Origin: Alphaproteobacteria bacterium | GTDB lineage: Bacteria > Pseudomonadota > Alphaproteobacteria > JAPULJ01 | Reading direction: 5' to 3' | Assembly (NCBI GenBank): GCA_037387885.1 | Contig: JARRKQ010000061.1 | Coordinates: 11,547-74,147, forward strand | Length of the DNA stretch: 62,601 bases | In this document: piece by piece, positions 1 to 62,601 of the stretch | How the letters are laid out: each line of letters begins with the position of its first letter | Numbering within the stretch: the first letter of the stretch is position 1 | Position numbers and translations under genes: made by a program | The notes under the pieces: model-generated | Database searches by the model: none | What the model saw: only the letters and a program-made list of their open reading frames with translations | Told to the model about the DNA's origin: nothing

Positions 1-1062
<1,062 letters not shown>

Positions 1063-1323
1063 GGATTCATTTCAGCTTGGGTCGGCTTGGGTCAGCGTCT
1101 CGCCCACTCTTGCCAGAAAAGCGCCGCCCCGCCAAGCCGGAGTGCGCGCGAACCGCCAACGCAGCAGTCCCGTGTGTGACGAATAGTCCCATTGCTTAGA
1201 ATTCTACTGGAAACGATTTGCCGCGGCTTTACGTATCATTGTCATATCGTAAGATAGAGTACGTGCCGGCGCTGGGGGGCCAAGCAGGCCGCGCACGGCG
1301 CCGTCAGAGACACCCTCGCCCGA

Positions 1324-2550
1324 ATGGCGACCCGAATGGCGAAAGGATACGCTGCCCGATCAACGAGAGGCGGACGCCTCGCGGCTCCGCGGCAGCGAAA
1401 CACGTCCCGGCGCCATCCAGCCCTCCGTTTCGGCACGATACTAGGCGCAATCCTCGTTTTGGCCCTGGCCGCGCCGATGACGCCCGTGGTCGGCCAAGCC
1501 GTCAAATTCTTCCGCATCGGCACCGGCTCGACGGGCGGCACGTATCATCCGATCGGCGGCCTCATCGCCAGCACCATCTCCAATCCGCCCGGCGCCCGGC
1601 CGTGCGACCGCGGCGGCGCCTGCGGTCCCGAAGGCCTGATCGCCGTTGCCCAGTCGACCGGCGGGTCGGTCGCCAATGTCGAGGCGATCCGCGACGGCAA
1701 GCTCGAATCGGGCCTTGTCCAGGCCGACATCGCCTATTGGGCCTACAAGGGCGAGCGCATCTTTCACCGCAAGGGCAAGAAGGTGGCGAACCTCCGCGCC
1801 ATCGCCAACCTCTATCCCGAGGCCGTGCATCTGGTGGTGCGGAAAGACGCCAAGATCGCCCGGGTCCAGGACCTGCGGGGCAAACGGGTCTCGCTGGGCC
1901 CGAAGGACTCCGGAACCCGCGTCGATGCCGAGATCATCCTGCGGGCCTTCGGGCTCACCACCAAATCGATCGAGGCGCAGTATCTTGGGCCGGGACCCTC
2001 GGCCGATGCGCTGCGCGAGGGCAAGCTCGACGCCATCTTCCTGGTCGCCGGCCCGCCGGCCCAGGCGATCGTCACGCTCGCGGGCAGCACCGAGATCGCC
2101 CTGGTGCCGATCACCGGCAAGCGCGTCGAGCGCCTGCGCAAACGCTATCCCTTCTTCTCCGAAGGCGTGATCCCGGCCGGCGCCTACAAGAACGCCGGCG
2201 ACATCGAAACCCTCACCGTGGGCGCGCAATGGGTGGTCTCCGCCGAGGTGCCCGAAGAGCTGGTCTACGCCATCACCAGGGCGCTCTGGCATCAAAATTC
2301 CCGGCGGTTGCTCGACGAGGGACATCCCGAGGGCCGGAACATCAAGCTGGAAACGGCGCTCAAAGGGCTCGGCGTGCCGCTTCATCCGGGCGCGGCGCGC
2401 TACTACCGGGAGGCCGGCCTGCTGGACGGGGCTGATGGTGGCGCGCCGGGCAAGACCGCCCCTCAGGGAACCCGGTCGGAATCCGGCTCCCGAATGGAGC
2501 CCAAAGCGAAACCGGCCGCCGCCAGCAGCGGCGCCCGGCCGACGGAGTAG
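1324..2550 (+). CDS. TAXI-family TRAP transporter solute-binding protein (start may be 1324 or 1336)
   Basis: FRIGTGSTGGTYHPIGG, GGSVANV, LYPEAVHLV and PLHPGAARYY motifs; hydrophobic signal segment. Confidence 0.9.
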   Translation: MATRMAKGYAARSTRGGRLAAPRQRNTSRRHPALRFGTILGAILVLALAAPMTPVVGQAVKFFRIGTGSTGGTYHPIGGLIASTISNPPGARPCDRGGACGPEGLIAVAQSTGGSVANVEAIRDGKLESGLVQADIAYWAYKGERIFHRKGKKVANLRAIANLYPEAVHLVVRKDAKIARVQDLRGKRVSLGPKDSGTRVDAEIILRAFGLTTKSIEAQYLGPGPSADALREGKLDAIFLVAGPPAQAIVTLAGSTEIALVPITGKRVERLRKRYPFFSEGVIPAGAYKNAGDIETLTVGAQWVVSAEVPEELVYAITRALWHQNSRRLLDEGHPEGRNIKLETALKGLGVPLHPGAARYYREAGLLDGADGGAPGKTAPQGTRSESGSRMEPKAKPAAASSGARPTE

Positions 2551-2577
2551 CCGGGCCCGGCAATTCGGCCCACCGGG

Positions 2578-3231
2578 TCAGTCGAACTCGTAGCGCTCCT
2601 GCTCCATCGGCTCGTTCCGGGCGTCGTGCGCCCAGCCCTTCATCTCCGGTAGATCGAGGATAGCCTCGGCGTAGTCCGCCGCGCTGCCCTCGAGCGTGAC
2701 CCCGTAGGTCCTGAAGCGCGTCACCACCGGCGCATAGGCCGCGTCGGCGAGGCTGAGCCGGCCGAAGAGGTAGGGCCCGCCCTTGCCGAAGCGGGCGCGG
2801 CAATCGCGCCAGATCGCGGTGATGCGGTTGATGTCGGCCTGCGCCTCGTGGCTGATCTCGTGCTCCGAATAGCTGCGGCGCACATTCATAGGCAGCTCCT
2901 CACGAAGCGCCATGAAGCCGCCATGCATTTCCGCCGAGACCGAGCGCGCGATGGCGCGGGCGTGATCGTCCCCGGGCCAAAGGTGGCGGCGCACGATGCC
3001 GGCGAGGTACTCGCCGATGGCCAGCGAATCCCAGACCACGAAGCCGTCATGGTGCAGCACCGGGACGCGGCCCGAGGGCGAGTATTTGCGGATCGTCTCC
3101 GAGGTCTCGGGCTCGCCCAGCGGGATCACCTCCTCCTCGAACTCGATGCCGCTCATCTTCGCCGCCAGCCATCCGCGCAGCGACCACGAGGAGTAGTTTT
3201 TGTTGCCGAGATAGAGTGTCGTCTTGGTCAT
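2578..3231 (-). CDS. Glutathione S-transferase family protein
   Basis: LYLGNKNYSSWSLRGWL, SPSGRVPVL, VWDSLAIGEYL, SAEMHGGF; start placed at MTKTT (3231). Confidence 0.92.
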   Translation of the reverse strand: MTKTTLYLGNKNYSSWSLRGWLAAKMSGIEFEEEVIPLGEPETSETIRKYSPSGRVPVLHHDGFVVWDSLAIGEYLAGIVRRHLWPGDDHARAIARSVSAEMHGGFMALREELPMNVRRSYSEHEISHEAQADINRITAIWRDCRARFGKGGPYLFGRLSLADAAYAPVVTRFRTYGVTLEGSAADYAEAILDLPEMKGWAHDARNEPMEQERYEFD

Positions 3232-3466
3232 GCCGAACCTTCCACGTCGTCGCCTCATATCACGGTTCTGATGCCGCGACCACAACGTCGCGCCGCGGCG
3301 AATGCGCCACCCGGCTTCCCTTTCCCGGGGTTACGGCGCATTCTTAGAGCAAGTCGAGGCGGGCAGAAATTGCAGGACTCTCGCCTGACATACGATTGTA
3401 GGCGCAGTCGTATGATTGACGGTCCGGAGGGGACGGCCCGGGAGAAGACCCGGGGAGAGACATGCG

Positions 3467-4846
3467 ATGCTCGACCATCTGATCGACGACCCAGCCGATG
3501 CCATCCCGCTGGTGGCGCTGTCCACGGCAGAGCTTGAGAGTTGGAAGCAGTCCGCACCGGCGCCTGCGCGCGCCTGGGTGGACAGCACCGGCTTCACGGC
3601 CGAGGCCGGCGCGCTCTCGCTGGTGCCCGATGCATCGGGCACCGTTGTCATGGCGTTGGCGGGTCTCGGCGAAGAGCCATTGGGCCTGTGGTCGCTCGCG
3701 GGATTGCCGGCGCGCCTGCCCGAACGGTCCTTCCGCCTCCAAGGCCCCCCCGACGCCGAGGCCGCCGGCAAAGCCGCGTTCGGCTGGGCAATGGGGATCT
3801 ACGAGTTCACGCGCTACAAGGCCTCGACCAAACGCTACGCCAGCCTGGTCTGTCCTGAGGGCGTCGACCGGGCGGCGGTCGCCAGCGCCATCGCCGCCGC
3901 CGGGCTCGTTCGCGACCTCGTCAACACGCCGGCCGAGGACATGGGACCGGAGGAGCTGGCCGAGGCGGCGCGCAATCTCGCGCGCGCCAACAAGGCCAAG
4001 TTCGCCGTCACCGTCGGCGAGGATTTGCTGAAAAAGAACTATCCCTCGATCCACGCGGTCGGCCGGGCCAGCGCGAACGCGCCGCGCCTCATCGATTTCG
4101 TCTGGGGCGATCCCGACGGGCCGAAGGTGACGCTGGTCGGCAAGGGCGTGTGCTTCGATTCCGGCGGGCTCGACCTCAAGCCCGCCGCCGGCATGAAGCT
4201 GATGAAGAAGGATATGGGCGGGGCCGCCAACGTGCTCGGCCTCGCCGCGATGATCATGGAGGCGGGTTTGAAGCTGCGCCTCCGCGTGCTCATTCCGGCG
4301 GTTGAGAACTCGGTGAGCGGCAATGCGCTGCGACCGATGGACGTAATAACGACACGGCTCGGCAAGACGGTCGAGATCGGCAACACCGACGCCGAGGGCC
4401 GCGTCGTCCTGTCCGACGCGCTCGCCGAGGCGGCGTCGGAGAACCCCGACCTCATCATCGACTTCGCGACGCTGACGGGTGCGGCGCGGGTGGCGCTCGG
4501 CCCCGAGCTGCCGGCAATGTTCACCAACGACGACCCGACCGCTGATGCGCTGATCGGCCAGGCGCACCGCCAGGAAGACCCGCTCTGGCGGATGCCGCTC
4601 TGGAAACCCTACCGCAAGATGATCGACGGCCAGACCGCCGATATCACCAACGCGTCCGTGAGCCCCTTTGCCGGCGCAATCACGGCGGCCGTGTTCCTGC
4701 AGGAATTTGTGAACCCCGGTATCCCCTGGGTCCATCTCGACATCATGGCCTGGAACCCCGTCGCCCGGCCCGGCCGCCCCGAGGGCGGCGAGGCCCAAGG
4801 CATGCGCGCCGCCTACGCCGCCATCGTCGAGCGCTTCGGGCAGTAG
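3467..4846 (+). CDS. M17 leucyl aminopeptidase family protein (PepB-like)
   Basis: VGKGVCFDSGGLDLK, MKKDMGGAA, NTDAEGR, DFATLTGA metal-binding motifs; GGAGA RBS before ATG 3467. Confidence 0.93.
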   Translation: MLDHLIDDPADAIPLVALSTAELESWKQSAPAPARAWVDSTGFTAEAGALSLVPDASGTVVMALAGLGEEPLGLWSLAGLPARLPERSFRLQGPPDAEAAGKAAFGWAMGIYEFTRYKASTKRYASLVCPEGVDRAAVASAIAAAGLVRDLVNTPAEDMGPEELAEAARNLARANKAKFAVTVGEDLLKKNYPSIHAVGRASANAPRLIDFVWGDPDGPKVTLVGKGVCFDSGGLDLKPAAGMKLMKKDMGGAANVLGLAAMIMEAGLKLRLRVLIPAVENSVSGNALRPMDVITTRLGKTVEIGNTDAEGRVVLSDALAEAASENPDLIIDFATLTGAARVALGPELPAMFTNDDPTADALIGQAHRQEDPLWRMPLWKPYRKMIDGQTADITNASVSPFAGAITAAVFLQEFVNPGIPWVHLDIMAWNPVARPGRPEGGEAQGMRAAYAAIVERFGQ

Positions 4847-4855
4847 GAGCTTTTC

Positions 4856-4974
4856 CCCCTCACCCTCCCACCGCTTTACGGTGGGCCCCTCCCTCTCCCA
4901 CAAGGGGAGAGGGGCAAAATGGAGTCCTCGCTTTGATTCCCTCTCCCCGTGTGGGAGAGGGTTAGGGTGAGGGG
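4856..4974. repeat. REP-like composite palindromic element (CCCTCTCCC...GGGAGAGGG type) between convergent genes
   Basis: Outer IR CCCCTCACCC (4856-4865) / GGGTGAGGGG (4965-4974) encloses hairpins CCCACCG-N5-CGGTGGG and two CCCTCTCCC-N5-GGGAGAGGG. Confidence 0.75.
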
Positions 4975-5009
4975 TCCGCAGCGAAGCTGCGAAACGGCAT
5001 AGCAAGCCC

Positions 5010-5939
5010 TCAATAGCCCCGCGCCGCATCGACGAGATTGTGCGGCGCCTCGCCCGCCCGCACCCGGCGAATGTTCTCGATCACCTGCGCGGCCGAGGTG
5101 CGCGGATTGGTGAGGCCGGCGATATGCGGCGTCACATGGACTTTCGGATGCGCCCAGAACGGATGGCCGTCGGGCAGCGGCTCGGTCTGAAAGACGTCGA
5201 GCGTTGCCCCGGCAATATGCCCGCGGTCGATCGCCGCCAGCAGATCGTCCTCCACGACATGGCCGCCGCGCGCGAGGTTGATCACGTAGGCGCCTTCGGG
5301 CAGCGTCCCGAAGGCGGCGGCATCGAGAATGCCGAGCGTCTCCGGTGTCAGCGGCAGCAGGCAGACGAGGATGTCGGTGCGCTGAAGGAACGCCGCGAAC
5401 CCGTCGTCCCCGTGAAAGCTCTCGATGCCGTCGAGCGATTTCGGCGTGCGGCTCCAGCCCGCGACCTGAAAGCCGAGCGAGGCCAGCTTCATCGCCGTAT
5501 CGCCGCCGATCGCCCCCAGCCCCAGCACGCCCGCGCGCACCAGCGGCGTATCGCGCAGCCCCGCGCTCGCCCAGCGCCCGGCGCGCTGGTTCGCATCGTA
5601 CGCGTCCATGTGCCGGTGGTGGCGCAGCGCCGCGAAGATCACGTACTCGCCCATCTGCCGCACCATATCGGGGTCGACGAGGCGGGCGACCGGCACGCCC
5701 TCGGGCAGCTCGGGGTCGACGAAGATGTGATCGACCCCCATGCCGAGCGACTGGATGAGCTTCAGATTGGAAAAGCGCGCGAGCAGGCCCGCTTCGGGCT
5801 TCCAGGCGAGCGCGAATTCGATCTCGGATGGATCCCCCGCCTCCGGCCAGACCCGGACTTCGAGGTCGGGCAGGCCCTCGGCCAGCATCGCGCGCCAGGC
5901 GTGGGGGTCGTCGGACTTGGAGATGAAGAGGAGGGGCAT
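5010..5939 (-). CDS. ghrA: Glyoxylate/hydroxypyruvate reductase A (D-2-hydroxyacid dehydrogenase family)
   Basis: GVLGLGAIG Rossmann motif, CLLPLTPET, INLARG, LDVF..EPL, TPHIA. Confidence 0.88.
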   Translation of the reverse strand: MPLLFISKSDDPHAWRAMLAEGLPDLEVRVWPEAGDPSEIEFALAWKPEAGLLARFSNLKLIQSLGMGVDHIFVDPELPEGVPVARLVDPDMVRQMGEYVIFAALRHHRHMDAYDANQRAGRWASAGLRDTPLVRAGVLGLGAIGGDTAMKLASLGFQVAGWSRTPKSLDGIESFHGDDGFAAFLQRTDILVCLLPLTPETLGILDAAAFGTLPEGAYVINLARGGHVVEDDLLAAIDRGHIAGATLDVFQTEPLPDGHPFWAHPKVHVTPHIAGLTNPRTSAAQVIENIRRVRAGEAPHNLVDAARGY

Positions 5940-5992
5940 GTCTGTCTGCGTGTTAATGCGAATCGCCTACGACCGGCAGCAGCCGAGGTCGC

Positions 5993-6577
5993 TCAGCCTG
6001 CCTTGAGACCGGCCAGCAGGATCCGCAAGACGTCCTTGAGATCGCGGTTGGTATCGCCCTCGGCCCATTTCTTGTGATGCGCCGGATGGTGGAAACGGAT
6101 GGTCGCCGCAAACACCGCCTTGGCCGTTCGCAGCGGGTTGGACTTCGCGAACTCGCCCGCCGCGATGCCGTCCTCGATGATCTTGGCCAACTGGCCGACC
6201 AGCTCCGCGACATGAGCCTGCGTGACCTCGCGCGCTTCCTCCGCGAGCGCGAGGTAGGTCGCGTAGAGCTCGGGGTCCTGACGCGCTTTTTCCTGCTTGA
6301 TCGAGGCGAGACCGGTAATCCAGCTCTCCAGGCGTTTCGTCGGCGACCCTCGCCCTTCGGCGATGGCCGACAGCGGCTCGGTTATGCGGGCGAGCCAGCG
6401 CGCGGTCACCGCATCGCGCAGCTCGGCCTTGCTCGCGTAGTGCCGATAGATTGTCCCATGGCTCACGCCCAGCGCGCGCGCGACGTCGACGATCGTCGTT
6501 TTCGTCGGGCCAAAGCGGCGCAGCACGTCTTCCGCCGTATCGACGATCCGGTCGGACGTGAGCACGTTCTCGCTCAA
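5993..6577 (-). CDS. TetR/AcrR-family transcriptional regulator
   Basis: TTG start at 6577 after a GAAGGGAGG RBS; HTH TTIVDVARALGVSHGTIYRHY. Confidence 0.9.
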   Translation of the reverse strand: MSENVLTSDRIVDTAEDVLRRFGPTKTTIVDVARALGVSHGTIYRHYASKAELRDAVTARWLARITEPLSAIAEGRGSPTKRLESWITGLASIKQEKARQDPELYATYLALAEEAREVTQAHVAELVGQLAKIIEDGIAAGEFAKSNPLRTAKAVFAATIRFHHPAHHKKWAEGDTNRDLKDVLRILLAGLKAG

Positions 6578-6734
6578 ACAGGCGCCTCCCTTCTGCATGG
6601 TCCATCTATCCCGCCCCATCCGAAAGGCGCGGCATCGCGCGCCGGACCAGGCGGCAGACAAGATACATGATTCGGGCGTGATGCAGCCTCCGAACTTCGC
6701 GGCCGAACGGGCGACCGGCTGAAGGGCGATCGGC

Positions 6735-7670
6735 CTAGGGCCGTTCGCTGTCGAGCATCGCCATCTGCGCGGGAACGTACCGGTCGCCCCGGGCCGCGCC
6801 CGGCGGAACGGCGGCTTCGATCTGCGCCATATCGTCGGCCGACAGCTGAACGTCGAGCGCGCCCAGCGATTCGCTCAGGCGGTCGCGCCGACGGGCGCCG
6901 ACCAGGGGCACGATGTCCTCGCCGCGCGCCAGGACCCAAGCCACGGCGATCTGGGCGACCGTGCAGTCCTTCGCCGCCGCCAGCTCGCGCAATCGCTCGA
7001 CAAGCGCCAGGTTGGTCTTGGCATTGTCGCCGGTGAAGCGCGGAAGGTGCGCGCGGAAGTCGTTGCCCGCGCTCGCCCGGTCCGCCGACCAGTGGCCGCT
7101 CAACAGCCCGCGGGACAAGACGCCGTAAGCCGATATGCTGATCCCAAGCTCGCGTGCCGTCGGCAGAATCTCCTCCTCGATGCCCCGCGAGATCAGGGAA
7201 TACTCGATCTGCAGCCAGGCGATCGGATGGACCGCGTGGGCGCGGCGCAGGGTGTCGGCGCCGGCCTCCGACAGCCCGATATGGCGCACGAAGCCGGCCT
7301 CGACCATGTCCTTGATGGCGCCCACGGTCTCTTCGATCGGCACATTCGGGTCGACGCGCGCCGGCTGGTAGAGGTCGACATAATCCGTGCCCAGGCGCCG
7401 CAGCGTGTAGGCGAGAAAGTTCTTCACCGCGGCGGGGCGGGCGTCGACGCCGATGAAGCCCAGATCCGGCGAGCGCATCGCGCCGAACTTCACGGCGATG
7501 AAGACGTCCTCGCGGCGGCGGCCCTCAAGGGCGTGGCGGATCAGTAGCTCGTTGTGCCCCGCGCCATAGAAGTCGCCGGTATCGAGAAGGTTGATCCCGG
7601 CATCCAGCGCCGCGTGAATGGTCGCGATGCTTTCGTCGCGGTCGGCGGGCCCATAGAAGTCCGACAAGCT
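6735..7670 (-). pseudogene. Aldo/keto reductase lacking its N-terminal ~20 codons and RBS (5'-truncated or mis-assembled)
   Basis: Body is a clear AKR (LLDTGDFYG, VKFG, DLYQPAR, IGLSE, LQIEYSL). It begins abruptly at SDFYG without the family's usual LG...GLGCMGM segment. Confidence 0.65.
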
Positions 7671-7696
7671 GATGCTGGAGACAGGATAGCAGATAA

Positions 7697-7720
7697 ATGA
7701 CAAATTTCAATATCTGTCAT
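7697..7720. promoter_or_regulatory. TetR-type operator-like palindrome ATGACAAAT-TTCAAT-ATCTGTCAT upstream of the AKR-tetR unit
   Basis: 9-bp arms with one mismatch in an AT-rich patch directly 5' of the AKR; a TetR gene follows in the same orientation. Confidence 0.6.
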
Positions 7721-7812
7721 TCCATATAATTCATGAGCGGGGCAGAGCGGGCAGCCGCTGCCCTGTTATGCCTCAACCCGTTTGCATCTGGATCGAACGT
7801 CCGAGGCCGGTC

Positions 7813-9444
7813 TCAAACCCCCACGACCCCGCTCGTATCGGCGCGGAGCTCGAAGGCGGCGGCCATGAGCGCCTTGGTGTAGGCCTCCTGCGGTGCGTCG
7901 ATCACCTGCGCGGCCGGACCTTGCTCGACCACCAGGCCGTTGCGCATGACGATCACGTCGTGGCTCATCGCGCGCACCACGCGGAGGTCGTGGGAAATGA
8001 AGATGTAGGCGAGCGCGTGGTCGCGCTGGAGCCCGCGCAGCAGCTCGACCATCTGCGCCTGCACCGACATGTCGAGCGCCGAGGTCGGCTCATCGAGGAT
8101 CAGGAGCTTGGGCTTCAGCACCATGGCGCGCGCGACCGAGATACGCTGGCGCTGGCCGCCGGAGAACTCATGCGGATAGCGGTGGCGGGTCGCGGGGTCG
8201 AGCCCGACCTCCTCGAGCGCCGCCACGACGCGCGCATCGCGTCCGTCGTCATCGCCGATGCCATGGATGCGAAGCCCTTCGCCGATGATCTCGCCCACGG
8301 TGAAGCGCGGCGAAAGGCTGCCGAAGGGATCCTGGAAGACGATCTGCATCTCGCGCCGCAGCGGCCGCAGCGCCTTGGAGCGCAGCCCCTGAATGTCGCG
8401 GCCCATGAAAACGATCGGCCCCTTCGAGGAGATGAGCCGGAGGATACCGAGCGCTAGGCTCGACTTGCCCGAGCCCGACTCGCCGACCACGCCCACGGTC
8501 TGGCCCGCGCGGATCTTGAAGCTCACCCCGTCGACCGCCTTCACGTAGTCGACGGTACGCCTCATCACCCCCGCCTTGATCGGATACCAAACGCGGAAAT
8601 CGTCGGCGGAAATAATCTCCGCCGCGGTCTCGTCATAGGCGCCGGGGGTGCCGCTCGGCTCGGCGGCGATGAGCTGCTTGGTATAGGGATGCTGGGGATT
8701 GGCGAACACTTCGTCGGTCGTGCCGTCTTCGACGATCTCGCCCAGGCGCATCACCGCGACGCGCGGCGCCATCTTGCGCACCACGCCGAGGTCGTGGGTG
8801 ATCAGCAGCATCGCCATGCCGAGCTTCTTCTGGAGCGCCAGCATGAGGTCGAGGATCTGGGCCTGGATCGTCACATCGACCGCGGTGGTCGGCTCGTCCG
8901 CGATCAGCAGATCGGGCTCGTTGGCGAGCGCCATGGCGATCATCACGCGCTGGCGCTGCCCGCCGGAAAGCTCGTGGGGAAAGGCGCCGAGACGTTGCGC
9001 CGCGTCGCGGATGCCCACGAGATCGAGCAGCTCGAGCGTGCGTGCGCGGGCCGCGCTCGCGACCAGGCCCTTATGCGTGATCAGGATCTCGTTGATCTGC
9101 TTCTCGATCGTGTGCAGCGGGTTGAGCGCGGTGATCGGCTCCTGGAAGACCATCGAGATGCGATCGCCGCGGATGTCGCGCATGGTCGCATCGCGCGCGC
9201 CGATCAGCTCCTGGCCGCGGAAGCGGATGCTGCCCGCCGGGTGGCTCGCGACCGGATAGTTCAAGAGCTGCAGGATCGAGAGCGCGGTCACCGACTTGCC
9301 CGAGCCCGACTCGCCGACGAGCGCCATCGTCTCGCCCTTCTCGATTTGGAAGGACACGCCTTTCACTGCTTCCGTCAGGCCGAGCGGCGTGCGGAAGGCG
9401 ACGTGCAGGTCCTCGACCTGGAGCAGGGGAGCCGTATCGGTCAT
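7813..9444 (-). CDS. yejF: Peptide ABC transporter ATP-binding protein with two ABC domains (YejF-like)
   Basis: Two GESGSGKS Walker A and two SGGQRQR signatures. True start is MTDTAPLL at 9444, overlapping the upstream stop; the 910-aa track ORF is over-extended. Confidence 0.9.
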   Translation of the reverse strand: MTDTAPLLQVEDLHVAFRTPLGLTEAVKGVSFQIEKGETMALVGESGSGKSVTALSILQLLNYPVASHPAGSIRFRGQELIGARDATMRDIRGDRISMVFQEPITALNPLHTIEKQINEILITHKGLVASAARARTLELLDLVGIRDAAQRLGAFPHELSGGQRQRVMIAMALANEPDLLIADEPTTAVDVTIQAQILDLMLALQKKLGMAMLLITHDLGVVRKMAPRVAVMRLGEIVEDGTTDEVFANPQHPYTKQLIAAEPSGTPGAYDETAAEIISADDFRVWYPIKAGVMRRTVDYVKAVDGVSFKIRAGQTVGVVGESGSGKSSLALGILRLISSKGPIVFMGRDIQGLRSKALRPLRREMQIVFQDPFGSLSPRFTVGEIIGEGLRIHGIGDDDGRDARVVAALEEVGLDPATRHRYPHEFSGGQRQRISVARAMVLKPKLLILDEPTSALDMSVQAQMVELLRGLQRDHALAYIFISHDLRVVRAMSHDVIVMRNGLVVEQGPAAQVIDAPQEAYTKALMAAAFELRADTSGVVGV

Positions 9445-10649
9445 GGCTCGGACTCCGGCGGCTGCCCGCCCTTGGTCAGATGACGCCGCGCCGTGGCGGC
9501 CGGCCCCGCCGTCGGCTCGACCATCGCCATCGCCGGCGGCGCGGTCGGCGATACGATCGTCTCTTCGGGCGGCACGCCGCCGGTCACCGCCTTGCGCGGA
9601 TCGAAGGCATCGCGCACCGCCTCGCCGATGAAGATCAGAAGCGAGAGCATGACGGCGATCACAGCGAAGGCGGTGATGACCAGCCACGGCGCGTGCAGGT
9701 TCGCCTTGCCCTGTTTCAGCATCTCGCCGAGCGAGGCCGAGCCGGGCGGCAGGCCGAAGCCGAGGAAATCGAGCGAGGTCAGCGCCACGATCGAGCCCTG
9801 AAGGATGAACGGCATGAAGGTGATGGTCGCGACCATCGCGTTGGGCAGCACGTGACGGAACATGATGGCGCCGTCGGAGGCCCCCAGTGCGCGCGCGGCG
9901 CGCACGTAATCGAAGTTGCGCGCGCGCAGGAATTCTGCCCGCACCACGCCGACGAGCCCCATCCAGCTGAACAACAACAGAATGCCGAGCAGCCACCAGA
10001 AGTTCGGCTCGATGATCGCCGACAAGATGATCAGCAAATAGAGCAGCGGAACGCTGTCCCAGATCTCGATGAAGCGCTGGAAATAAAGATCGATGCGGCC
10101 GCCGAAATAGCCCTGCACCGCGCCCGCCGCCACGCCGACGATGGTCGAGAGAATGGTGAGGATGATGCCGAACAGCACCGAAATCCGGAAACCGTAGATG
10201 AGCCGCGCCACTACGTCGCGGCCCTGATCGTCGGTGCCGAGCCAATTCTGCGCCGTCGGATAGGAGGGCGCGGGGACGGGCAGATTGCGGATCTGCGTGT
10301 CGTGGCGGAAGGGGATGATCGGCCAGACCACCCAGCCGCCCTTCTTCTTGATGTTCTCGATCAGGTATTCGTCGGTGAAATCGGCGGTGGTCGCGAAATC
10401 GCCGCCGAAGGTCGTCTCCGGATACGACTTGATCACCGGCGAATAGAGGCCGCCGTCGTACCAGACGAGCAGCGGCTTGTCGTTGGCGATGAACTCGGCG
10501 AAGAGGCTCAAGAAGAACAGGATCAGGAACATCCAGAGCGACCACACGCCGCGCCGGTTGGCGCGGAAGTTGGCGAGCCGCCGCTCGGAGATCGGCGAGA
10601 GCGTCCAGAAGAAAAAGCGTCGCGCGCCTGTCTTGCCCAATCGCGCCAT
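9441..10649 (-). CDS. yejE: Peptide ABC transporter permease (YejE-like)
   Basis: NWLGTDDQGRDVVARLIYGFRIS, RAEFLRARNFDYVRAARALG, LDFLGFGLPPGSASLGE. Confidence 0.9.
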   Translation of the reverse strand: MARLGKTGARRFFFWTLSPISERRLANFRANRRGVWSLWMFLILFFLSLFAEFIANDKPLLVWYDGGLYSPVIKSYPETTFGGDFATTADFTDEYLIENIKKKGGWVVWPIIPFRHDTQIRNLPVPAPSYPTAQNWLGTDDQGRDVVARLIYGFRISVLFGIILTILSTIVGVAAGAVQGYFGGRIDLYFQRFIEIWDSVPLLYLLIILSAIIEPNFWWLLGILLLFSWMGLVGVVRAEFLRARNFDYVRAARALGASDGAIMFRHVLPNAMVATITFMPFILQGSIVALTSLDFLGFGLPPGSASLGEMLKQGKANLHAPWLVITAFAVIAVMLSLLIFIGEAVRDAFDPRKAVTGGVPPEETIVSPTAPPAMAMVEPTAGPAATARRHLTKGGQPPESEP

Positions 10650-10653
10650 CGTC

Positions 10654-11760
10654 TCAGACTTCCCTTGTCTCGAAATCGATGCGCGGATCGACGAAGACGT
10701 AAGTGAGATCGGTGATGAGCTTGATCAGCAGGCTCAGCAACGAGAACACATAAAGCGTGGCGAAGACGATCGGGTAGTCGCGCTCGAACACGGCCGTGAA
10801 GCCGAGCAGGCCGAGGCCTTCGAGCGAGAAGATCACCTCGATCAACAGCGAGCCGGCGAAGAAGATGCCGACGAATGCCGCGGGAAAACCCGCGATCACG
10901 ATCAGCATCGCGTTGCGGAAGATGTGGCCGTAGAGCACCCGGCGCTCGGGGATGCCCTTGGCGCGCGCGGTCAGCACGTACTGCTTGTTGATCTCGTCGA
11001 GGAACGAGTTCTTGGTCAGCATGGTGAGGCTGGCGAAGCCGCCAATCACCATGGCGAAGACCGGCAGGGTGATGTGCCAGAAATAATCGGCGATCTTTCC
11101 GAAGAAGGAGAGATCGTGCCAATTCGAGGAGACGAGCCCGCGCAAGGGGAACCAGTCGAGATAGCGTCCACCCGCGAAGATCACGACGAGCAGGATGGCG
11201 AAGAGGAAGCCCGGGATCGCGTTGCCGATGATGATGACGCCGCTGGTCCAGCCGTCGAAGCGCGAGCCGTCGCGCTTGGCCTTGGCGATGCCGAGCGGAA
11301 TGCAGATGAGATAGATGATCAGGGTCGTCCAAAGCCCGAGCGAGATCGAGACCGGCATCGCCTCGAGCACGAGCTGCATCACCGGTTTGCCTTTGAAGAA
11401 GCTGTCACCGAAATCGAAGGTAACGTACTTCCCCAACATCACCGCGAATTGCTCGTGGAGCGGCTTGTCGAGACCGAATTCTTTCTTCAGGCGCTCGATC
11501 AGCTTGGGATCGATGCCGCGCGCCGCCCGGCTCTTCGACTCGTCGCCGGCGCCCGTGCTTTGCTGGCCGCCGCCCGTTTCGGCCTGGCCGCCGCCCGAGC
11601 CGATGCGCTCGGTCGCCGCCGCGCTTCGCCCGCGCATCTCCGCGATCAGCCGCTCGACCGGCCCGCCGGGGGCGGTCTGGATCAGCGCGAAGTTGATCAC
11701 CATGATGCCGAAGAGTGTCGGCAGAATGAGCAGAAGCCGGCGGACGATATAGGCAAACAT
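10654..11760 (-). CDS. yejB: Peptide ABC transporter permease (YejB-like)
   Basis: MFAYIVRRLLLILPTLFGI, APGGPVE, TKNSFLDEINKQYVLTARAKG, DPRIDFE. Confidence 0.92.
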   Translation of the reverse strand: MFAYIVRRLLLILPTLFGIMVINFALIQTAPGGPVERLIAEMRGRSAAATERIGSGGGQAETGGGQQSTGAGDESKSRAARGIDPKLIERLKKEFGLDKPLHEQFAVMLGKYVTFDFGDSFFKGKPVMQLVLEAMPVSISLGLWTTLIIYLICIPLGIAKAKRDGSRFDGWTSGVIIIGNAIPGFLFAILLVVIFAGGRYLDWFPLRGLVSSNWHDLSFFGKIADYFWHITLPVFAMVIGGFASLTMLTKNSFLDEINKQYVLTARAKGIPERRVLYGHIFRNAMLIVIAGFPAAFVGIFFAGSLLIEVIFSLEGLGLLGFTAVFERDYPIVFATLYVFSLLSLLIKLITDLTYVFVDPRIDFETREV

Positions 11761-11830
11761 TGGCTAGCGGCCGCCCACGGTCAGGGACGGGTAAGAGCTG
11801 GGAGCGGGGCGGGAGCGCCGGCCACGGTCG

Positions 11831-13717
11831 TCAGTTCGGTTTCAGCGCCGAGCCCAACGCCGCTTCTTTCTTCTTGTCGACCCACCAGACGAAGAGATCC
11901 TCGCCGCGGATGGTCGGCTTGCCCGGCCGGCCGAACTTGTCCCAGAAGACGATGCGCTGCGCCGGAATGTGCCATTGCGGGATCACATAGTGGTGCCACA
12001 GCAGAACCCGGTCGAGCGCGCGGGTGCGGGCAACGAGGCTGTCGCGGTCGGGCGCGGAGATGACCAGCTCGACCAGCTCGTCGATCGCCTTGTCGCTCAC
12101 GCCGAGCCAATTCTGCGAGCCCTCGATCTTGGCCGCATGGCTGCCCCAATAGTTGCGCTGCTCGTTGCCGGGGCTGAGCGACTGGCCGAAGGTGAGCGTC
12201 GTGATGTCGTAGTCGAACTTGCGCATCCGCGCTTCATACTGCGATGGATCGACAAGGCGCACCCGCGCCCTGATGCCAAGCCGCTCGAGGTTCTTGGCGA
12301 AGGGCAGCAGGATGCGCTCGAATTCCTGGCTGCCGGTGAGGATCTCGAACTCCATCGCCTCGCCGGTCTTTGCGTTGACGAGCTTCTGGTTCTTGACCAC
12401 CCAGCCGGCCGCTTTCAGCAGCTTGAAGGCCTCGCGCAAGCCACGCCGCAGCTCGCGCCGGTTCGTGTAGGTGGGAACGTCGTAGACCTTGGTGAAGACT
12501 TCGGGCGGCACCCGCCCCTTGAAGCGCTTGAGGATCTTCAGCTCCTCGCCCTTCGGCAGGCCGCTCGAGGCGAGCTCGGAGTTCTCGAAATAGCTCTTGG
12601 TCCGCTTGTACTGCCCGAAGAAGAGCGTGCGGTTCGTGTAGTTGAAGTCGAAGGCGTAGCCGAGCGCCCGGCGCACCCGCGGATCGGAGAATTTTGCCTT
12701 CCGCGAATTGATCGCGAAGGCCTGCATGCCCGCGCCGCTTTCGGTCGGCACCAGCAGCTTGATCAGCTTCTTCGCCTTCAGCGCCGGGATCTCGTAGGCC
12801 GTCGCCCACGCCTTGGCCTGATTTTCCTGGCGGTAGTCGATGCGGCCCGACTTCAGCGCCTCGCGCAGCACGGTGGTGTCGCGGTAGTAGTCGAGGCGGA
12901 TGCGGTCGAAATTGTGGCGCCCGCGCATGATCGGCAGATTGGCCGCCCAATAGTTCTTGTCGCGGACGTAAGTGATGCGCCGGCCGGCCTCGAACTTTTC
13001 GATCCGGTAAGGCCCGCTGCCCACCGGCGGGTCGAGCGTCGGCTTGGTGAAATCGCGCTTCTCCCAATAGTGCTTCGGCAGCACCGTGAGCTCGGCGATG
13101 ATGAGCGGCAGCTCGCGGTTCTCGCCGGGCTTGAAGGTGAACTTCACCTTGAGCGGGCCCAGCTTCTCCACCTTGGCAACGTGGCTGTAGTAGAAGCGAT
13201 AGAAGGGCACGCCCTTTTCGACCAGGATGTTGAAGGAGAAGATCACGTCGTCGGCGGTGATCGGCTTGCCGTCGTGAAAGCGCGCTTCCTTGCGGATATT
13301 AAAGATCACCCAGGAGCGGTCCTTGGGCACCTCCATCGACTCGGCAATCAGCCCGTAGCGGGTGAAGGCCTCGTCGTTCGAGGCCATCGTGAGCTGGTCG
13401 TTCAGGAGGCCGATCAGCCCGGCCGCCGTCCCGCGGATGATGTAGCCGTTGAAGGAATCGAAGGTGCCGCGGACGCCCAGGCGCACGGTGCCGCCCTTGG
13501 GGGCGTTCGGATTGACGTAATCGAAATGCGTGAAGCCCGCTTTGTATTTCACGTCGCCGTGCATAGCGATGCCGTGCGTCGGGGCGATGCCGTGCGACGG
13601 GGATTGCGCCGCCGCGTGCCCGCCGGCCATCGCCCCCAACACCAAAACCGCGAATAACGGGGCCCGCGGCAATGCAGCGGCGACGGCCGCGCTCGCGGCC
13701 GGCAGGAGCTTTGTCAT
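11831..13717 (-). CDS. yejA: Peptide ABC transporter substrate-binding protein (YejA-like)
   Basis: HGIAMHGDVKY...FDYVNPNAPKGG, GSGPY, SPGNEQRNYWGS; signal peptide; first gene of a yejABEF-type operon. Confidence 0.9.
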   Translation of the reverse strand: MTKLLPAASAAVAAALPRAPLFAVLVLGAMAGGHAAAQSPSHGIAPTHGIAMHGDVKYKAGFTHFDYVNPNAPKGGTVRLGVRGTFDSFNGYIIRGTAAGLIGLLNDQLTMASNDEAFTRYGLIAESMEVPKDRSWVIFNIRKEARFHDGKPITADDVIFSFNILVEKGVPFYRFYYSHVAKVEKLGPLKVKFTFKPGENRELPLIIAELTVLPKHYWEKRDFTKPTLDPPVGSGPYRIEKFEAGRRITYVRDKNYWAANLPIMRGRHNFDRIRLDYYRDTTVLREALKSGRIDYRQENQAKAWATAYEIPALKAKKLIKLLVPTESGAGMQAFAINSRKAKFSDPRVRRALGYAFDFNYTNRTLFFGQYKRTKSYFENSELASSGLPKGEELKILKRFKGRVPPEVFTKVYDVPTYTNRRELRRGLREAFKLLKAAGWVVKNQKLVNAKTGEAMEFEILTGSQEFERILLPFAKNLERLGIRARVRLVDPSQYEARMRKFDYDITTLTFGQSLSPGNEQRNYWGSHAAKIEGSQNWLGVSDKAIDELVELVISAPDRDSLVARTRALDRVLLWHHYVIPQWHIPAQRIVFWDKFGRPGKPTIRGEDLFVWWVDKKKEAALGSALKPN

Positions 13718-13790
13718 CGGTCTTCACCCTCCGAGGCTTGCGGTCGGCACGCGCGCTGCCCCGGTGAGACGAGGCGCGCGCATATTTGAC

Positions 13791-13841
13791 GATGGATCTG
13801 GCGATGGAATGGCAATGGATTGGCGCTGGATTGGCAATGAC
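13791..13841. repeat. Four tandem ~11-bp direct repeats (consensus NATGGATTGGC) upstream of yejA
   Basis: GATGGATCTGGC GATGGAATGGC AATGGATTGGC GCTGGATTGGC AATGAC, read directly from the sequence. Confidence 0.7.
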
Positions 13842-14147
13842 TTGTCGGCGTTCCTGCGTCGGCGTGTTTCGTCATGTGATTCTAGGACGATTGCGGTCTC
13901 TCACAAAGCGCGTTCCCCCAATGCGCTTCACGATCGCGTCAGCGCTGCAACCGCCGGTCGCGTGTGCGTTTAAGGCAACAGGGTAACAACAACAGATACG
14001 TATACTTTGGCCAACTCCGCATAGATATGGTATGGTTAACGCGCCGGACGAGGAAGCATTTCCGGCCTAGCCCGGTTTTGGGTCTGGCCAACGGCGGGAG
14101 GACGCTGAAGCGTTTACCGGCAAATTGAACTGGAAGGGGAAATCCAC

Positions 14148-14762
14148 ATGAATGCCAGTATGGTGCGCTTTGGCGGCATCGCGCTTTTCATCTACCTCGT
14201 TCTACTGATTCTCGGCAGCCTCGCCTTCGGGGGCTCCATTGTCGGTCGCATCGTCGGACTGATCGGAACTGCCATGCTGATCTTCGGCTTTTGGGCGACG
14301 AAGGGCTACTTGAACGCAAAAGGCCACAGCAAAGCGGATTTGCCGATTCTGATCATCATCGGCGCTTCGGCCCTCGCCGCCATCCTCGGCCTGTTCGGCA
14401 TTGGCGGTGGCATGGGTGGCATGGGCGGTATGGGCGGCATGGGCGCCGGCGGAATGAAGATCGCCGGCATCATCGCTCTGGTGATCATGCTGGTCTGGTT
14501 CCTGTCCTGGCTCTGGTTCGGTTTCAGCGCCCTCAGCTTCGGCAAGACCGGTGGCGGCGTATGGAAGGCGATCGGCATCCTCTACATCATCGGCATGGCC
14601 TGCTTGGCGCTGACGGTGTTGTTCACGATTCTCGCCGTCGCCGCCGGATCGGCCGGCCTGGGCGTGATTGCGGGCATCCTCGTTATCGTTGGAGGATTGG
14701 TGCTGTTGGCGGCGGTGATCGTCCACGGCATCGGGCTGATCCAAGGCGCCGGCAAGATGTAG
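14148..14762 (+). CDS. Hypothetical multi-pass membrane protein (paralog 1) with a Met/Gly-rich loop
   Basis: GGAAGGGG RBS; about six hydrophobic segments; shares motifs with the next ORF. Confidence 0.8.
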   Translation: MNASMVRFGGIALFIYLVLLILGSLAFGGSIVGRIVGLIGTAMLIFGFWATKGYLNAKGHSKADLPILIIIGASALAAILGLFGIGGGMGGMGGMGGMGAGGMKIAGIIALVIMLVWFLSWLWFGFSALSFGKTGGGVWKAIGILYIIGMACLALTVLFTILAVAAGSAGLGVIAGILVIVGGLVLLAAVIVHGIGLIQGAGKM

Positions 14763-14925
14763 GCCTGCCGTCCGCCGGGCTTCACTTTGGGAGCCCGGAT
14801 GGTCAGGCAGACGAGATAGCGGCCCCCGGGCACGCCCTTGGAAGCGAGGACGTGTGCCCGGGGGTCATTGTCATGTCCAGCGTGCGGTCGCAACGAAGGA
14901 GACCACCCAGCATGAGTGACGCGTC

Positions 14926-15657
14926 ATGAGCCCCAGCACAGTTCGATGGGGCGGCATCATGGTATTCATCGGCATCGCCCTCGTCTTCCTGATCCCGATC
15001 ATCTTCGTCTCGTCGATTGGGCTCGAGGGGCTGGCGAGAAACGCTCGCGTCGGCACGACCGCGCCCCAGATGCAAACGATGTCCATCGTCATGAACTTCG
15101 TCATGGCCGCGGTGGTGGGCTTCGTCTTCTACACGACCAAGGGCTATTTCAACGCGCTCGGCTATCACCGCGCGGATATCGTGATCTACCTGATCATCGG
15201 CGCGCAGATCCTCTCCGCGATCATCGGCGCCATCACGAATTCGTCGGCCGGTCTCTCCGGACTCTTGCAGGCCGGCGGCGGACGGGCCCTGGGCGTGGTC
15301 GGGATTGTCGCGATCGTGACCGGGCTCGCGGTACTGATCGCGCTGCTAGTCTTCGCGATCTTCGCGATCAGCTTCGGCAATCATGGCGGCGGCATCTGGA
15401 AGGCGATCGGCATTCTCTATCTGATCGGCCTGCTGGGGATGCTCATCGGCATCGTCATCCTGGCAGTCACCGTGGGCTTCGCCCTCAGCGGCGGGGGCAC
15501 GGCGGGCGCCGGCGCAGGTGGCGCCGCGTTAGCCAGTGTCCTGCTGATCATTGGGTTTCTGTGCTATGCGGCCGCGATCATCTGCCACGGCATCGGCCTG
15601 ATCCTCGGCGCCGGCCGCATGGAGCGCGAAGGCAATCCGGTCGAGGTTTTCGACTAA
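14926..15657 (+). CDS. Hypothetical multi-pass membrane protein (paralog 2)
   Basis: AAGGAG upstream; shares KGYxNAxG...ADxxIxxIIGA, FGxxGGGxWKAIGILYxIG and HGIGLI with 14148..14762. Confidence 0.8.
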   Translation: MSPSTVRWGGIMVFIGIALVFLIPIIFVSSIGLEGLARNARVGTTAPQMQTMSIVMNFVMAAVVGFVFYTTKGYFNALGYHRADIVIYLIIGAQILSAIIGAITNSSAGLSGLLQAGGGRALGVVGIVAIVTGLAVLIALLVFAIFAISFGNHGGGIWKAIGILYLIGLLGMLIGIVILAVTVGFALSGGGTAGAGAGGAALASVLLIIGFLCYAAAIICHGIGLILGAGRMEREGNPVEVFD

Positions 15658-15676
15658 CTCGCTCGACCCAGCCAGG

Positions 15677-16480
15677 CTAGCCGCGCCAGTCGAGCGTATC
15701 GAGCGCTTGGGCGTGACAAGCCGCGTCGCCCGCCGCGGCGATGCGCCCGTCCGATCCGAGGTCGAGTGGCTTGCCGTTCCAATCGGTGACGACCCCGCCC
15801 GCCCCCTCGATGACCGGCCGTAAGGCCGCGAGATCCCAGCTCTTGAGCCCCGCCTCGACGACGAGATCGACGAAGCCGCTCGCCAGCATCGCGTAGCCAT
15901 AGCAGTCGGGCACCCGGCGGAAGGCGCCCGCCGCTGCCCGCACCCGGGAAAACGCCTCGAGCTCGCCCGGACCTTCGAGAAATTCCTCGCCCGTCGTCGA
16001 CACCGTTGCGGCGGCAATCGCCGGACAGGCGCGCGTGCGCACCGGTGCGCCGTTCAACGTCGTCGGAGCACCCGCGACACCGACCCAGCGGTCGCGCGTC
16101 ACCGGTTGGTCGATCACGCCGACCAACGGCACGCCGTCGACGGCAAGCGCGATCAGCGTCCCGAACAGCGGCACGCCCGTCACGAAGGAGCGCGTGCCGT
16201 CGATCGGGTCGAGCACCCATTGCCGGCTGGCGCCATCGCGCTCGCGGCCGTGCTCTTCGCCGACGATGCCGTCGCTCGGATATTCGCTCTCGATGAGCGT
16301 GCGCATGGCGCGCTCGGCCTCGCGGTCGGCGCGGGTGACGGGACTCGCATCCGCCTTGGTCTCGACCGTGACCGGCTGGCGGTAATAGCGCAGCGCCACC
16401 GCGCCCGCCTCGTCGGCGAGCCGGCCCGCGAATGCGGCCGCTTCGTTGAGCTCCGCTTCGGTCAACTCGGCTTCGGACAT
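15677..16480 (-). CDS. hisN: Histidinol-phosphate phosphatase (inositol monophosphatase family)
   Basis: KADASPVTRADREAE, GEEHG, WVLDPIDGTRSF, WDLAA..PVIEGAGG. Confidence 0.82.
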   Translation of the reverse strand: MSEAELTEAELNEAAAFAGRLADEAGAVALRYYRQPVTVETKADASPVTRADREAERAMRTLIESEYPSDGIVGEEHGRERDGASRQWVLDPIDGTRSFVTGVPLFGTLIALAVDGVPLVGVIDQPVTRDRWVGVAGAPTTLNGAPVRTRACPAIAAATVSTTGEEFLEGPGELEAFSRVRAAAGAFRRVPDCYGYAMLASGFVDLVVEAGLKSWDLAALRPVIEGAGGVVTDWNGKPLDLGSDGRIAAAGDAACHAQALDTLDWRG

Positions 16481-16519
16481 CGGGGTATCCCGGTCAGATC
16501 CCGCGCGCCGGGCGCCGGA

Positions 16520-17626
16520 CTATTTCGCCGGCAGCGGCGGCGGGCTGTCGCTCAGCGTGCGCAGATAGGCGATCAGATCGGCGCGGTCTTTTTCCTTCGC
16601 CGTCTTCAGCGTCATCCTGGTGCCTTTCACGAAAGCCCTGGGGTTGGCGAGGAACGTGAACAGCTCGGCATAGGTCCACTTGCCGCCCTTCGCCTTCATC
16701 GCGCTGGAGAAGCGATAGCCCTCGACCGCCCCCCGGTCGCGGAGCACGACCCCGTAGAGGTTGGGGCCGACCTTGTGGCTCGCCCCCTTGGCGAAGGAAT
16801 GACACGCCCGGCATTTCCGTTTGGCCAAGGTCTCGCCGCGCTTGGCGTCGGCCGTCGCCAGCAGCGGGCCAATGGCGGCCATTTGGGCCGGGGCCTTTTC
16901 TTTCGGTTTTTCCGCAGGCTTTTCTGCGGGTTTTTCCGCTGCTTTTTCTGCCGGCTTCTCCGCGGCTTTGGCTTCAGGCTTCTTCGCTTCAGGCTTCTTC
17001 TCTGCGGGCTTCTGCTCCGGCGCCTTCGCCTCGGGCTTCTTCTCCGGCGCCTTCGCCTCGGGCTTCTTCTCCGCCTCCTTCGGCGCGGGCGGCAGCGGCA
17101 CGGGGCTGTCGGCGAGCGTCCGCAGGTACAGGAGGACGTTCGCGCGGTCCTCGGGCTTGGGCATCTTGAACGTCATCTTGGTGCCCTTCACCGCGGCGAT
17201 CGGATTGCGCAGGAATTCGTAGATGTTCTCGTACGTCCACTTGCCGCCCGCGGATTTCATGCCCGCCGAATAGTTGAAGCCTTCATGCCCGCCGCGCTCG
17301 CGACCCACGACGCCGTAGAGATTGGGGCCGAGCTTGTTGGGGCCGCCCTTTTCCAGCGTGTGGCATTGGAGGCAACGTCGAACGAGCTTCTTGCCCGCCT
17401 CGAGATCGCCGGATGCCAGGAGCTTGGCGACGGGCGGATCCTTTGCCGGCTCCGCGGCTTCGCCTGTTCCGCCGCCATGGCCGGCATCGGCCGTATGCCC
17501 AGTCCCATGTCCGGCGCCGCGGCCGCCGGGCGGCACCAAGATGTCGCCGGCAAAGCTGACGACCATCGCAACCAGGGCCGTGAGCAAAACCGCGCCCGAA
17601 ATCTTCGTGAGTAGCATTGTGTTCAT
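16520..17626 (-). CDS. Membrane-anchored cytochrome c (CycM-like) with two tandem class I heme domains
   Basis: N-terminal anchor ([13 protein letters not shown]); CLQCH...GTKM and CRACH...GTRM domains joined by an E/K/P/A-rich linker. Confidence 0.88.
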
Positions 17627-17811
17627 GAACTGTTTTTCGCTGGCACCGAGCCCGGACGCATTCAAAGTCCGGCTCGCCGAGGCGGATTAGCGAAAGTTTA
17701 TAGGGTGCTGGCCGTGCCCCGTCACCCCCCGGATTGACCAACGCATGGGGTCCCATCGCGTGGCAATATGTCGCAGAGTATCGGCCCGCCAAACGAGGCA
17801 CGAGAGCACGC

Positions 17812-18594
17812 ATGGTCAAGTCTCAGAAAGGCTCGCCGAACGGCGGGGCCGGGCATCGTCCGATCATCATCATTCCGGCGCGGATGGCGGCGACGCGCCT
17901 GCCCGGCAAGCCGCTCGCGGATATCGCGGGCAAGCCGATGATCGTGCATGTGCTCGAACGTGCGAGCGAGGCGGCGCTGGGTCCGGTCGTGGTCGCTTGC
18001 GGCGATGCCGAGATCGCGGCGGCGGTGAACGCGGCGGGTGGCCGCGCCGTGATGACCGATCCCGATCTTCCCTCCGGCTCCGACCGCGTCCTCGCGGCCG
18101 TTACGAGCGTCGATCCCGATGGCGCGCACAACGTCGTCATCAACCTGCAGGGCGATCTGCCCGCCATCGCGCCCGCCGCGATTGCCGCGGTGCTCGATCC
18201 GCTTGGCGACCCTGCCGTCGACATCGCGACCCTGGTCGCACCGATCGGCGATCCCGCCGAGCGCGACGATCCCAACGTGGTCAAGGCGGCGCTCGACTTC
18301 GGCGGCCCGGATCAAAGGCAAGGGCGTACGGCCCGCGCGCTTTACTACTCGCGCGCCGCCGTGCCGTCGGGCGAAGGGCCGCTCTACCATCACATCGGCA
18401 TCTATGCCTTCCGGCGGGCGGCGCTCAAGCGCTTCGTCGCCCTGCCGCCCTCGGGACTGGAGAAACGCGAGCGGCTGGAACAGCTCCGCGCGCTCGAAGC
18501 CGGCATGCGCATCGACGCGGCGCTGATCGACGACGTGCCCCTGGGCGTCGACACCGAAGCCGACCTCGCCAAGGCGCGCTCGCTCCTCGCTTGA
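17812..18594 (+). CDS. kdsB: 3-deoxy-manno-octulosonate cytidylyltransferase
   Basis: [54 protein letters not shown]. Confidence 0.95.
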
Positions 18595-18621
18595 TTGCAA
18601 ATATTATTGGAAAATTTGGTT

Positions 18622-18642
18622 TTTATAGGCTAAGCCTATAAA
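18622..18642. promoter_or_regulatory. Perfect palindromic operator candidate TTTATAGGC-TAA-GCCTATAAA
   Basis: 9-bp perfect arms, 3-bp spacer, in an AT-rich island ending 21 bp before the XRE-PheA start; the right arm contains a TATAAA -10-like hexamer. Confidence 0.7.
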
Positions 18643-18663
18643 TTCTGAACGGCGGACACACGA

Positions 18664-19755
18664 ATGCTGCGTGAGATCGGCGAGCGCATCAAGCGCGCCC
18701 GCAAGGGCGCGTCCCTGTCGCAGGCGGCGCTGGCCGAGGCGGTCGGCGTCGCCCAGGCGACCGTCAGCGCCTGGGAAAGCGGCAGCCACGGGCCCAGCCT
18801 CGAGCATTTCGAGACGATCGCCCAGGCCTGCGGCCGCAGCCCGGGCTGGCTCGCCTTCGGCGACATCGATGCCGCAACGACGCGGCGAGAGGAGAGATCG
18901 GCCATGAAACGCGACGCACGCACCATCGCCTATCAAGGCGTGCCCGGGGCTTACTCGCACCTTGCCTGCCGCATTGCCTTTCCCGATCTGGAGCCGGTGG
19001 CGTGCCGGACCTTCGAGGACGCCTTCGCCGCAGTCGAGGAAGGACGCGCCGATCTCGGCATGATCCCGATCGAGAACTCGCTCGGCGGCCGGGTCGCCGA
19101 CATCCACCATCTGCTGCCCGATTCCTCGCTCTATATCGTCGACGAGCATTTCCAGCCGGTGCAACACCACCTGCTCGCCCTGCCGGGCGCCGGGCTCGAT
19201 ACCCTGAAGACCGTGTACAGCCATGAGCAGGCGCTGGCGCAGTGCCGCGGCCTGATCCGCGAATTGAAGCTCGATGCGGTGATCCGCGCCGACACGGCGG
19301 GCGCCGCCGCCGAGGTTGCCGAGCAGGACGACCCGAGCGTTGCCGCCATCGCCTCGGAGCTGGCCGGCGAGATCTACGGCCTGACCTCGCTGCGCACCCG
19401 CATCGAAGACCGGCTAGGCAACACCACGCGGATGGTCGTCATGTCGCGCACCCGCGAGGAGCCCGACCCCAAGGAGGGCGATGCGATCACCAGCCTCGTC
19501 TTCCAGGTGAGGAGCGTGCCGGCGGCGCTCTACAAGGCGCTCGGCGGCTTCGCCACCAACGGCGTCAACATCACCCGCCTGGAAAGCTATATCAGCGAGG
19601 CGATGTCCGGCATCGCGCAGTTCTACATCGACATCGAAGGCCACCCCTCCGACAAGTCGGTCGACCACGCCTTCAACGAGCTGCACTTTTATTCCACCAA
19701 GATGAAGATCCTCGGCGTCTACAAGGCGCACCCGTTCCGCCGCGAAGGCCAGTAA
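18664..19755 (+). CDS. pheA: XRE/Cro HTH domain fused to prephenate dehydratase (PDT + ACT)
   Basis: aa 1-67 IGERIKRARKGASLSQAALAEAVGVAQATVSAWESG...PGWLAFG (HTH_3-like). From aa 81: IAYQGVPGAYS, PIENSLGG, SHEQALAQC, and ACT ALYKALGGFATNGVN. Single frame, no stop. Confidence 0.88.
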   Translation: MLREIGERIKRARKGASLSQAALAEAVGVAQATVSAWESGSHGPSLEHFETIAQACGRSPGWLAFGDIDAATTRREERSAMKRDARTIAYQGVPGAYSHLACRIAFPDLEPVACRTFEDAFAAVEEGRADLGMIPIENSLGGRVADIHHLLPDSSLYIVDEHFQPVQHHLLALPGAGLDTLKTVYSHEQALAQCRGLIRELKLDAVIRADTAGAAAEVAEQDDPSVAAIASELAGEIYGLTSLRTRIEDRLGNTTRMVVMSRTREEPDPKEGDAITSLVFQVRSVPAALYKALGGFATNGVNITRLESYISEAMSGIAQFYIDIEGHPSDKSVDHAFNELHFYSTKMKILGVYKAHPFRREGQ

Positions 19756-19885
19756 CGCCGGCGCTTAATTCGGTGTGGACAATCATGTATCGTGGTGATC
19801 CGGTCGCAATCGATTGCAGCATCGCTTCATTCTCGCGACAGCAACCACAAAACCCGCGCAAAGCCGCGATCAGGGGGGATTACCC

Positions 19886-21070
19886 ATGTTGAAAGCATCC
19901 GCCGACACCGTTCTGCCGACCTCGATCATCGGCTCGCTGCCGCGGCCGCACTGGTTCACCGAGAATCTCGGGCGCCGGTCCTTCCTCGAAGCGATGGTCG
20001 ATTCGCGCTACCGCGAGCAATACGAGGACGTCGTCGCAACCTATCTGAAATCGCAGGAGATCGCCGGCATCGATATCTGCACCGACGGCGATGCGCATTA
20101 CGACGAGCAGGTCGCGGGCTTTTCCTGGCAGAGCTACGCGCCCAATCGCATGGCGGGCTTCTCGACCGACACGCCGCAGCCGAGCGAGTACAAGGTCGGC
20201 GCGGCCGCCTATCCGCGCGGCCACATCCTGCACGACTTCCTGGAATGCCGCGTGCTGCCGCGCGTCGTCGGGCCCATCGGTCCGGGCAACCTGCAATATG
20301 CCGCGATGTGGCGGGCGGCCCAGCGCCTGACCGAAAAGCCGATCAAGTTCGGCACCATCACGCCCGAGCTGCTCGCCGCCTCGGTCGAGGACGAGTACTA
20401 CAAGGACCCGGTCGAGCGGACGATGGCGCTCAGCGATGCGATCAACGCCGAGCTGCACGAGCTCGCCGATGCGGGCTGCCCCGTGATCCAGATGGAGGAG
20501 CCGCAGATCCACATGACCCCGGTGCGCGGCGAGCTCTTCGGCAAGCTCGGCACCAAGGAGCTGGTCGGCGTCTTCAACAACACGGTCAAAGGCCTCGCCG
20601 ACAAAACCGAGGTCTGGTGCCACACCTGCTGGGGCAACCCCTCGCAGCAGCGCATCTTCAAGGAGGTGCAGAGCTACCAGCCCACATTGGAAGCCCTGAA
20701 CGAGGTCGACGCCGATGTGCTCACCTTCGAGACCTGCAGCTCGGGCCCCGGCGATCTGAAGGCCATCGGCGAAGTCATCAAGGACAAGAAGATCGCCATC
20801 GGCGTGATCGACCACCACACGCTCCAGGTCGAGCGCCCCGATGAAGTCTCCGCCCTCATCCGCGAGGCGCTGCAATATATTCCGGCCGAGCGGCTCATCA
20901 TCTCATCCGACTGCGGCATGGGCCGCGAGGGCATGAGCCGGCGCCACGCCAACTACAAGATGGTGGCGATGGTCCAAGGCACGAACGAGGTGCGCGCCGA
21001 GCTCGGCCTGCCGCTCGCCACTTGCCGCGCCGAGGACCAGAGCTACTCGCTCGCCGCCAAGATGAGCTGA
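19886..21070 (+). CDS. Cobalamin-independent methionine synthase II family protein (MetE C-terminal-like)
   Basis: TSIIGSLPRP, GIDICTDGD, WCHTCWGN, IGVIDHH, IISSDCGM. Confidence 0.85.
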   Translation: MLKASADTVLPTSIIGSLPRPHWFTENLGRRSFLEAMVDSRYREQYEDVVATYLKSQEIAGIDICTDGDAHYDEQVAGFSWQSYAPNRMAGFSTDTPQPSEYKVGAAAYPRGHILHDFLECRVLPRVVGPIGPGNLQYAAMWRAAQRLTEKPIKFGTITPELLAASVEDEYYKDPVERTMALSDAINAELHELADAGCPVIQMEEPQIHMTPVRGELFGKLGTKELVGVFNNTVKGLADKTEVWCHTCWGNPSQQRIFKEVQSYQPTLEALNEVDADVLTFETCSSGPGDLKAIGEVIKDKKIAIGVIDHHTLQVERPDEVSALIREALQYIPAERLIISSDCGMGREGMSRRHANYKMVAMVQGTNEVRAELGLPLATCRAEDQSYSLAAKMS

Positions 21071-21287
21071 GCGAGCGGACGGCTTTTCCGAAGGGCCGCT
21101 GCGACCTAGGTTGTCCCTAGCGCTTCGCTGCAAAAGGGTGGTGCGGGACGACCAAAGCTTGCACTATGGGCCTTGGACGGATGCATCGATAGCGTGAACA
21201 CCGGCGCGCCTTGGACGGACGCGCCGGGGTTAATGCGCGTTTAGTCGTGCGTCACGACGGACAATCCAATCGGTGGGTGGGAGTACC

Positions 21288-23000
21288 ATGCGGACATATC
21301 TTCACATCAATCTGAACGACAAGTCGGTCGAGACCGAGGAGCTGCACGGCGAGGATATCGTCAAGGTCGGCCGCTGGTTCATCGCCAAGACGCTGCTGGA
21401 AAAGGGCGCGGCCAAGGTCGATCCCTTGTCGCCGGAGAACCCGCTGATCTTCTCCGCCGGCCCCTTCGCCGGCACCAACTTCTCCAACGCCAACCGCCTC
21501 AGCGTCGGCTGCAAGAGCCCGCTCACCGGCGGCATCAAGGAGGCGAATTCCGGCGGCACCTTTGCCTTTGCGCTGGGCCAGCTCGAGATCTCCGGCCTTA
21601 CGCTGTATGGCGCGCTGCCCGAATGGCAGGTCATGCACATCCACAAGGGCGGCGAGATCACCTACGACGACGCCAGCCCCTATCTCGGCAAGGGCAATCT
21701 TGAAGCAGCGGAAATGCTGTTCGAGAAGTACGGCAACAAGGTCAGCATCGGCCTCTGCGGGCCGGTCGGCGAATATATGGGCCTGATGTCGGGCATCGCC
21801 TTCACCGATCCCGAGGGCCGGCCCGAGCGCCTCGCCGCGCGCGGCGGCGTTGGCGCCGTCATGGGCTCCAAGAAGGTCAAGGCCATCGTCGTCGACAAGG
21901 ACAAGATGCCGACCTTCCACGACCGCAAGGGCCTGATGCAGAAGGTGCGCAAATACAGCCAGATGCTGGCCGAGGATCCGGCGATCGAGTCCTTCACCAA
22001 ATACGGCACCGCCATGATGGGCGACTTCACCAACAAGATCGGCGGGCTGCCGACGCGCAATTTCAGCTCCGGCCAGGCTTTCAACGACCCCGAGGGCCGC
22101 TTCAAGCTCGGCGGCGATTTCATCTTCGACCGCAACACCGAGCGCGGCGGCCACACGGCGCATGCCTGCATGCCCGGCTGCATGATCAAATGCTCGAACA
22201 TCTATGTCGACGAAGACGGCAAGGAGATGGTCTCGCCGATGGAGTACGAGACCATCGGCCTCATGGGCACCAATTGTGGGCTCAGCGATCCCGACGACGT
22301 CGCGCGCGTCAACTTCCTCGCCAACGATCTCGGCATCGACACGATCGAGGCGGGCGCCACGATCGCCGTGCTCATGGCCGGCGGCGAGGGCGAATTCGGC
22401 GATGTCGAGTTCATGGTCGAGGCGCTGGAGGATATGCGCAAGGGCAACGAGCGCGGCCGCATCATCGCCCAGGGCACCGGCCGCGTCGGCGAGCACTACA
22501 AGGTCAAGAACGTGCCCGTGATCAAGAACCAGGGCATCAGCGCCTACGATCCGCGCGTGATCGAGGTGACCGGCATCTCGATGATGGTGACCGCCCAGGG
22601 CGCCGATCACACCGCCGGCAACCTGCCGGCCTATAAGAGCAAGGACAAGCCGACCGAGGAGCTGGTCGAGGCGAGCCTCGACATCCAGGAGCTCTGCGCC
22701 GCGGCCGACTCGCTGGGCCTCTGCATCTTCGGCCGCTCGGTGACCAACGAGAACCTCGACATGATGGTCGAGGCGTTGAACGACGCCCACGACGCCAATC
22801 TCACGCCCGACTTCTACCGCAAGCTCGGCCGCGAGGCGCTGGTGATGGAATGGCAGTTCAACAAGGAGGCGGGCTTCACCGAAGAGGACGACGAGCTGCC
22901 CGAGTTCTTCTTCACCGACGCGCTCGCGCCCACCGGCGCCGTCGCCCGCCACCGCAGCGCCGAGGTGAACGCAAGCTTCCGGAAGCTGCTGGAGGCGTAA
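21288..23000 (+). CDS. Aldehyde:ferredoxin oxidoreductase family protein (tungsto-/molybdopterin, 4Fe-4S)
   Basis: KSPLTGGIKEANSGG, ARGGVGAVMGSKKVKAI, CMPGCMIKC, EYET, DSLGLCIF. Confidence 0.9.
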   Translation: MRTYLHINLNDKSVETEELHGEDIVKVGRWFIAKTLLEKGAAKVDPLSPENPLIFSAGPFAGTNFSNANRLSVGCKSPLTGGIKEANSGGTFAFALGQLEISGLTLYGALPEWQVMHIHKGGEITYDDASPYLGKGNLEAAEMLFEKYGNKVSIGLCGPVGEYMGLMSGIAFTDPEGRPERLAARGGVGAVMGSKKVKAIVVDKDKMPTFHDRKGLMQKVRKYSQMLAEDPAIESFTKYGTAMMGDFTNKIGGLPTRNFSSGQAFNDPEGRFKLGGDFIFDRNTERGGHTAHACMPGCMIKCSNIYVDEDGKEMVSPMEYETIGLMGTNCGLSDPDDVARVNFLANDLGIDTIEAGATIAVLMAGGEGEFGDVEFMVEALEDMRKGNERGRIIAQGTGRVGEHYKVKNVPVIKNQGISAYDPRVIEVTGISMMVTAQGADHTAGNLPAYKSKDKPTEELVEASLDIQELCAAADSLGLCIFGRSVTNENLDMMVEALNDAHDANLTPDFYRKLGREALVMEWQFNKEAGFTEEDDELPEFFFTDALAPTGAVARHRSAEVNASFRKLLEA

Positions 23001-23991
23001 GGGCGAGAGGGACGATATTCGTAGGGGCGGGTTTCCGCGAGATCGAATCGAGGCGCGGCTGTCGGAAGCCGTCGACCCCGTCGTTTGTCTTCAGCCACTC
23101 GCGCTCGAACCAATCCGCCGCCTCGAGCTCGCTGTCGTTGGTCGTGATCTCGGTCGTCACCGCATCGGCATGGAAGCCGAGCATGATCGAGGAGGGAAAC
23201 GGCCAGGGCTGCGAAGAATGGTAGCGCACGTTCTCGATCTCGACCCCGGCCTCCTCGTAGACCTCGCGCGCCACGGCCGCTTCCAGCGTCTCGCCCGGCT
23301 CGACGAAGCCCGCGAGCGTCGAGTGCATGCCCTTGGGCCACACCGCCTGGCGGCCGAGCAGCGCCCGCTCGCCATCGATCACCAGCATGATCACCGCCGG
23401 ATCGGTGCGCGGGAAGTGGCTGGTGCCGCAGCTTTCGTTCGTACACATGCGCACGTGCCCGGCCGAGCGCACCTGCGTCGGCGACCCGCAGACCCCGCAA
23501 TAAAGATGCCGGCGGTGCCAGGTCAGCATGCCGCGTGCATAGGCGAAGAGCGCGCCGTCGGCCCGGTCGAGCACCGGGCCCACCATCCGAAGATCAGCGA
23601 AGACGCCGCGTTCGGCGAGCGGCGCCGGCAGCTCCTCTTCGTCGAGGTCGGAGATGTCCACGGCCACATAGGCGATGCCGTCGCGCTCGCCTAGGAAAAC
23701 GCGCTCGCCGTTCTTCTCGCCCAGATCGTCGAAGAGATCGCGCGCCTCGTCGGTATCGAAAAAGATCGCCTCCGGGTTTCCGCCGGGTCGCTCCATGATC
23801 GCGGCGACGCCGGTCTTGCTCGGATCGCCCTCCATGCCGGCGACGAGATGCTTCGAGCGCCAGACCGGCACCAGCCGGGCCGCGCCCGCCTCGATCAGGC
23901 GCTCGAACCAATCCTCGGGCTCGCGCAGATGCGCCGCGCGGTCGAGCCCGCTCTCGGCATAGTAATTCTCGGGTTTGCGTTGCTTCGCCAT
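22912..23991 (-). CDS. nudC: NADH pyrophosphatase NudC; C-terminus aberrant, reads through into the AOR 3' end
   Basis: CGVCG zinc knuckle, FPRTDPAVI, Nudix box AGFVEPGETLEAAVAREVYEEAG, SQPWPFP; family-like sequence stops at DSISR (~23036). Confidence 0.85.
   Translation of the reverse strand: MAKQRKPENYYAESGLDRAAHLREPEDWFERLIEAGAARLVPVWRSKHLVAGMEGDPSKTGVAAIMERPGGNPEAIFFDTDEARDLFDDLGEKNGERVFLGERDGIAYVAVDISDLDEEELPAPLAERGVFADLRMVGPVLDRADGALFAYARGMLTWHRRHLYCGVCGSPTQVRSAGHVRMCTNESCGTSHFPRTDPAVIMLVIDGERALLGRQAVWPKGMHSTLAGFVEPGETLEAAVAREVYEEAGVEIENVRYHSSQPWPFPSSIMLGFHADAVTTEITTNDSELEAADWFEREWLKTNDGVDGFRQPRLDSISRKPAPTNIVPLALTPPAASGSLRSPRRCGGGRRRRWARARR
23021..23035 (+). repeat. Half copy of a GTAG-type REP (GTAGGGGCGGGTTTC) abutting the nudC 3' end
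   Basis: Identical to the first 15 nt of the full element at 30641; the right arm is missing. Confidence 0.7.
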
Positions 23992-24316
23992 AGGGCGGGA
24001 GATTCGCATGGTCGGCGGGTGCCGCGCAATCATTGACCCATCGCCAAACTTGGACCCACGCGCGTTCTGCAATTTCATGCCCCCGCAATGATCCCGTCAC
24101 GCACCCGTAATGGGGCGGAGGGTACAGTCCGTCCTGGCGGAGCGGTTGGAGCCGACCGGGCCGCCGTCTGCCACGACAAACTCCCACGGTCCCCCGCGAC
24201 ATCCCCAGTCGCGCGGGGACCACCCCCATTTGGCCACGATCCATTTCAAAGGCTAATTTTAAGGACCGGCAAGGTCGCGCGGGAGGACGCAATACCGTCC
24301 TTCCGCGCCTCCGCCC

Positions 24317-24347
24317 TTGCCCCGGCCGGGCTCAATCCTGATATAGT
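24317..24347 (+). promoter_or_regulatory. Possible sigma70 promoter of ffs (TTGCCC ... TATAGT)
   Basis: The -10-like TATAGT ends 6 nt before the RNA 5' end; -35/-10 spacing is long (19 nt), so the assignment is weak. Confidence 0.4.
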
Positions 24348-24353
24348 GCCACC

Positions 24354-24451
24354 GGGAGGTTGGCGGTGGACGGGCACCTCGCCAACCCGGTCAGGACCGG
24401 AAGGTAGCAGCCGTAACGAGATTCGTTCGGGTCACCTAACCAGCCTCCCAC
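24354..24451 (+). ncRNA. ffs: Small bacterial SRP RNA (4.5S)
   Basis: Conserved core TCAGGACCGGAAGGTAGCAGCC; terminal stem GGGAGGTTGG / CCAGCCTCCC; directly upstream of dnaX. Confidence 0.93.
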
Positions 24452-24517
24452 CCACGCGCCGCGGACACGCCAAGAACGCCGCGGGGACCGACAAAAACAC
24501 GCCATCCGCCGGGTAGG

Positions 24518-26500
24518 ATGACCGACGCAAAGTCCAAAAAGGCCGCGCCCAAGGCGCCGCGCGAGCAAGCCGCGTCGGATAGGGCGCCGCGCAAGAAGAC
24601 TGCGTCGGCAGATTCTAAGCCGTCGGGCGCCAAGCCGTCGGAAAAACCGTCGGCCAAGGCCAAACCCAAAATCGACAGGCCCGCCAAGTCTGATGGCGAC
24701 GCCTACCGCGTGCTCGCCCGCAAGCACCGGCCGCAGAGCTTCGCCGAGCTGGTCGGCCAGGACGCCCTCGTCCGCACGCTGACCAACGCCATCGAGCGCG
24801 ACCGCATCGCCCATGCCTTCGTGCTGACCGGCGTGCGGGGCATCGGCAAGACCTCGACCGCGCGCATCATCGCCCGCGCGCTCAACTGCATCGGCCCCGA
24901 CGGCAAGGGCGGGCCGACGACCGAGCCCTGCGGTGTCTGCGAGCATTGCGTCGCCATCGCCGAAGACCGGCACATGGACGTGATCGAGATGGACGCCGCC
25001 TCGCATACCGGCGTCGACAATATGCGCGAGCTGATCGAGAGTGCGCGCTACCGGCCGACCAGCGCGCGTTTCAAGCTCTACATCATCGACGAGGTGCACA
25101 TGCTCTCGTCGAGCGCCTTCAACGCGCTGCTGAAGACACTCGAAGAGCCGCCGGAGCACGTGAAGTTCGTGCTCGCGACGACCGAGATCCGCAAGGTGCC
25201 GGTAACGGTGCTCTCGCGCTGCCAGCGCTTCGATCTGAAGCGCCTCGACCGCGAGACCCTGACCGCGCATCTGACCAACATTGCGGGCAAGGAGAACGCG
25301 AAGGTCGATGACGCCGCGATGGCGATGCTCGTGCGCGCCGCCGACGGGTCGGTGCGCGACGGGCTCTCGCTGCTCGACCAGGCGATTGCGTTAGGCGACG
25401 GATCCAAGGACGGCGCCGTTACGGCCGAGGCCGTGCGCGACATGCTGGGTCTGGCCGATCAGGCGCGCATCCTCGATCTCTTCGATCTCCTCATGGGCGG
25501 CAAGATCGCCGAGGCGCTGACCTTGGCCGGCGAGCTTTACCGCTCCGGCGCCGATCCGGTCGTGATCGTCCAGGACCTGCTCGACCTTTCCCATTGGCTC
25601 ACGCGTCTGAAGATCGTGCCCGACGCCGCCGAGGGCCTCGCCGTTTCCGAGGCCGAGCGCGAGCGCGGTGCCGCGATGGCCGAAAAGCTCGCGATGCCGG
25701 CGCTAGCGCGGGCCTGGCAGATGCTGCTGAAGGGGCTCGCCGAGGTGCAGACCGCGCACGCACCGCTCACCGCACTCGAAATGGCGTTGATCCGGCTCGC
25801 TTATGCCGCCGAGCTGCCGACCCCGGGCGCGATCGTCGAGGCGCTGCAGGACGGCAAGGACGCGGCCGCCGCGCCGGCGCCCACTCAAGCCGCACCCACA
25901 CAAAGCCCCTCGCCCAGAGCAACCGCACCCGATCCGCCGAAAGCCATGGCAACCGGCGGCGGCGAGGCGCAGCCGGCGATGATCGTCGAATCGGAGAACC
26001 CGGCGCCCGAGCCCCAGCCCCAGCTTATGCCACAGCCCGAAGCGGCGCTGCCGACCGCGGACGCGGCCGATCAGCCGCCGCCCGATCCGCGCTCTTTCGA
26101 GGAGGTCGTGGCGCTTTTCCAGATCCAGCGCGAGGCGATGCTCTACGCGCACCTGAAGAAGCACGTGCATCTCGTCAACTTCGCCCCGCAACGCATCGAA
26201 TTCCGCCCCACGCCGGCCGCGCCCGAGACGCTCGCCAACCGGGTCGGCTCGCTGCTCACCGAATGGACGGGCAAGCGCTGGGTGATGAGCGTGAGTCGGG
26301 AGGAGGGCGCGCCGACGCTGGCCGAGCAGGAAGAGGCCGCCGACGCGGCGCGGCACGAGAAGGCGGCGAGCCATCCGCTGGTCCGCGCCGCGCTCGATGC
26401 CTTTCCCGGTGCGGCGATCGCCTCGGTCCGGGCCTTGCCCGATGCCGCGCCGCCCGAGGACGAAGCCACCGATCCGATCAACGAGGATGACCCGGCATGA
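24518..26500 (+). CDS. dnaX: DNA polymerase III subunit gamma/tau
   Basis: YRVLARKHRP, GVRGIGKTSTARI, CGVCEHC, IIDEVHMLS, SRCQRFDL. Confidence 0.96.
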   Translation: MTDAKSKKAAPKAPREQAASDRAPRKKTASADSKPSGAKPSEKPSAKAKPKIDRPAKSDGDAYRVLARKHRPQSFAELVGQDALVRTLTNAIERDRIAHAFVLTGVRGIGKTSTARIIARALNCIGPDGKGGPTTEPCGVCEHCVAIAEDRHMDVIEMDAASHTGVDNMRELIESARYRPTSARFKLYIIDEVHMLSSSAFNALLKTLEEPPEHVKFVLATTEIRKVPVTVLSRCQRFDLKRLDRETLTAHLTNIAGKENAKVDDAAMAMLVRAADGSVRDGLSLLDQAIALGDGSKDGAVTAEAVRDMLGLADQARILDLFDLLMGGKIAEALTLAGELYRSGADPVVIVQDLLDLSHWLTRLKIVPDAAEGLAVSEAERERGAAMAEKLAMPALARAWQMLLKGLAEVQTAHAPLTALEMALIRLAYAAELPTPGAIVEALQDGKDAAAAPAPTQAAPTQSPSPRATAPDPPKAMATGGGEAQPAMIVESENPAPEPQPQLMPQPEAALPTADAADQPPPDPRSFEEVVALFQIQREAMLYAHLKKHVHLVNFAPQRIEFRPTPAAPETLANRVGSLLTEWTGKRWVMSVSREEGAPTLAEQEEAADAARHEKAASHPLVRAALDAFPGAAIASVRALPDAAPPEDEATDPINEDDPA

Positions 26501-26817
26501 AGAATCTCGGCCAGTTGATGAAGCAGGCCCAGGAAATGCAGACCAAGATGGCCGAGATGCAGGAGACGCTGGGCGATATCGAGGTCTCGGGCAGCGCCGG
26601 CGGCGGCATGGTCACGGTGCGCCTCAACGGTAAGTCGGAGATGCGCGGCGTTTCGATCGACCCCAGCCTCGCCGACGACGTCGAGGTGCTCGAGGACCTG
26701 ATCGTCGCCGCCTACAACGACGCCAAGGTCAAGGTCGAGGCGCGCGTGCAGGAAGAGATGTCGAAGCTCACCGGCGGTCTCGAGCTGCCGCCCGGCTTCA
26801 AGATGCCCTTCGGCTGA
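26497..26817 (+). CDS. ybaB: YbaB/EbfC nucleoid-associated protein
   Basis: MKQAQEMQTKM, GSAGGGMVTV, LEDLIVAAYNDA; ATGA overlap with dnaX. Confidence 0.93.
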   Translation: MKNLGQLMKQAQEMQTKMAEMQETLGDIEVSGSAGGGMVTVRLNGKSEMRGVSIDPSLADDVEVLEDLIVAAYNDAKVKVEARVQEEMSKLTGGLELPPGFKMPFG

Positions 26818-27031
26818 GCCGAAGACACGTCGCCGGCGACCAGGGTACGCTCCGCTCAAGCAGCTGAACGTCTCCCGCGACGCTCTGTCGCAGCAATGTG
26901 ATGTCGGGCATTCAACGGAATCGGCTCGCTCATCCGTATATCCAATCAAGACTGGGCAGTGCGGCCCCGTTGGGTGCGCATAGCGGCGCGACGACGCGGA
27001 CCGCAAGAGCTCGGCACGTTGGACCCTAACA

Positions 27032-28282
27032 ATGAAGGTTGCCATGACACGACTGCTGCATGCGGCGGTCCTCGCGACCGCGATCGCGGCGGCCGGGCTT
27101 CTCGCCACCGCCGCCGCACCCACTGCTGTTCGGGCCGAGACCAACGTGTCGGTCTCGTTCAGCTATTTCCAGTCGAACCTCTCGCCCCATGGGCGTTGGT
27201 ACTCGCATCCCCGCTACGGCCAGATCTGGCGCCCTTATGGCCTTGCCGCCGGGTGGCGCCCCTATACCTATGGCCGATGGGTCTGGACCGACGACTACGG
27301 CTGGATGTGGACGTCCTACTACGACTGGGGCTGGGCCACATTCCACTATGGCCGCTGGGTCTACGAGCCCGCCGATGGCTGGTACTGGGTACCCGGCTAT
27401 ACCTGGGGCCCGGCGTGGGTTGCCTGGCGCTACGGAGACGGCTACATCGGCTGGTATCCACTGCCGCCCGAGGCGCTGTGGAACCCCAGCCTCGGCATCG
27501 TCTATAGCGGCACCAGCATCTACGGCTACTACTACACGCCGTATTGGGTGTTTGTGCCACAGCGCTATTTCCTGTCGACCACGATCCGAACCGTCGTCGT
27601 GCGGCCGCAGGACAACCATCGCTTCATCCACAAAACCACCCGGCATGTGCGCTATCGGCATGTCGGCAACCGGGTGGTCAATCGAAGCATCGACAGGGGC
27701 TATGTCCGCCGTGTTACCGGTCGACCGGTTGTGTCGGTGCGGCCGCGTGTGGTGCAGCGGCGAGGCAACTGGCGCAAGCCGCGCCCGGACACCAAAGCCG
27801 TGCGGATCTTCCGTCCGCCCGTCGTCGAACGGCGCGATGCCCGGACCCCCGGCGCTCGCCGAATAGCGCCGACGCCCCGCCGCGCGGCGCCGCAGCCCCG
27901 GGTTCAGCCCAGAGTACAGCCACGGGCGCAACCGCGCGTCCAGCCACGGGTTCAGCCGCGCGCGCAGCCCAGGGTTCAACCGAGGGTGCAGCCTCAGCCC
28001 CGGGTCCAACCGCGTGTTCAGCCGCGACCCCAACCCAGGGTGCAGCCTCGCGTTCAGCCCAGGGTGCAGCCTCGCGCGCAACCGCGAGCGCAACCTAGGG
28101 TGCAGCCCCGGGTGCAACCGCGTGTTCAGCCCAGAGCCCAGCCTCGCGTGCAGCCCCGGGTGCGACCGCGCGTCCAGCCGAGGGTCCGACCGCAGCCTCA
28201 CGTGCAACCGCGACGGCCTGTCCAGCCTCCCGAGGGCGGGGGTGGGACCACCGCACCGTTCCGGCCGCGTCACCTCCGATAG
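27032..28282 (+). CDS. Exported W/Y/G/P-rich protein (DUF6600-like) with a C-terminal (QPRV)n tail
   Basis: Signal peptide; LSPHGRW...YG.IWRP, WRPYTYGRWVWT, WGWATFHYGRW, WGPAWVAWR, GWYPLPP. Confidence 0.8.
   Translation: MKVAMTRLLHAAVLATAIAAAGLLATAAAPTAVRAETNVSVSFSYFQSNLSPHGRWYSHPRYGQIWRPYGLAAGWRPYTYGRWVWTDDYGWMWTSYYDWGWATFHYGRWVYEPADGWYWVPGYTWGPAWVAWRYGDGYIGWYPLPPEALWNPSLGIVYSGTSIYGYYYTPYWVFVPQRYFLSTTIRTVVVRPQDNHRFIHKTTRHVRYRHVGNRVVNRSIDRGYVRRVTGRPVVSVRPRVVQRRGNWRKPRPDTKAVRIFRPPVVERRDARTPGARRIAPTPRRAAPQPRVQPRVQPRAQPRVQPRVQPRAQPRVQPRVQPQPRVQPRVQPRPQPRVQPRVQPRVQPRAQPRAQPRVQPRVQPRVQPRAQPRVQPRVRPRVQPRVRPQPHVQPRRPVQPPEGGGGTTAPFRPRHLR
27893..28212 (+). repeat. Coding tandem repeat, about 25 x 12 bp (QPR[V/A])
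   Basis: Protein repeat is nearly perfect while third codon positions vary between units. Confidence 0.9.
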
Positions 28283-28379
28283 GTGGGTCGGTAGCAAAGG
28301 CGGCCATCCGGCTCCGGTGTGTGTTTGATGGCCAAACCATGTTCTCAGCGGGGGCGCAGTGAAGTAGGCTGCGCCCCCC

Positions 28380-28973
28380 ATGGCCGTCTCAGACATCGAA
28401 ACCCTGATCAAGCTGCTCGCCCGCCTACCGGGGCTGGGCCCCCGTTCGGCCCGGCGGGCGGCGCTGCATCTGATCAAGCGGCGCGAATCGCTGATGGAGC
28501 CGCTCGCTGCGGCGCTGCAATCGGCCGCCGCCTCGATCCGCACCTGCTCGACCTGCGGCAACATCGACACCGCCGATCCCTGCGCGATCTGCCGCGACGA
28601 GCGGCGCGACGGCGGTCTCATCTGCGTCGTCGAGGAGGTCGCCGATCTCTGGGCGATGGAGCGCGCCGCCGCCTTCAAGGGCCGCTACCACGTGCTCGGC
28701 GGCACGCTTTCCGCGCTCGACGGCATCGGCCCGGAAGATCTGAACGTGGCGAGCCTGGTCCGCCGCGTCGAGGCGGGCGACGTGCGCGAGGTGATCCTCG
28801 CCACCAACGCCACCGTCGACGGCCAGACCACGTCGCACTACATCACCGACCGCCTCGCCGGATCGGAGGTCGAGATCTCACGCCTGGCCCACGGCGTTCC
28901 GGTCGGCGGCGAGCTCGATTTCCTCGACGACGGAACTCTTGCCGCGGCATTGAAAGCCCGCAGGCCGGCATGA
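28380..28973 (+). CDS. recR: Recombination mediator RecR
   Basis: [17 protein letters not shown]...[34 protein letters not shown]. Confidence 0.96.
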
Positions 28974-29023
28974 TGATTATCATGCGAAAGTCGTTTTCAG
29001 AATAAAATCAAACTGATATATAG

Positions 29024-29039
29024 TTAACGATTGGTTAAC
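29024..29039. promoter_or_regulatory. CtrA-type binding site TTAA-N7-TTAAC
   Basis: TTAACGATTGGTTAAC in an AT-rich intergenic patch upstream of the DUF4139-like gene. Confidence 0.6.
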
Positions 29040-29251
29040 GACTTCCGGGCATTCTATTCCCCGGCGTGATCGCACGGCAGCGGCAATCAGCACATCGACG
29101 ATCCCATTGCGCAGGCATCGATCATCCTCGGAGACGGATATCTGAGCGTTGACGTGCCCGCGTCGGCCGCTGCCTTGCCGCCGCCATGATTGTCGGCTTG
29201 ACTGATGGCCGTGCGGGAGGGGACCGGCACGAGGGAATAAAGGACACTGTC

Positions 29252-30550
29252 ATGATTGAACACAGACTGACCGCGCTCGCCGCGGCAGGCTTGGCTATGT
29301 GCGTGGCCGTCGGCGTCGCGACACCGGCCGCCGCCGAAGCAACCGCGCAGGGCGAACAGAAGGTCACGCTGAAGGATCAGAGCGAGGTCGCGGTCACGAT
29401 CTACAACCGCAACCTCGCCCTCATCAAGGAGCGCCGAAAGGTCCCGCTCAAGGCCGGCCGCAACCTCCTCGCCTTCATCGACGTCTCCGGCCAGATGCGC
29501 CCCGAAACCGCGATCCTGAACGCCGCAACGGCGGGCCGCATCAGCCTGACCGAGCAGAACTTCAACTTCGACATCATGACGCGCCAAAAGCTGCTGGAGA
29601 AATCCGTCGGCCGGACCGTGCGCATCGTCAAGGTGCACCCGACCACGGGTGCGGAGACAATCGTCGAAGCCAAAGTACTGTCCGCGCTCAAGGGCGTGGT
29701 GCTGCAGATCGGCGACCGCATCGAGACGGGCATCCCCGGCCGCATCGTCTTCGACCGCATCCCGCCCAACCTGCGCGAACGGCCGACGCTGGTGATCGAT
29801 CTCGAAAGCAAGACCGCCGGCACCGAGACGCTCGAGCTCAGCTATTTGAGCCGCGGCCTCAACTGGCGCGCCGACTATGTGGGCGAGCTCAACGCCACCG
29901 ACGACAAGCTCACCCTCAACGGCTGGGTCACGCTGACCAACCGCTCGGGCACGAGCTACCGGCCGACCACCATCGCCAACAACCAAATCAAGCAGGTCGC
30001 GCTGATGAGCGCGCCGGGCGTCACGGTGAAGAAGGAGTACGAGCTGCAGGCCGGCGGCCGCTATTACTACCGCCGCCAATACACCGGCATCGTCAAGCGC
30101 CCGGTCAACGTCTTTCTCGCCTTCAAGAACGACAAGGCCTCGAATCTCGGCCTGCCGATGCCGCGCGGGGTCGTGCGCATCTACAAGCGCGACAGCAAGG
30201 GCAAGGCGCTCTTCGTCGGCGCGGACCGCATGGACCACACGCCCGAGGGCAACAACGTGCGCCTGCGCATGGGCAAGGCCTTCGACGTGACGGCCGAGCG
30301 GCGCCAGGTCGACTACGACCCGACCGTTTACGACCGCCGCACCTACGAGAGCGAGCACGAGATCGTGCTGAAGAACGCGCGGCCCAACGCCGTCACCGTG
30401 ATCGTGCGCGAGACGATCGGCGGCAAATGGGAGATGCTGCGCAAGACCCACGACTTCACCAAGGTCGCCGCCAACCTCGCCGAATGGCGCATCAAGGTGC
30501 CGGGCAAGGGCCGCACGGTGCTGCGCTACCGGGTGCGGGTGCGGTATTAG
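29252..30550 (+). CDS. Exported DUF4139-like protein, apparently with an internal in-frame deletion
   Basis: Signal peptide; VAVTIYNRNLALIKE, VSGQMRPET, EQNFNFD, SYLSRGLNWRADY, TTIANNQIKQVAL, DHTPEG. Confidence 0.75.
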   Translation: MIEHRLTALAAAGLAMCVAVGVATPAAAEATAQGEQKVTLKDQSEVAVTIYNRNLALIKERRKVPLKAGRNLLAFIDVSGQMRPETAILNAATAGRISLTEQNFNFDIMTRQKLLEKSVGRTVRIVKVHPTTGAETIVEAKVLSALKGVVLQIGDRIETGIPGRIVFDRIPPNLRERPTLVIDLESKTAGTETLELSYLSRGLNWRADYVGELNATDDKLTLNGWVTLTNRSGTSYRPTTIANNQIKQVALMSAPGVTVKKEYELQAGGRYYYRRQYTGIVKRPVNVFLAFKNDKASNLGLPMPRGVVRIYKRDSKGKALFVGADRMDHTPEGNNVRLRMGKAFDVTAERRQVDYDPTVYDRRTYESEHEIVLKNARPNAVTVIVRETIGGKWEMLRKTHDFTKVAANLAEWRIKVPGKGRTVLRYRVRVRY

Positions 30551-30565
30551 GGCAGAAAAAAGCGA

Positions 30566-30630
30566 ACCACAGCGGCACAGAGCGGACGGCGCGCGGCCTC
30601 ATTTCTCTGTGGCCTCTGTGCCTCTGTGGT
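30566..30630. repeat. Palindromic element ACCACAGCGGCACAGAG ... CTCTGTGCCTCTGTGGT
   Basis: 17-bp inverted repeat with one mismatch between convergent genes. Confidence 0.7.
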
Positions 30631-30640
30631 GAATCTATTT

Positions 30641-30667
30641 GTAGGGGCGGGTTTCTAACCCGCCCGT
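30641..30667 (+). repeat. GTAG-type REP element GTAGGGGCGGGTTTCTAACCCGCCCGT
   Basis: GTAG tetranucleotide followed by hairpin GGGCGGGTT-TCT-AACCCGCCC. Confidence 0.75.
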
Positions 30668-30686
30668 GGCGCCGCGTCCCCGCGCC

Positions 30687-31802
30687 TCACACCTCGCGCA
30701 AATGCGCGCGGGCGGGTGGTTCGACCGCCTCGACCGGGACCGCCTCGTCCTCTTCGAGCTCGAGCTCGCTCATCCGGCCGGCGCGCTTGGCGACCTTGTC
30801 GTTGGAGATGCGGATCTGGCGGATGTCCTCGTTCGCCTGATCGAAATGGCGCTGCAGGTTGGCGACCCGGTCGTCGAGCAGCCCGACATCCTTCAGCATC
30901 TTCTGGAGCTCCGCCTGAATGAGATGGGTCTGCTCGCGCAGGCGCACGTCGCGGAAGACCGCGCGCATGGTCGCGAGCGCCCCCCACAGCGTGGTCGGCG
31001 AAACGATGTAGACGCGCTTCCTGTGCGCCAGCTCCACCAGGTCGCGGAAGTTCGACTGCAGCTCGATATAGATCGATTCGGACGGCAGGAAGAGCAGGGC
31101 GGCCTCGGCCGTCTCGCCGGGGATGACATAGCGCTCGGAGATATCGCCGACATGCTTGGTGATCGCCGTGCGGAAGGCGCGGCTCGCCTCTTTCAATGAG
31201 GTCTCGTCCTTTGCCTCAATCAATGCCTGATAGCCTTCGAGCGGAAACTTCGCGTCGACCGCGACCGGGCCCGGCGGATTGGGCAGGCGGATCAGGCAAT
31301 CGACGCGCCGGCCGTTGCTGAGCGTCACCTCGAAATCGTAAGAGTCGGCCGGCAACGCATCGGCGACGAGCTGGCCGAGCTGGAACTCGCCGAAGGCGCC
31401 GCGCGACTGCTTGTTCGACAAAATGTCCTGCAGGCTGACGACGCGGCTCGACAGCTCGGTGATGTTCGCCTGCGCAGCGTCGATCTTGGCGAGGCGCTCG
31501 CGCAGCTTCGTCAGGTTCTCGTTCGTCTTGTCGTTCGTCTGCGTCAGGCTGTCACCGACCCGCCGCCCGACATCGGCAAGCCGGTCGGCAATGGCGCGCT
31601 CGTGGTCCATCAGGCGCTGCGAGAGATTGACGCTCTTGGCCTCCTGGTCCTGCGCCATCATGTCGAGCCGCGCCTGCAGCGTCGCCGCCCCGCGCGTGGT
31701 CCGCAACACGACCACGACGACGACGACGGCCAGCACTGCCACCAGGGCGAGGCCGACGAGGAGGATCTGGAGCATCGGATCGGCATTCAAGATGTTCTGC
31801 AT
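30687..31802 (-). CDS. rmuC: DNA recombination protein RmuC family
   Basis: N-terminal TM, coiled coil, RGAFGEFQL, DCLIRLP, VDAKFPL, LFLPSESIY, VSPTT. Confidence 0.9.
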   Translation of the reverse strand: MQNILNADPMLQILLVGLALVAVLAVVVVVVVLRTTRGAATLQARLDMMAQDQEAKSVNLSQRLMDHERAIADRLADVGRRVGDSLTQTNDKTNENLTKLRERLAKIDAAQANITELSSRVVSLQDILSNKQSRGAFGEFQLGQLVADALPADSYDFEVTLSNGRRVDCLIRLPNPPGPVAVDAKFPLEGYQALIEAKDETSLKEASRAFRTAITKHVGDISERYVIPGETAEAALLFLPSESIYIELQSNFRDLVELAHRKRVYIVSPTTLWGALATMRAVFRDVRLREQTHLIQAELQKMLKDVGLLDDRVANLQRHFDQANEDIRQIRISNDKVAKRAGRMSELELEEDEAVPVEAVEPPARAHLREV

Positions 31803-31983
31803 ATGTACATTCTTCGTCGATTGCGTGGACGACGTCAAGGCGCCATTAACCATACCACGCCGCCACAAATCTCACGCTATATCTTGCGATATTTCGCATG
31901 ATGACCACAAGGTATTCCGCCGTGGTTGACGCTCCGGCCGCCGCCGCATACCTAGTAAGACACGGAAAACAGAACCTTAACCC

Positions 31984-32541
31984 ATGGCCCATCTTCCCAT
32001 CATCACGGCGCCCGATCCGCGCCTCAAGCAGAAGGCCGAGCCGATCGCGAGCGTCGACGACGCGGTCCGCAAGCTGCTCGACGACATGCTCGAGACCATG
32101 TATGCGGCGCCTGGCATCGGCCTCGCAGCGCCGCAGGTCGGCGTGCTGAAGCGCGCGGTCGTGGTCGATGTCGCCGAGGCAGACGAGGCGAAACGGGCGC
32201 TCAAGCTGATCAACCCCGAGCTCGTCTGGGTCTCCGACGACGACTTCAAATACGAGGAGGGCTGCCTCTCGCTGCCCGATCATTACGCCGAGGTCGAGCG
32301 GCCGCATGCGATCCGGGTGAAGCATCTGGACGAGACCGGCGCGGAGAGCGAGCTCGAGGCCGAGGGCCTGCTCGCCACCTGCATCCAGCACGAAATGGAC
32401 CACCTCGACGGCATTCTCTTTGTCGACCGCATCTCGGCGATCCGCCGCAACGTGATCCTGCGCAAGCTTCTGAAGGCGAAGAAGACGAAGACGCTGCCCG
32501 ACTACGCCGAGATCTCGATGCGCGTGGCGAGCGAAGCCTGA
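31984..32541 (+). CDS. def: Peptide deformylase
   Basis: GIGLAAPQVG, EGCLS, QHEMDHLDG. Confidence 0.96.
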   Translation: MAHLPIITAPDPRLKQKAEPIASVDDAVRKLLDDMLETMYAAPGIGLAAPQVGVLKRAVVVDVAEADEAKRALKLINPELVWVSDDDFKYEEGCLSLPDHYAEVERPHAIRVKHLDETGAESELEAEGLLATCIQHEMDHLDGILFVDRISAIRRNVILRKLLKAKKTKTLPDYAEISMRVASEA

Positions 32542-32613
32542 GGCGCGTTTCCCGATCCAACGACTAGACCAGCCGTGCGCCGATCCGGCCGCGCGTGCTA
32601 AACAGCGCGCGCG

Positions 32614-33540
32614 ATGACGCTCCGCCTGATCTTCATGGGCACGCCCGATTTCGCGGTGCCGAGCCTCGATGCCCTGGTCGCCGCCGGGCACGAGATCGTC
32701 TGCGCCTACTCGCAGCCGCCCCGCAAGGCCGGACGCGGCCAGAAGGAAAAGCTGCAGCCGGTCCATGCCGCCGCCGAAGCGCATGGCATCCCGGTGCGGA
32801 CCCCAACGAGCTTCAAATCGCCCGAGACCCAGGCCGATTTTACCGCGCTCAAGGCCGATGCCGCGGTGGTCGCCGCCTACGGCCTCATCCTGCCCAAGCC
32901 GATCCTCGAGGCACCGCGCCTCGGCTGCCTCAACATCCATGCCTCGCTGCTGCCGCGCTGGCGCGGCGCCGCGCCGATCCAGCGCGCCATCCTCGCCGGT
33001 GACCAGAAGACCGGCGTCACCATCATGCAGATGGACGAGGGCCTCGATACCGGGGCGATCCTGCTCAGGCACGCGGTGGAGATCGGGCGCATGACGGCCG
33101 GCGAACTGCACGACGAGCTGGCGGATTTGGGTGCGGCAATGATCGTCGAGGCACTCAAGCGTCTCGAGGCGGGGACCTTGAAAGCGAAACCGCAACCCCT
33201 GAAACGCGGTGTTATCTATGCGCACAAGATCGATCGCGCCGAAGCGCGGCTCGACTGGACGAAACCCAGCGCCGAACTCGACCGCACAATCCGCGCCTTC
33301 ACACCGTTCCCCGGCGCTTGGTTCGAGCATGCGGGTGAGCGCATCCGCGTGTTGAATGCGAAAGCCGCGGGCGGGCGGTCACGCGCCAGGCCCGGCACGG
33401 TGATAGACGACGCCTTCACTGTCCGGTGTGGCAAGGGCTTCCTGAAGCTCCGCACCGTTCAGCGCGCAGGCAAGGGGGCCATGGATGCCGACGCCTTCCT
33501 GCGCGGCTACGCGATCCCCAAAGGCACGGTCCTTACGTGA
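32614..33540 (+). CDS. fmt: Methionyl-tRNA formyltransferase
   Basis: [45 protein letters not shown]. Confidence 0.96.
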
Positions 33541-34280
33541 CCCGCTACCGCATCACGCTCGAATATGACGGCGGCGGCTTCGTCGGCTGGCAGCGCCAGG
33601 AGAACGGGCCCTCGATCCAGGCCGCGCTCGAGGACGCCATCGCCAGCTTCTGCGGCGAGCGCGTCACCGTCCACGGCGCCGGCCGGACCGATGCGGGGGT
33701 GCATGCGCTCGGCCAGGTCGCGCATTTCGATGTGGAGAAAGCGACCGACGCACAAACGGTGCGCGAGGCGCTGAACGCGCATCTCCGCCCCGCGCCGATT
33801 GCCGTGCTGGATGCGGCGGAAGCCGACCCCGCGTTCCATTCCCGCTTCGATGCAACGGAGCGGCGCTATCTCTACCGCATTCTCAATCGCCGCGCCCCGC
33901 CGACGCTCGACCGAGGCCGGGCCTGGCATGTGGCCGTGCCGCTCGATGCCGAGGCTATGCACGACGCGGCCCAAGTCCTTGTGGGCAAACATGATTTCAC
34001 GAGCTTCCGCGCCGCCGAGTGCCAAGCCAAGTCGCCGGTCAAGACGCTCGACGAGATCGCCGTCACGCGCGCGGGTGAGGAGGTGCAGCTCACTGCCCGG
34101 GCCCGCTCGTTCCTGCATCATCAGGTGCGCAATTTCGCCGGCACGCTGAAGCTGGTCGGCGAAGGCAAGTGGGGCCGCGGCGACGTCGAGGCCGCGCTCG
34201 CCGTGCGCGACCGCAGCGCGGCGGGCCCGACTGCACCGGCCGAGGGGCTCTATCTCGTCGGCGTGCGCTATCCGGACTGA
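33537..34280 (+). CDS. truA: tRNA pseudouridine(38-40) synthase
   Basis: GTG start overlapping the fmt stop; [42 protein letters not shown]. Confidence 0.95.
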
Positions 34281-34292
34281 GGACGGGCGCGT

Positions 34293-34856
34293 TTACGTGC
34301 GCGCCATCGCCGCCACGCCGCTGCTGACGACGTAGGTGAGCACCAGATTGAAGGCGACCACGCCGACCGCCTGGATGCTGGTGACCTCAAGCACGAGGCG
34401 GCTGATGTACCACTCGTAGACCAGTACCGCGACCCAGGCCAAAACCAGCATGGCGGCCAAGCCCTGGCCGCCGATGCCCTGGGCCAGCAGGACGACCACG
34501 AACTGCAGCGCCGTGCCGACCACCTGCGCCCAGTTGATCGCCTGGACGTAGCGGTAGTAGTGGCCGGCGCGGTCCATCCACTGGCTCAGATAGATCATCG
34601 CCAGCGGCCAGAGCGCCCAGAGAATGATGTAGGTGAGCCCGGTCGCGAGGACGGTGTACGTCCAGTCCTTGACCGGCGTCGGACGCTCGATCGTGAACAG
34701 GATGACGAAGTACATCGGTGCGCAGATCGCCGCCGCCCAAAACGAACGCCAGAACCGCTCGACCGAGTTGTCGAAATGGTCGAGCCCGCCCGCGTCGCCG
34801 CGGGCAAGGCGAAGCGCGCCGGCGATCGAATACCGGATCTCGGCGAAGCTGATCAC
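34293..34856 (-). CDS. Hypothetical membrane protein coupled to dapE
   Basis: GTG start overlapping the dapE stop; GALRLARGD...FWRSFWAA, four to five hydrophobic segments. Confidence 0.75.
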
Positions 34857-36028
34857 GCGTCCTCGAAATAGCGCGCCAGCACGCGCTCGTAGATCCGGGT
34901 GAGCGCCTCGATGTCGGCCGTGGCCATGCGCTCGTCGGCCTTGTGCATGGTCTGGCCGATGAGGCCGAACTCGACCACCGGGCAGTGATCCTTGATGAAG
35001 CGCGCATCGGAGGTGCCGCCGGTGGTGCTGAACTCGGGCGCCGTCCCGGTTACCTCCTGCACCGCATCGCGCACCAGCTCGGCCAGCCGGCCGGGTGGGG
35101 TCAGGAACGACTCGCCGCTCACCCGCACATCGAGATCGTAGGTGGCATCGTTGCCGTCCGCCATCGCCGCGGCGCAACGCTCGTGCAGCCAGGCGATGAC
35201 GCTCTTACTCGAATGCTTGTCGCTGAAGCGCACGTTGAAGGTCGCGCGCGCCTCGCCGGGGATCACGTTCGAGGCCGGGTTGCCGACATCGACCGTGCTG
35301 ACCTGAAGCGTCGTCGGCTGGAAATGCTCCGAGCCGTCGTCGAGCGGCTCCTCGGTGATAGCCACCAGGATGCGCGCAAGACGGTGGACCGGGTTGTCGG
35401 CCAGATGCGGATAGGCGGTGTGGCCCTGCACGCCGTGCACGGTCAGATGCGCCGTCAGGCTGCCGCGCCGGCCGATCTTGATCATGTCGCCGAGCGCCTG
35501 CGGATTGGTCGGCTCACCGACCAGGCAGTCGTCGAGAACCTCACCCTGGTCCTTCAGCCAGCCGAGCACCTTCACCGTGCCGTTCACCGCATCGCCTTCC
35601 TCGTCGCCGGTGATGAGGAGGCTGATGGAGCCGGGGATCTTGCCGTCCTGTGCCGCCTTGAAGCGCGCCACGGCGGCGACGAAGGCGGCGATCGCGCCCT
35701 TCATGTCCGCGGCGCCGCGCCCATAGAGCGTGCCGTCCTTGAGCTCGGCGCCGAAGGGATCGACCGTCCAGCCGGCCGGCTCGCCGACCGGCACGACATC
35801 GGTGTGCCCGGCGAAGCAGAAATTGGGGCCGTCCGTGCCGAGCCGCGCATAGAGATTGTCGACCCGCTCCGCCCCCTCGCCGAAGGGCAGGCGGGTGCAG
35901 GCGAAGCCCAACGCCTCGAGCGCCGCTTGCAGCACGTCGAGCGCGCCCTCATCGGCAGGCGTCACGCTCGGGCAGCGGATCAACGCGCGGGTCAGTTCGA
36001 TAGGGTCAGGGCGATCGGGTGCGGGCAT
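34853..36028 (-). CDS. dapE: Succinyl-diaminopimelate desuccinylase
   Basis: [53 protein letters not shown]. Confidence 0.95.
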
Positions 36029-36277
36029 TCGGCCAATATTGGTTGGGGAAGCGGGGTGGGCGCGACGGGCATCGCCTCAAAGTTGCGCGCGGGCGGGCCG
36101 CGGTCAAGCACCGTCACTCCGCTTTTCGCACGAAACAGTGATGACACGGCGCATCCCAAGCGGCCACGCGATGTGTCATACTTAGACCTCGTAGTTCTTT
36201 TGAGTGATAGTTCTTTTGAGTGCCGGCGGTTCGGCCGATCTATCTTGGATCCGGGTCATTCAAGGAGCAGTGCCGTC

Positions 36278-37072
36278 ATGTCCGATCGCGCGTTCGCTCT
36301 TGCCTGCACGAAATCGGCATCGCAGTGGCGCAGGATGCTCTTGGGATCGCTCGCGGGCGCGCTTGCGCTCGCCTGCCTGGCGATGCCGGCGCGGGCGGAT
36401 ATCCGGGTCGATCTCGAGCTCGTGCTCGCCGTGGACGCCTCGCGCAGCATCGATGCTTTCGAGTACCGGCTCCAGCGCATGGGTTATGCGAAGGCGCTCA
36501 CCCATCCGGCGGTGGTCGGCGCGATCACGTCGGGCCCGCTGCGCCGCATCGCGGTCTCCTATGTCGAATGGTCGGGCGCGGTGCAGCAGGCGACGCTCGT
36601 CGGCTGGACCATCATCGACGGCAAGGCGAGCGCGGCCGCCTTCGCGCGCAAGCTCACCGCCGCGCCGCGGCGCTTCCTCGGCGGCACCTCGATCAGCGGC
36701 GCCATCGGCTATTCCTACCGCATGTTCAAGGGCAACGGCATTCAGGGCACCCGCCAGGTGATCGACATTTCCGGCGACGGCGCCAACAACCGCGGCGTGC
36801 CCGTCGTGACGGCGCGCGACATGGCGGTGCGCGCGGGCATCACCATCAACGGCCTCGCCATCCTGAACGACCGGCCGAGCCGCCCGCCCTGGCCGGAGGA
36901 GCCGGTCGACATCCACTACAAGACCAAGGTGATCGGCGGTCCCGGCGCCTTCATGATGGTGGTCAAAGGCTTCGATGCCTTCGCCGTCGCGATCCGCAAC
37001 AAGCTGATTCGCGAGATCGCGAGCGTCGATGACGGGCGCCCGTTGCTCATGCAGGTCGGGGTGAAACGCTAG
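36278..37072 (+). CDS. DUF1194 (vWA-like) exported protein
   Basis: AAGGAG RBS; VDLELVLAVDASRSID, YVEWSG, GTSISGAI, VIDISGDGANN, INGLAI. Confidence 0.85.
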   Translation: MSDRAFALACTKSASQWRRMLLGSLAGALALACLAMPARADIRVDLELVLAVDASRSIDAFEYRLQRMGYAKALTHPAVVGAITSGPLRRIAVSYVEWSGAVQQATLVGWTIIDGKASAAAFARKLTAAPRRFLGGTSISGAIGYSYRMFKGNGIQGTRQVIDISGDGANNRGVPVVTARDMAVRAGITINGLAILNDRPSRPPWPEEPVDIHYKTKVIGGPGAFMMVVKGFDAFAVAIRNKLIREIASVDDGRPLLMQVGVKR

Positions 37073-37082
37073 CCAGCCGGCG

Positions 37083-38246
37083 TCACGCCGCCGACTTCTG
37101 CCCCCACAGCTCGGCGCTGGCGATCTTGGCGCCCTCGGCGAGCGAGCGCAGCTTGGCCCACATGATCGTCGGATGGACGCGCTGGGCGAACGGGCTCTGC
37201 GCGAAGCCGCAATCGGTGCCGCCCATCACGTTCTCGCGGCCGACCAGCTTGGCGAGGCGGACGAGGCGCTCGGCGACCAGCTCGGGATGCTCGACCACGT
37301 TGGTCGCGTGGCTGATCACGCCGGGGACGAGCACCTTGCCGCCAGGATCGACATTCTCCCAGATCCGCCATTCGTGCTCGTGGCGCGGATTGGCGTTCTC
37401 GAACAGGAAGTAGCCGACATTGAGCTTCAGGATCAGGTCGATGATCTCCTTGATCTCGATGTCGAAAACGTGCGGGCCGTTCCAGCTGCCCCAGCAGATG
37501 TGATAGCGCGCGCGCTCCGGCGGGATGCCTTCGAGCGCGTGGTTGAGCGCCTCCAGGCGCAGCCTCGCCCAGTCGCGGTATTCCTCCATCGTCGCCGGCG
37601 GCACCATGCGCTCGTACATGTAGGGCAGGAAGGCGTCGTCGATCTGGACCATGAGCCCGGCATCGACGATGGCGCGGTATTCCTCGCGCAGCGCCTCGGC
37701 GAGGCCGAACATCAGATCCTTCTCGTTGCCGTAGTGCCTGTCGACCACCTCCGGCAGAGCGCTCGCCGGCGCCACCACCGGCAGGAAGGCGCCGGTCGCA
37801 CCGGCCTTCTCCGCCGCGGCCTTGACGTTGGCGATATCGCGCTGAACCGCCTCGTGGCCGGTATAGGTGAGCTTGTCGTTGCAGATGAGCTCGATGCCGA
37901 GCCGGCCCTTGAGCCCCGAGGCTTCGTCGTACTCGGCGTAGAATTCGGGAAAGGCCTCGCGGTCGCGGCCCGACAGCGTGCTGCTGCCACTGTCGGCGGC
38001 GGCCTCTTCGGGGCTCATCTTCCGCCGCTCGAGCCCGCCGAGGCGGTCGTGAATATAGAAAGCCCAGTTCTTGCCCTTCGAATACTCGCCGTCGCTGACG
38101 ATATCGATGCCGGCCTCGACCTGCTGGGCCACGACCTCGTCGATCGACTCCTTGAGGCACGCCTCATAGGCCGCCTCGTCGTAGGGCTGGTCCGCCTCGA
38201 TCAGCTTCATGAAATCGATCAGCTTGGGCGGCCGCACCAGGCTGCC
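37083..38246 (-). CDS. Methionine synthase II family domain (N-terminus missing), C-terminal half of the 37083..38954 fused ORF
   Basis: [55 protein letters not shown]. Confidence 0.8.
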
Positions 38247-38954
38247 GAGCACGTTGGCGTCGAGCGGCAGGTTTGCCATGTAGAGCACCGCATCGGCGAC
38301 GTGGCTCACATCCATCGTCGGCTCGGGCTTGATCGAGCCGTCGGCCTGGGGCACGCCTTTCGGGAACGCCGCCGCCAGCTCGGTCAGCGCATTGCCGATA
38401 TCGATCTGGCCGCAGGCGATGTCGTTCACGCGGCCGTCGAGGGCGAGCGAGCGCGTGAGCCCGGTGATCGCGTGCTTGGTCGAGGTGTAGGGCGCGGAGC
38501 CCGGCCGCGGCACATGCGCCGAGATCGAGCCGTTGTTGATGATGCGCCCGCCCTTGGGGTCTTGCGTCTTCATCACCCGGATCGCGGCCTGGGCGCAGAG
38601 GAAGCAGCCGGTCAGGTTGACGTCGACGATCGCCCGCCACTTCTCGACCTCGAGATCCTCGATCGGCGTGCCCGGCAGCGCCATGCCCGCGTTGTTGAAC
38701 AGCACGTCGAGCCGGCCAAACTTGTCCACGGTCTCGGTGAAGAGATCGGCAACCGCGGTCTCGTCGGTGACGTCTGTCGGCACCGGCAGCATGTCACCGC
38801 CATCAGCCGTGGCCATGTTCGAGGTTTCGAGCAGATCCGGGGCGCGCCGCCCGGCGATCGCGACGTTGTAGCCGTCGGCCTGTAGCTTGAGCGCTGCCGC
38901 ACGGCCAATGCCGCTGCCTCCGCCCGTGACGATCGCGACTTTTCCCTCAGGCAT
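38247..38954 (-). CDS. SDR-family oxidoreductase (C-terminus missing), N-terminal half of the fused ORF
   Basis: [48 protein letters not shown]; no stop before the MetE-like domain. Confidence 0.8.
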
Positions 38955-39027
38955 CCTATTCCCCCCGGTCTCTTATCGTTGGCGCCATCATAGCCAGCAC
39001 GACCGTACGAAAACAGGCTTTGGATGC

Positions 39028-39438
39028 TTAGCCCTCGTTCGACATGCCTTCGTGCCGGGGCAGGTCGTCGGCCGGCTCGATCCATTGGAGATGCTCGCGC
39101 CAATAGACGTGGCGGCCGGGCGTCACGGCATTGGGGTCATCGAAGTTGGCGACAAGGAGATGTTGCTCGTCGGGCCAGCGTTCGCCTTCGTAAGCGAGCG
39201 GCGTGCCGCAGGTGGGGCAGAAGCTGCGCGCGACGCCGGGCGAGGAGGCAAAGCGCTTCGGCGCATCGCCTTCCCACGATACGGCATCCTTTGGAAAGCC
39301 GGCCCAGGTCACGAAGGGCGCGCCCGAGGAACGGCGGCAACTTTCACAATGGCAATGCGCGACCCAGAGCGGCTCGGCCGGCGCGCGGTAGCGCACCGCC
39401 CTGCAGAGACAGCCGCCGGTGATGCCGTGCTCGCTCAA
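39028..39438 (-). CDS. GFA/CENP-V family zinc protein
   Basis: TGGCLCRAVRY, HCHCESCRR, RSFCPTCGT. Confidence 0.92.
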   Translation of the reverse strand: MSEHGITGGCLCRAVRYRAPAEPLWVAHCHCESCRRSSGAPFVTWAGFPKDAVSWEGDAPKRFASSPGVARSFCPTCGTPLAYEGERWPDEQHLLVANFDDPNAVTPGRHVYWREHLQWIEPADDLPRHEGMSNEG

Positions 39439-39455
39439 GGCCGGCCTCCTTCAAA

Positions 39456-40286
39456 TCAGTCGCGCAGCAGCTCGTTGATCGAGGTCTTGGAGCGCGTCTG
39501 CTCGTCGACGATCTTGACGATGACGGCGCAGTAGAGGCTGGGCCCGCCCTTGGGGTCCGGCAGCGAGCCGGGCACCACGACCGAGTAGGCGGGCACGCGG
39601 CCGCGATGCACCTCGCCGCTCGCCCGGTCGACGATCTTGGTCGAGGCGCCGATATAGACGCCCATCGACAGCACCGCGCCCTCCTCGACGATCACGCCTT
39701 CGGCGACTTCGGAGCGCGCGCCGATAAAGCAGTTGTCCTCGATGATCACGGGATCGGCCTGCAGCGGCTCAAGCACACCGCCGATGCCCGCCCCACCCGA
39801 GATGTGACAGTTCTTGCCGATCTGGGCGCACGACCCGACGGTCGCCCAGGTATCGATCATGCTGCCCTCGTCGACGTAGGCGCCGAGGTTCACGAAACAC
39901 GGCATCAGCACGACGCCCGGCGCGATGAAGGCCGAGCGCCGGACGATGCAGTTGGGCACCGCCCGGAAGCCGGCGTCGCGGAAGCGGTTGTCGCCCCAGC
40001 CCTCGAACTTCGAGGGCACCTTGTCGAACCAGGGCGTGTTGCCGCCTGGCCCGCCGGCGATCGGCGCCATGTCGTTCAGGCGGAAGGACAGCAGCACCGC
40101 CTTCTTGGCCCACTGATTGACATGCCAGCCATCGCCAGATTTTTCCGCGACGCGCAGATTGCCCGCGTCGAGCGCTTCCAGCGCCGCATGCACCGCCGCG
40201 CGCACGGGTCCCGTGGTGTTGGGGCCCACGCTTTCGCGGCTCTCCCAGCCCTCGTCGATGATCGCTTCAAGGTCTTCGAGATTCAT
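39456..40286 (-). CDS. dapD: 2,3,4,5-tetrahydropyridine-2,6-dicarboxylate N-succinyltransferase
   Basis: [48 protein letters not shown]. Confidence 0.96.
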
Positions 40287-40374
40287 GTCCTGCCCCGCCG
40301 CTCGGATTTCGCGCGCGGAACATGTGACAGGGGCTCCAGGGTGTCAACGGCGGGCGCCGCCGAATGGTGCGCTG

Positions 40375-41076
40375 CTAGCTCTCCCGCGCCGACGCAACAC
40401 CGTGCAGCCAGCCGGCCAGGTCCTCGGTCTCGTGATGGATATGCTCGCCCGGCTCGCCGACATTTGCGTATTCGGTGTCGGTGCGGATCCACACCGTGGT
40501 CATGCCGAGCGCATGCGCCGGCTCCAGGTTCTTCGGGATGTCGTCGAAGAACACCGTCGCCTCGGCCTTGAGCGCGAAGGCCTTGAGCGCCCCCTCGTAG
40601 ATCGAGAGATCGGGCTTGGGGCGGTAGGCGCCGGCGACGATATCGAAGATCGCCTCGAAGTGGTGGCTCACGCCGACCCGCTCCATGACCCGCTCGGCAT
40701 GATGGCGCGAGGCATTCGTCAGTATGTATTTGGGGCCCTCAAGGCGGGATAGCGCGGCGTCGAGATGGGGGTCGGCCGGCACCGGGCTGTGGTCGATCGC
40801 GTGAACGTGGTTAAGGAAGTCTTGCGGCGCGATGCCGTGCTCGGTCATCAGCCCCCGCATCGTCGTGCCGTAGCGCCGAAACAGGTCCTTCTGGACCACA
40901 TGCGCCGCATCGGTATCGCAGCCCATCAGGCCGCAGATAAACTCCTTCATTCGCGCGTCGATCTGCGCAAACAGGTTGCACGAATGGGGATAGAGCGTGT
41001 TGTCGAGGTCGAATACCCAGGCCTCGACATGGCCAAGTTTAGGATGCGCGCCGTCCGGCGCCTTATCAGCGGTCAT
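40375..41076 (-). CDS. Pyrimidine 5'-nucleotidase (HAD family)
   Basis: WVFDLDNTLYP, YGTTMRGL, PKP, FFDDIPKNLEPAHALGMTTVW. Confidence 0.9.
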   Translation of the reverse strand: MTADKAPDGAHPKLGHVEAWVFDLDNTLYPHSCNLFAQIDARMKEFICGLMGCDTDAAHVVQKDLFRRYGTTMRGLMTEHGIAPQDFLNHVHAIDHSPVPADPHLDAALSRLEGPKYILTNASRHHAERVMERVGVSHHFEAIFDIVAGAYRPKPDLSIYEGALKAFALKAEATVFFDDIPKNLEPAHALGMTTVWIRTDTEYANVGEPGEHIHHETEDLAGWLHGVASARES

Positions 41077-41158
41077 TCACCATATTTGCGGCGCAAAAAC
41101 TGGCCCCGCAAGGCCAAATCGAAAGCATTCGTTAAAGAACCTTTTCTAAATTTTAAGC

Positions 41159-43024
41159 TTGGCCGGAGACAATCCGGCAGGTCTCCCGAAACAACAGCCC
41201 GGGCGGGATCGCGTGTTTGGATCGAAGAGCAAACCGGGTGTCTCCGACGAACACCAAAACCAGCCCACGAACATAACGCTCTCGGCGCAATCGGCGGCGC
41301 CGGCGCCCATGGCGCCGGCCGCGCTGCCCGGCGGGACCGACGAGGGCGCACGCCTGCGTTACGAGCGCGACCGCTTCCTCGCCTTCGCCTTCTGCGCCTC
41401 TGACATATTGATGGAGCTCGACGAGCGGCATAACGTCGTATTCGCCGCGGGTGCGGTGTCCGCCTTTCTGGGCGTGACCTCCGAGTCGGTGGCCAAGCAG
41501 CCGCTGATGAATTTCATCACCGCCCAGTCGCGGCCGGCGATCGGCGAGCTGCTCCTGGCGATCCATGACGGCCGCCGCCTGGAGCCGATGAAGGTGCGCC
41601 TGAACAGCGCCACCGGCCCGACGCCGCCGATGCTCGCGGTCGGCTACCGGCTCTCCGACCTGTCCAACCGGATCTTCATTACCTTCCGCATGGCGCGCTC
41701 GCTGGACGACGACGATCCGACCAATCCGCACCGGCGGCGCGGTGGGCTCCACGACGAAGAGTCCTTCGCCGAGATGGCCGCGCGGCGCCTGCGCTCCAGT
41801 GCGGAACATCCCAACGAACAGCTGACGCTGATCGAGCTCGACACCGACCCCGATTTCTCCCAGCGCCTCGACCAGGCCGCAGAGACCGAGCTCAAGGAAA
41901 CCATCGCCACCTGCCTGCGCGCCAAGTCGGTCGACGGCCGCTCCGCCGGCGAGCTTGAGGACGGACGCTACGGCGTCGTTCACCAGCGCGGCATGGATGT
42001 CGGCGAGCTCAACGCGCGCATCGAGGAAGCAACGCGCGCGGCCGATCCGGGCGGCGCCGGCGTAACCGTGCGCGCGGCCTCGGTCGACCTCGTCTGCGAC
42101 GGCGTCAGCGAGGACGATGCGGCCAAGGCGCTCGCCTATACGATCCACGAATTCTGCCGGGCGCCGGGCGCGCGGCTCACCATGGAGAAGCTGACCCATG
42201 GGCTGACCGGGCTGCTGGAGACCAACGCCAAGCGCATGGCCGACGTCCGCCACGTCATCTCCGAGGACGCCTTCGAGATCTACTTCCAGCCCGTCGTCCA
42301 TCTGAAATCGCAGCGCACCAGCCATTTCGAGGTGCTGTCGCGCTTCACCAGCGTGCAGAAGGGCGTGCCGCCCTACGACTTCGTGCACTTCGCCGAGGAG
42401 GTGAACCTCATCTCCGACTTCGATCTCGCGGTTTGTCATAAGGCGACGGCGGCCCTGCGCGCCCGCGCCGACACGTTGGACACCTGGCCGATCGCGGTGA
42501 ACATTTCCGGGCGGTCCTTCGAGGACCCGGTCTTCCAGGACGGCCTGCTGCGCCTCCTGGAGGACAACCCCGATCTCCGCCACAACCTGCTCTTCGAGCT
42601 CACCGAATCGATGGCGGTCGCCGACATCCACGCGACCAACGATTTCGTCCAGGCGCTGCGCGCTTCGGGCCACAAGGTCTGCCTCGACGATTTCGGCGTC
42701 GGCGCTGCGGCCTTCGAATATCTCCGCGCCATCGATATCGACTTCGTCAAGATCGACGGCAGCTACGTCCAGAGCGCGCTGGAGAACAAGAAGTCGAGCC
42801 ACTTCCTGCGCGCCATCGCGGGGCTATGCCGCGACCTCGGTGTGGCCACCGTCGCCGAGATGGTGGAGGACGAGTACTGCGTCAAATACCTGATCACCGC
42901 CGGCATCGATTACGGCCAGGGCTACTACTTCGGCCGGCCCGATCCCAAGATGGTGCCGACCATCCCCGCGATGCCCGACGGCATGGGCGCGCGCGGCAGC
43001 GGCGCCTCGATGGGCCGCGGTTAG
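41159..43024 (+). CDS. EAL-domain c-di-GMP phosphodiesterase with N-terminal PAS-like and degenerate GGDEF-like regions (start uncertain)
   Basis: YFQPVV, FEVLSR, AVNISG, FELTES, LDDFGVG, VKIDG, VAEMVE, GQGYYFGRP. Confidence 0.88.
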   Translation: MAGDNPAGLPKQQPGRDRVFGSKSKPGVSDEHQNQPTNITLSAQSAAPAPMAPAALPGGTDEGARLRYERDRFLAFAFCASDILMELDERHNVVFAAGAVSAFLGVTSESVAKQPLMNFITAQSRPAIGELLLAIHDGRRLEPMKVRLNSATGPTPPMLAVGYRLSDLSNRIFITFRMARSLDDDDPTNPHRRRGGLHDEESFAEMAARRLRSSAEHPNEQLTLIELDTDPDFSQRLDQAAETELKETIATCLRAKSVDGRSAGELEDGRYGVVHQRGMDVGELNARIEEATRAADPGGAGVTVRAASVDLVCDGVSEDDAAKALAYTIHEFCRAPGARLTMEKLTHGLTGLLETNAKRMADVRHVISEDAFEIYFQPVVHLKSQRTSHFEVLSRFTSVQKGVPPYDFVHFAEEVNLISDFDLAVCHKATAALRARADTLDTWPIAVNISGRSFEDPVFQDGLLRLLEDNPDLRHNLLFELTESMAVADIHATNDFVQALRASGHKVCLDDFGVGAAAFEYLRAIDIDFVKIDGSYVQSALENKKSSHFLRAIAGLCRDLGVATVAEMVEDEYCVKYLITAGIDYGQGYYFGRPDPKMVPTIPAMPDGMGARGSGASMGRG

Positions 43025-43040
43025 CTCCAGGAGGTTGGGG

Positions 43041-44459
43041 GTGCCCGGAGCGATCGAAAAAACCAACCCGGCCGCGCCGAACACGTCCACCGGATCCGGC
43101 GGACGGCCGTCGCTCGACCGCAATCTGCAAGCGGCGCTGATCGAATCGCGCAAGCGTTACAAGGACTTGGTCGAAATCTCCAGCGACTTCGCCTGGGAGA
43201 CCGACGGCACCGCCTTCGTCTTCGTCTCGCCCCATGGCGCGCTCGGCTACAGCGCCAAGGATCTGGTCGGCCTCGACGTGACGGCGCTGCTTCAGGACGA
43301 GGCCGATGCCGCCGACACACCGTTCAAGGCGAGCCGCCCGGTCAACCGCGTGCAGTTCTGGTGCCGCGCGGCCGATGGCGCGCCGCGCCGGCTCTCGTGC
43401 TCGGCCATGCCGATCTTCGACGACGACGGCAAGTGGATGGGCGCGCGCGGCGTTGCCCGCGATGTCACCGAGGAGAGCGGCCTCGAAGAGGCGCTGGCCC
43501 GCGCCCATACGCGCGAGCGGCTCTACAATCACGTGCTCACCAGCATCTGGGACACGGTCAAGCCGGAGGACATGCTGACCGCCGCCGCCGATGGCGCGCG
43601 CCGCGCGCTGTCCGGCGACCGCTGCCTCATCTGGCGCTTCAATGCCGAAGGCGAAGCGACCCTCGCAGCCAGCTCGGGCGATCCCGGCGAGGACGGCGAT
43701 GTGCGCCCGCCCGCCAAGCTTCCGGACGAGGGCGCGATCGAGCATCCGGCCGGTGACGGCCACGGGCTCTTCGCCCGCACCGCCGCACGCGACGGCAGCG
43801 AAGGTGCGGTCGCCATCATCCGCGATCCCGGCCGTCCGCAGTTCGAGGGCGACGAGAAGCGCCTGTTGAGCGAGCTCGCCTTCCAGTTCGGCATCGCGAT
43901 GGCGCATGTCGAGCATCAGACGAAACTCGATCGCCTCGCGCGCATCGACGGGCTGACGGGTCTTCTCGTCCGCCGCGCCTTCCTGGAAGTGGTGGGTGGC
44001 CGGCTGGGTGCGGCGGGCGCGCTGCTCTACATCGACCTCGACAACTTCAAGCCGGTCAACGATTTGCACGGCCACGAGGCGGGTGACCGCATCCTCTGCA
44101 TGGTCGCCCGGCAGCTCGAAACGGCGGCGGGCGATCACGGGCTCGCGGCGCGGCTGGGCGGCGACGAGTTCGCGATCTGGCTCGACGACGCCGATGCGCG
44201 CGAGGCCGAAGCGGCCGCGCTCGGTTTGCAGCGCGCCGCACGCGAGCTTGCCCCGTACTCGGCCGAGGCCTCGCGCCCGATCGGCTATTCGATCGGCATC
44301 GCCGTCCACCGGCCCCATGCGAGCGGGGCGGTGGAAACGCTCGATGCGTTGGTCGCGCGCGCCGACGCCGCGATGTACGCGGTCAAGCACGATGGCAAGG
44401 ATGGCATCCGCGTCGCCCCCGCGATCGCTAATAGCAACGGGGAGGGATCGAATGACTGA
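43041..44459 (+). CDS. PAS-GAF-GGDEF diguanylate cyclase
   Basis: AGGAGG RBS then GTG 43041; SSDFAWETD PAS, GARGVARDVTE, DGLTGL, IDLDNFKPVND, RLGGDEF, SIGIA. Confidence 0.9.
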   Translation: MPGAIEKTNPAAPNTSTGSGGRPSLDRNLQAALIESRKRYKDLVEISSDFAWETDGTAFVFVSPHGALGYSAKDLVGLDVTALLQDEADAADTPFKASRPVNRVQFWCRAADGAPRRLSCSAMPIFDDDGKWMGARGVARDVTEESGLEEALARAHTRERLYNHVLTSIWDTVKPEDMLTAAADGARRALSGDRCLIWRFNAEGEATLAASSGDPGEDGDVRPPAKLPDEGAIEHPAGDGHGLFARTAARDGSEGAVAIIRDPGRPQFEGDEKRLLSELAFQFGIAMAHVEHQTKLDRLARIDGLTGLLVRRAFLEVVGGRLGAAGALLYIDLDNFKPVNDLHGHEAGDRILCMVARQLETAAGDHGLAARLGGDEFAIWLDDADAREAEAAALGLQRAARELAPYSAEASRPIGYSIGIAVHRPHASGAVETLDALVARADAAMYAVKHDGKDGIRVAPAIANSNGEGSND

Positions 44460-45711
44460 GCTGCCTCCCCGCCGCGGAAAGGCCTACGAGAAAGCGAAGA
44501 AGATCGCGCAACGCGGCGACGCGAAGGCGCGGCGCAAGCTCGCAGAGCGCGAGGACGTTCAGCCCGAGCTGCTCTACTACTTGGCCGAGGATGACGAGCC
44601 GGAGGTGCGGCGCGCCATCGCGCAGAACGCCGCGACCCCGCCGCACGCCGATTTCATTCTCGCCACCGACCTGCACGAAAGCGTGCGCGAGGGCCTTGCC
44701 GGCAAGCTCGCCGGACTCGTGCCGGACCTCGATGGCGCGACCTTCGGCCGCCTGCACAAGCTGACCCGTCAGACCATCGCCACGCTGGCGCGCGACGAGC
44801 TGCCGCGCGTGCGCGCAATCATGTCCGAAGCGCTCTCCGAGCTCGACGGCAAGGTGCCGGAGGAGCTGCGGAAGCTCGTTCAGGCGCTCGCCGCCGACGA
44901 GGTGCTCGAGGTCGCGAGCCCCGTTCTCGAGCGCTCGCCACTGTTGAGCGAACGCGACATTCTTTCGATCATCACCTCCGGCCCGCCCGACGGCGCGCTC
45001 GCCATCGTCGCCAAGCGCGCCGGACTCGGCGAGTCGCTGGCCGATTTCGTGGTCGAGCACGGGGACGAGAATGCCGTCACCCAACTCCTCGCCAACGAGA
45101 GCGCGCAGATCCGCGAGGAAACCCTCGACCGCATCCTCGACAAGGCGCCCGAAGTGCCGGAGTGGCACGACCCGCTGGTGCGCCGGCCCCAGCTATCGGT
45201 CCAGGTCACCATGCGCATCGCGGGCTTCGTCGCGCGCTCGCTGCTCGACGTGCTGCTGACCCGGAGCGATCTCGACCCAGAGACCGCCGAGGTCGTCCGT
45301 GCCATCGTCGCCGGCCGCATCGAGAGCGACTTGCCTGCCGAGGGCGGCGGCGACGAGGAAGAGGAAGACCCCGCCGACGAGGCCCAGCGCCTGCATGCCG
45401 AAGGCCAACTCGATGACGCCCGGCTGATGGACGCGGTCAACGCCGGCAAGCGCCGCTTCGCCACCGCCGGTCTCGCGGCGCGCGCAAGCATGTCCTACGA
45501 AACCGCGCGCGACCTTCTGGCGACCCGCAGCGCCAAGGCCGTGACGGCGCTTGCCTGGAAGGCGGGCCTGGAAATGCGCGATGCGATCCAGGTCCAGCTC
45601 CGCCTCGCCGGCGTGTCGCCGCAATCGGCGCTCTATGCGCGCGACGGCACCGACTATCCGCTGTCGGAAGAAGACCTCGAATGGCAGCTGGAGTTCTTCT
45701 CGAAGAGCTAG
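44452..45711 (+). CDS. DUF2336-family helical-repeat protein
   Basis: Overlaps the GGDEF stop; HEAT-like VRRAIAQN, DEVLEVASPVLERSPLL, LLAN.SAQI..ETLD. Confidence 0.78.
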   Translation: MTELPPRRGKAYEKAKKIAQRGDAKARRKLAEREDVQPELLYYLAEDDEPEVRRAIAQNAATPPHADFILATDLHESVREGLAGKLAGLVPDLDGATFGRLHKLTRQTIATLARDELPRVRAIMSEALSELDGKVPEELRKLVQALAADEVLEVASPVLERSPLLSERDILSIITSGPPDGALAIVAKRAGLGESLADFVVEHGDENAVTQLLANESAQIREETLDRILDKAPEVPEWHDPLVRRPQLSVQVTMRIAGFVARSLLDVLLTRSDLDPETAEVVRAIVAGRIESDLPAEGGGDEEEEDPADEAQRLHAEGQLDDARLMDAVNAGKRRFATAGLAARASMSYETARDLLATRSAKAVTALAWKAGLEMRDAIQVQLRLAGVSPQSALYARDGTDYPLSEEDLEWQLEFFSKS

Positions 45712-45727
45712 GCGGTTACGCCACCGG

Positions 45728-46685
45728 TTAGTCGTCGACCGCTTCAACCTCTTCGATCACCGCGTCATTGCCGATCAGCGTGCCGACGCCGTGGGGCGTG
45801 AAGATCTCCAGCAGCATCGCATGCGGCACCCTTCCGTCCATGATAACGGCGGCCTCCACGCCCTGCTCGACCGCTTTGATGCAGGTCTCGACCTTGGGGA
45901 TCATGCCGCCGTGGATGGTGCCGTCGTCGATCAGCGCCTGTGCGGCCTCGGTGGTGAGGTCCGGGATCAGGTTGCTGTCCTTGTCGAGCACGCCGACGAC
46001 GTCGGTCAGCAGGAAGAAGCGCGCCGCCCCCATGGCGCCGGCGATGGCGCCGGCCGCGGTATCCGCATTGATGTTGAAGGTCTCGCCCTTGGGGCCGACG
46101 CCGATCGGCGCGATCACCGGGATCACGTCTGAGTCGGCGAGGTTGTTCAGAAGCTCGGGCTTGATCTCCGACGGCTCGCCGACGAAGCCGAGATCGAGGA
46201 TCTTCTCGATGTTCGATTCGGGATCGCGCTTGGTGCGGCGAAGCTTCCGCGCCTTGATGAGCCCGCTGTCCTTGCCGCTCAAGCCGATCGCCGAGCCGCC
46301 CGCTTCGTTGATCGACTGGACGATCGATTTGTTGATGGCGCCCGACAGCACCATCTCGACCACGCCCACCGTCTCCTTGTCGGGTCTCCTTGTCGGTCAC
46401 CCGCAAGCCGTCGATGAACTCGCTCTTCACCGCCAGCCGCTCGAGCATGGCGCCGATCTGCGGGCCGCCGCCATGGACCACGATCGGGTCGATGCCGGCA
46501 TGTTTCAGCAGTACGATGTCCTTGGCGAACGAAGCCGCCAGGCTGGCATCGCCCATCGCGTGCCCGCCGTACTTGATGACGAAACACTCGCCGGCATAGC
46601 GCCGCATATAGGGCAGCGCGTCGGTCAGCACGCGGCCGAGATGGATCCACTCTCTGGCTTCTTTGATCTGGCGGGCTTTGATCAT
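45728..46685 (-). pseudogene. argB: Acetylglutamate kinase split by a 13-bp tandem duplication (frameshift at ~46371-46396)
   Basis: N-part [27 protein letters not shown]; C-part VEMVLSG, GLSGKD, NINAD, GGMIPK. GTCTCCTTGTCGG occurs twice in tandem. Confidence 0.85.
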
Positions 46686-46709
46686 GTCGAGACCTTAGTT
46701 GAAGCGTCG

Positions 46710-47402
46710 TCAGGTCGCCAGCGCCGCGAGCCCCGCGCGCAGCTCGGCGATGCCTGTGCCTTTGAGCGCGCTGGTGGCGGCGATCGTCGGATAGGCGGCG
46801 CCGTGCGTCTTGAGCTCCGTTGCGGCTTCTGCAAGGCGGGCGGCCAGCGCGCCGGCCTTCACCTTGTCGCATTTGGTGAACACGGCCTGATAGACCACGG
46901 CCGCCTCGTCCAATAGCCCCATGATCTCGCGGTCGCTGTCCTTGATGCCGCGCCGGGCGTCGATCAGCAGACAGAGTCGGCGCAGGTTCGGGCGCCCCGT
47001 CAGATAGTCGCGGACGAGGCGCGTCCAGCCCTTGACCTGCTTCTTGGAGACCTTGGCGTAGCCGTAGCCCGGTAGGTCGGCGAGCAGCAGCGCGTCGCCC
47101 AGATCGAAGAAGTTGATCTCGCGGGTTCGGCCCGGCGTGTTCGAGGTGCGCGCGAGCGTCTTGCGTCCGGTCAGCGCGTTCAAGAGGCTCGACTTGCCGA
47201 CATTGGAGCGGCCGGCAAAGGCGATCTCCGGCATCGTAGGCGCGGGCAGGCCGTCGAGCCGCACGACGCCGCGCAGAAAGGTGCACTCCTTGGCGAAGAG
47301 AAGCCGTCCGGCCTCCAACGCCTCGGCGTCGAACTCATCATCCATGACGATATCGGAAGCGGGGGGCGGCGGCGGATCACCCAGGCCGGGCCCGGCCATC
47401 AC
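46710..47402 (-). CDS. engB: Ribosome biogenesis GTPase YihA/YsxC
   Basis: FAGRSNVGKSSL, SNTPGRT, DLPGYGYA, TKCDK, TSA. Confidence 0.95.
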   Translation of the reverse strand: MMAGPGLGDPPPPPASDIVMDDEFDAEALEAGRLLFAKECTFLRGVVRLDGLPAPTMPEIAFAGRSNVGKSSLLNALTGRKTLARTSNTPGRTREINFFDLGDALLLADLPGYGYAKVSKKQVKGWTRLVRDYLTGRPNLRRLCLLIDARRGIKDSDREIMGLLDEAAVVYQAVFTKCDKVKAGALAARLAEAATELKTHGAAYPTIAATSALKGTGIAELRAGLAALAT

Positions 47403-49528
47403 CGGCTCCGCCGCTTGCTCCGACCGCGGTTGCGCGGCGGCGTGCGCCCCGATGGCCCGGGCTTGCTCGGCAGCGTGGTGCCATCGCCGTCACCGCCCTC
47501 ATCTCCGGCGCCATCCTCATCACCGTCGGTGACATCCTCGGCGCCGCCGGCCTCGCCATCAGCGCCATCGGCGGAGGCTTTGGCCTTGCCGCCGGCGCTC
47601 TTCGCCGTCGCCGCCGCGACCTTCTTCTTGGGCGGACCGCCGGCCGCCGGTGCTGTCGCCTGGCTGAGCTGGCCGTGGCGCTTCATGATCGTCCATTGCT
47701 GGGCCATCGAGAGCAGGTTGTTCCAGGTCCAGTAGATCACCAGGCCGGCCGCGAAAGGCGCCAGCATGAAGGTGAAAACGATCGGCAGCATCATGAAGAT
47801 GCGCGCCTGCATCGGATCGGGCGGCGCCGGATTGAGGCGCTGCTGCAGCCACATCGATATGCCCATCAGCAGCGGCCAGACACCGATCGAGATGATGCCG
47901 ATGATGCCGGTGTGCGGCGGCTGATAGGGCAGCAGGCCGAACAGGTTGAGGACCGATGTCGGATCGCGGGCGGAGAGATCCTGGATCCACCAGAAGAAGG
48001 GCGCGTGGCGCATCTCGATATTCACCAGCAGCACCTTGTAGAGCGAGAAGAACACCGGGATCTGGATCAGGATCGGCCAACACCCCGCCATGGGGTTCAC
48101 CTTCTCGCGCTTGTAGAGCTCCATCAGCTCACGGTTCTGCAGCTCCTTGTTGTCGCCGAAACGCTCCTTGATCTGCTGCATCTTCGGCGTCAGCGCCTTC
48201 ATCCGGCCCATCGCCTTGTAGGACTTGTTGGCGAGCGGGAAGAAGAGCGCCTTGATCACCACGGTCAGCAGCAGGATGGCGACGCCGAAATTGCCGACGA
48301 CGTGGTTGATCATCACCAGCAGCAGGAAGATCGGCTTGGTCAGGAAGTAGAACCAGCCGAAGTCGATCGAAAGGTCAAACTGGATGATGCCGGGCTTCTC
48401 GGCATAGGCGTCGATGACCTTGAGCTCCTTGGCGCCGGCGAAGATGTAGCTGGTGTATTGCGCCGTGCCGCCATTGCCAGCGACGGCGAATCCCTGGCTG
48501 TGGATGGCGTCGGCCTGATATTTGTCGAGCGCCCCTTCCTTGCGGTGCAGAAAGCCGGTTTTGACCGGAGCGTCCTGGCTCGGGACGATCGCCACCATCC
48601 AGTAGCGGTCGGTGAAGCCGAGCCAGCCGCCGATGCTGTTGTTCTCGATCCGCTTCTTGTCGCGCACATCCTCGTAGCTGACTTCCGACAGCGAGCCGCT
48701 GTCGCTCTTCTGCTTGCGGTAGACGCCGTAGGGCCCTTCGTGCAGCACGTACCAACCGGAGGTCTTCGGCGTGCCCGAGCGCGACACGACCGCGTAGGGG
48801 TGAAGCTTCACAGCGTTGCCGCGCGAATTGGTCACGCGCTGGATAACGGTAATCAGATAGTTCTTGTCGATCTTGTATATGCGCTCGAACTTGAGACCGC
48901 CGCCGTTGTCGTAGGTGAGCGTCACCGGCTGTCCCGGTGCGAGCACCCCGCGATCGGCGGTCCAGACTGTCTTGTCGTTCGGCAGGTCGGACGCTTTCAC
49001 CGCCGCGGCCCCGCCGCTTCCCGGCACCCAGCCATACTCGGCGAAATAGGCGTTCTTGGCGCCGAACGGCTCAAGCAGCTCGACGGGCGGGCTCGTTTTC
49101 GCCAGCTCGGTCCGGTACTTGACTAGGGTCAGATCGTCGAGCTTCGCGCCGGTGAGCGAGATCGAGCCCTGGAGGCTCGGCGTCTCGATGCGCACGCGCT
49201 TGGTGCGCGCCAGGATCTTTTCGCGACTTTCACCCGCGGGCACGGCCGGCGCCGCCCCCGGCACGCTGGGCGCCCGCGCCGTCGAGCCCGCGCCGGGCAC
49301 GCTCGGCTGGGCCGTGCCGCCGGTGGTTCCACCGCTCGTTCCCGCCGCACCCGTCGAGCCCGGCACCTGCGGGGCGCGGCCGGTGGGTGCGCCGGGCACG
49401 GTCTTGCCGGCGGTCTGCTGACCGCCCTGTTGCGGCTTCGGCTTGTTTCCGGGCAACAGGAACTGCGAGACCAGGATGATCGCGACCGAGATCACGATCG
49501 CAAGCAGCAGATTTTTCTGGTCGCCCAT
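47399..49528 (-). CDS. yidC: Membrane protein insertase YidC with long low-complexity N- and C-terminal extensions
   Basis: DQKNLLLAIVIS, IDFGWFYF, GNFGVAILLLT, NPMAGCWP, EMRHAPF, GLVIYWTWNN. Confidence 0.95.
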   Translation of the reverse strand: MGDQKNLLLAIVISVAIILVSQFLLPGNKPKPQQGGQQTAGKTVPGAPTGRAPQVPGSTGAAGTSGGTTGGTAQPSVPGAGSTARAPSVPGAAPAVPAGESREKILARTKRVRIETPSLQGSISLTGAKLDDLTLVKYRTELAKTSPPVELLEPFGAKNAYFAEYGWVPGSGGAAAVKASDLPNDKTVWTADRGVLAPGQPVTLTYDNGGGLKFERIYKIDKNYLITVIQRVTNSRGNAVKLHPYAVVSRSGTPKTSGWYVLHEGPYGVYRKQKSDSGSLSEVSYEDVRDKKRIENNSIGGWLGFTDRYWMVAIVPSQDAPVKTGFLHRKEGALDKYQADAIHSQGFAVAGNGGTAQYTSYIFAGAKELKVIDAYAEKPGIIQFDLSIDFGWFYFLTKPIFLLLVMINHVVGNFGVAILLLTVVIKALFFPLANKSYKAMGRMKALTPKMQQIKERFGDNKELQNRELMELYKREKVNPMAGCWPILIQIPVFFSLYKVLLVNIEMRHAPFFWWIQDLSARDPTSVLNLFGLLPYQPPHTGIIGIISIGVWPLLMGISMWLQQRLNPAPPDPMQARIFMMLPIVFTFMLAPFAAGLVIYWTWNNLLSMAQQWTIMKRHGQLSQATAPAAGGPPKKKVAAATAKSAGGKAKASADGADGEAGGAEDVTDGDEDGAGDEGGDGDGTTLPSKPGPSGRTPPRNRGRSKRRSR

Positions 49529-49830
49529 CAGGCCTGCTCTCCGCTGGTGACGGTCGACCGGCGCCGCTCGCCCGGCTTCGGCACCGGATCATAGCCGTGC
49601 CCGCCCCAGGGATGGCAGCGCGCGATCCGGCGCAGCGCCAGCCAAGCGCCGACAATCGCGCCGTGACGCTGCACCGCCTCGGCGGCGTAGGCCGAGCAGG
49701 TCGGCAGATACCGGCAGGTCGGTGGCATCATCGGCGACAGCACATATTGGTAGATCTTGATGAGCGCGATCAGCACGAAACCGAGCGGCATCAGCACAAG
49801 CCGAAGACCCTGATTCAACCGTGCGCGCAT
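49528..49830 (-). CDS. yidD: Membrane protein insertion efficiency factor YidD
   Basis: [27 protein letters not shown]. Confidence 0.93.
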
Positions 49831-49834
49831 CGCC

Positions 49835-50284
49835 TCAATCCCCGGACCTGGTTGTCGCTTTGTCGACCTGGCGCTTGGTCTCGACGCCGCCTTTGACGTC
49901 GCCGTTGACATCGCCCGCGATATCGCTCTTTCGCACACGAAGCCGCGCCAAGGCGGCCCTCAAATCATCCTTCAGCGCGGCGAATTCACGCGTCAGCGTG
50001 GCCCCACGCGCGATCACCACATAGTCGTGCCCCGGCGCTGCCAGCTCCGGCATCACCGCTTGGACTACCGCGCGCAAACGGCGCTTGGCCCGGTTGCGCT
50101 CGACCGCACCGCCGACCTTGCGGCTGGCGGTATAGCCGACGCGAAACGGCGCGTCCTGCGCCGCCGTATCGCCAGGACTGCCGCGCGCCTGCAGCACAAG
50201 GCCGGGCGCCGCCCATTTGCGGCGGCCGCGCGCGACGCGAAGGAACTCCGAACGTCGTGTCAGCCTGCCGATCTCGGCGGGCAT
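49835..50284 (-). CDS. rnpA: Ribonuclease P protein component
   Basis: [40 protein letters not shown]. Confidence 0.94.
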
Positions 50285-50289
50285 GGCCT

Positions 50290-50424
50290 TCAGGCGGAGA
50301 GGCGCTTGCGACCCTTGGCCCGTCGCCGAGCCAGAACCTTGCGGCCGGCCACGCTGGACATGCGTGCGCGGAAGCCATGGCGGCGCTTGCGTACGAGCAC
50401 GCTTGGCTGAAAGGTGCGTTTCAC
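50290..50424 (-). CDS. rpmH: 50S ribosomal protein L34
   Basis: Manual translation (GTG start): [44 protein letters not shown]; too short for the ORF track. Confidence 0.96.
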
Positions 50425-50790
50425 GGCTGACGTCCCTTGAGGCAAGAAATGATAAGGAAAGCGTGGCCGTGCATATACGGATTGGGCCTTTGGAAGTCAA
50501 TGTAGCGGGCGCATTGAATGCGACCGGCCGGCGCTCGGCCCCGGTCCTTGGAGGCATAGGCCCCGCCCACGCCCCCCTCACACGATGGTGAATGACGGTG
50601 AATGGCGTGACCGCCGCCCATCCTTATTTTAAGGTGCCTCAAGTCAAGGCGAGCGGCCCGCTGCGGCGAGCATCGACATCGCCAAGGTTCGATACGCCCG
50701 GGGGACCGGACGGCTCGGCATAAGCGCCGGCGCCGGTACGGAGAGCGGGCAGGACCGATCGGGGTCAGCACCGATACAGGGACGCGACGC

Positions 50791-51570
50791 ATGCCTGAGC
50801 AAAAGGCGCCGCCTGCCGACGGACCGATCGGCGATCCGGCCCCGGCATCGAAGTTCTCGCTCGCCAAGCTGATCCCGCTCGGCATTTTGCTGGCCGGGCT
50901 GATCGCCTTCTTCGCGACCGGGCTCAACAAATATGTGAGCTTCGCCGAGCTCGCCAAGCACCACACCGCGCTCGCGGCCTGGGTGCAGGACAATTTCCTG
51001 CTGGCCGTGCTGTGCTACGTCGCCGCCTATGCCGTGATGATCGCCTTCTCGCTGCCGGGCGGGGCCGTGGCGACGATCTTCGGCGGCTTCCTCTTCAGCA
51101 CCGTGGTCGACGGAATCCCCGGCACCATCCTCGCCGCCGCGATCGTCGTGATCGGCGCTACGGTCGGCGCCACCGCACTTTTCCTCGCCGCGCGCACCGG
51201 CTTGGGCGAGCCCTTGCGCGCGCGGGCCGGACCGAACCTGAGACGCATGGAGGCGGGCTTTCGCGAGAACGCGATGAGCTATCTCCTGGTGCTGCGCCTG
51301 GTGCCGCTCTTCCCGTTCTGGCTGGTCAATCTGGTGCCCGCCTTCCTGGGCGTGCCGCTCCGGACCTACGTCATCGGCACCTTCTTCGGCATCATGCCGG
51401 GCACCTTCGTCTATGCCAGCGTGGGCAGTGGCCTGGGCGCGATCCTGGAGGCCGGCGAAAGCCCCGATCTCGGCATCATCTTCAAGGGCGAGATCCTGAT
51501 CCCTCTCCTCGGCCTGGCGCTGCTGGCCCTGATCCCGGTGATCTACAAGCGGATCAAGACCAAGCGATAG
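50791..51570 (+). CDS. TVP38/TMEM64 (VTT, DedA superfamily) membrane protein
   Basis: FSLPGGAVAT, ATVGATALFL, LRLVPLFPFWLVN, GIMPGTFVYA. Confidence 0.9.
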   Translation: MPEQKAPPADGPIGDPAPASKFSLAKLIPLGILLAGLIAFFATGLNKYVSFAELAKHHTALAAWVQDNFLLAVLCYVAAYAVMIAFSLPGGAVATIFGGFLFSTVVDGIPGTILAAAIVVIGATVGATALFLAARTGLGEPLRARAGPNLRRMEAGFRENAMSYLLVLRLVPLFPFWLVNLVPAFLGVPLRTYVIGTFFGIMPGTFVYASVGSGLGAILEAGESPDLGIIFKGEILIPLLGLALLALIPVIYKRIKTKR

Positions 51571-51776
51571 CGCCGGTGCGCACCCCCGTGTGACGGCGGC
51601 TCACGCCAATCAACGACGTTTCACGGTTATTTGATCCCAATTGATTCCTTTAGATGGGCCGGGGCCCATAGATTCAAACCCGGACGCGGACGGCGGACTA
51701 GTCGTCGTTTGATTCCAGGCCGGCGGTCCAGACACGCAAGCGAGCGTCGGCGCATCCCATCACCAGGAGGCTTCAT

Positions 51777-52025
51777 ATGCTTAATAAGAAAACCGTCATT
51801 GCCCTTTCCGTCGCCGCCCTCGCCGCCTCGACCGCGGCGCTGCCTGCCGCTGCCGCCGGCACCGACAACCCCGTGCAGATCGCCGGTTGCGGTGCTTGTG
51901 GCGCGAAGAAGGGCTGCGGTGCCTGCGGCGCGAAGAAGGGCTGCGGCGCCTGTGGTGCCAAGAAGGGCTGCGGCGCCTGCGGTGCCAAGAAGGGCTGCGG
52001 TGCGTGTGGCGCGAAGAAGAAATAA
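51777..52025 (+). CDS. Small secreted Cys-rich repeat peptide, signal peptide + (GCGACGAKK)x5
   Basis: AGGAGG RBS; Sec-type signal MLNKKTVIALSVAALAASTAALPAAAA; five 27-bp units (51885-52019) with synonymous variation; downstream terminator. Confidence 0.88.
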   Translation: MLNKKTVIALSVAALAASTAALPAAAAGTDNPVQIAGCGACGAKKGCGACGAKKGCGACGAKKGCGACGAKKGCGACGAKKK

Positions 52026-52082
52026 TCAAACGACGCGTTTAGGGGCGGGCCACCGCCCCATCTAGGGCCCATTTGGGTTAGG

Positions 52083-52122
52083 GCGGCGCATCCGGGAAAA
52101 CCGGGTGCGCCGCTCGCTTTTT
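52083..52122 (+). terminator. Intrinsic terminator-like hairpin after the Cys-rich peptide gene
   Basis: GCGGCGCATCCGG-GAAAA-CCGGGTGCGCCGC (13-bp stem) followed by TCGCTTTTT. Confidence 0.65.
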
Positions 52123-52187
52123 CGGGCCCAGCGCCAAGCGCTGCCATTACCCTTCGCCGGGACCGCAAAAGACACTATATTTCGCCC

Positions 52188-53579
52188 ATGCCGGGCAGAT
52201 CGCTCCTACCGCCCCTGGTGCACAGCCTGTCGGCCAGATTGCTGGTCTTGACGGTGCTCTTCGTCATGCTTGTCGAGGTGTTCGTCTACGCGCCCTCGAT
52301 CGCGCGCTACCGCAAGGTCTATCTCGACGACCGCATCGCCGACGCGCATCTGGCGACGCTGGCGCTGGAGGCCGCCCCCGACTTCATGGTCGGCCAGCAG
52401 CTGCGCCGCCAGCTCCTCGACCATGCCCGCGCCTACGGCATCATCACCATGAAGCCGGGCTCGCGAAAGATCACGCTGCTGCGCGACATGCCGCCCACGG
52501 TCGATTTGAAGATCGATCTGCGCAAGGAGACCTTCTTCGGTCTCATCATGGATGCCTTCGAGACCCTGTGGCAGAGCAGCAACCGGGTCTTGAGCGTGAT
52601 GGGCCCGTCGCCCAAGGACAAGAACACGATGATCGAGGTGGTGCTCGACGAAGAGCCGCTGCGCATGGAGATGCTCGACTACTCGCGGCGCATCCTGCTG
52701 CTGTCGCTGATCATCTCCTTCGTCACCGCGGTTCTGGTCTATCTCAGCCTGCAATGGCTTTTGGTGCGCCCGATGCGCCAGCTGACCGCGAACATGACCG
52801 CCTTTTCCATGGCCCCGGAGGATGCGACCCGCCTGATGTCGCCTTCGGCGCGGAGCGATGAGATCGGCGTGGCCCAGCGCCAGCTCGAATCGATGCAGCG
52901 CGCGCTGCGCGATGCGCTCCGCCAGAAGACGCGGCTGGCCGCACTCGGCACGGCGGTCACCAAGATCAACCACGACTTGCGCAATCTGCTCTCGACGGCG
53001 AGCCTGCTCTCAGAGCGACTGGAGGGCGCCAAGGATCCCAAGGTGCGCGAGGTCGCGCCGCGCCTGGAAAGCGCCCTCGACCGCGCCGTCGTCCTCTGCA
53101 CCGACACGCTCGACTTCGCCAAGTCGGAGGCGATCGAGCCGAAGCCGATGCCGGTCGACCTGCATAGCCTGGTCGAGGACGTCGCCGGCACTTTGCCGGT
53201 GAAGCAGAACGGCGGCGGCTCGACCCTGACCAGCACCGTGCCGCCGAACCTCACGGCGCTCGCCGACCGCACGCATCTTTACCGGGCGCTCTCCAATCTC
53301 GGCGCCAACGCGGTTCAGGCCGGCGCCGCGAATATCACGATCAGCGCCGCGGCGGCGGGCGGCCGTGTCCACATTGACGTCGCCGATGACGGCCCCGGCC
53401 TGCCGCGGAGCGCCCGCGAGCATCTCTTCGCGCCCTTCGAAGGCTCCGGGCGCAGCGGCGGATCGGGGCTCGGCCTCGCCATCGCGCGCGAGCTCACGCA
53501 GGCCCAGGGCGGCGATCTCAGCCTCGTGGAGAGCAGCGACAAGGGCACGACCTTCCGGATCGAGCTGCCCAAAGCTTAG
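52188..53579 (+). CDS. HAMP-domain sensor histidine kinase
   Basis: Two TM segments, HAMP (RSDEIGVA), H-box KINHDLRNLL, N/G boxes LGANAVQAG, DDGPG, GSGLGLAI. Confidence 0.92.
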   Translation: MPGRSLLPPLVHSLSARLLVLTVLFVMLVEVFVYAPSIARYRKVYLDDRIADAHLATLALEAAPDFMVGQQLRRQLLDHARAYGIITMKPGSRKITLLRDMPPTVDLKIDLRKETFFGLIMDAFETLWQSSNRVLSVMGPSPKDKNTMIEVVLDEEPLRMEMLDYSRRILLLSLIISFVTAVLVYLSLQWLLVRPMRQLTANMTAFSMAPEDATRLMSPSARSDEIGVAQRQLESMQRALRDALRQKTRLAALGTAVTKINHDLRNLLSTASLLSERLEGAKDPKVREVAPRLESALDRAVVLCTDTLDFAKSEAIEPKPMPVDLHSLVEDVAGTLPVKQNGGGSTLTSTVPPNLTALADRTHLYRALSNLGANAVQAGAANITISAAAAGGRVHIDVADDGPGLPRSAREHLFAPFEGSGRSGGSGLGLAIARELTQAQGGDLSLVESSDKGTTFRIELPKA

Positions 53580-53709
53580 GCGTTTCGCGCCCTTTCCGCC
53601 CTATCCATAGGCACAATCACGGGCATGGATTGTGCACTGCACCATTCTGGGCTATGCTCCCGCCTCGCCGCCCAACACCGGCGGCCGGGTCAGCCGTGGG
53701 AGGACCGAG

Positions 53710-54567
53710 ATGAGCGCCGAAACCAGGACCAAGCGCGTCACCATTCCAGAAATCCGCGCCCGCAAGGGCGGCGAGCCGATCGTCTGTCTTACCTCGATCT
53801 CGGCGCAGACCTCACAGCTGCTCGACGAGCATGTCGATCTGCTGCTGGTCGGCGATTCGCTGGGCATGGTCTTCTACGGCATGGACAGCACCGTCGGCGT
53901 CACCATGGAGATGATGGTCAGCCACGGCGCCTCGGTCGTGCGCGGCTCCGACACGGCCTGCGTCATCGTCGACATGCCCTTCGGCTCGTACCAGGAATCG
54001 CCGCAGCAGGCCTTCCGCAACGCCGCGCGCATCATGGGCGAGACGCGCTGCCAGGGCGTCAAGCTCGAGGGCGGGGTGGAGATGGCCGAGACGGTCGAGT
54101 TCCTCTCCGAGCGCGGCGTACCGGTGCTCGGCCATATCGGGCTCATGCCGCAATCCGTGAATCGCCTCGGCGGTTTCAAGGCGCAAGGGCGCACGCCCGA
54201 AAGCGCGGCGCAGATCATGGCCGACGCGAAGGCGATCGAGGCCGCCGGCGCCTTCGCCATCGTGGTCGAGGGGGTGATCGAGCCGCTCGGCAAGTCGATC
54301 ACCGACGTGCTCGAAATCCCCACCATCGGCATCGGTGCCTCGCCGCATTGCGACGGCCAGATCCTGGTGACCGAGGACGTGATCGGCCTCTTCTCCGACT
54401 TCACGCCGAAATTCGCCAAGAAGTTCGCGGCCATCGGCGAGGCGATCTCCGAAGCCGCTGCTGAATATGCCGCCGACGTCCGCGCCCGACGCTTCCCCGC
54501 CAAGGAGCATTGCTACGGCATCACCGCCAAGGAGGGCGGCAAGGCGAAGACGCGCGCCGCGGGGTAG
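53710..54567 (+). CDS. panB: 3-methyl-2-oxobutanoate hydroxymethyltransferase
   Basis: [41 protein letters not shown]. Confidence 0.96.
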
Positions 54568-54727
54568 CGGAATGCGTTCGGCGGAGGCCCCCTCACTCCT
54601 GAAACGCCAGTGGCGTTTCGGCGCTGAAAGCGCATGAGGCATATAAGGTTTCAGCAATAGAACCAGCGTAGCGTGTCGTTAGATACTCCGTCCGCAACGA
54701 GGCGCCGAAGGTGCTTGAGACAACAAG

Positions 54728-55600
54728 ATGCGCATGACAACCAAACCCGCCATCAAAACGGTTCGCACCGTGGCCGACCTGCGCGCCGTCGTCGCGGCCT
54801 GGCGCGACGAGCGGCTGAGCGTCGGCCTGATCCCGACCATGGGCGCGCTGCATGAGGGCCACCTGGCGCTCGCCCGCACCGCCAAGGCGCAGTGCGACCG
54901 CGCCGTCGCCTCGATCTTCGTGAACCCGACCCAGTTCGGGCCATCCGAAGATCTCGACCGCTACCCCCGGCGCGAGGAAGAGGATGCGGCCGCCCTCGCC
55001 GCGCTCGGCGTCGAGCTCATCTTCGCGCCCAGCGTCGAGGAGATGTATCCGGAAGGCTTCGTCACCACGGTCAGCCTCACCGGCCTCGCCGAGCGCCTGG
55101 AGGGCGCGCACCGGCCGGGGCATTTCGCCGGCGTCACCACCGTCGTCTCCAAGCTCCTGATCCAGGCCGGCGCCGACTGCGCCTATTTCGGTGAAAAGGA
55201 CTACCAGCAGCTCCGCGTCGTCACCCGCATGGCGCGCGACCTCGACATCGCGACCACCATCGTCGGTGTGCCGACGGTGCGCGAGCCCGACGGCCTGGCG
55301 CTGTCATCACGCAACGAATATCTGAGCCCCGAGCAACGCGCCGTAGCACCCGCGCTCAACCGCGCGCTGGTCGAAACCGCGGCAGCGGTGGCGGCGGGGG
55401 GCGAGGCCGGCAAGGCCGCATCCGACGCCGAGGCGGCGCTGATCGCGGCCGGCTTCGATGCGGTCGATTATGTCGCCGTTGCCGATGCCGAAACGCTGGA
55501 GCCGATCGAGACCATGGCCGGCCGGCCCGCCCGCGTGCTCGCCGCCGCCTTCCTCGGCAAGACGCGCCTGATCGACAACGTGCCGGTCAAGACCACCTGA
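54728..55600 (+). CDS. panC: Pantoate--beta-alanine ligase
   Basis: PTMGALHEGH, SIFVNPTQF, RPGHFAGV, FGEKDYQQ, GLALSSRN, RLIDN. Confidence 0.96.
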   Translation: MRMTTKPAIKTVRTVADLRAVVAAWRDERLSVGLIPTMGALHEGHLALARTAKAQCDRAVASIFVNPTQFGPSEDLDRYPRREEEDAAALAALGVELIFAPSVEEMYPEGFVTTVSLTGLAERLEGAHRPGHFAGVTTVVSKLLIQAGADCAYFGEKDYQQLRVVTRMARDLDIATTIVGVPTVREPDGLALSSRNEYLSPEQRAVAPALNRALVETAAAVAAGGEAGKAASDAEAALIAAGFDAVDYVAVADAETLEPIETMAGRPARVLAAAFLGKTRLIDNVPVKTT

Positions 55601-55601
55601 T

Positions 55602-55649
55602 TGTGGATATCTAGGGGTTTACGCACAGCTTACCCACTAGATATGGGGT
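55602..55649. promoter_or_regulatory. Pair of NrdR-box-like sites, centres 32 bp apart
   Basis: CCACTAGATATGGGGT (55634-55649) matches 12/16 of the recalled consensus acaCwAtATaTwGtgt; a weaker copy TGTGGATATCTAGGGG lies at 55602-55617. Confidence 0.5.
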
Positions 55650-55659
55650 AAACTAGGCG

Positions 55660-56127
55660 CTACCGAAACAGCGGCAGCGTCTCCGGCCCGGCCTCCACGC
55701 GCAAGTGCCGCACCTCCTCGCCCAGCATCTCTGCGAGCCGTGCCGCCGCCATCGCGCGGTGGCAGCGTTCGTGATCGCGCTCCATGCACATGAGCGCGAC
55801 CGACCCGTCGCGTGCCCGCGCGGCCGCCTCGGCGAGACCGGCCTGCCCCTCGGCGCTGTCGAGCTGATCGGCATAGATGCGCCGAAACTCGTCCAGCCGG
55901 CCCGCCTTGGCGGCCTCACGTCCGGCCTCGGGATTGCCGAGGGCGGGCAGATGCTCGTAGGCGATCCCCGCCGTCGCCAGCGACGCCGATAGGTTGCGCT
56001 TGGCGAATTCGGAACGCCGCGACCACGGCAGCGCACGCACATCGAGCAGCCGGTTGATCGAAGCCGATTTGAGCGTGGCGACGAAGTCGTCGATGCTCGC
56101 CCCCTGATAGCCGATCGTCGCCAGCAT
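55660..56127 (-). CDS. DUF488 family protein
   Basis: LATIGYQG, LLDVRALPWSR, YEHLPALG, ALMCME...CHR. Confidence 0.88.
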   Translation of the reverse strand: MLATIGYQGASIDDFVATLKSASINRLLDVRALPWSRRSEFAKRNLSASLATAGIAYEHLPALGNPEAGREAAKAGRLDEFRRIYADQLDSAEGQAGLAEAAARARDGSVALMCMERDHERCHRAMAAARLAEMLGEEVRHLRVEAGPETLPLFR

Positions 56128-56992
56128 CAGAGCACCTTCCGCCGCTCGCGCCGGAACATCGGCCGCCACGCGGCGATGCTTTGCGGCCGTTTTGCTGGAT
56201 CGAGCGCGAGCCCCGCATCGACTGCCGCCATGAACTGCGCGTTATGACGGCCGGTGTCGTGATCGGCGGTGGGCAACGACTGCTCCTCCGCCGCTCGATC
56301 GCCCGCGCTCTGCGGCCGAGAGGGCCCGCATCGCCGCGGCCGGCTCCGCTGAGCTCCGGCGCACGGTAGGGGTCGGCGGTCGTCGCCAAAGAACCGACCG
56401 TGCCGGCGGCCGCCGCGCCGAGCTCCGCCAGACAGGCCCGCGCACAGGCGATGCGCGAGGCGCCCATATCGGTCCAGAGCAGCACCCCGTTCGGCAGGAA
56501 GAGGACGGCGTCGAGGGTGATCGCGTGATGCACCGCACCGGCGGCATGGATCGCCTCGAGACCGTCCAGCAGCGGATCGAGGATCTGGTAAAGCTCGCGC
56601 TGGCTGAGCGATCCTTCCGGGCCCATCACCGAGGCGAGCGTGGCTCCCTCGCGCCGCGCGGTCACCCGGTAGGAGGTGCCCTCGTAGCGAATGAGGTCGA
56701 TCGTCGCCAGCACATTGTCGTGGGCGAAGCCGGCGAGCACCTGCGTCTCGCGGCTGAAGCGCTCGCGCTGATCATCGAAGAGATCGTCGCGCTCGTAGTC
56801 CGGCTCGACATACTGGCCGGTGCGGCGCGCGATCCCGCGCGGCAGGAACTCCGCGATGGTCACCGCCAGGCGGTCGCCGGTCCGGTCCGCGGGATAGTAG
56901 AGCGCATAGCCGTCATCCGCGGGCGCGCCGCGAATCTCGTAGCCGCGAAAGGCGAAGCCCACGGGCAGGGTCGCGCGTTCGGTTTCGCTCAT
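56127..56992 (-). pseudogene. Ser/Thr-kinase-fold protein (pseudokinase-like) with a deletion/frameshift at ~56320
   Basis: ERFSRETQVLAGFAHDNV, LLDGLEAIHAAGAVHHAI, WTDMGAS, YRAPE. In another frame the C-terminus FMAAVDAGLALDPAKRPQSIAAW ends at a TGA overlapping the DUF488 ATG. Confidence 0.7.
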
Positions 56993-57087
56993 CGCGCTGA
57001 TGATCGGCGGTCAGCCATCAACCCAGCGTAGAATTCGCGCGCGCCGTTGACAATCCGGATTAACAGCATGGGCGGACTGCGCGAAAC

Positions 57088-58005
57088 CTACGTGGCGGCC
57101 TCGGGCTTGCGTTTCGGCTCTACGACCACCAGGACAACGGCGGAGAGCACCAGGATGAGCGCGGTCATCTCGCGCCAGCCGATCGTCTCACCCAGCACGG
57201 CCGCGCCCGAGAGAAGCCCGAAGGCCGGCACCGCCAGCGTGCTGATCGAGGCGATGCCCGCGGGGAACAGCGCCACGGTGCGGAACCAAACGAGATAGGC
57301 GAGCACCAGGCCGATCACCGTCGTATAGATCGCCGCCCACCAGGCCGTCGCGCTCGCCTGGTGCAGCGTGAAGGGCTCGGTCGTCGCCGCGATGATGACG
57401 ATCGGGATCGAGCCGATGAGCAAGTGCCAGCCGGCGAAGCTCATCGGCGGCACCGCCCATTTGACACGCTTGGTGATCACGGTACCCGCGCCGAACGACA
57501 TCGCCGCCCCGGTGATGCAGATGATGCCGAGCGGCTGGTCCCCGAACTTGCCGAGCGACGGCCACAGCAGGACCAGGATGCCGCTGAGCCCGATCGCGAT
57601 CGCACCCAGCTTGCGGAGCGTCAGCGCCTCGCCGAGGAAGATGCGCGCCAGGATCACCACCCAGAGCGGCGCGGTGTAGCCGAGCAGCGCCGCCTGCCCG
57701 CTCTTCAGCAGCTTCACCCCATAGGCCGCGAGGATCAGCCACCCCGTCACGTTGGTGATCGAGATCGCCAGCAGCGCTCCCCACTGGCGGCGCGGCACCC
57801 TGATCGGCCGGCGGCTTGCGAGCGCGATACCGAGCAGCATGAGCCCGGCCGCGATCGCCGTGACCGCGCGGTACTGCCAGATCGGCATCTCCAGCACCGA
57901 CAGCTTGATTGCCGGCCAGTTCGAGCCCCAGCAGATGGTGATCGCCGGGAACAGCAGAAAACGCGACAGCCCCTGTGCGGTCGGGGGTGCGGCCTGGTCG
58001 GACAT
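57088..58005 (-). CDS. DMT/EamA family transporter
   Basis: About ten TM segments; CWGSNWPAIK, YTAPLWV..LARIFLGE, PAFGLLSGAAVLGE. Confidence 0.9.
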   Translation of the reverse strand: MSDQAAPPTAQGLSRFLLFPAITICWGSNWPAIKLSVLEMPIWQYRAVTAIAAGLMLLGIALASRRPIRVPRRQWGALLAISITNVTGWLILAAYGVKLLKSGQAALLGYTAPLWVVILARIFLGEALTLRKLGAIAIGLSGILVLLWPSLGKFGDQPLGIICITGAAMSFGAGTVITKRVKWAVPPMSFAGWHLLIGSIPIVIIAATTEPFTLHQASATAWWAAIYTTVIGLVLAYLVWFRTVALFPAGIASISTLAVPAFGLLSGAAVLGETIGWREMTALILVLSAVVLVVVEPKRKPEAAT

Positions 58006-58071
58006 GGTCGGTTTTGCTCGGCTTTCCGCCCGCTCGTGAGCTTACGGACTCAAGGGGGCTTGAGAAGGGCG

Positions 58072-58572
58072 TCAGGGCTTGGGCCGCGACTCGATGATCG
58101 GCTGCGCGTATTGCGGCTCGGTGTCCCAGGGGAAGTGGATCCAGGTATCCTGGCTCACCTCGGTGATGAAGCTGTCGACCATCGGCCGGCCCGCGGGCTT
58201 GGCATAGACCGTGGCGAAGTGGGCCTCGGGCAGAAGATCGCGCACCAGCTTCGCGGTGGCGCCGGTGTCGACCAAGTCGTCGACGATCAGCCAGCCCTTG
58301 CCGCCCTTGTCGGTTGCCGGCGATTTCAGGATCTTGGGCTCGCCCTGATCCATGTAGTCGTAGCTCGCCACGCCGACGGTCTCGATGATGCGGATCTCGA
58401 GCTCGCGCGCGACGATCGCCGCCGGCACGAGACCGCCGCGCGTGATCGCGACCACGCCCTCCCAGGGCCCGAGGTCCAGCAGCCGCCAAGCGAGAGCCTT
58501 GGCATCACGGTGGATCTCCTGCCAGGAAACCGGAAAGAATTTGCTGCGCGCCGGCGCGTCGTCGTCGCTCAC
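58072..58572 (-). CDS. gpt: Xanthine(-guanine) phosphoribosyltransferase
   Basis: [28 protein letters not shown] motif [19 protein letters not shown]. Confidence 0.93.
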
Positions 58573-58678
58573 CTGCCTACCTCCCCCACGGACCTGTTGG
58601 CACGGGCCCCGGTATTAAGAGCGAAGCGCCGGTTCAAGGCAATGGCATGGCAGGCATGACGAGGCGAGGGCAAAGGCA

Positions 58679-60172
58679 ATGAAGTTGGATTTCGATAGCT
58701 ATCGCCGCTTCTCGGTCGTCTATCCGCATATGAACGGGCTCGGCGGCGACGGCTTCTGGCTCATTTCGACGCCCGAGGGGCGCCCGCCGCGCGCGATCAC
58801 CGCCGTCGGTGCGGCGGGTCAGGCCGTCGACGAGGCTTACTACCGCGCGCGCGGTGTCGACGTCATCCCGAGCCGCGGGCCGCTCGCGGCGAACACTGTT
58901 GCCGGAACCGTCTCCGGCTGGCAGGAAGCGCTCGCGATCAGCGCCGAATGGGGCGGGCGGATGACCGTCGGCCGTCTGCTCGAGGATGCGATCTGGTACG
59001 CGCAGGAGGGCTTTCCCGTCACCCGCGCCCAGCACCGCTTTACCGTGGAAAAGCGCGACGAGCTCGAGGACGTGCCCGGCTGGGCGGGGCTTTTCCTCAA
59101 CGACGGCTTCGTCCCGGACCCGGGCGACACCTTCAAGCAACCGGCGCTCGCCGCCACGCTGACGCGGCTCACCCAGGTCGGCTTCGATGATTTCTACCGC
59201 GGCACGCTGGCTCATGCGATCGCCGCCGACCTCGCGCGCGCCGGCAGCCCGGTGACCGCCGACGACCTCGCCACCCACCAGGCCCGCGAGACCGAGCCGC
59301 TGTCGGTGAAGCTCAAATCGGGCACCGTCTACAATGTGCGCCCGCCGAGCCAGGGCCTCGCCTCGCTGGTCATCCTCGGCCTTTTCGACCGGCTGGGCGT
59401 GGAGGAGGCCGACGGCTTCGATCACGTCCATGGGCTCGTCGAGGCGACCAAGCTCGCGATCCGCATCCGCAACGCGAATGTGACCGATCCGGTCTATATG
59501 GGCGCCGACCCGGCCGACTTCGTGAACGACGCCAACCTCGATGCGCGCGTGCGCTCGATCAGCATGAAGAAGGCGATCGCCTGGCCCGACGAGGCGGTGC
59601 CGGGCGACACGGTCTGGCTGGGCGCGGTCGACGGAGAAGGCCGCGCCGTCTCCTTCATTCATTCGATCTACTGGGAGTTCGGCTCCGGCGTGGTGCTCGA
59701 GGAGACCGGCATTCAGTGGCAGAACCGCGGCAGCTCGTTCACGCTGTCGGAGGATCAGCACAACTATCTGCGCCCCGGGCGGCTGCCCTTCCACACCAAC
59801 AACCCCGCGCTGGCGCTGCTCAACGACGGACGTGTCATGGTCTATGGGAGCATGGGCGGCGAGGGCCAGCCGCAGAGCCAGTCCGCCGTCTACTCGCGCT
59901 ATGCGTTGTTCGGCCAGGACCTGCAGGTTGCGATCACCGCGCCGCGCTGGGTGCTGGGCCGCACCTGGGGGGCGCCCAAGGTCGAGCTGCGCATCGAGGA
60001 CCGCTTCGACCCCGCCGTCATCAAGGCGCTTCGCAAGGCCGGGCATGCGGTCGACCTGCAGCCGCCGCTGACCGACCTGATGGGCCATGCCGGCGCCATC
60101 GTGCTGCATCCCTCGGGGCTGATGGAGGGTGCGAACGATCCGCGGAGCGACGGCGCCGCGGTTGGGTACTAG
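58679..60172 (+). CDS. ggt: Gamma-glutamyltransferase family protein apparently lacking ~40-50 N-terminal residues
   Basis: VVYPHMNGLGGDGFW, TVAGTVSGW, PPSQG, GDTV (nucleophile Thr), PFHT, GSMGGEGQPQ, DPRSDG; the conserved GGNA..A segment is absent. Confidence 0.8.
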   Translation: MKLDFDSYRRFSVVYPHMNGLGGDGFWLISTPEGRPPRAITAVGAAGQAVDEAYYRARGVDVIPSRGPLAANTVAGTVSGWQEALAISAEWGGRMTVGRLLEDAIWYAQEGFPVTRAQHRFTVEKRDELEDVPGWAGLFLNDGFVPDPGDTFKQPALAATLTRLTQVGFDDFYRGTLAHAIAADLARAGSPVTADDLATHQARETEPLSVKLKSGTVYNVRPPSQGLASLVILGLFDRLGVEEADGFDHVHGLVEATKLAIRIRNANVTDPVYMGADPADFVNDANLDARVRSISMKKAIAWPDEAVPGDTVWLGAVDGEGRAVSFIHSIYWEFGSGVVLEETGIQWQNRGSSFTLSEDQHNYLRPGRLPFHTNNPALALLNDGRVMVYGSMGGEGQPQSQSAVYSRYALFGQDLQVAITAPRWVLGRTWGAPKVELRIEDRFDPAVIKALRKAGHAVDLQPPLTDLMGHAGAIVLHPSGLMEGANDPRSDGAAVGY

Positions 60173-60203
60173 CGCGACCGCACACCGCTAACCCGTTGAT
60201 CCG

Positions 60204-60219
60204 TTAACCATTTTTTAAC
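60204..60219. promoter_or_regulatory. CtrA-type binding site TTAA-N7-TTAAC
   Basis: TTAACCATTTTTTAAC, 76 bp upstream of the lipoprotein start. Confidence 0.62.
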
Positions 60220-60295
60220 CATTCGCTGGCCAGGCCAGCGGCCGATCTCCTAAGATATCGCCATCCAATAAGAACGCTACTCAGGAGGTCGGGTA

Positions 60296-60598
60296 ATGAA
60301 ACTGCGTCACGCAGCGATCATAAAGCTCGCGGGGCTCGCGGGACTCGCGCTCACCCTCGGCGGGTGCGGCATCACCACGCAGACCAGGCAGATCCAGATG
60401 GGCGACAACCAGCCCGCCTACCACGTCACCTGCAACGGCATCTTCAACGACTTCAACGTCTGCAAGGTGAATGCGGGCCGGGCCTGTCCGAACGGCTATG
60501 TCATCCTGCGCTCGGTCGACCAGATCGGCCAGATCCCGTTGACCAAGACCTATTACATCACCGGCATCCGCCGCAGCATGACCGTGCGCTGCCAGTAA
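60296..60598 (+). CDS. Small Cys-containing lipoprotein, function unknown
   Basis: AGGAGG RBS; lipobox LGGC (Cys24); four more Cys (about 46, 56, 64, 99). Confidence 0.85.
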   Translation: MKLRHAAIIKLAGLAGLALTLGGCGITTQTRQIQMGDNQPAYHVTCNGIFNDFNVCKVNAGRACPNGYVILRSVDQIGQIPLTKTYYITGIRRSMTVRCQ

Positions 60599-60720
60599 AA
60601 CGGTATTGCCAGCAAGATTGTAGGACGCTTCTATTCGCCGCGGCCGCCCGCGCGTGACAGCGCGGCGGCCGCGGTGGAGAATGACCGGGCCCGCCGACAC
60701 CCATCGAGGAGCGCGCGCCC

Positions 60721-61530
60721 ATGTCCGCAAATATCGCCGCCGAAAAATTCGTCAGCATTGAAAAAGATGGCCGCGTGGCCGTCGTCCGCTTCGACCGCGG
60801 CGACAAGGCGAACGCCATGTCGTTCGCGGTCATGGACGCGCTGCAAAACGCCGCGCTGGAGTTGGCGCGCGATGCCGAGCTGTCGGCGGTTGTCCTGACC
60901 GGCCAGCCGCGCCGCTTCACCCTCGGCTTCGATCTGCGCGATCCGGAGACGATGGCGGTGGCGCGCGCCGGGCTCGCCGAGCAGCGCCACCGTCTGCGCG
61001 CCGGCCGCGATCTCTGCGAGGCCTGGACGCGGCTCGAGCCGCTGACCATCGCGGCCGTCGAGGGCTGGTGCGTCGGCGGCGGGGTCGCGCTCGCCGCCGC
61101 GCTCGACCTTCGCATCGCCTCGGCCGACGCCAAGTTCTATGCCCCGGAAATCGAGCGCGGCATGAATATGTCCTGGGGCTCGGTGCCGCGCGTGACCACG
61201 CTTGTCGGCCCGTCCCGTGCGAAACGCCTCTTGATCCTGGCCGAGCAGATCGACGCGGCGACCGCGCGCGAGTGGGGCCTCGTCGACGAGATCGTGCCCG
61301 ACGGCGAAACCCTCGCGGCTGCACGCACGATGGCGGCGCGGGTCGCCAAGCTGCCGCCCGTGCCGGTTCGGATGATCAAGCAGGGTATCGAGCGCGCCGC
61401 CCATCCGCTGGCCGAAGCACTCAGCGCGATGGACCGCGACCAGTTCGCGCTCGCGCAACGCTCGGAGGACTACGGCGAGGCGGTCGCCTCGTTCCTGGAA
61501 AAGCGCGATCCCGACTACACGGGGCGTTGA
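60721..61530 (+). CDS. Enoyl-CoA hydratase/isomerase family protein
   Basis: FTLGFDL, IAAVEGWCVGGG, DLRIAS, PEIERG, WGLVDE. Confidence 0.9.
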   Translation: MSANIAAEKFVSIEKDGRVAVVRFDRGDKANAMSFAVMDALQNAALELARDAELSAVVLTGQPRRFTLGFDLRDPETMAVARAGLAEQRHRLRAGRDLCEAWTRLEPLTIAAVEGWCVGGGVALAAALDLRIASADAKFYAPEIERGMNMSWGSVPRVTTLVGPSRAKRLLILAEQIDAATAREWGLVDEIVPDGETLAAARTMAARVAKLPPVPVRMIKQGIERAAHPLAEALSAMDRDQFALAQRSEDYGEAVASFLEKRDPDYTGR

Positions 61531-61550
61531 GGGGAAAGACGCCGCCGGCT

Positions 61551-62601
61551 CTAACGCACGAAGATTCGCACCTCGTCCGACTTTGCGCTCGGGCTGGTCT
61601 CGGTGGTGATGGTCACGCGCTCGGGCGGCACGCCCATATCGGCCATCGCGAAACGGACCTCCTGGGCGCGGGTGAGGGCGCCGGGCTGGCGCGCTTCACT
61701 GGGCGCCACGCCGACCACCTCGAAGGCGAGATCGGGCCGCTGCTTCAAGGCCGCCTGCAGCGCGCGGTACAGCGCATCCTTGTATTTGACGTCGGGCCGG
61801 GTGAAGCGGATGCGCACGAGCGGCCGCGCCGAGCGGCTTCGGCGTGCCTTGGCATCCTTGGCGCCACCCGGACGCAGCGCCTCCTCCAGGCTTCGCGCCT
61901 CGAGCGGCCGCACGCGTGTCGTGGGCTTGCCGGCGTCGCCGGCCACCGCCTCGGCCAGCATATCGAGCCCGTGGCTTTGCTCGCGGGCATAGGCGCTCTG
62001 CTTTGCGATATCGACCTGGATCTCGGCCAGCATGTTGCGCGGGAGGGTATCGGTTTCCTGGATTACCGGCGCCAGTGCCGCAAGCTCGCGCCGCGCGACA
62101 CGGTCGCGCGTGCGCCCCTGGGTCTTGCGCAAGTTCACCTGCAGCCGGCGTGTCTGCGTCGCCGTTCCATTGATCCGTGCGGCAAGCGCGTTGAGCTTCA
62201 GCAGATCGCCGTTGATCCGCCCGAGGCGGCCCCGCGCCTCGCGCAAATTCTTGCGGTAGTCCGCGTTGTCCTCGGGCAGCCGCCGCTCCGTTGCGAGGCC
62301 GAAGCCGGCGACCGCCTTCTTGTATGCCGCATGGTTGAGCCTGATCGAGCGCCGGGTGCGCTGCAGCTCGTCGTCCTGCCGGTAGACCTGCGCGCGCAAA
62401 GCGTCGTTCCGGCGCGCGAACGCCGCGGCGACAGCGGTGGTGGTGGCGGGTTTCTTCTCGGCCGCCTTCGGTTTCTTCCGCGCGCCGGGCAGGCCGCCTA
62501 TCGCTTTGTCTTTACGAAAGCGCGTCCGCCCCAGCGCCGGCGGGGCGACACCGATGGGCCCGCTGGCAAGCTGCGGCGGGATCGTGCCTTTCTCGCCGGG
62601 G
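61551..62601 (-). CDS. Hypothetical protein (coiled coil + compact C-terminal domain); 5' end lies outside the window
   Basis: The frame stays open from 62399 to the edge (PGEKGTIPPQLASG...PPALGRTRF); C-terminus LVRIRFTRPDVKY...MGVPPERV...EVRIFVR. Confidence 0.7.
   Translation of the reverse strand, partial: PGEKGTIPPQLASGPIGVAPPALGRTRFRKDKAIGGLPGARKKPKAAEKKPATTTAVAAAFARRNDALRAQVYRQDDELQRTRRSIRLNHAAYKKAVAGFGLATERRLPEDNADYRKNLREARGRLGRINGDLLKLNALAARINGTATQTRRLQVNLRKTQGRTRDRVARRELAALAPVIQETDTLPRNMLAEIQVDIAKQSAYAREQSHGLDMLAEAVAGDAGKPTTRVRPLEARSLEEALRPGGAKDAKARRSRSARPLVRIRFTRPDVKYKDALYRALQAALKQRPDLAFEVVGVAPSEARQPGALTRAQEVRFAMADMGVPPERVTITTETSPSAKSDEVRIFVR

Follow-up and report, generated by a model that had tools for sequence, protein, structure and literature searches.

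A palindrome conserved upstream of a helix-turn-helix–prephenate dehydratase fusion gene in Alphaproteobacteria is a probable private operator of the fused DNA-binding domain

The window, as the whole stretch of DNA analysed is referred to here, comprises 62,601 nt of an alphaproteobacterial genome, and all coordinates given below are positions in that stretch. It contains a gene encoding an XRE-type helix-turn-helix (HTH) domain fused to prephenate dehydratase (PDT, the pheA product) with its ACT domain. The start codon of the fusion open reading frame is the ATG at 18664, and the neighbours of the gene are housekeeping genes, namely kdsB, a cytochrome c gene and a MetE-like gene. The features of the locus are as follows.

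17734–18594, forward strand: kdsB, CMP-KDO synthetase, the gene before the fusion gene (Pfam CTP_transf_3, 8e-46; stop codon TGA at 18592–18594).
18595–18663, no strand: A+T-rich intergenic island of 69 nt with 35% G+C, which along with the HTH coding part makes up a lineage-specific insertion.
18622–18642, no strand: perfect 10+1+10 palindrome TTTATAGGCT-A-AGCCTATAAA (shuffle p = 4.4e-4), the sole exact copy in the genome.
18624–18629, no strand: left half-site TATAGG of the conserved core; ATAGG is invariant in 11 distinct fusion loci and 1 of 6 columns is variable.
18630–18634, no strand: spacer of 5 bp, CTAAG here, with 5 of 5 columns variable among relatives.
18635–18640, no strand: right half-site CCTATA of the conserved core; 2 of 6 columns are variable, and only in the two most distant relatives.
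18637–18642, forward strand: -10-like hexamer TATAAA, a candidate promoter element that overlaps the right half-site.
18651–18657, forward strand: conserved GGCGGAC at 6 nt from the start codon, putatively a 5'-UTR element or a weak Shine-Dalgarno sequence; within the window lineage it persists as far as locus L045.
18664–19755, forward strand: HTH-PDT-ACT fusion gene of 363 aa (Pfam HTH_3, PDT and a weak ACT).
18754–18780, forward strand: codons of the predicted recognition helix, aa 31–39, QATVSAWES, which align with helix 3 of P22 c2 and are helical in the AF2 model.
18889–18906, forward strand: internal GAGGAG with an in-frame ATG where PheA canonically begins; the L005/L006 and L060 lineages retain it and several others do not have it.

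The intergenic gap has a G+C content of 35%, which falls to 27% within 18595–18650, compared to 65% for the genome and approximately 70% for the flanks. A preliminary description of this DNA had reported a strongly AT-rich 69-bp gap after kdsB and a palindrome within it whose right arm contains TATAAA, and each of these observations was borne out, including the coordinates and sequence of the palindrome and the position of TATAAA at 18637–18642. The repeat is better than first described, a perfect 10+1+10 palindrome, because T18631 pairs with A18633.

The fusion protein consists of a five-helix XRE domain (aa 1–67), a flexible linker of approximately 14 residues (aa 68–81) and a PDT plus ACT body (aa 84–361). 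Pfam matches were obtained for PF01381 (HTH_3) at aa 9–63 (2.4e-14) and for PDT at aa 88–263 (1.8e-54), together with a weak match to ACT. The AF2 model has a mean pLDDT of 84; its HTH is five-helical at pLDDT 80–93, and the linker lies below 50 and is disordered. Among solved structures, the HTH is closest to the P22 c2 repressor N-terminal domain (1.5e-8), and the best NCBIfam repressor models for it are DicA and RstR.

The enzyme portion scored 418.7 bits against the NCBIfam prephenate dehydratase equivalog NF008866 (cut-off 359), and the best PDB fold match to the AF2 model was the Brucella PDT with Phe, 6VH5 (TM 0.9, 53% identity). Catalytic and ACT motifs were invariant in all 12 aligned fusions, and the fusion was the single PDT match both in the window's own genome (G000) and in the complete genome G097. 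Judged by its motifs and its model, the enzyme part looks intact and still catalytic. The methionine at the PDT boundary is missing in several other fusion lineages, which must accordingly rely on the full-length protein for the enzyme activity; where the internal ATG exists, an isoform devoid of the HTH may be made as well. Full-text literature searches returned no published description of an HTH-prephenate dehydratase fusion, and the domain assignment corrects the annotation of the fusion genes, which are now named plain prephenate dehydratase.

Synteny was compared with 33 alphaproteobacterial loci carrying an ordinary pheA. In approximately 24 of these 33, kdsB immediately precedes pheA and a divergent cytochrome c gene is usually present, and the kdsB-pheA gaps in non-fusion loci measure roughly 0–90 nt. 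An HTH between kdsB and pheA was found in none of the 33 non-fusion loci, so the HTH coding part and the A+T-rich gap, approximately 310 bp in total, are a lineage-specific insertion. The same comparison upholds the earlier proposal that operator and HTH form a cassette inserted between the two genes.

An arm of at least 10 with a spacer of at most 4 arose at a frequency of 4.4e-4 in 200,000 shuffles of the gap. This local p value of about 4e-4 is not decisive, since the whole window had been scanned, and the case must rest on comparison. The 4.28-Mb assembly contains approximately 55 perfect palindromes with arms of at least 10 and a spacer of at most 1, mostly G+C-rich REP-like repeats, and the palindrome at 18622–18642 is one of only four among them that are A+T-rich. 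Palindrome length alone was individually significant in three of nine lineage representatives (the window, L060 and G175) and not in the other six, with a combined p of about 0.05 when the window was left out. The length test is weak outside these three, and the case rests instead on the conservation, sharing and covariation of the hexamers.

Conservation was assessed in 11 distinct sequences whose HTH is 62–99% identical to that of the window. The set was gathered by looking up proteins and by one scan of metagenomes, for which the HTH and not the palindrome served as the seed, and the cytochrome c / kdsB / HTH-pheA arrangement is common to all 11 sequences. The site was kept in every close relative with the fusion. 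With the columns anchored on the site, 1 of 6 was variable in the left hexamer, 5 of 5 in the spacer and 2 of 6 in the right hexamer, against 15 of 20 in the left flank and 20 of 20 in the right flank. The spacers among relatives read CTAAG, CTAGG, CTAAT, TTACG, TATAC, TATAA and ATAAA. Variants in contigs from four salt-marsh metagenomes fell in the flanks and at spacer position 18633 (A>G), leaving the hexamer bases unhit. By this sequence comparison, the predicted functional core is the 17-bp TATAGG-N5-CCTATA at 18624–18640, 24 nt ahead of the fusion ATG, with half-site centres 11 bp apart, or approximately one helical turn. The site occupies the stretch 22–40 nt upstream of the fusion start codon. 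The site of the operator first described thus stands and its 21-bp extent does not, since the hexamers are nearly invariant while the spacer and most flank bases vary. The narrower pattern TATAGGC-N3-GCCTATA falls with it, as its inner C and G are not conserved among relatives.

Genome scans revealed no further targets. One exact core site was found in G000, which is 71% complete, and matches with up to two mismatches were no commoner there than for scrambled palindromes of the same composition; the sole match with one mismatch (C256:1395) lies inside a 591-aa open reading frame. G001 and G002 each have a single exact site, located before the fusion gene, and the motif specific to the respective lineages of G074 and the 100%-complete G097 likewise gave its exact or best matches only there. 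A scan of this kind had been suggested as a way of defining a regulon, and in the five genomes (G000, G001, G002, G074 and G097) neither the pattern originally put forward nor the refined core gave extra sites above the control. The site stands only before the fusion gene in all five, which indicates a private operator and no regulon.

The fusion is not confined to the genus of the window. It was found in approximately 10 of 401 alphaproteobacterial genomes, in at least five families (f1, f72, f95, f127 and f173), and an exhaustive protein search yielded the distant HTH-PDT fusions P0009, P0017, P0032 and P0111. One further candidate from the genome search, in G248, was rejected as only an open frame overlapping kdsB. 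The upstream sites are listed here by the recognition helix of the protein encoded next to them.

QATVS(A/S)WE, window lineage: TATAGG-N5-CCTATA.
QPTVTRWE, L060, L129 and G097: a perfect TATAAT with a TATACG-N5-CGTAT site on either side, the second of the two covering the ATG; all six spacers differ.
QPTVNRWE, G074, from another family: perfect TATACG-CATTA-CGTATA.
QSTVARWE, G175: TTTATGC-N7-GCATAAA directly after the kdsB stop codon and upstream of a TTGATT hexamer.
QSTVNRWE, P0009 / L130: TATGC-N7-GCATA adjoining a TTGACT hexamer.
HSTINRWE, P0017: a 14-bp palindrome of different geometry, TTGCATA directly followed by TATGCAA, after TTGACA.
HATISRWE, P0032: TTTATT-N5-AATAAA.

The helix QATVS(A/S)WE is kept in all relatives with TATAGG sites. 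TATACG accompanies QPTV(T/N)RWE in two families, and TATGC accompanies QSTV(N/A)RWE in two families. An outer TAT...ATA is common to the sites, and the inner bases AGG, ACG and GCA track the helix. In an alignment with P22 c2, the variable helix positions fall on Val33 and Gln37, both of which make base contacts in complex 2R1J (PMC5175364). Since the fusion lineages may have a common ancestor, the occurrence of one half-site in two families represents conservation and not independent invention; even if inherited, half-sites common to two families would reflect long-term conservation amid flanks that can no longer be aligned. Three fusion genomes (G243, G397 and G282) carry only degenerate sites.

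Stand-alone XRE loci with the helix QATVS[AS]WE were also searched, and TATAGG-like sites were found in 1 of 25. This locus, L125, is a phage-like divergent XRE pair with three TATAGG-like sites, two of which lie directly upstream of such a gene; these sites are regarded as a lead and not as support. As the 24 other loci are without such sites, the helix motif alone does not predict TATAGG.

The promoter context of the site was less well defined. At the position of the -10-like TATAAA, most other relatives of the window lineage read TATAAT, or TATATT in two loci. No conserved -35 element was found 16–18 nt from this hexamer in the window lineage, and no canonical sigma-70 -35/-10 pair passed a consensus scan of the window and four relatives, so that the putative overlap of the operator with a promoter is read solely from the -10-like hexamer. 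Hand-picked -35/-10 pairs, such as TTGATT-N17-TTATAT in G074, failed the criteria of the scan. A terminator scan of the window found none after kdsB, and in the four relatives the scan likewise gave nothing usable. Read-through from kdsB is consequently likely, and the sequence lends no support to the earlier idea that pheA is uncoupled from kdsB. In two metatranscriptomes the locus was represented only by two 151-nt contigs inside pheA, derived from a relative.

Taken together, the palindrome is probably a private operator serving the next gene, whose PheA product would bind it through a P22-c2-like HTH in a circuit of negative autoregulation. The parts of this reading differ in strength. That the site is the operator of the fused HTH is highly probable from the sequence comparisons; the fused HTH is the likely binder because the site is kept with the fusion, the half-site changes with the HTH and the site is unique in each genome tested. 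The autoregulatory site proposed in the preliminary description is accordingly retained as an operator for the fused HTH on these three lines of comparison, and the regulon is not. That the site acts in repression is fairly likely, and a response of DNA binding to phenylalanine is conceivable, though we hold it tentatively.

The proposed mechanism would operate as follows. The PDT-ACT body would oligomerise as stand-alone PDTs do and so stand in for the C-terminal dimerisation domain of phage repressors, and the oligomer would present two flexibly tethered HTHs to TATAGG and CCTATA. As the site covers the only conserved -10-like hexamer, its occupancy would most likely block RNA polymerase or read-through from kdsB, and a blocked polymerase would result in negative autoregulation of pheA. 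A tetramer would carry two HTH pairs, which would fit the pair of neighbouring operators in the L060 lineage and the presence of three half-sites in L043. Binding of L-Phe to the ACT domain, or of prephenate, could plausibly tune DNA binding. In its fullest form, which is plausible and still rather speculative, the protein would be a natural, fully bifunctional enzyme-repressor, in which phenylpyruvate synthesis is combined with a Phe/ACT R/T quaternary change that switches two HTHs (four in a tetramer) on or off the operator.

The alternative that survives best, and is nonetheless unlikely, retains the same binder with the opposite sign: HTH-PheA would activate its own promoter, or would both repress and activate it like lambda CI at PRM. 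Activation could compensate for the missing -35, none being conserved 16–18 nt from TATAAA/TATAAT, and the palindrome of G175, placed directly after the kdsB stop and upstream of TTGATT, has a position that is more activator-like. In most lineages, however, the site overlaps or flanks a -10-like hexamer or adjoins a -35-like TTGAC(A/T) (L130, L133 and L044/L055), an arrangement typical of repressors, and the second site over the start codon in the L060 lineage is likewise repressor-typical. Repression is also what would be expected of end-product control over a biosynthetic gene.

Binding by some other trans-encoded regulator or nucleoid protein, or a role as a mere promoter or UP element with the fused HTH acting elsewhere or nowhere, is improbable. 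Promoter selection alone could conserve the -10-like hexamer in the right arm, but the left hexamer, which is without a promoter role, is the most conserved element, with ATAGG invariant. From lineage to lineage the half-site varies together with the fused HTH, and relatives that lack the HTH do not have the palindrome between kdsB and pheA. Additional targets would normally be expected of a trans regulator, whereas the motif occurs nowhere else in the five genomes. These observations argue for the fused HTH as the binder.

It was also considered whether the inverted repeat acts as a nucleic-acid hairpin, either serving downstream of kdsB in termination or processing, or forming a stem at the 5' end of the pheA mRNA that would stabilise or occlude it. 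RNA folding does predict a 9-bp stem with a 3-nt loop (gap -17.4 kcal/mol, z = -2.5). The repeat is nevertheless accompanied by no U-tract and no terminator call, and an Rfam search of the gap gave no match at E <= 1. Compensatory changes are absent, covariation does not exceed that of shuffles, the two inner pairs are lost in 3 of the 10 sequences compared, and the outer bases are conserved in sequence and not in pairing. In the L060 lineage, 5-bp half-sites with variable 5-bp spacers, present twice, would make poor hairpins. Conservation of hexamer sequence without conservation of pairing is the signature of a protein-binding site, and we give the hairpin very little credence. A functionless chance palindrome is scarcely credible, for although short palindromes are frequent in A+T-rich spacers and six of the nine lineage representatives are not individually significant, it is contradicted by the local p of 4.4e-4, by hexamers kept amid saturated flanks in 11 sequences and by the recurrence of the same hexamers in different families with the same helix type.

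With an operator for its fused HTH, an unusual combination of domains becomes a regulatory circuit that can be tested, and its target is defined to 17 bp. Nature provides three specificity classes (TATAGG, TATACG and TATGC), which are paired with differences in a single helix, as well as one-site and two-site versions. If the interpretation is correct, a single protein would provide feedback both by allosteric inhibition and at the level of transcription, in a living example of the intermediate, postulated for BzdR-like regulators, in which an enzyme recruits a DNA-binding domain. Alphaproteobacteria of at least five families would carry it, and the recognition helix would allow the operator code to be read. 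The system opens the questions of how a Phe-ACT signal would reach a tethered HTH and how enzymes evolve into regulators, and may offer a compact Phe-responsive switch.

Among known systems, the closest structural likeness of the HTH is to the P22 c2 and 434-type repressors (PDB 1ADR, 2R1J and 3JXB), which share its five-helix fold. The P22 operator consensus is ATTTAAGATATCTTAAAT (PMC5175364). The P22 c2 dimer recognises a pair of A+T-rich half-sites separated by one helical turn, between which the sequence is only loosely specified, and the sequences suggest the same arrangement here. Unlike phage CI and c2, the fusion has no C-terminal LexA/S24-type dimerisation or cleavage domain, and its oligomerising body is a metabolic enzyme. 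It also differs from phage repressors in having a single chromosomal operator (two in one lineage), no tripartite OR/OL and no cro partner. An identity as a phage immunity repressor was rejected on the basis of the PDT-ACT C-terminus, the housekeeping neighbours and the one operator per genome.

The architecture of the fusion is that of BzdR from Azoarcus sp. CIB, in which an XRE HTH and a linker precede a shikimate-kinase-like domain that binds a pathway metabolite, and which represses its cognate promoter through palindromic sites (PMC3602430). Both proteins combine an N-terminal XRE-type HTH, a linker and an enzyme-derived C-terminal domain. The kinase-like domain of BzdR, a shikimate kinase homologue, is catalytically dead, whereas the enzyme part of the fusion is a PDT, apparently intact and the cell's only PDT. 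Membership of the BzdR family was rejected, as NF006015 scored 18.8 bits against a cut-off of 204 and matched the HTH only, the C-terminus being PDT plus ACT. Since its enzyme is apparently active, the fusion resembles the bifunctional 'missing link' that the authors of the BzdR study built artificially (the Q1 chimera).

To our knowledge, few proteins serve both as a working metabolic enzyme and as the repressor of their own gene, namely BirA, NadR, PutA and the archaeal RbkR. Each of these joins an active enzyme to a DNA-binding domain that acts on palindromic operators at its own or pathway genes, with the enzyme ligand as the signal, as is proposed for the fusion. We know of none among the four that uses an XRE domain, has its role in amino-acid biosynthesis or controls an amino-acid biosynthetic enzyme with an ACT allosteric domain. 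RbkR has lineage-specific operator motifs and, in some lineages, two adjacent sites (PMC5397151), features that are comparable to those of the fusion. The four differ from the fusion in carrying a winged HTH or RHH in place of XRE and in their enzymes and pathways, and the fusion is without a regulon beyond its own gene.

In Enterobacteria, pheA is controlled by attenuation at the pheL leader, alongside the TyrR regulon, and its expression is matched to the phenylalanine supply. The fusion locus differs in that it has no leader peptide, terminator or known RNA element, and control would be exerted by the gene product's own fused HTH. Control of pheA by phenylalanine supply through a fused HTH, if it operates as conjectured here, would share its purpose with the enterobacterial systems.

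An isoform of the fusion protein lacking the HTH possibly arises in the window from an internal start, located as follows.
18889-18906: GAGGAG followed by an in-frame ATG, internal to the fusion gene and placed at the canonical PheA start.
Comparison of the fusions showed that this GAGGAG-ATG arrangement is kept in the window lineage (relatives with the QATVS(A/S)WE recognition helix), in the L060 lineage (QPTVTRWE helix) and in genome G243, but no Met is present at the corresponding position of the PheA boundary in the fusions P0009, P0017, P0032, G175 and G074. An HTH-less isoform is therefore possible in the window but is not general across the HTH-PheA fusion family.

Of the window lineage, L043 is the most distant; it carries three half-site-like elements with 5-bp spacing at L043 2955-2990, arrayed as CCTAT(A)-N5-(C)ATAGG-N5-CCAAT(A). 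A second perfect palindrome, TTTATCCTAT-AATC-ATAGGATAAA, is made up of elements 1 and 2 and has a perfect TATAAT inside. Two dimers may occupy this array with the central half-site common to both. In one relative, L051, the start region of the fusion gene is duplicated in tandem over 10 nt (ATGCTGCGTG ATGTTGCGTG; L051 1485-1510), generating, immediately 5' of the true start, a 6-codon mini-ORF and an ATG that is out of frame.

A stand-alone XRE locus was identified in L125.
L125 746-1100 and 1825-1841: divergent, phage-like XRE gene pair.
The minus-strand XRE gene encodes the helix VAQATVSSWESG, as does the fusion. Upstream of that gene's start are TATAGGTCAAACCGATT, at 5 nt, and TATCGGTCAAACCTGTA, at 39 nt, with a third site, TATAGGTTATGCCTATG, 800 nt distant. 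A further 24 XRE loci sharing this helix motif had no similar sites. The L125 locus is possibly related to the donor of the fusion's HTH.

Other palindromes occur in the window's own genome, G000 (contig:position).
C12:31709, C70:7297, C84:21191 and C99:7624: example copies of a REP-like palindromic repeat.
C1:13471, C5:39935 and C65:13057: three A+T-rich perfect palindromes besides the fusion site.
The REP-like family, GGGCGGGTTT[C/G]AAACCCGCCC, is represented by at least 15 perfect copies, a number of which are longer, (ACTATT)TGTAGGGGCGGGTTT-S-AAACCCGCCCCTACA(AATAGT). The A+T-rich palindromes (the 36-bp AACACAATATTGTTGGAC|GTCCAACAATATTGTGTT; ATAGTTATCCATATGGATAACTAT; and ATTGACAATATATTGTCAAT) may be operators too.

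The kdsB neighbour is a two-domain protein.
16520-17665, minus strand: cytochrome c with two haem-binding domains, divergent from kdsB.
Its halves (residues about 78-191 and 265-381) were each matched by single-domain homologues from other Alphaproteobacteria using tblastn.

Within the enzyme part of the fusion, the PDT motif of the window, and of the four relatives closest to it, reads NTTRM (window 19420-19430; residues 253-257), a variant that retains the catalytic Thr-Arg and replaces the next Phe with Met; all other fusions have NxTRF at this position. A PDT-family annotation need not mean that a protein has only one activity. A fold search with the fusion model returned GqqA (7AM0; 51% identity) as the second structural match, behind a Brucella PDT, and GqqA is a PDT homologue reported to be a quorum-quenching acylase.

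Follow-up and report, generated by a model that had tools for sequence, protein, structure and literature searches.

A conserved fusion of an XRE helix-turn-helix domain to prephenate dehydratase in Alphaproteobacteria, a predicted enzyme and autorepressor

Does an open reading frame that joins an XRE helix-turn-helix (HTH) domain to a prephenate dehydratase (PDT) encode a genuine protein, and, if so, does that protein work both as an enzyme and as a regulator of its own gene? Enzymes that recruit a DNA-binding domain are a textbook route to metabolite-sensing regulators, and we know of few natural intermediates that still catalyse an essential reaction. The reading frame considered here lies in the window, by which we mean the whole stretch of 62,601 nucleotides of alphaproteobacterial DNA that was analysed. 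The original prediction was of a single protein that senses phenylalanine (Phe) or prephenate and acts on its own promoter and perhaps on other aromatic genes; it also regarded the fusion as uncharacterised, and our literature search found no publication describing an HTH-PDT fusion.

The reading frame (18664..19755, + strand) begins with ATG, is open throughout, and encodes 363 amino acids plus a stop. Its parts, all on the + strand, are a Cro/C1 (XRE) HTH domain (aa 1-67, 18664..18864), a flexible linker (aa 68-87, 18865..18924), a PDT catalytic domain (aa 88-263, 18925..19452), and an ACT regulatory domain (aa 272-355, 19477..19728). A Pfam search assigns aa 9-63 to HTH_3 (PF01381; 53.6 bits, cut-off 23) and aa 88-263 to PDT (PF00800; 184.8 bits, cut-off 25.2; E 1.8e-54), with a sub-threshold ACT match at aa 277-334 (16.7 bits, cut-off 27); in NCBIfam, the prephenate dehydratase equivalog NF008866 covers aa 84-361 (418.7 bits, cut-off 359). 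An AlphaFold2 model (AF2), for which the alignment input was 64 fusion sequences, has a mean pLDDT of 89. In this model the N-terminal domain consists of five helices (residues 2-15, 20-27, 31-39, 46-56 and 60-65; block-mean pLDDT 85-97 over aa 1-60), residues 61-80 are of low confidence (block means 67 and 50), the PDT domain is again modelled confidently, and the C-terminal region adopts the beta-alpha-beta-beta-alpha-beta fold of an ACT domain (strands 274-282, 303-309, 318-325 and 346-354; helices 285-298 and 331-343; block-mean pLDDT about 75-95). The ACT assignment thus draws on the modelled fold, the coverage of NF008866, and an invariant L-E-S-Y-I motif. Taken together, Pfam, NCBIfam and AF2 bear out a complete XRE HTH in frame with a full PDT and ACT domain, as had been proposed. 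The gene directly upstream is kdsB (CMP-KDO synthetase; 17734..18594, + strand; Pfam CTP_transf_3, E 8e-46), and a MetE-like gene was recognized by Pfam downstream.

Comparison with other genomes shows that the fusion is genuine and has been conserved in several families of bacteria. The window belongs to a metagenome-assembled genome (MAG) of 4.28 Mb in 317 contigs, 72% complete and 65% GC (G000), and the original prediction had raised the possibility of a deletion artefact, setting against it the upstream operator and the clean domain boundaries. The genus is represented by two further genomes, both of which have this in-frame fusion, free of stops, at 90-95% identity. Among the best 120 matches in a collection of 5.8 billion proteins, 67 are full-length HTH_3+PDT proteins (55-99% identity), and these matches together with the fetched loci comprise at least 96 distinct full-length fusion proteins, none of them with a stop. 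When 401 genomes were sampled evenly from the class, full-length fusions turned up in five families (f1, f72, f95, f127 and f173); within one order, nearly all members of families f127, f209 and f210 have the fusion and three other families are without it. The architecture, which the earlier work had suggested seeking in other genomes, forms at least five clusters at 50% identity. Some of these are just 42-48% identical to the window's protein and come from low-GC lineages, yet retain the helix S-[QH]-x-T-[VI]-x-x-W-E. A broad alignment of the HTH offered no block sufficiently conserved to scan the collection with; the single pattern from a narrower alignment, QPTVNRWE, returned only five named loci, all from Rhodospirillales or Alphaproteobacteria MAGs. 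Some fusion records among the best 120 matches lie on megabase contigs, and one is from Curvivirga sp.

The fused state clusters strongly on a tree built from the PDT-ACT part, where it takes 6 changes (shuffles average 39.5), and fused clades are interleaved with unfused ones. We read this as one old gain followed by several losses or transfers; there may alternatively have been a few independent gains. The genomic setting is shared with ordinary pheA genes. In most non-fusion alphaproteobacterial loci examined, a stand-alone pheA comes after kdsB in the same orientation, the two being as a rule no more than about 100 nt apart, as the original prediction had stated, and in most fusion loci examined kdsB likewise lies upstream on the same strand; here an AT-rich gap, the HTH and the linker are interposed between kdsB and the PDT core. 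In none of the genomes examined did we find a separate XRE gene between kdsB and pheA. An arrangement of XRE gene, stop and pheA was also sought among class-level matches that run upstream through stops; these proved to be kdsB in frame or GC-rich open frames, with no HTH. In P0034, a sister clade without the fusion, the gene neighbourhood differs and there is no HTH.

As to the enzyme part, PF00800 matches exactly once, and that match is the fusion, in the window's genome and in G002, G097 (100% complete) and G282 (a single contig, 99% complete), all of which encode chorismate mutase elsewhere; this sole-PDT status is provisional for the 72%-complete window genome and holds in the more complete relatives. 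The closest solved structures to the PDT-ACT part are the stand-alone PDTs 6vh5 (E 5e-88) and GqqA (7alz and 7am0; E about 4e-81, 3.8e-81 for 7alz). GqqA is a stable homodimer with an interface of 2230 Å² and complements an E. coli pheA mutant (PMC8192741). Because these genomes encode chorismate mutase and have no PDT-family gene other than the fusion, and because the related GqqA complements a pheA mutant, we infer that the fusion is the organism's working prephenate dehydratase. The original prediction had singled out as unusual the methionine at the third position of the Thr-Arg-Phe motif (T255-R256-M257, 19426-19434, + strand; NTTRMVV, aa 253-259). The motif is there, and T255 and R256 are invariant in 64 fusions; the methionine itself is an ordinary, tolerated minority variant, since it is found in fused (9 of 68) and unfused (6 of 53) relatives alike (15 of 121 overall). 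The ACT motif reads ESYI, not the classical ESRP, and is invariant in all 121 relatives, fused or unfused; control by Phe through this domain would be expected by analogy.

The HTH is under purifying selection comparable to that on the PDT domain: its dN/dS values within the window's clade are mostly 0.17-0.34, like those of the PDT domain. Five of its residues (R13, Q20, W37, E38 and P44) do not vary among 64 fusions. Of the HTH domains with solved structures, the nearest are the N-terminal domain of the P22 C2 repressor (E 1.5e-8) and the 434 repressor (E about 1e-3) and Cro. In the complex of 434 repressor with DNA, R10 and Q17 contact phosphates, and Q28, Q29 and Q33 contact bases; a pairwise alignment places R13 and Q20 of the fusion on R10 and Q17, and Q31, A32 and A36 on Q28, Q29 and Q33. 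The HTH thus looks DNA-competent, and DNA binding is its predicted activity. The epoxidase HppE is among weak structure matches to the N-terminal domain.

If the HTH binds DNA, a candidate target lies immediately upstream. The gap between kdsB and the fusion gene (69 nt, 18595..18663, + strand) is AT-rich and presumably contains the promoter; the 80 nt upstream of the fusion gene are 38% GC against 65% genome-wide. Within this gap is the palindrome noted earlier, a perfect one, TTTATAGGCTAAGCCTATAAA (18622..18642), composed of TTTATAGGCT-a-AGCCTATAAA, with the core TATAGG-N5-CCTATA at 18624-18640, which we regard as a putative operator. When the 80 nt ahead of the gene in the window are shuffled by dinucleotides, just 0.1% of the shuffles contain an inverted repeat of this length. 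Across the fusion loci the same test of the longest inverted repeat gives a mixed result, being significant in about a third of them, and we therefore rely on conservation of the motif instead. In 11 distinct fusion loci TATA[C/G]G-N5-C[C/G]TATA, with at most one mismatch, precedes the start by 30-42 nt, although the remainder of the gap has diverged between them; the core is of the TATAGG type in L001, L002, L003, L079, L080 and L081 and of the TATACG type in L013, L014, L016, L017 and L021. TATA[CG]G-N5-C[CG]TATA is absent from 39 non-fusion pheA loci (141 kb), a comparison in which one set of loci served both to define the motif and to count it and in which the relatedness of the loci makes p-values optimistic.

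The sequence of the palindrome changes with that of the recognition helix. Helices of the form QATVS[AS] are paired with TATAGG palindromes and QPTV[NT]R with TATACG palindromes, while HST[VL]NR is paired with repeated TTGCAC/GTGCAA words (for example TTGTGCAA-aaa-TTGCACAA), QSTVNR...GGRHDP with CGAATAnTATTCG, and QSTVNR...SGRHDP with TTATGC/GCATAA. In L078, a close relative of the window's locus, there is a different palindrome with 10-nt arms in which the same pentamers stand in everted order, and no clear palindrome was seen in the f209 clade or in loci L018 and L023. The palindrome is thus a conserved, operator-like element that co-varies with the recognition helix, and it supports autorepression; owing to this co-variation, the protein is very probably a bifunctional enzyme and autoregulator, and the predicted action on its own promoter is correspondingly strengthened.

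The suggestion that other aromatic genes are also controlled fared less well. The 21-mer palindrome is unique in the 4.28-Mb assembly, even at three mismatches. The other match to the core with one mismatch in this genome, and all further matches to a narrower core (TATAGGC-N3-GCCTATA, up to two mismatches), lie inside GC-rich coding sequence, and no second intergenic copy was found there. In eleven genomes searched (the window's and ten others), perfect copies occur only in front of the fusion gene, once per genome, and one-mismatch copies are fewer than for a reversed control pattern. With a single site per genome, nothing points to a regulon that takes in other aromatic genes; the absence of further copies is provisional in the 72%-complete window genome and holds in its more complete relatives. 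A strict sigma-70 scan recovered no promoter in the gap between kdsB and the fusion gene, and a terminator scan of 18400-19900 gave none on the + strand. A weak promoter candidate, TTGGTT-17 nt-TAAATT, which matches at 8 of 12 positions, spans the palindrome.

The linker differs from the domains that it joins. The original estimate of about 13 aa is right if one counts to Met81; the distance to the PDT core is about 20 aa (67-86). The length of the linker varies from 14 to 59 aa among relatives. Its dN/dS is 0.35-0.39 when the closest relatives are compared and rises to about 1 or above between more distant ones, with saturation in several of these linker estimates. Within it lies a candidate start for an HTH-less isoform (18889..18906, + strand): GAGGAG at 18889-18894, then 9 nt, then the ATG of Met81 at 18904. 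The Shine-Dalgarno motif of this internal start is strong and that of the first ATG weak, and initiation at Met81 would give a 283-aa PDT of canonical length. A methionine lies 4-18 residues ahead of the PDT core in 20 of 40 distinct fusion loci, and in 15 of these 20 a GGAG, GAGG or AGGA core precedes it by 5-16 nt, against a background of 8.7% at in-frame positions generally (binomial p about 1e-12, with relatedness uncorrected). In the window's clade GGAG is retained at the nucleotide level although the encoded residues differ (REERSAM, TTEISAM, NQGATAM). As the linker is otherwise weakly constrained, so that a mere relic should have decayed, this pattern suggests that a second, HTH-less isoform is made from the internal start in about half of the lineages, including the window's. 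In the 20 loci without an internal methionine, the full-length protein must be catalytically sufficient. On two contigs, from two clusters, that carry the full-length fusion ORF, the NCBI products are 278 and 283 aa long.

Taken as a whole, the locus is best explained, we believe with reasonable confidence, by a working PDT that acquired an HTH through an ancient fusion and now also serves as an operator-binding autorepressor, modulated by Phe and accompanied by a second isoform. An in-frame fusion long ago would have given a PDT a DNA-binding domain of the phage-repressor type (Cro/C1, XRE). The PDT-ACT body would dimerise and present two HTH domains on flexible linkers, which would bind the two hexamer half-sites of TATAGG-N5-CCTATA, 11 bp apart. 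The operator, about 30 nt ahead of the start codon, would overlap the promoter of the fusion gene itself, and the only PDT gene would thereby be repressed. Because the right half-site, CCTATAAA, is similar to a -10 box, binding of the HTH would occlude the promoter. Since the fusion is conserved across families and a matching palindrome lies in its own promoter, repression of its own gene is very likely. Binding of Phe to the ACT domain most likely shifts the affinity for DNA, which would couple feedback inhibition to transcriptional feedback in one polypeptide; this step draws on the known behaviour of PDT ACT domains, and the domain here has ESYI rather than ESRP. In the window's lineage the internal Shine-Dalgarno motif and Met81 probably also yield a plain PDT without the HTH. 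DNA binding, repression, the response to Phe and the production of two isoforms are each predicted here from sequence. A more elaborate version, which we put forward tentatively and consider rather doubtful, is that one gene gives both full-length HTH-PDT-ACT and plain PDT-ACT chains that mix into dimers or tetramers, in which case the number of HTH domains and a Phe-dependent oligomeric state would set operator occupancy, and the locus would be at once an enzyme, a Phe sensor and a tunable autorepressor.

Among the competing explanations, the one that departs least from this account keeps autoregulation and drops metabolite sensing: the HTH-PDT protein would set a constant level of enzyme, and Phe would act only on catalysis through the ACT domain. 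Small XRE and Cro-type repressors commonly autoregulate without a ligand, there is just one site per genome, and precise allosteric transmission is hard to reconcile with a linker of such length (14-59 aa) and poor conservation. On the other side stand the retention of the fusion to an ACT-containing enzyme since the families diverged, with no split HTH/PDT seen, as if the physical link matters, and the ACT-driven changes of oligomeric state that are known for PDTs; we hold this explanation to be unlikely. Considerably less probable is that the HTH is a structural, oligomerisation or protein-interaction domain and that the palindrome is a promoter element or the site of some other factor. Some HTH_3 domains in enzymes have no known role in DNA binding, HppE, an enzyme with an XRE-like N-terminal domain, is among the weak structural matches, and several fusion clades are without a clear palindrome; yet the class of palindrome changes along with the recognition helix, the residues aligned to DNA-contact positions of 434 repressor are invariant, and non-fusion pheA loci do not have the palindrome.

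It is very improbable that only the short PDT starting at Met81 functions and that the HTH frame is the decaying relic of a neighbouring XRE gene joined to it by loss of a stop codon. The relative strengths of the two Shine-Dalgarno motifs and the NCBI annotation of only the short products on two contigs with a full-length ORF would fit such a history, but purifying selection on the HTH, the absence of stops from 96 distinct fusions, and the half or so of the lineages that have no internal methionine, and so must use the full-length protein, speak against it. That an assembly error or deletion in a MAG as fragmented and incomplete as this one joined an XRE gene to pheA is barely credible, given the identical in-frame junction in two further genomes of the genus and its recurrence in dozens of independent assemblies, single-contig genomes among them.

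Functionally, the fusion appears to belong with the trigger enzymes, as judged from sequence, context and comparison for both of its activities. In PutA, BirA, NadR and the archaeal RbkR, a single polypeptide is both an enzyme of a pathway and the presumed repressor of genes of that pathway. The DNA-binding folds of these proteins are ribbon-helix-helix or winged helix, not XRE, and the pathways that they serve are others, with no part for PDT or the synthesis of aromatic amino acids. The E. coli P-protein (chorismate mutase-PDT-ACT) is the classical case of an N-terminal fusion to PDT-ACT; its additional domain is catalytic, whereas here it is an HTH. Among regulators that contain an ACT domain and respond to aromatic amino acids, the classical one is TyrR, which has no enzyme domain and carries a Fis-type HTH at its C-terminus, whereas the HTH of the fusion is N-terminal and attached to an enzyme. 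With stand-alone alphaproteobacterial PDTs (PRK11899 type, including 6vh5 and GqqA) the fusion shares an end-to-end alignment over aa 82-361, the position downstream of kdsB, and an ESYI-type ACT domain; those enzymes have neither the 80-aa N-terminal HTH and linker nor the AT-rich palindrome region. The P22 C2 and 434 cI repressors likewise have an N-terminal HTH, a flexible linker and a C-terminal oligomerisation body, and their operators, like the putative operator here, have two hexamer half-sites roughly one helical turn apart; by contrast, the body of the fusion is a metabolic enzyme, not an S24 peptidase-like domain, and there is no phage context.

The closest architectural parallel is BzdR of Azoarcus sp. 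CIB, an XRE HTH joined by a linker to a shikimate-kinase-like domain, which represses at palindromic operators; its kinase-like domain is no longer catalytic and serves only to bind benzoyl-CoA, and its authors, who had to build the bifunctional intermediate artificially, proposed that an enzyme first acquires a DNA-binding domain and afterwards gives up its catalytic activity (PMC3602430). The analogy with BzdR drawn in the original prediction is apt for the architecture, an N-terminal Cro/C1 HTH and linker followed by a C-terminal module from an enzyme of aromatic metabolism, and does not extend to membership of the subfamily: the BzdR-subfamily model (NF006015, PRK08154) matches just the HTH, at 18.8 bits where the cut-off is 204, and the C-terminal domain is PDT-ACT, so that the fusion protein is not a member. 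Unlike that of BzdR, the enzyme part of the fusion is its genome's only PDT, passes the equivalog model, and appears to be active.

The HTH-PDT family looks like a natural enzyme-to-regulator intermediate, with the cell's only PDT, a presumed feedback-sensing ACT domain already in place, and a predicted operator with a single target. If so, Phe biosynthesis would join the short list of pathways controlled by trigger enzymes, and several alphaproteobacterial families would have an unreported mode of aromatic amino-acid regulation; were the mixing of two isoforms also true, the locus would be a natural 'missing link' between enzyme and transcription factor, of the kind constructed artificially for BzdR. 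The predicted site and the variants of the recognition helix are defined and make these proposals directly testable. There is, finally, a problem of annotation: fusion genes are labelled only 'prephenate dehydratase', and both of the annotations checked give the shorter, HTH-less product.

The window's prephenate dehydratase (PDT) has a sister clade without the helix-turn-helix (HTH), P0034, represented by loci L050 and L051, in which the PDT is unfused and 298 aa long; clusters related to this clade carry the labels Arenicellales or Gammaproteobacteria. Because the gene adjoining the unfused PDT at both loci is a divergent GTP cyclohydrolase II gene and not kdsB, the arrangement suggests that the PDT-ACT part moved by transfer, without the HTH, into another lineage.

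In two fusion clusters, a short PDT is the sole NCBI product (MDJ0684070.1, 278 aa, in the cluster of P0046; MDJ0951353.1, 283 aa, in that of P0009), on a contig whose length matches that of the contig where the ORF for the fusion (382 or 370 aa) lies. In the NCBI records of both clusters the HTH part carries no annotation, and annotation-based surveys therefore under-count the fusion.

Among related genomes, a search with the protein found no PDT-family match in G003 (93% complete; same family, another genus), and the PDT gene may be absent from that assembly. In a genome of the window's genus with 7% contamination, a 286-aa open frame at G001:C88:204328-204828 gives a weak PDT-like match of 63 bits, its second, which is absent from the other two genomes of the genus (the window's own, G000, and G002).

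Downstream of the window's fusion lies a MetE-like gene (Meth_synt_2, 418 aa; 19814-21070), separated from it by a 58-nt gap in which no terminator was predicted. This neighbour is not conserved: in relatives, the downstream gene is an FGE-sulfatase-family gene, an aconitase gene or a gene on the opposite strand.

At four loci of the fusion-bearing family f209 (L056, L058, L062 and L063), where kdsB is not upstream, the palindrome of other clades is replaced by two conserved elements: GTTATCCACAGGC, approximately 85-100 nt 5' of the fusion start, and AGCCTATAWT, directly before the start codon. The DnaA-box consensus is TTATCCACA. At L078, a JGI metagenome contig (fusion 76% identical), an operator-like element, TTTATCCTAT-aatc-ATAGGATAAA, is located 20-45 nt upstream of the start; it has the words ATAGG and CCTAT in common with the window's palindrome but arranges them the everted way round. 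The recognition helix encoded at L078, QATVSSWE, is nearly identical to that of the window's fusion.

Follow-up and report, generated by a model that had tools for sequence, protein, structure and literature searches.

An 82-residue exported peptide encoded in an alphaproteobacterial genome is the free-standing form of a previously undescribed periplasmic Cys-repeat module, and several deep alphaproteobacterial clades have kept its gene immediately upstream of the same orthologous sensor kinase, which is of the PDC type. The gene lies in a stretch of 62,601 nucleotides, referred to here as the window. The module has no link to MNIO enzymes. We tentatively propose that the peptide is a putative disordered multi-thiol ligand of the periplasm, probably acting on Cu(I) or in redox chemistry, and that it is functionally tied to the kinase. 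Exported Cys-array peptides have so far been understood almost wholly through the MNIO paradigm (bufferin, oxazolin and methanobactin). The Cys-repeat family has a similar architecture without depending on MNIO, and its genomic links are to a conserved uncharacterised kinase, to DUF6969 and to haem proteins.

The peptide gene and its flanking signals

The open reading frame at 51777-52025 on the plus strand, stop codon included, encodes the 82-residue product MLNKKTVIALSVAALAASTAALPAAAAGTDNPVQIA(GCGACGAKK)x5K. Translation bore out the layout given in an initial annotation of the window: a signal peptide, a GTDNPVQIA spacer and five identical nonapeptides. The product contains 10 Cys, all in five CxxC pairs, and 13 Lys, of which 11 fall in the repeat region; aromatic residues are absent, and so is His. 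The signal sequence has no twin-arginine motif, and its residues K5, A14, A16, L22, P23 and A25 are invariant or nearly so in the homologue alignment; the cleavage site was placed by eye from the sequence. A lipoprotein reading of IAGC was rejected. The pattern [LVI][ASTVI][GAS]C fits, but the motif lies 9 polar residues past the hydrophobic region and the AxA site, and several homologues have no Cys at the IAGC position. Nor is the related QLAxC motif a lipobox, because it sits 60-90 residues from the N-terminus in the cytochrome fusions described below.

Tandem Repeats Finder described the repeat region as 4.9 copies of a 27-nucleotide period with 88% nucleotide match. All six variable columns of the unit are codon third positions, and 35/35 pairwise nucleotide differences between units are synonymous. 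These results support the earlier claim that the protein-level repeat is kept by selection. The AF2 model of the peptide (pLDDT 44) contained a single helix, H5-17, in the signal region and no fold, and the repeat units (pLDDT 37-43) were predicted to be disordered. The mature part, about 55 residues with ten thiols, is thus predicted to lack order. Comparison with Pfam and NCBIfam, DUF2282 and bacterial metallothionein profiles included, returned zero families at E <= 1.

Table 1. Features of the peptide gene and its surroundings (positions in the window)
Feature	Position	Strand	Description
DedA/VTT-domain membrane protein	50791-51570	+	Pfam VTT_dom; upstream neighbour of the peptide gene
Upstream block with 10-bp direct repeat ATTTGATCCC/AATTGATTCC	51629-51648	+	kept between the window and L008, spacer otherwise diverged
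Inverted repeat, 5' arm CGTCGTTTGATT	51703-51714	+	12 nt, perfect; overlaps 3' half of a small hairpin at 51689-51706
Shine-Dalgarno AGGAGG	51765-51770	+	6 nt 5' of ATG
Sec-type signal peptide, residues 1-27	51777-51857	+	MLNKK, hydrophobic core, LPAAAA with AxA site; read from sequence
Spacer GTDNPVQIA	51858-51884	+	holds module-start motif [PT]-[VI]-Q-[LIV]-A-x-C; Q34 and A36 invariant in alignment
Five 27-nt units, each GCGACGAKK, and final Lys codon	51885-52022	+	Tandem Repeats Finder; repeat search; synonymous-only variation
Inverted repeat, 3' arm AATCAAACGACG	52024-52035	+	overlaps stop codon of the peptide gene
Intrinsic terminator	52081-52125	+	15-bp G+C-rich stem, loop of 5, T-run; between peptide and kinase genes
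Orphan sensor histidine kinase	52188-53579	+	TM1, periplasmic PDC/PAS-like domain, TM2, HAMP, HisKA, HATPase_c (Pfam); downstream partner of the peptide gene

The flanking signals are listed in Table 1. GGAG or GGAGG precedes the start at the same distance in 19/19 homologous loci compared. The terminator stem is also kept in locus L008, a near relative, and because this strong terminator separates the peptide and kinase genes, the two are not co-transcribed. L008 keeps both arms of the inverted repeat, which pair with each other in the centroid RNA fold. The direct-repeat block upstream may be a regulator site. A scan upstream of the gene found no sigma-70-type promoter, and an Rfam scan around it gave sub-threshold noise only and no known RNA element. 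When 16 upstream regions were searched crudely for common 9-mers, no convincing shared operator emerged beyond G+C-rich words (8/16 versus 6 in shuffles).

A chance reading frame is excluded, because 51 close homologues and the 216 representative protein clusters recovered by profile search share the architecture, and because a GGAG-type Shine-Dalgarno sequence precedes every homologue inspected. The open reading frame is a real gene under selection. It has a ribosome-binding site and a terminator of its own, as had been noted, in the AGGAGG and the 15-bp stem with T-run.

The Cys-repeat module and the neighbouring kinase

Members of the module share a signal peptide, a [PT][VI]Q[LIV]AxC start and tandem C-x2-3-C or NPC units of small residues, all of which the peptide has. 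Lys is common in the units and not universal, and CxxC spacing is not strict: L008 has CGAAC, and some members carry one Cys per unit. One repeat variant bears Met and His (NPCGMKH, NPCDMKDH). The module was present in 37/401 evenly drawn Alphaproteobacteria (about 9%) and in 30/307 genera. Gene finders miss or mis-call the genes of these peptides. A literature search on the repeat strings found no paper, and a keyword search for periplasmic Cys-rich copper proteins returned nothing specific.

The module also forms an N-terminal arm of about 150 residues on a cytochrome P460-family haem protein of the same genome (contig C58:7665-8747). That the repeat is common to the peptide and this protein had been overlooked by the initial annotation. 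The arm opens with the same QLAxC start as the peptide, and Cys repeats flank a second domain type as well, a CxxCH c-type cytochrome. Repeat flavour co-varies between free peptide and fusion within lineages. At least 11/18 peptide-bearing genomes carried a Cys-repeat-P460 fusion, versus 0/18 peptide-free genomes. Contig C58, which is unlinked to the peptide gene, also carries an FGE-like gene, a DUF6969 gene and a rhodanese gene. Most free copies located away from the kinase adjoin DUF6969, in some cases together with an FGE-like gene or a cytochrome fusion.

At the window locus, Pfam confirmed the VTT/DedA membrane protein and HAMP sensor kinase reported earlier as neighbours. The conserved backbone is DedA - Pyr_redox - [peptide] - kinase; Pyr_redox is missing at the window locus, and the best orthologue in the genome lies on contig C12. 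Kinase orthologues were found in 80 species loci. The peptide gene was directly upstream of the kinase in 19/84 kinase-ortholog loci and in every close-homologue context retrieved. In an even draw of Alphaproteobacteria, 15-16 of the 25 free peptides (~60%) were directly upstream of an orthologous kinase. Peptide genes occupy this one slot, between Pyr_redox/DedA and the kinase, across clades whose kinases are only ~50% identical. On the kinase tree, peptide presence is clustered (8 changes versus 17.3 in shuffles, with 0/500 shuffles as low). This conserved synteny, in kinase loci and among free peptides alike, gives strong backing to the earlier suggestion of a tie to the adjacent kinase.

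In the kinase, the periplasmic domain (residues ~38-165) was confidently modelled as PDC/PAS-like and contains no Cys; the AF2 model has a pLDDT of 86, and its best PDB match is to the sensor domain of DraK. A fold search with the sensor domain gave nothing at E <= 0.001 and a generic PDC/PAS-like resemblance alone, so the ligand cannot be guessed from the fold. Comparison of the kinase with NCBIfam reached no equivalog. Assignment to the CusS/SilS/CopS subfamily (TIGR01386, cztS_silS_copS) was rejected at 75.9 bits against a cut-off of 292.55.

Proposed role and alternative readings

After export, the peptide would be a multi-thiol ligand in the periplasm. In its most likely role, the Cys pairs would hold a soft metal, with Cu(I) as the leading candidate, and the peptide would serve as a metallothionein-like buffer or shuttle; alternatively, the thiols might cycle between dithiol and disulfide. 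Free thiols on the peptide would need a reductant because the periplasm is oxidising. The loaded or oxidised peptide could then be sensed by the periplasmic domain of the kinase as an accessory ligand, like ZraP with ZraS or CpxP with CpxA. The peptide gene could also be a dedicated output of the kinase pathway, like SilE or PcoE beside SilRS or PcoRS.

A role in chelation is plausible given the genomic contexts. Some more distant family members head SCO1/SenC operons, and in three genomes the order is peptide, a 143-residue secreted Cys/His protein, a 182-residue secreted Cys protein and SCO1/SenC. The same trio is also near the peptide in locus L090, and in locus L088 a sulfite-oxidase-family molybdoenzyme closes the SCO1 operon. 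The 143- and 182-residue proteins had no Pfam function, NCBIfam match or PDB sequence relative, and the incomplete source genome yielded no homologues of the SCO1-operon proteins. Together with a CutA1 neighbour beside one family member and the Met/His repeat variants, the SCO1/SenC operons fit a candidate metal ligand. Counting against the chelator and kinase reading are the variable CxxC spacing, the position of the kinase outside CusS/CopS/SilS with a periplasmic domain free of Cys, and the absence of classical copper-resistance genes (copA, cueO, cus, pco) next to the peptide gene.

DUF6969 and the FGE-like protein are the strongest non-kinase partners of the family, and they suggest enzymatic processing no less than simple chelation. 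The Cys arrays of the free peptide and of the cytochrome arms might be substrates of an unrecognised maturation system, formed by the cytoplasmic His-rich DUF6969, the FGE-fold protein or both, and the working molecule would then be a modified poly-Cys peptide. DUF6969 would act prior to Sec export, the stage at which MNIO enzymes modify bufferins. DUF6969 was present in 17/18 peptide-bearing genomes versus 7/18 peptide-free relatives (Fisher p = 9e-4), and together with an FGE-like gene it flanks the Cys-repeat-P460 fusion at 5 loci, including C58 of the source genome. The free peptide gene adjoins DUF6969 in 6/25 unbiased loci as well as in L090 and G034, and in L193 the DUF6969 gene lies between the peptide and kinase genes. 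The co-variation of flavour between peptide and fusion is what a shared partner predicts, but gene conversion or recent duplication could also produce it. Against this reading, DUF6969 also occurs in 7 genomes in which no Cys-repeat protein was detected, and it has no known fold or catalytic motif; it matched no Pfam function, NCBIfam family or PDB sequence relative, and a literature search on DUF6969 found no paper. The canonical FGE target CxPxR is also absent, and there is no Pro in the GCGACGAKK units. We consider enzymatic maturation the main rival to the ligand reading, possible but rather unlikely. A broader reading, which we regard as unlikely, would unite the free peptide, the poly-Cys arms of the P460 and second c-type cytochromes, DUF6969 and the FGE-fold protein in one unrecognised alphaproteobacterial envelope system. 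The Cys arrays would be matured or loaded enzymatically, and the kinase-linked peptide would be a diffusible reporter read by the PDC-type kinase.

The fusions also bear on whether the peptide is a covalent carrier or redox arm, whose thiols would take sulfane sulfur, thiosulfonate or NO-derived adducts to or from periplasmic haem enzymes in a SoxY-like manner; the free peptide would be the diffusible version of the fused cytochrome arm. The same repeats are attached to the P460-family domain and flank the CxxCH cytochrome domain, and the fusion has a rhodanese gene in its vicinity in the source genome and at three other loci. L090 contains Sulf_transp (a YeeE-type transporter), DUF302 and rhodanese, and the sulfite-oxidase-family molybdoenzyme of L088 counts in the same direction. 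SCO1/SenC has a thioredoxin fold and could act as a thiol reductase. The rhodanese, YeeE-type transporter and sulfite-oxidase-family genes seen in some contexts suit a sulfur carrier equally well. A carrier nevertheless appears improbable to us. Cysteines paired as CxxC are better suited to forming disulfides or chelating metal than to carrying persulfides, the peptide has no sox genes beside it, genes related to sulfur are scarce among the neighbours and of common kinds, and a carrier role leaves the kinase linkage unexplained.

If the slot beside the kinase were a tolerated insertion site, the peptide would have no functional link to the kinase and would serve the P460/DUF6969 system or general envelope thiol buffering. 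The terminator between the two genes is consistent with this, as are the 65/84 kinase orthologues that lack the peptide, the other contexts in which the family lives, and a kinase tree that needs at least 4 and up to 8 gains or losses. Chance re-insertion or passive retention is, however, unlikely, because the same slot is reused over the evolutionary distance separating the kinases and holds the majority of free copies in the unbiased sample. We judge this explanation decidedly improbable and retain the kinase-linked thiol ligand as the preferred reading.

The initial annotation had likened the peptide to HvfA and bufferin precursors, which MNIO (DUF692) enzymes modify, and had suggested as its second option modification in trans by an unlinked enzyme. 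A Sec signal with Cys-rich, Lys-containing repeats superficially resembles EGKCG oxazolins (PMC12452194). The EGKCG motif defines oxazolins, and known MNIO precursor genes directly precede the enzyme gene (PMC12452194). The peptide has the Sec-type signal in place of a leader, read from its sequence and conserved in the alignment. Its unit contains no Glu and no KCG in register, it matches no MNIO precursor family, and its neighbours are DedA and the histidine kinase instead of MNIO and DUF2063. The reported lack of DUF692 and DUF2063 at the locus could be widened to the whole source assembly (71.5% complete), in which a profile search gave no match to PF05114 or PF09836; an MNIO gene could have been missed since the assembly is incomplete. 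MNIO was present in 4/18 peptide-bearing genomes and absent from 14/18, and none of the peptide loci examined had MNIO next to the peptide. In the complete genome of the cultured Algihabitans albus, the single MNIO lies 1.5 Mb from the peptide, in a canonical bufferin cluster of its own (DUF2282-type precursor/MNIO/DUF2063/DoxX). An MNIO-modified metallophore precursor of the HvfA/oxazolin or bufferin type is therefore close to refuted and scarcely credible here. Modification in trans survives only with other candidates, namely DUF6969 and the FGE-like protein on C58.

Were the peptide a ligand of the kinase, it would give access to an orphan two-component system; were it matured enzymatically, it would represent a new class of modified periplasmic peptides. 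Algihabitans albus ac2 is a cultured carrier with a complete genome (NZ_CP159482), in which the peptide and kinase genes lie at ~3.79-3.80 Mb (locus L066) and both ideas are directly testable.

Comparison with known systems

The peptide shares with oxazolins (HvfA, Buf_EGKCG) and bufferins (BufA1/DUF2282, BufA2) a small size, a Sec signal in place of a leader, richness in Cys and a periplasmic location. Both groups are Sec-exported, MNIO-modified copper-binding RiPPs, and oxazolins consist of short Lys/Gly/Cys repeats (PMC12452194). In contrast to both groups, the genomic partners of the peptide are a sensor kinase, DUF6969, an FGE-like protein and cytochrome fusions, and no MNIO, DUF2063 or DoxX gene is adjacent.

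By analogy, the peptide may also be set beside metallothioneins and metal sponges (SmtA/BmtA, MymT; SilE/PcoE; ZraP), being short, of low complexity and poor in aromatic residues, with clustered CxxC. Metallothioneins and periplasmic metal sponges are disordered in the apo form. Like SilE/PcoE and ZraP, the peptide is small and exported, and its gene neighbours that of a two-component sensor. Bacterial metallothioneins, by contrast, are found in the cytosol and have no sequence match to the peptide, and SilE/PcoE use Met and His instead of Cys. The kinase beside the peptide also falls outside CusS/SilS/CopS, and no efflux or oxidase genes lie alongside.

With the arm of the P460 fusions the peptide shares the start motif, the lineage flavour and the partners DUF6969 and FGE-like protein. 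Unlike the fusions, it has no haem domain and no central C[VA][IV]PRL motif, its units number only five and its locus is kinase-linked. A further resemblance is to SoxY, whose GGCGG swinging arm likewise places Gly-flanked Cys on a flexible periplasmic segment. SoxY works with c-type cytochromes and thioredoxin-fold partners; it is a folded Ig-like protein with a single carrier Cys, encoded within sox operons. The peptide differs in its ten paired Cys, its predicted disorder and the absence of sox genes.

Finally, the peptide resembles the kinase modulators of the pairs MgrB-PhoQ, CpxP-CpxA and ExoR-ExoS/ChvG as a small envelope protein encoded next to a kinase. Such modulators are encoded next to the kinase or regulated by it, and the periplasmic cysteines of MgrB make PhoQ redox-sensitive. 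Unlike MgrB, CpxP and ExoR, to which it has no sequence relation, the peptide is expected to have no membrane anchor after cleavage, and it would be a putative modulator.

The peptide gene and its family

ORF listing and translation revealed an 82-codon ORF whose product consists of MLNKKTVIALSVAALAASTAALPAAAA, the spacer GTDNPVQIA, five GCGACGAKK units and a final K. Tandem Repeats Finder detected a 27-nt period with 4.9 copies at 88% nucleotide identity. At the protein level the five units are identical; six nucleotide columns vary, all at third codon positions, and 35 of the 35 pairwise nucleotide differences are synonymous, which indicates that conservation acts on the protein sequence and not on the DNA repeat. 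No Pfam or NCBIfam model matched the peptide, and AlphaFold2 run with the family alignment gave a mean pLDDT of 44, with nothing folded outside the signal helix. The gene encodes a selected peptide with ten thiols, probably exported, as its signal sequence suggests, and predicted to be disordered. The initial annotation had described the ORF, repeats, ribosome-binding site, terminator and neighbours correctly in all details checked.

A word-indexed search found 51 homologues of the peptide, and a full profile search of 1.84 billion proteins recovered 216 representative clusters. Alignment of the homologues showed a well-conserved signal peptide (KKTxxALSVAALAAxTxALPAAAA) and a spacer ending in [PT][VI]Q[LIV]A, followed by tandem Cys units. 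A GGAG-type Shine-Dalgarno sequence was present in all 19 family loci printed. The units differ by lineage (GCGACGAKK, GCNPCAAKK, NPCNPCAAK, Lys-free CNPCNPCAAA and acidic CDPCAP), and L008, the locus of a near relative, has CGAAC units. Neither net charge nor strict CxxC spacing is universal; cysteines densely arrayed among small residues are retained across the family. In an even draw of species, the module occurred in 37 of 401 alphaproteobacterial species and 30 of 307 genera. Judged by sequence, the ORF is a family member, not a chance ORF, and it belongs to an undescribed Cys-repeat module; a literature search found no paper on the repeat strings.

Cys-repeat proteins are often split by gene callers, which also place a spurious antisense ORF over the repeats. 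The antisense frame is open in the window and in the homologous locus L090, where it was called as a gene and the real Cys-repeat-P460 ORF was shortened, so that automatic annotation makes systematic errors in this family.

Two nucleic-acid elements were observed around the gene. The perfect inverted repeat, kept in L008, forms a helix in the centroid RNA fold, whereas the minimum-free-energy fold prefers a competing local hairpin. Similar 5'-3' complementarity in unrelated sequences was seen at three other loci and was absent from L001 and L066; the pairing fits a putative mRNA-closing helix. The upstream direct repeat is conserved in L008 though the surrounding spacer diverged, and resembles a candidate OmpR-type response-regulator site.

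Features of the peptide locus, contig C58 of the same genome and homologous loci (L-numbers)
Feature	Location	Strand	Remark
Direct 10-bp repeat ATTTGATCCC/AATTGATTCC	window 51629-51648		about 130-150 bp upstream of ATG
Local hairpin	window 51689-51706		competes with inverted repeat
Perfect 12-nt inverted repeat	window 51703-51714/52024-52035		5' region/stop-codon region
Shine-Dalgarno AGGAGG	6 nt upstream of ATG	+	from sequence
Peptide ORF	window 51777-52025	+	
Antisense frame	window 51773-52168	minus	APQAPQPF...
15-bp G+C-rich hairpin and T-run	window 52081-52125		3' of peptide gene
Flanking genes of peptide			VTT/DedA membrane protein; TM-HAMP-HisKA-HATPase kinase
5'-3' complementarity	L005 7868-7885/8266-8283		
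5'-3' complementarity	L006 7923-7933/8200-8210		
5'-3' complementarity	L009 2962-2976/3254-3268		
Antisense frame	L090 5859-6413	minus	LQGLQPRFLAA...
Intervals compared for Pyr_redox	window 50791-52188; L001 5487-8398		
Best Pyr_redox orthologue	contig C12 31820-33274	minus	window's genome
Cluster (locus L093)	C58 6504-13731		includes a cupin gene
Cys-repeat-cytochrome P460 fusion	C58 7665-8747	minus	
FGE-sulfatase-fold gene	C58 8977-9879	+	
DUF6969 gene	C58 about 10161-10826	+	
Rhodanese gene	C58 11017-11511	minus	
HAMP histidine kinase gene	C58 11668-13731	minus	
SCO1/SenC operon or cluster	L088 7001-9996		
SCO1/SenC operon or cluster	L097 7001-9796		
SCO1/SenC operon or cluster	L151 1477-3270		
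SCO1/SenC operon or cluster	L090 2893-4509	minus	

Association with an orphan sensor kinase

In all close-homologue contexts fetched, the gene immediately downstream of the peptide gene is an orthologue of the window's kinase. The wider gene order is rnpA-yidD-yidC (minus strand), DedA, Pyr_redox, the peptide gene if there is one, the kinase and panB-panC, Pyr_redox being a 474-aa FAD-dependent pyridine-nucleotide-disulfide oxidoreductase. Scanning one genome per species yielded 80 kinase-orthologue loci in Rhodospirillales-like lineages. The backbone of DedA, Pyr_redox and kinase is widespread: of 75 loci with sufficient flank, 52 had Pyr_redox upstream and 62 had DedA. The peptide is present at 19 of 84 kinase loci; the peptide-bearing loci cluster on the kinase tree (8 state changes versus 17.3 in label shuffles; 0 of 500 as low) and span several deep clades, whose kinases are just about 50% identical. 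When small free peptides were drawn class-wide without bias, 15-16 of 25 adjoined a kinase orthologue. Most free peptides reside in the kinase-linked context. Because a terminator separates the two genes, their link is regulatory or functional rather than co-transcriptional.

Usually flanked by DedA on one side and the peptide or kinase on the other, the MerA/RclA-like Pyr_redox gene has been lost from the locus in the window's clade (the window, L008, L006, L187, L188 and L190). Loci L075 and L087 of Defluviicoccus have a 665-codon open frame immediately 5' of the kinase, which suggests a putative fusion of DedA and Pyr_redox.

The window's kinase is an orphan, with no adjoining response regulator, and no NCBIfam equivalog was reached. 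Its periplasmic domain lacks cysteine and was modelled confidently as an alpha/beta sensor of PDC/PAS-like type (pLDDT 86); the DraK sensor domain was the best PDB match, though a weak one.

The same module in haem proteins

A family-profile search identified a second module member in the window's genome, on contig C58. In the encoded protein, a signal peptide and a spacer precede PVQLAAC; roughly 150 residues of GCGACGAKK-type units follow, broken by a conserved SCVIPRLAKA motif, and after them comes a cytochrome P460-family domain (PF16694, 37 bits) ending in CxxCH. Such fusions also occur in L090 and at least 10 other peptide-bearing genomes, and in none of 18 peptide-free relatives (Fisher p = 1e-4); one seeming exception among the relatives, G017, carries two free peptides elsewhere. 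Within the same or a sister genome, the unit type of the free peptide follows that of the fusion: GCGACGAKK is limited to the window's clade and CDPCAP to Rhodovibrio, and in about 7 of 10 genomes the 5-mers of free peptides were best or jointly best matched by a same- or sister-genome fusion. Such co-variation implies that the two copies underwent gene conversion or recent duplication, or that they share a partner. The free peptide is paralogous to the cytochrome arms.

In five further proteins (P0052, P0150, P0101, P0167 and P0138), related repeats of the NPC type flank both sides of a different c-type cytochrome domain (LWND...LS.NG.SC..CH).

Possible functions and known systems

In three genomes, distant free peptides lead an operon that also encodes SCO1/SenC and two secreted proteins bearing Cys/His; in one of these genomes (L088) a sulfite-oxidase-family molybdoenzyme follows. 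All three partners also lie near the peptide in L090. The 143-aa secreted protein carries a CYxTE...HHxCxxWC motif and the 182-aa one CxxxxDCxxxC; neither had a Pfam, NCBIfam or PDB relative. A CutA1 gene adjoins one family member, and the P0101 repeats contain Met and His (NPCGMKH, NPCDMKDH). The cysteine pairs, this Met/His variant and the occurrence beside SCO1/SenC and CutA1 lead us to favor, tentatively, a multi-thiol ligand acting in the periplasm. The exported peptide would most likely bind Cu(I) and may cycle between dithiol and disulfide; its state would feed into the adjacent kinase, or the kinase would control its expression.

The main rival, which we consider rather unlikely, is that the Cys arrays are substrates of an unrecognised DUF6969/FGE-like maturation system; it would rescue, with different enzymes, the earlier idea of modification in trans. 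FGE-sulfatase-fold and DUF6969 genes recur near the fusion in five of the loci compared (C58, L090, L131, L132 and L133). DUF6969, a His-rich protein without a signal peptide, occurs in 17 of 18 peptide-bearing genomes versus 7 of 18 peptide-free relatives (p = 9e-4). Free peptides adjoin its gene in 6 of the 25 unbiased loci and likewise in L090 and genome G034, and L193 merges the two main contexts (Pyr_redox, peptide, DUF6969 on the reverse strand, kinase). No characterised relatives of DUF6969 or the two small operon proteins were found.

A rhodanese gene lies near the fusion in four of these five loci, C58 included. That the arrays are sulfur or NO carrier arms serving haem proteins is quite doubtful. 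It is very unlikely that the position beside the kinase is functionally meaningless.

The initial annotation had also drawn an analogy with MNIO-modified RiPP precursors, which did not hold. In bufferins and oxazolins, the precursor gene lies directly 5' of the MNIO gene and its DUF2063 partner, and for oxazolins EGKCG repeats are a further defining mark (PMC12452194); the window peptide lacks EGKCG. PF05114 and PF09836 had no matches in the window's assembly, a weak negative alone for a MAG 71.5% complete. Any MNIO was found in just 4 of 18 peptide-bearing genomes. Cultured Algihabitans albus ac2, whose genome is complete, has a sole MNIO, in a textbook bufferin cluster at about 2.23 Mb (L180) with a DUF2282-type precursor (KCYGIAKAGENDCA...HSCAGQ), DUF2063 and DoxX; this cluster is unrelated to the Cys-repeat peptide and lies some 1.5 Mb away from it. 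The peptide is independent of MNIO, and its modification by MNIO in trans is extremely improbable.

We consider it unlikely that the peptide belongs to a categorically new envelope system. In its proposed working it would be closest to metal sponges encoded beside a sensor (SilE/PcoE, ZraP) or to a periplasmic metallothionein, and in appearance it is closest to oxazolin/bufferin precursors; we place it in neither group, since the defining features tested for both fail.
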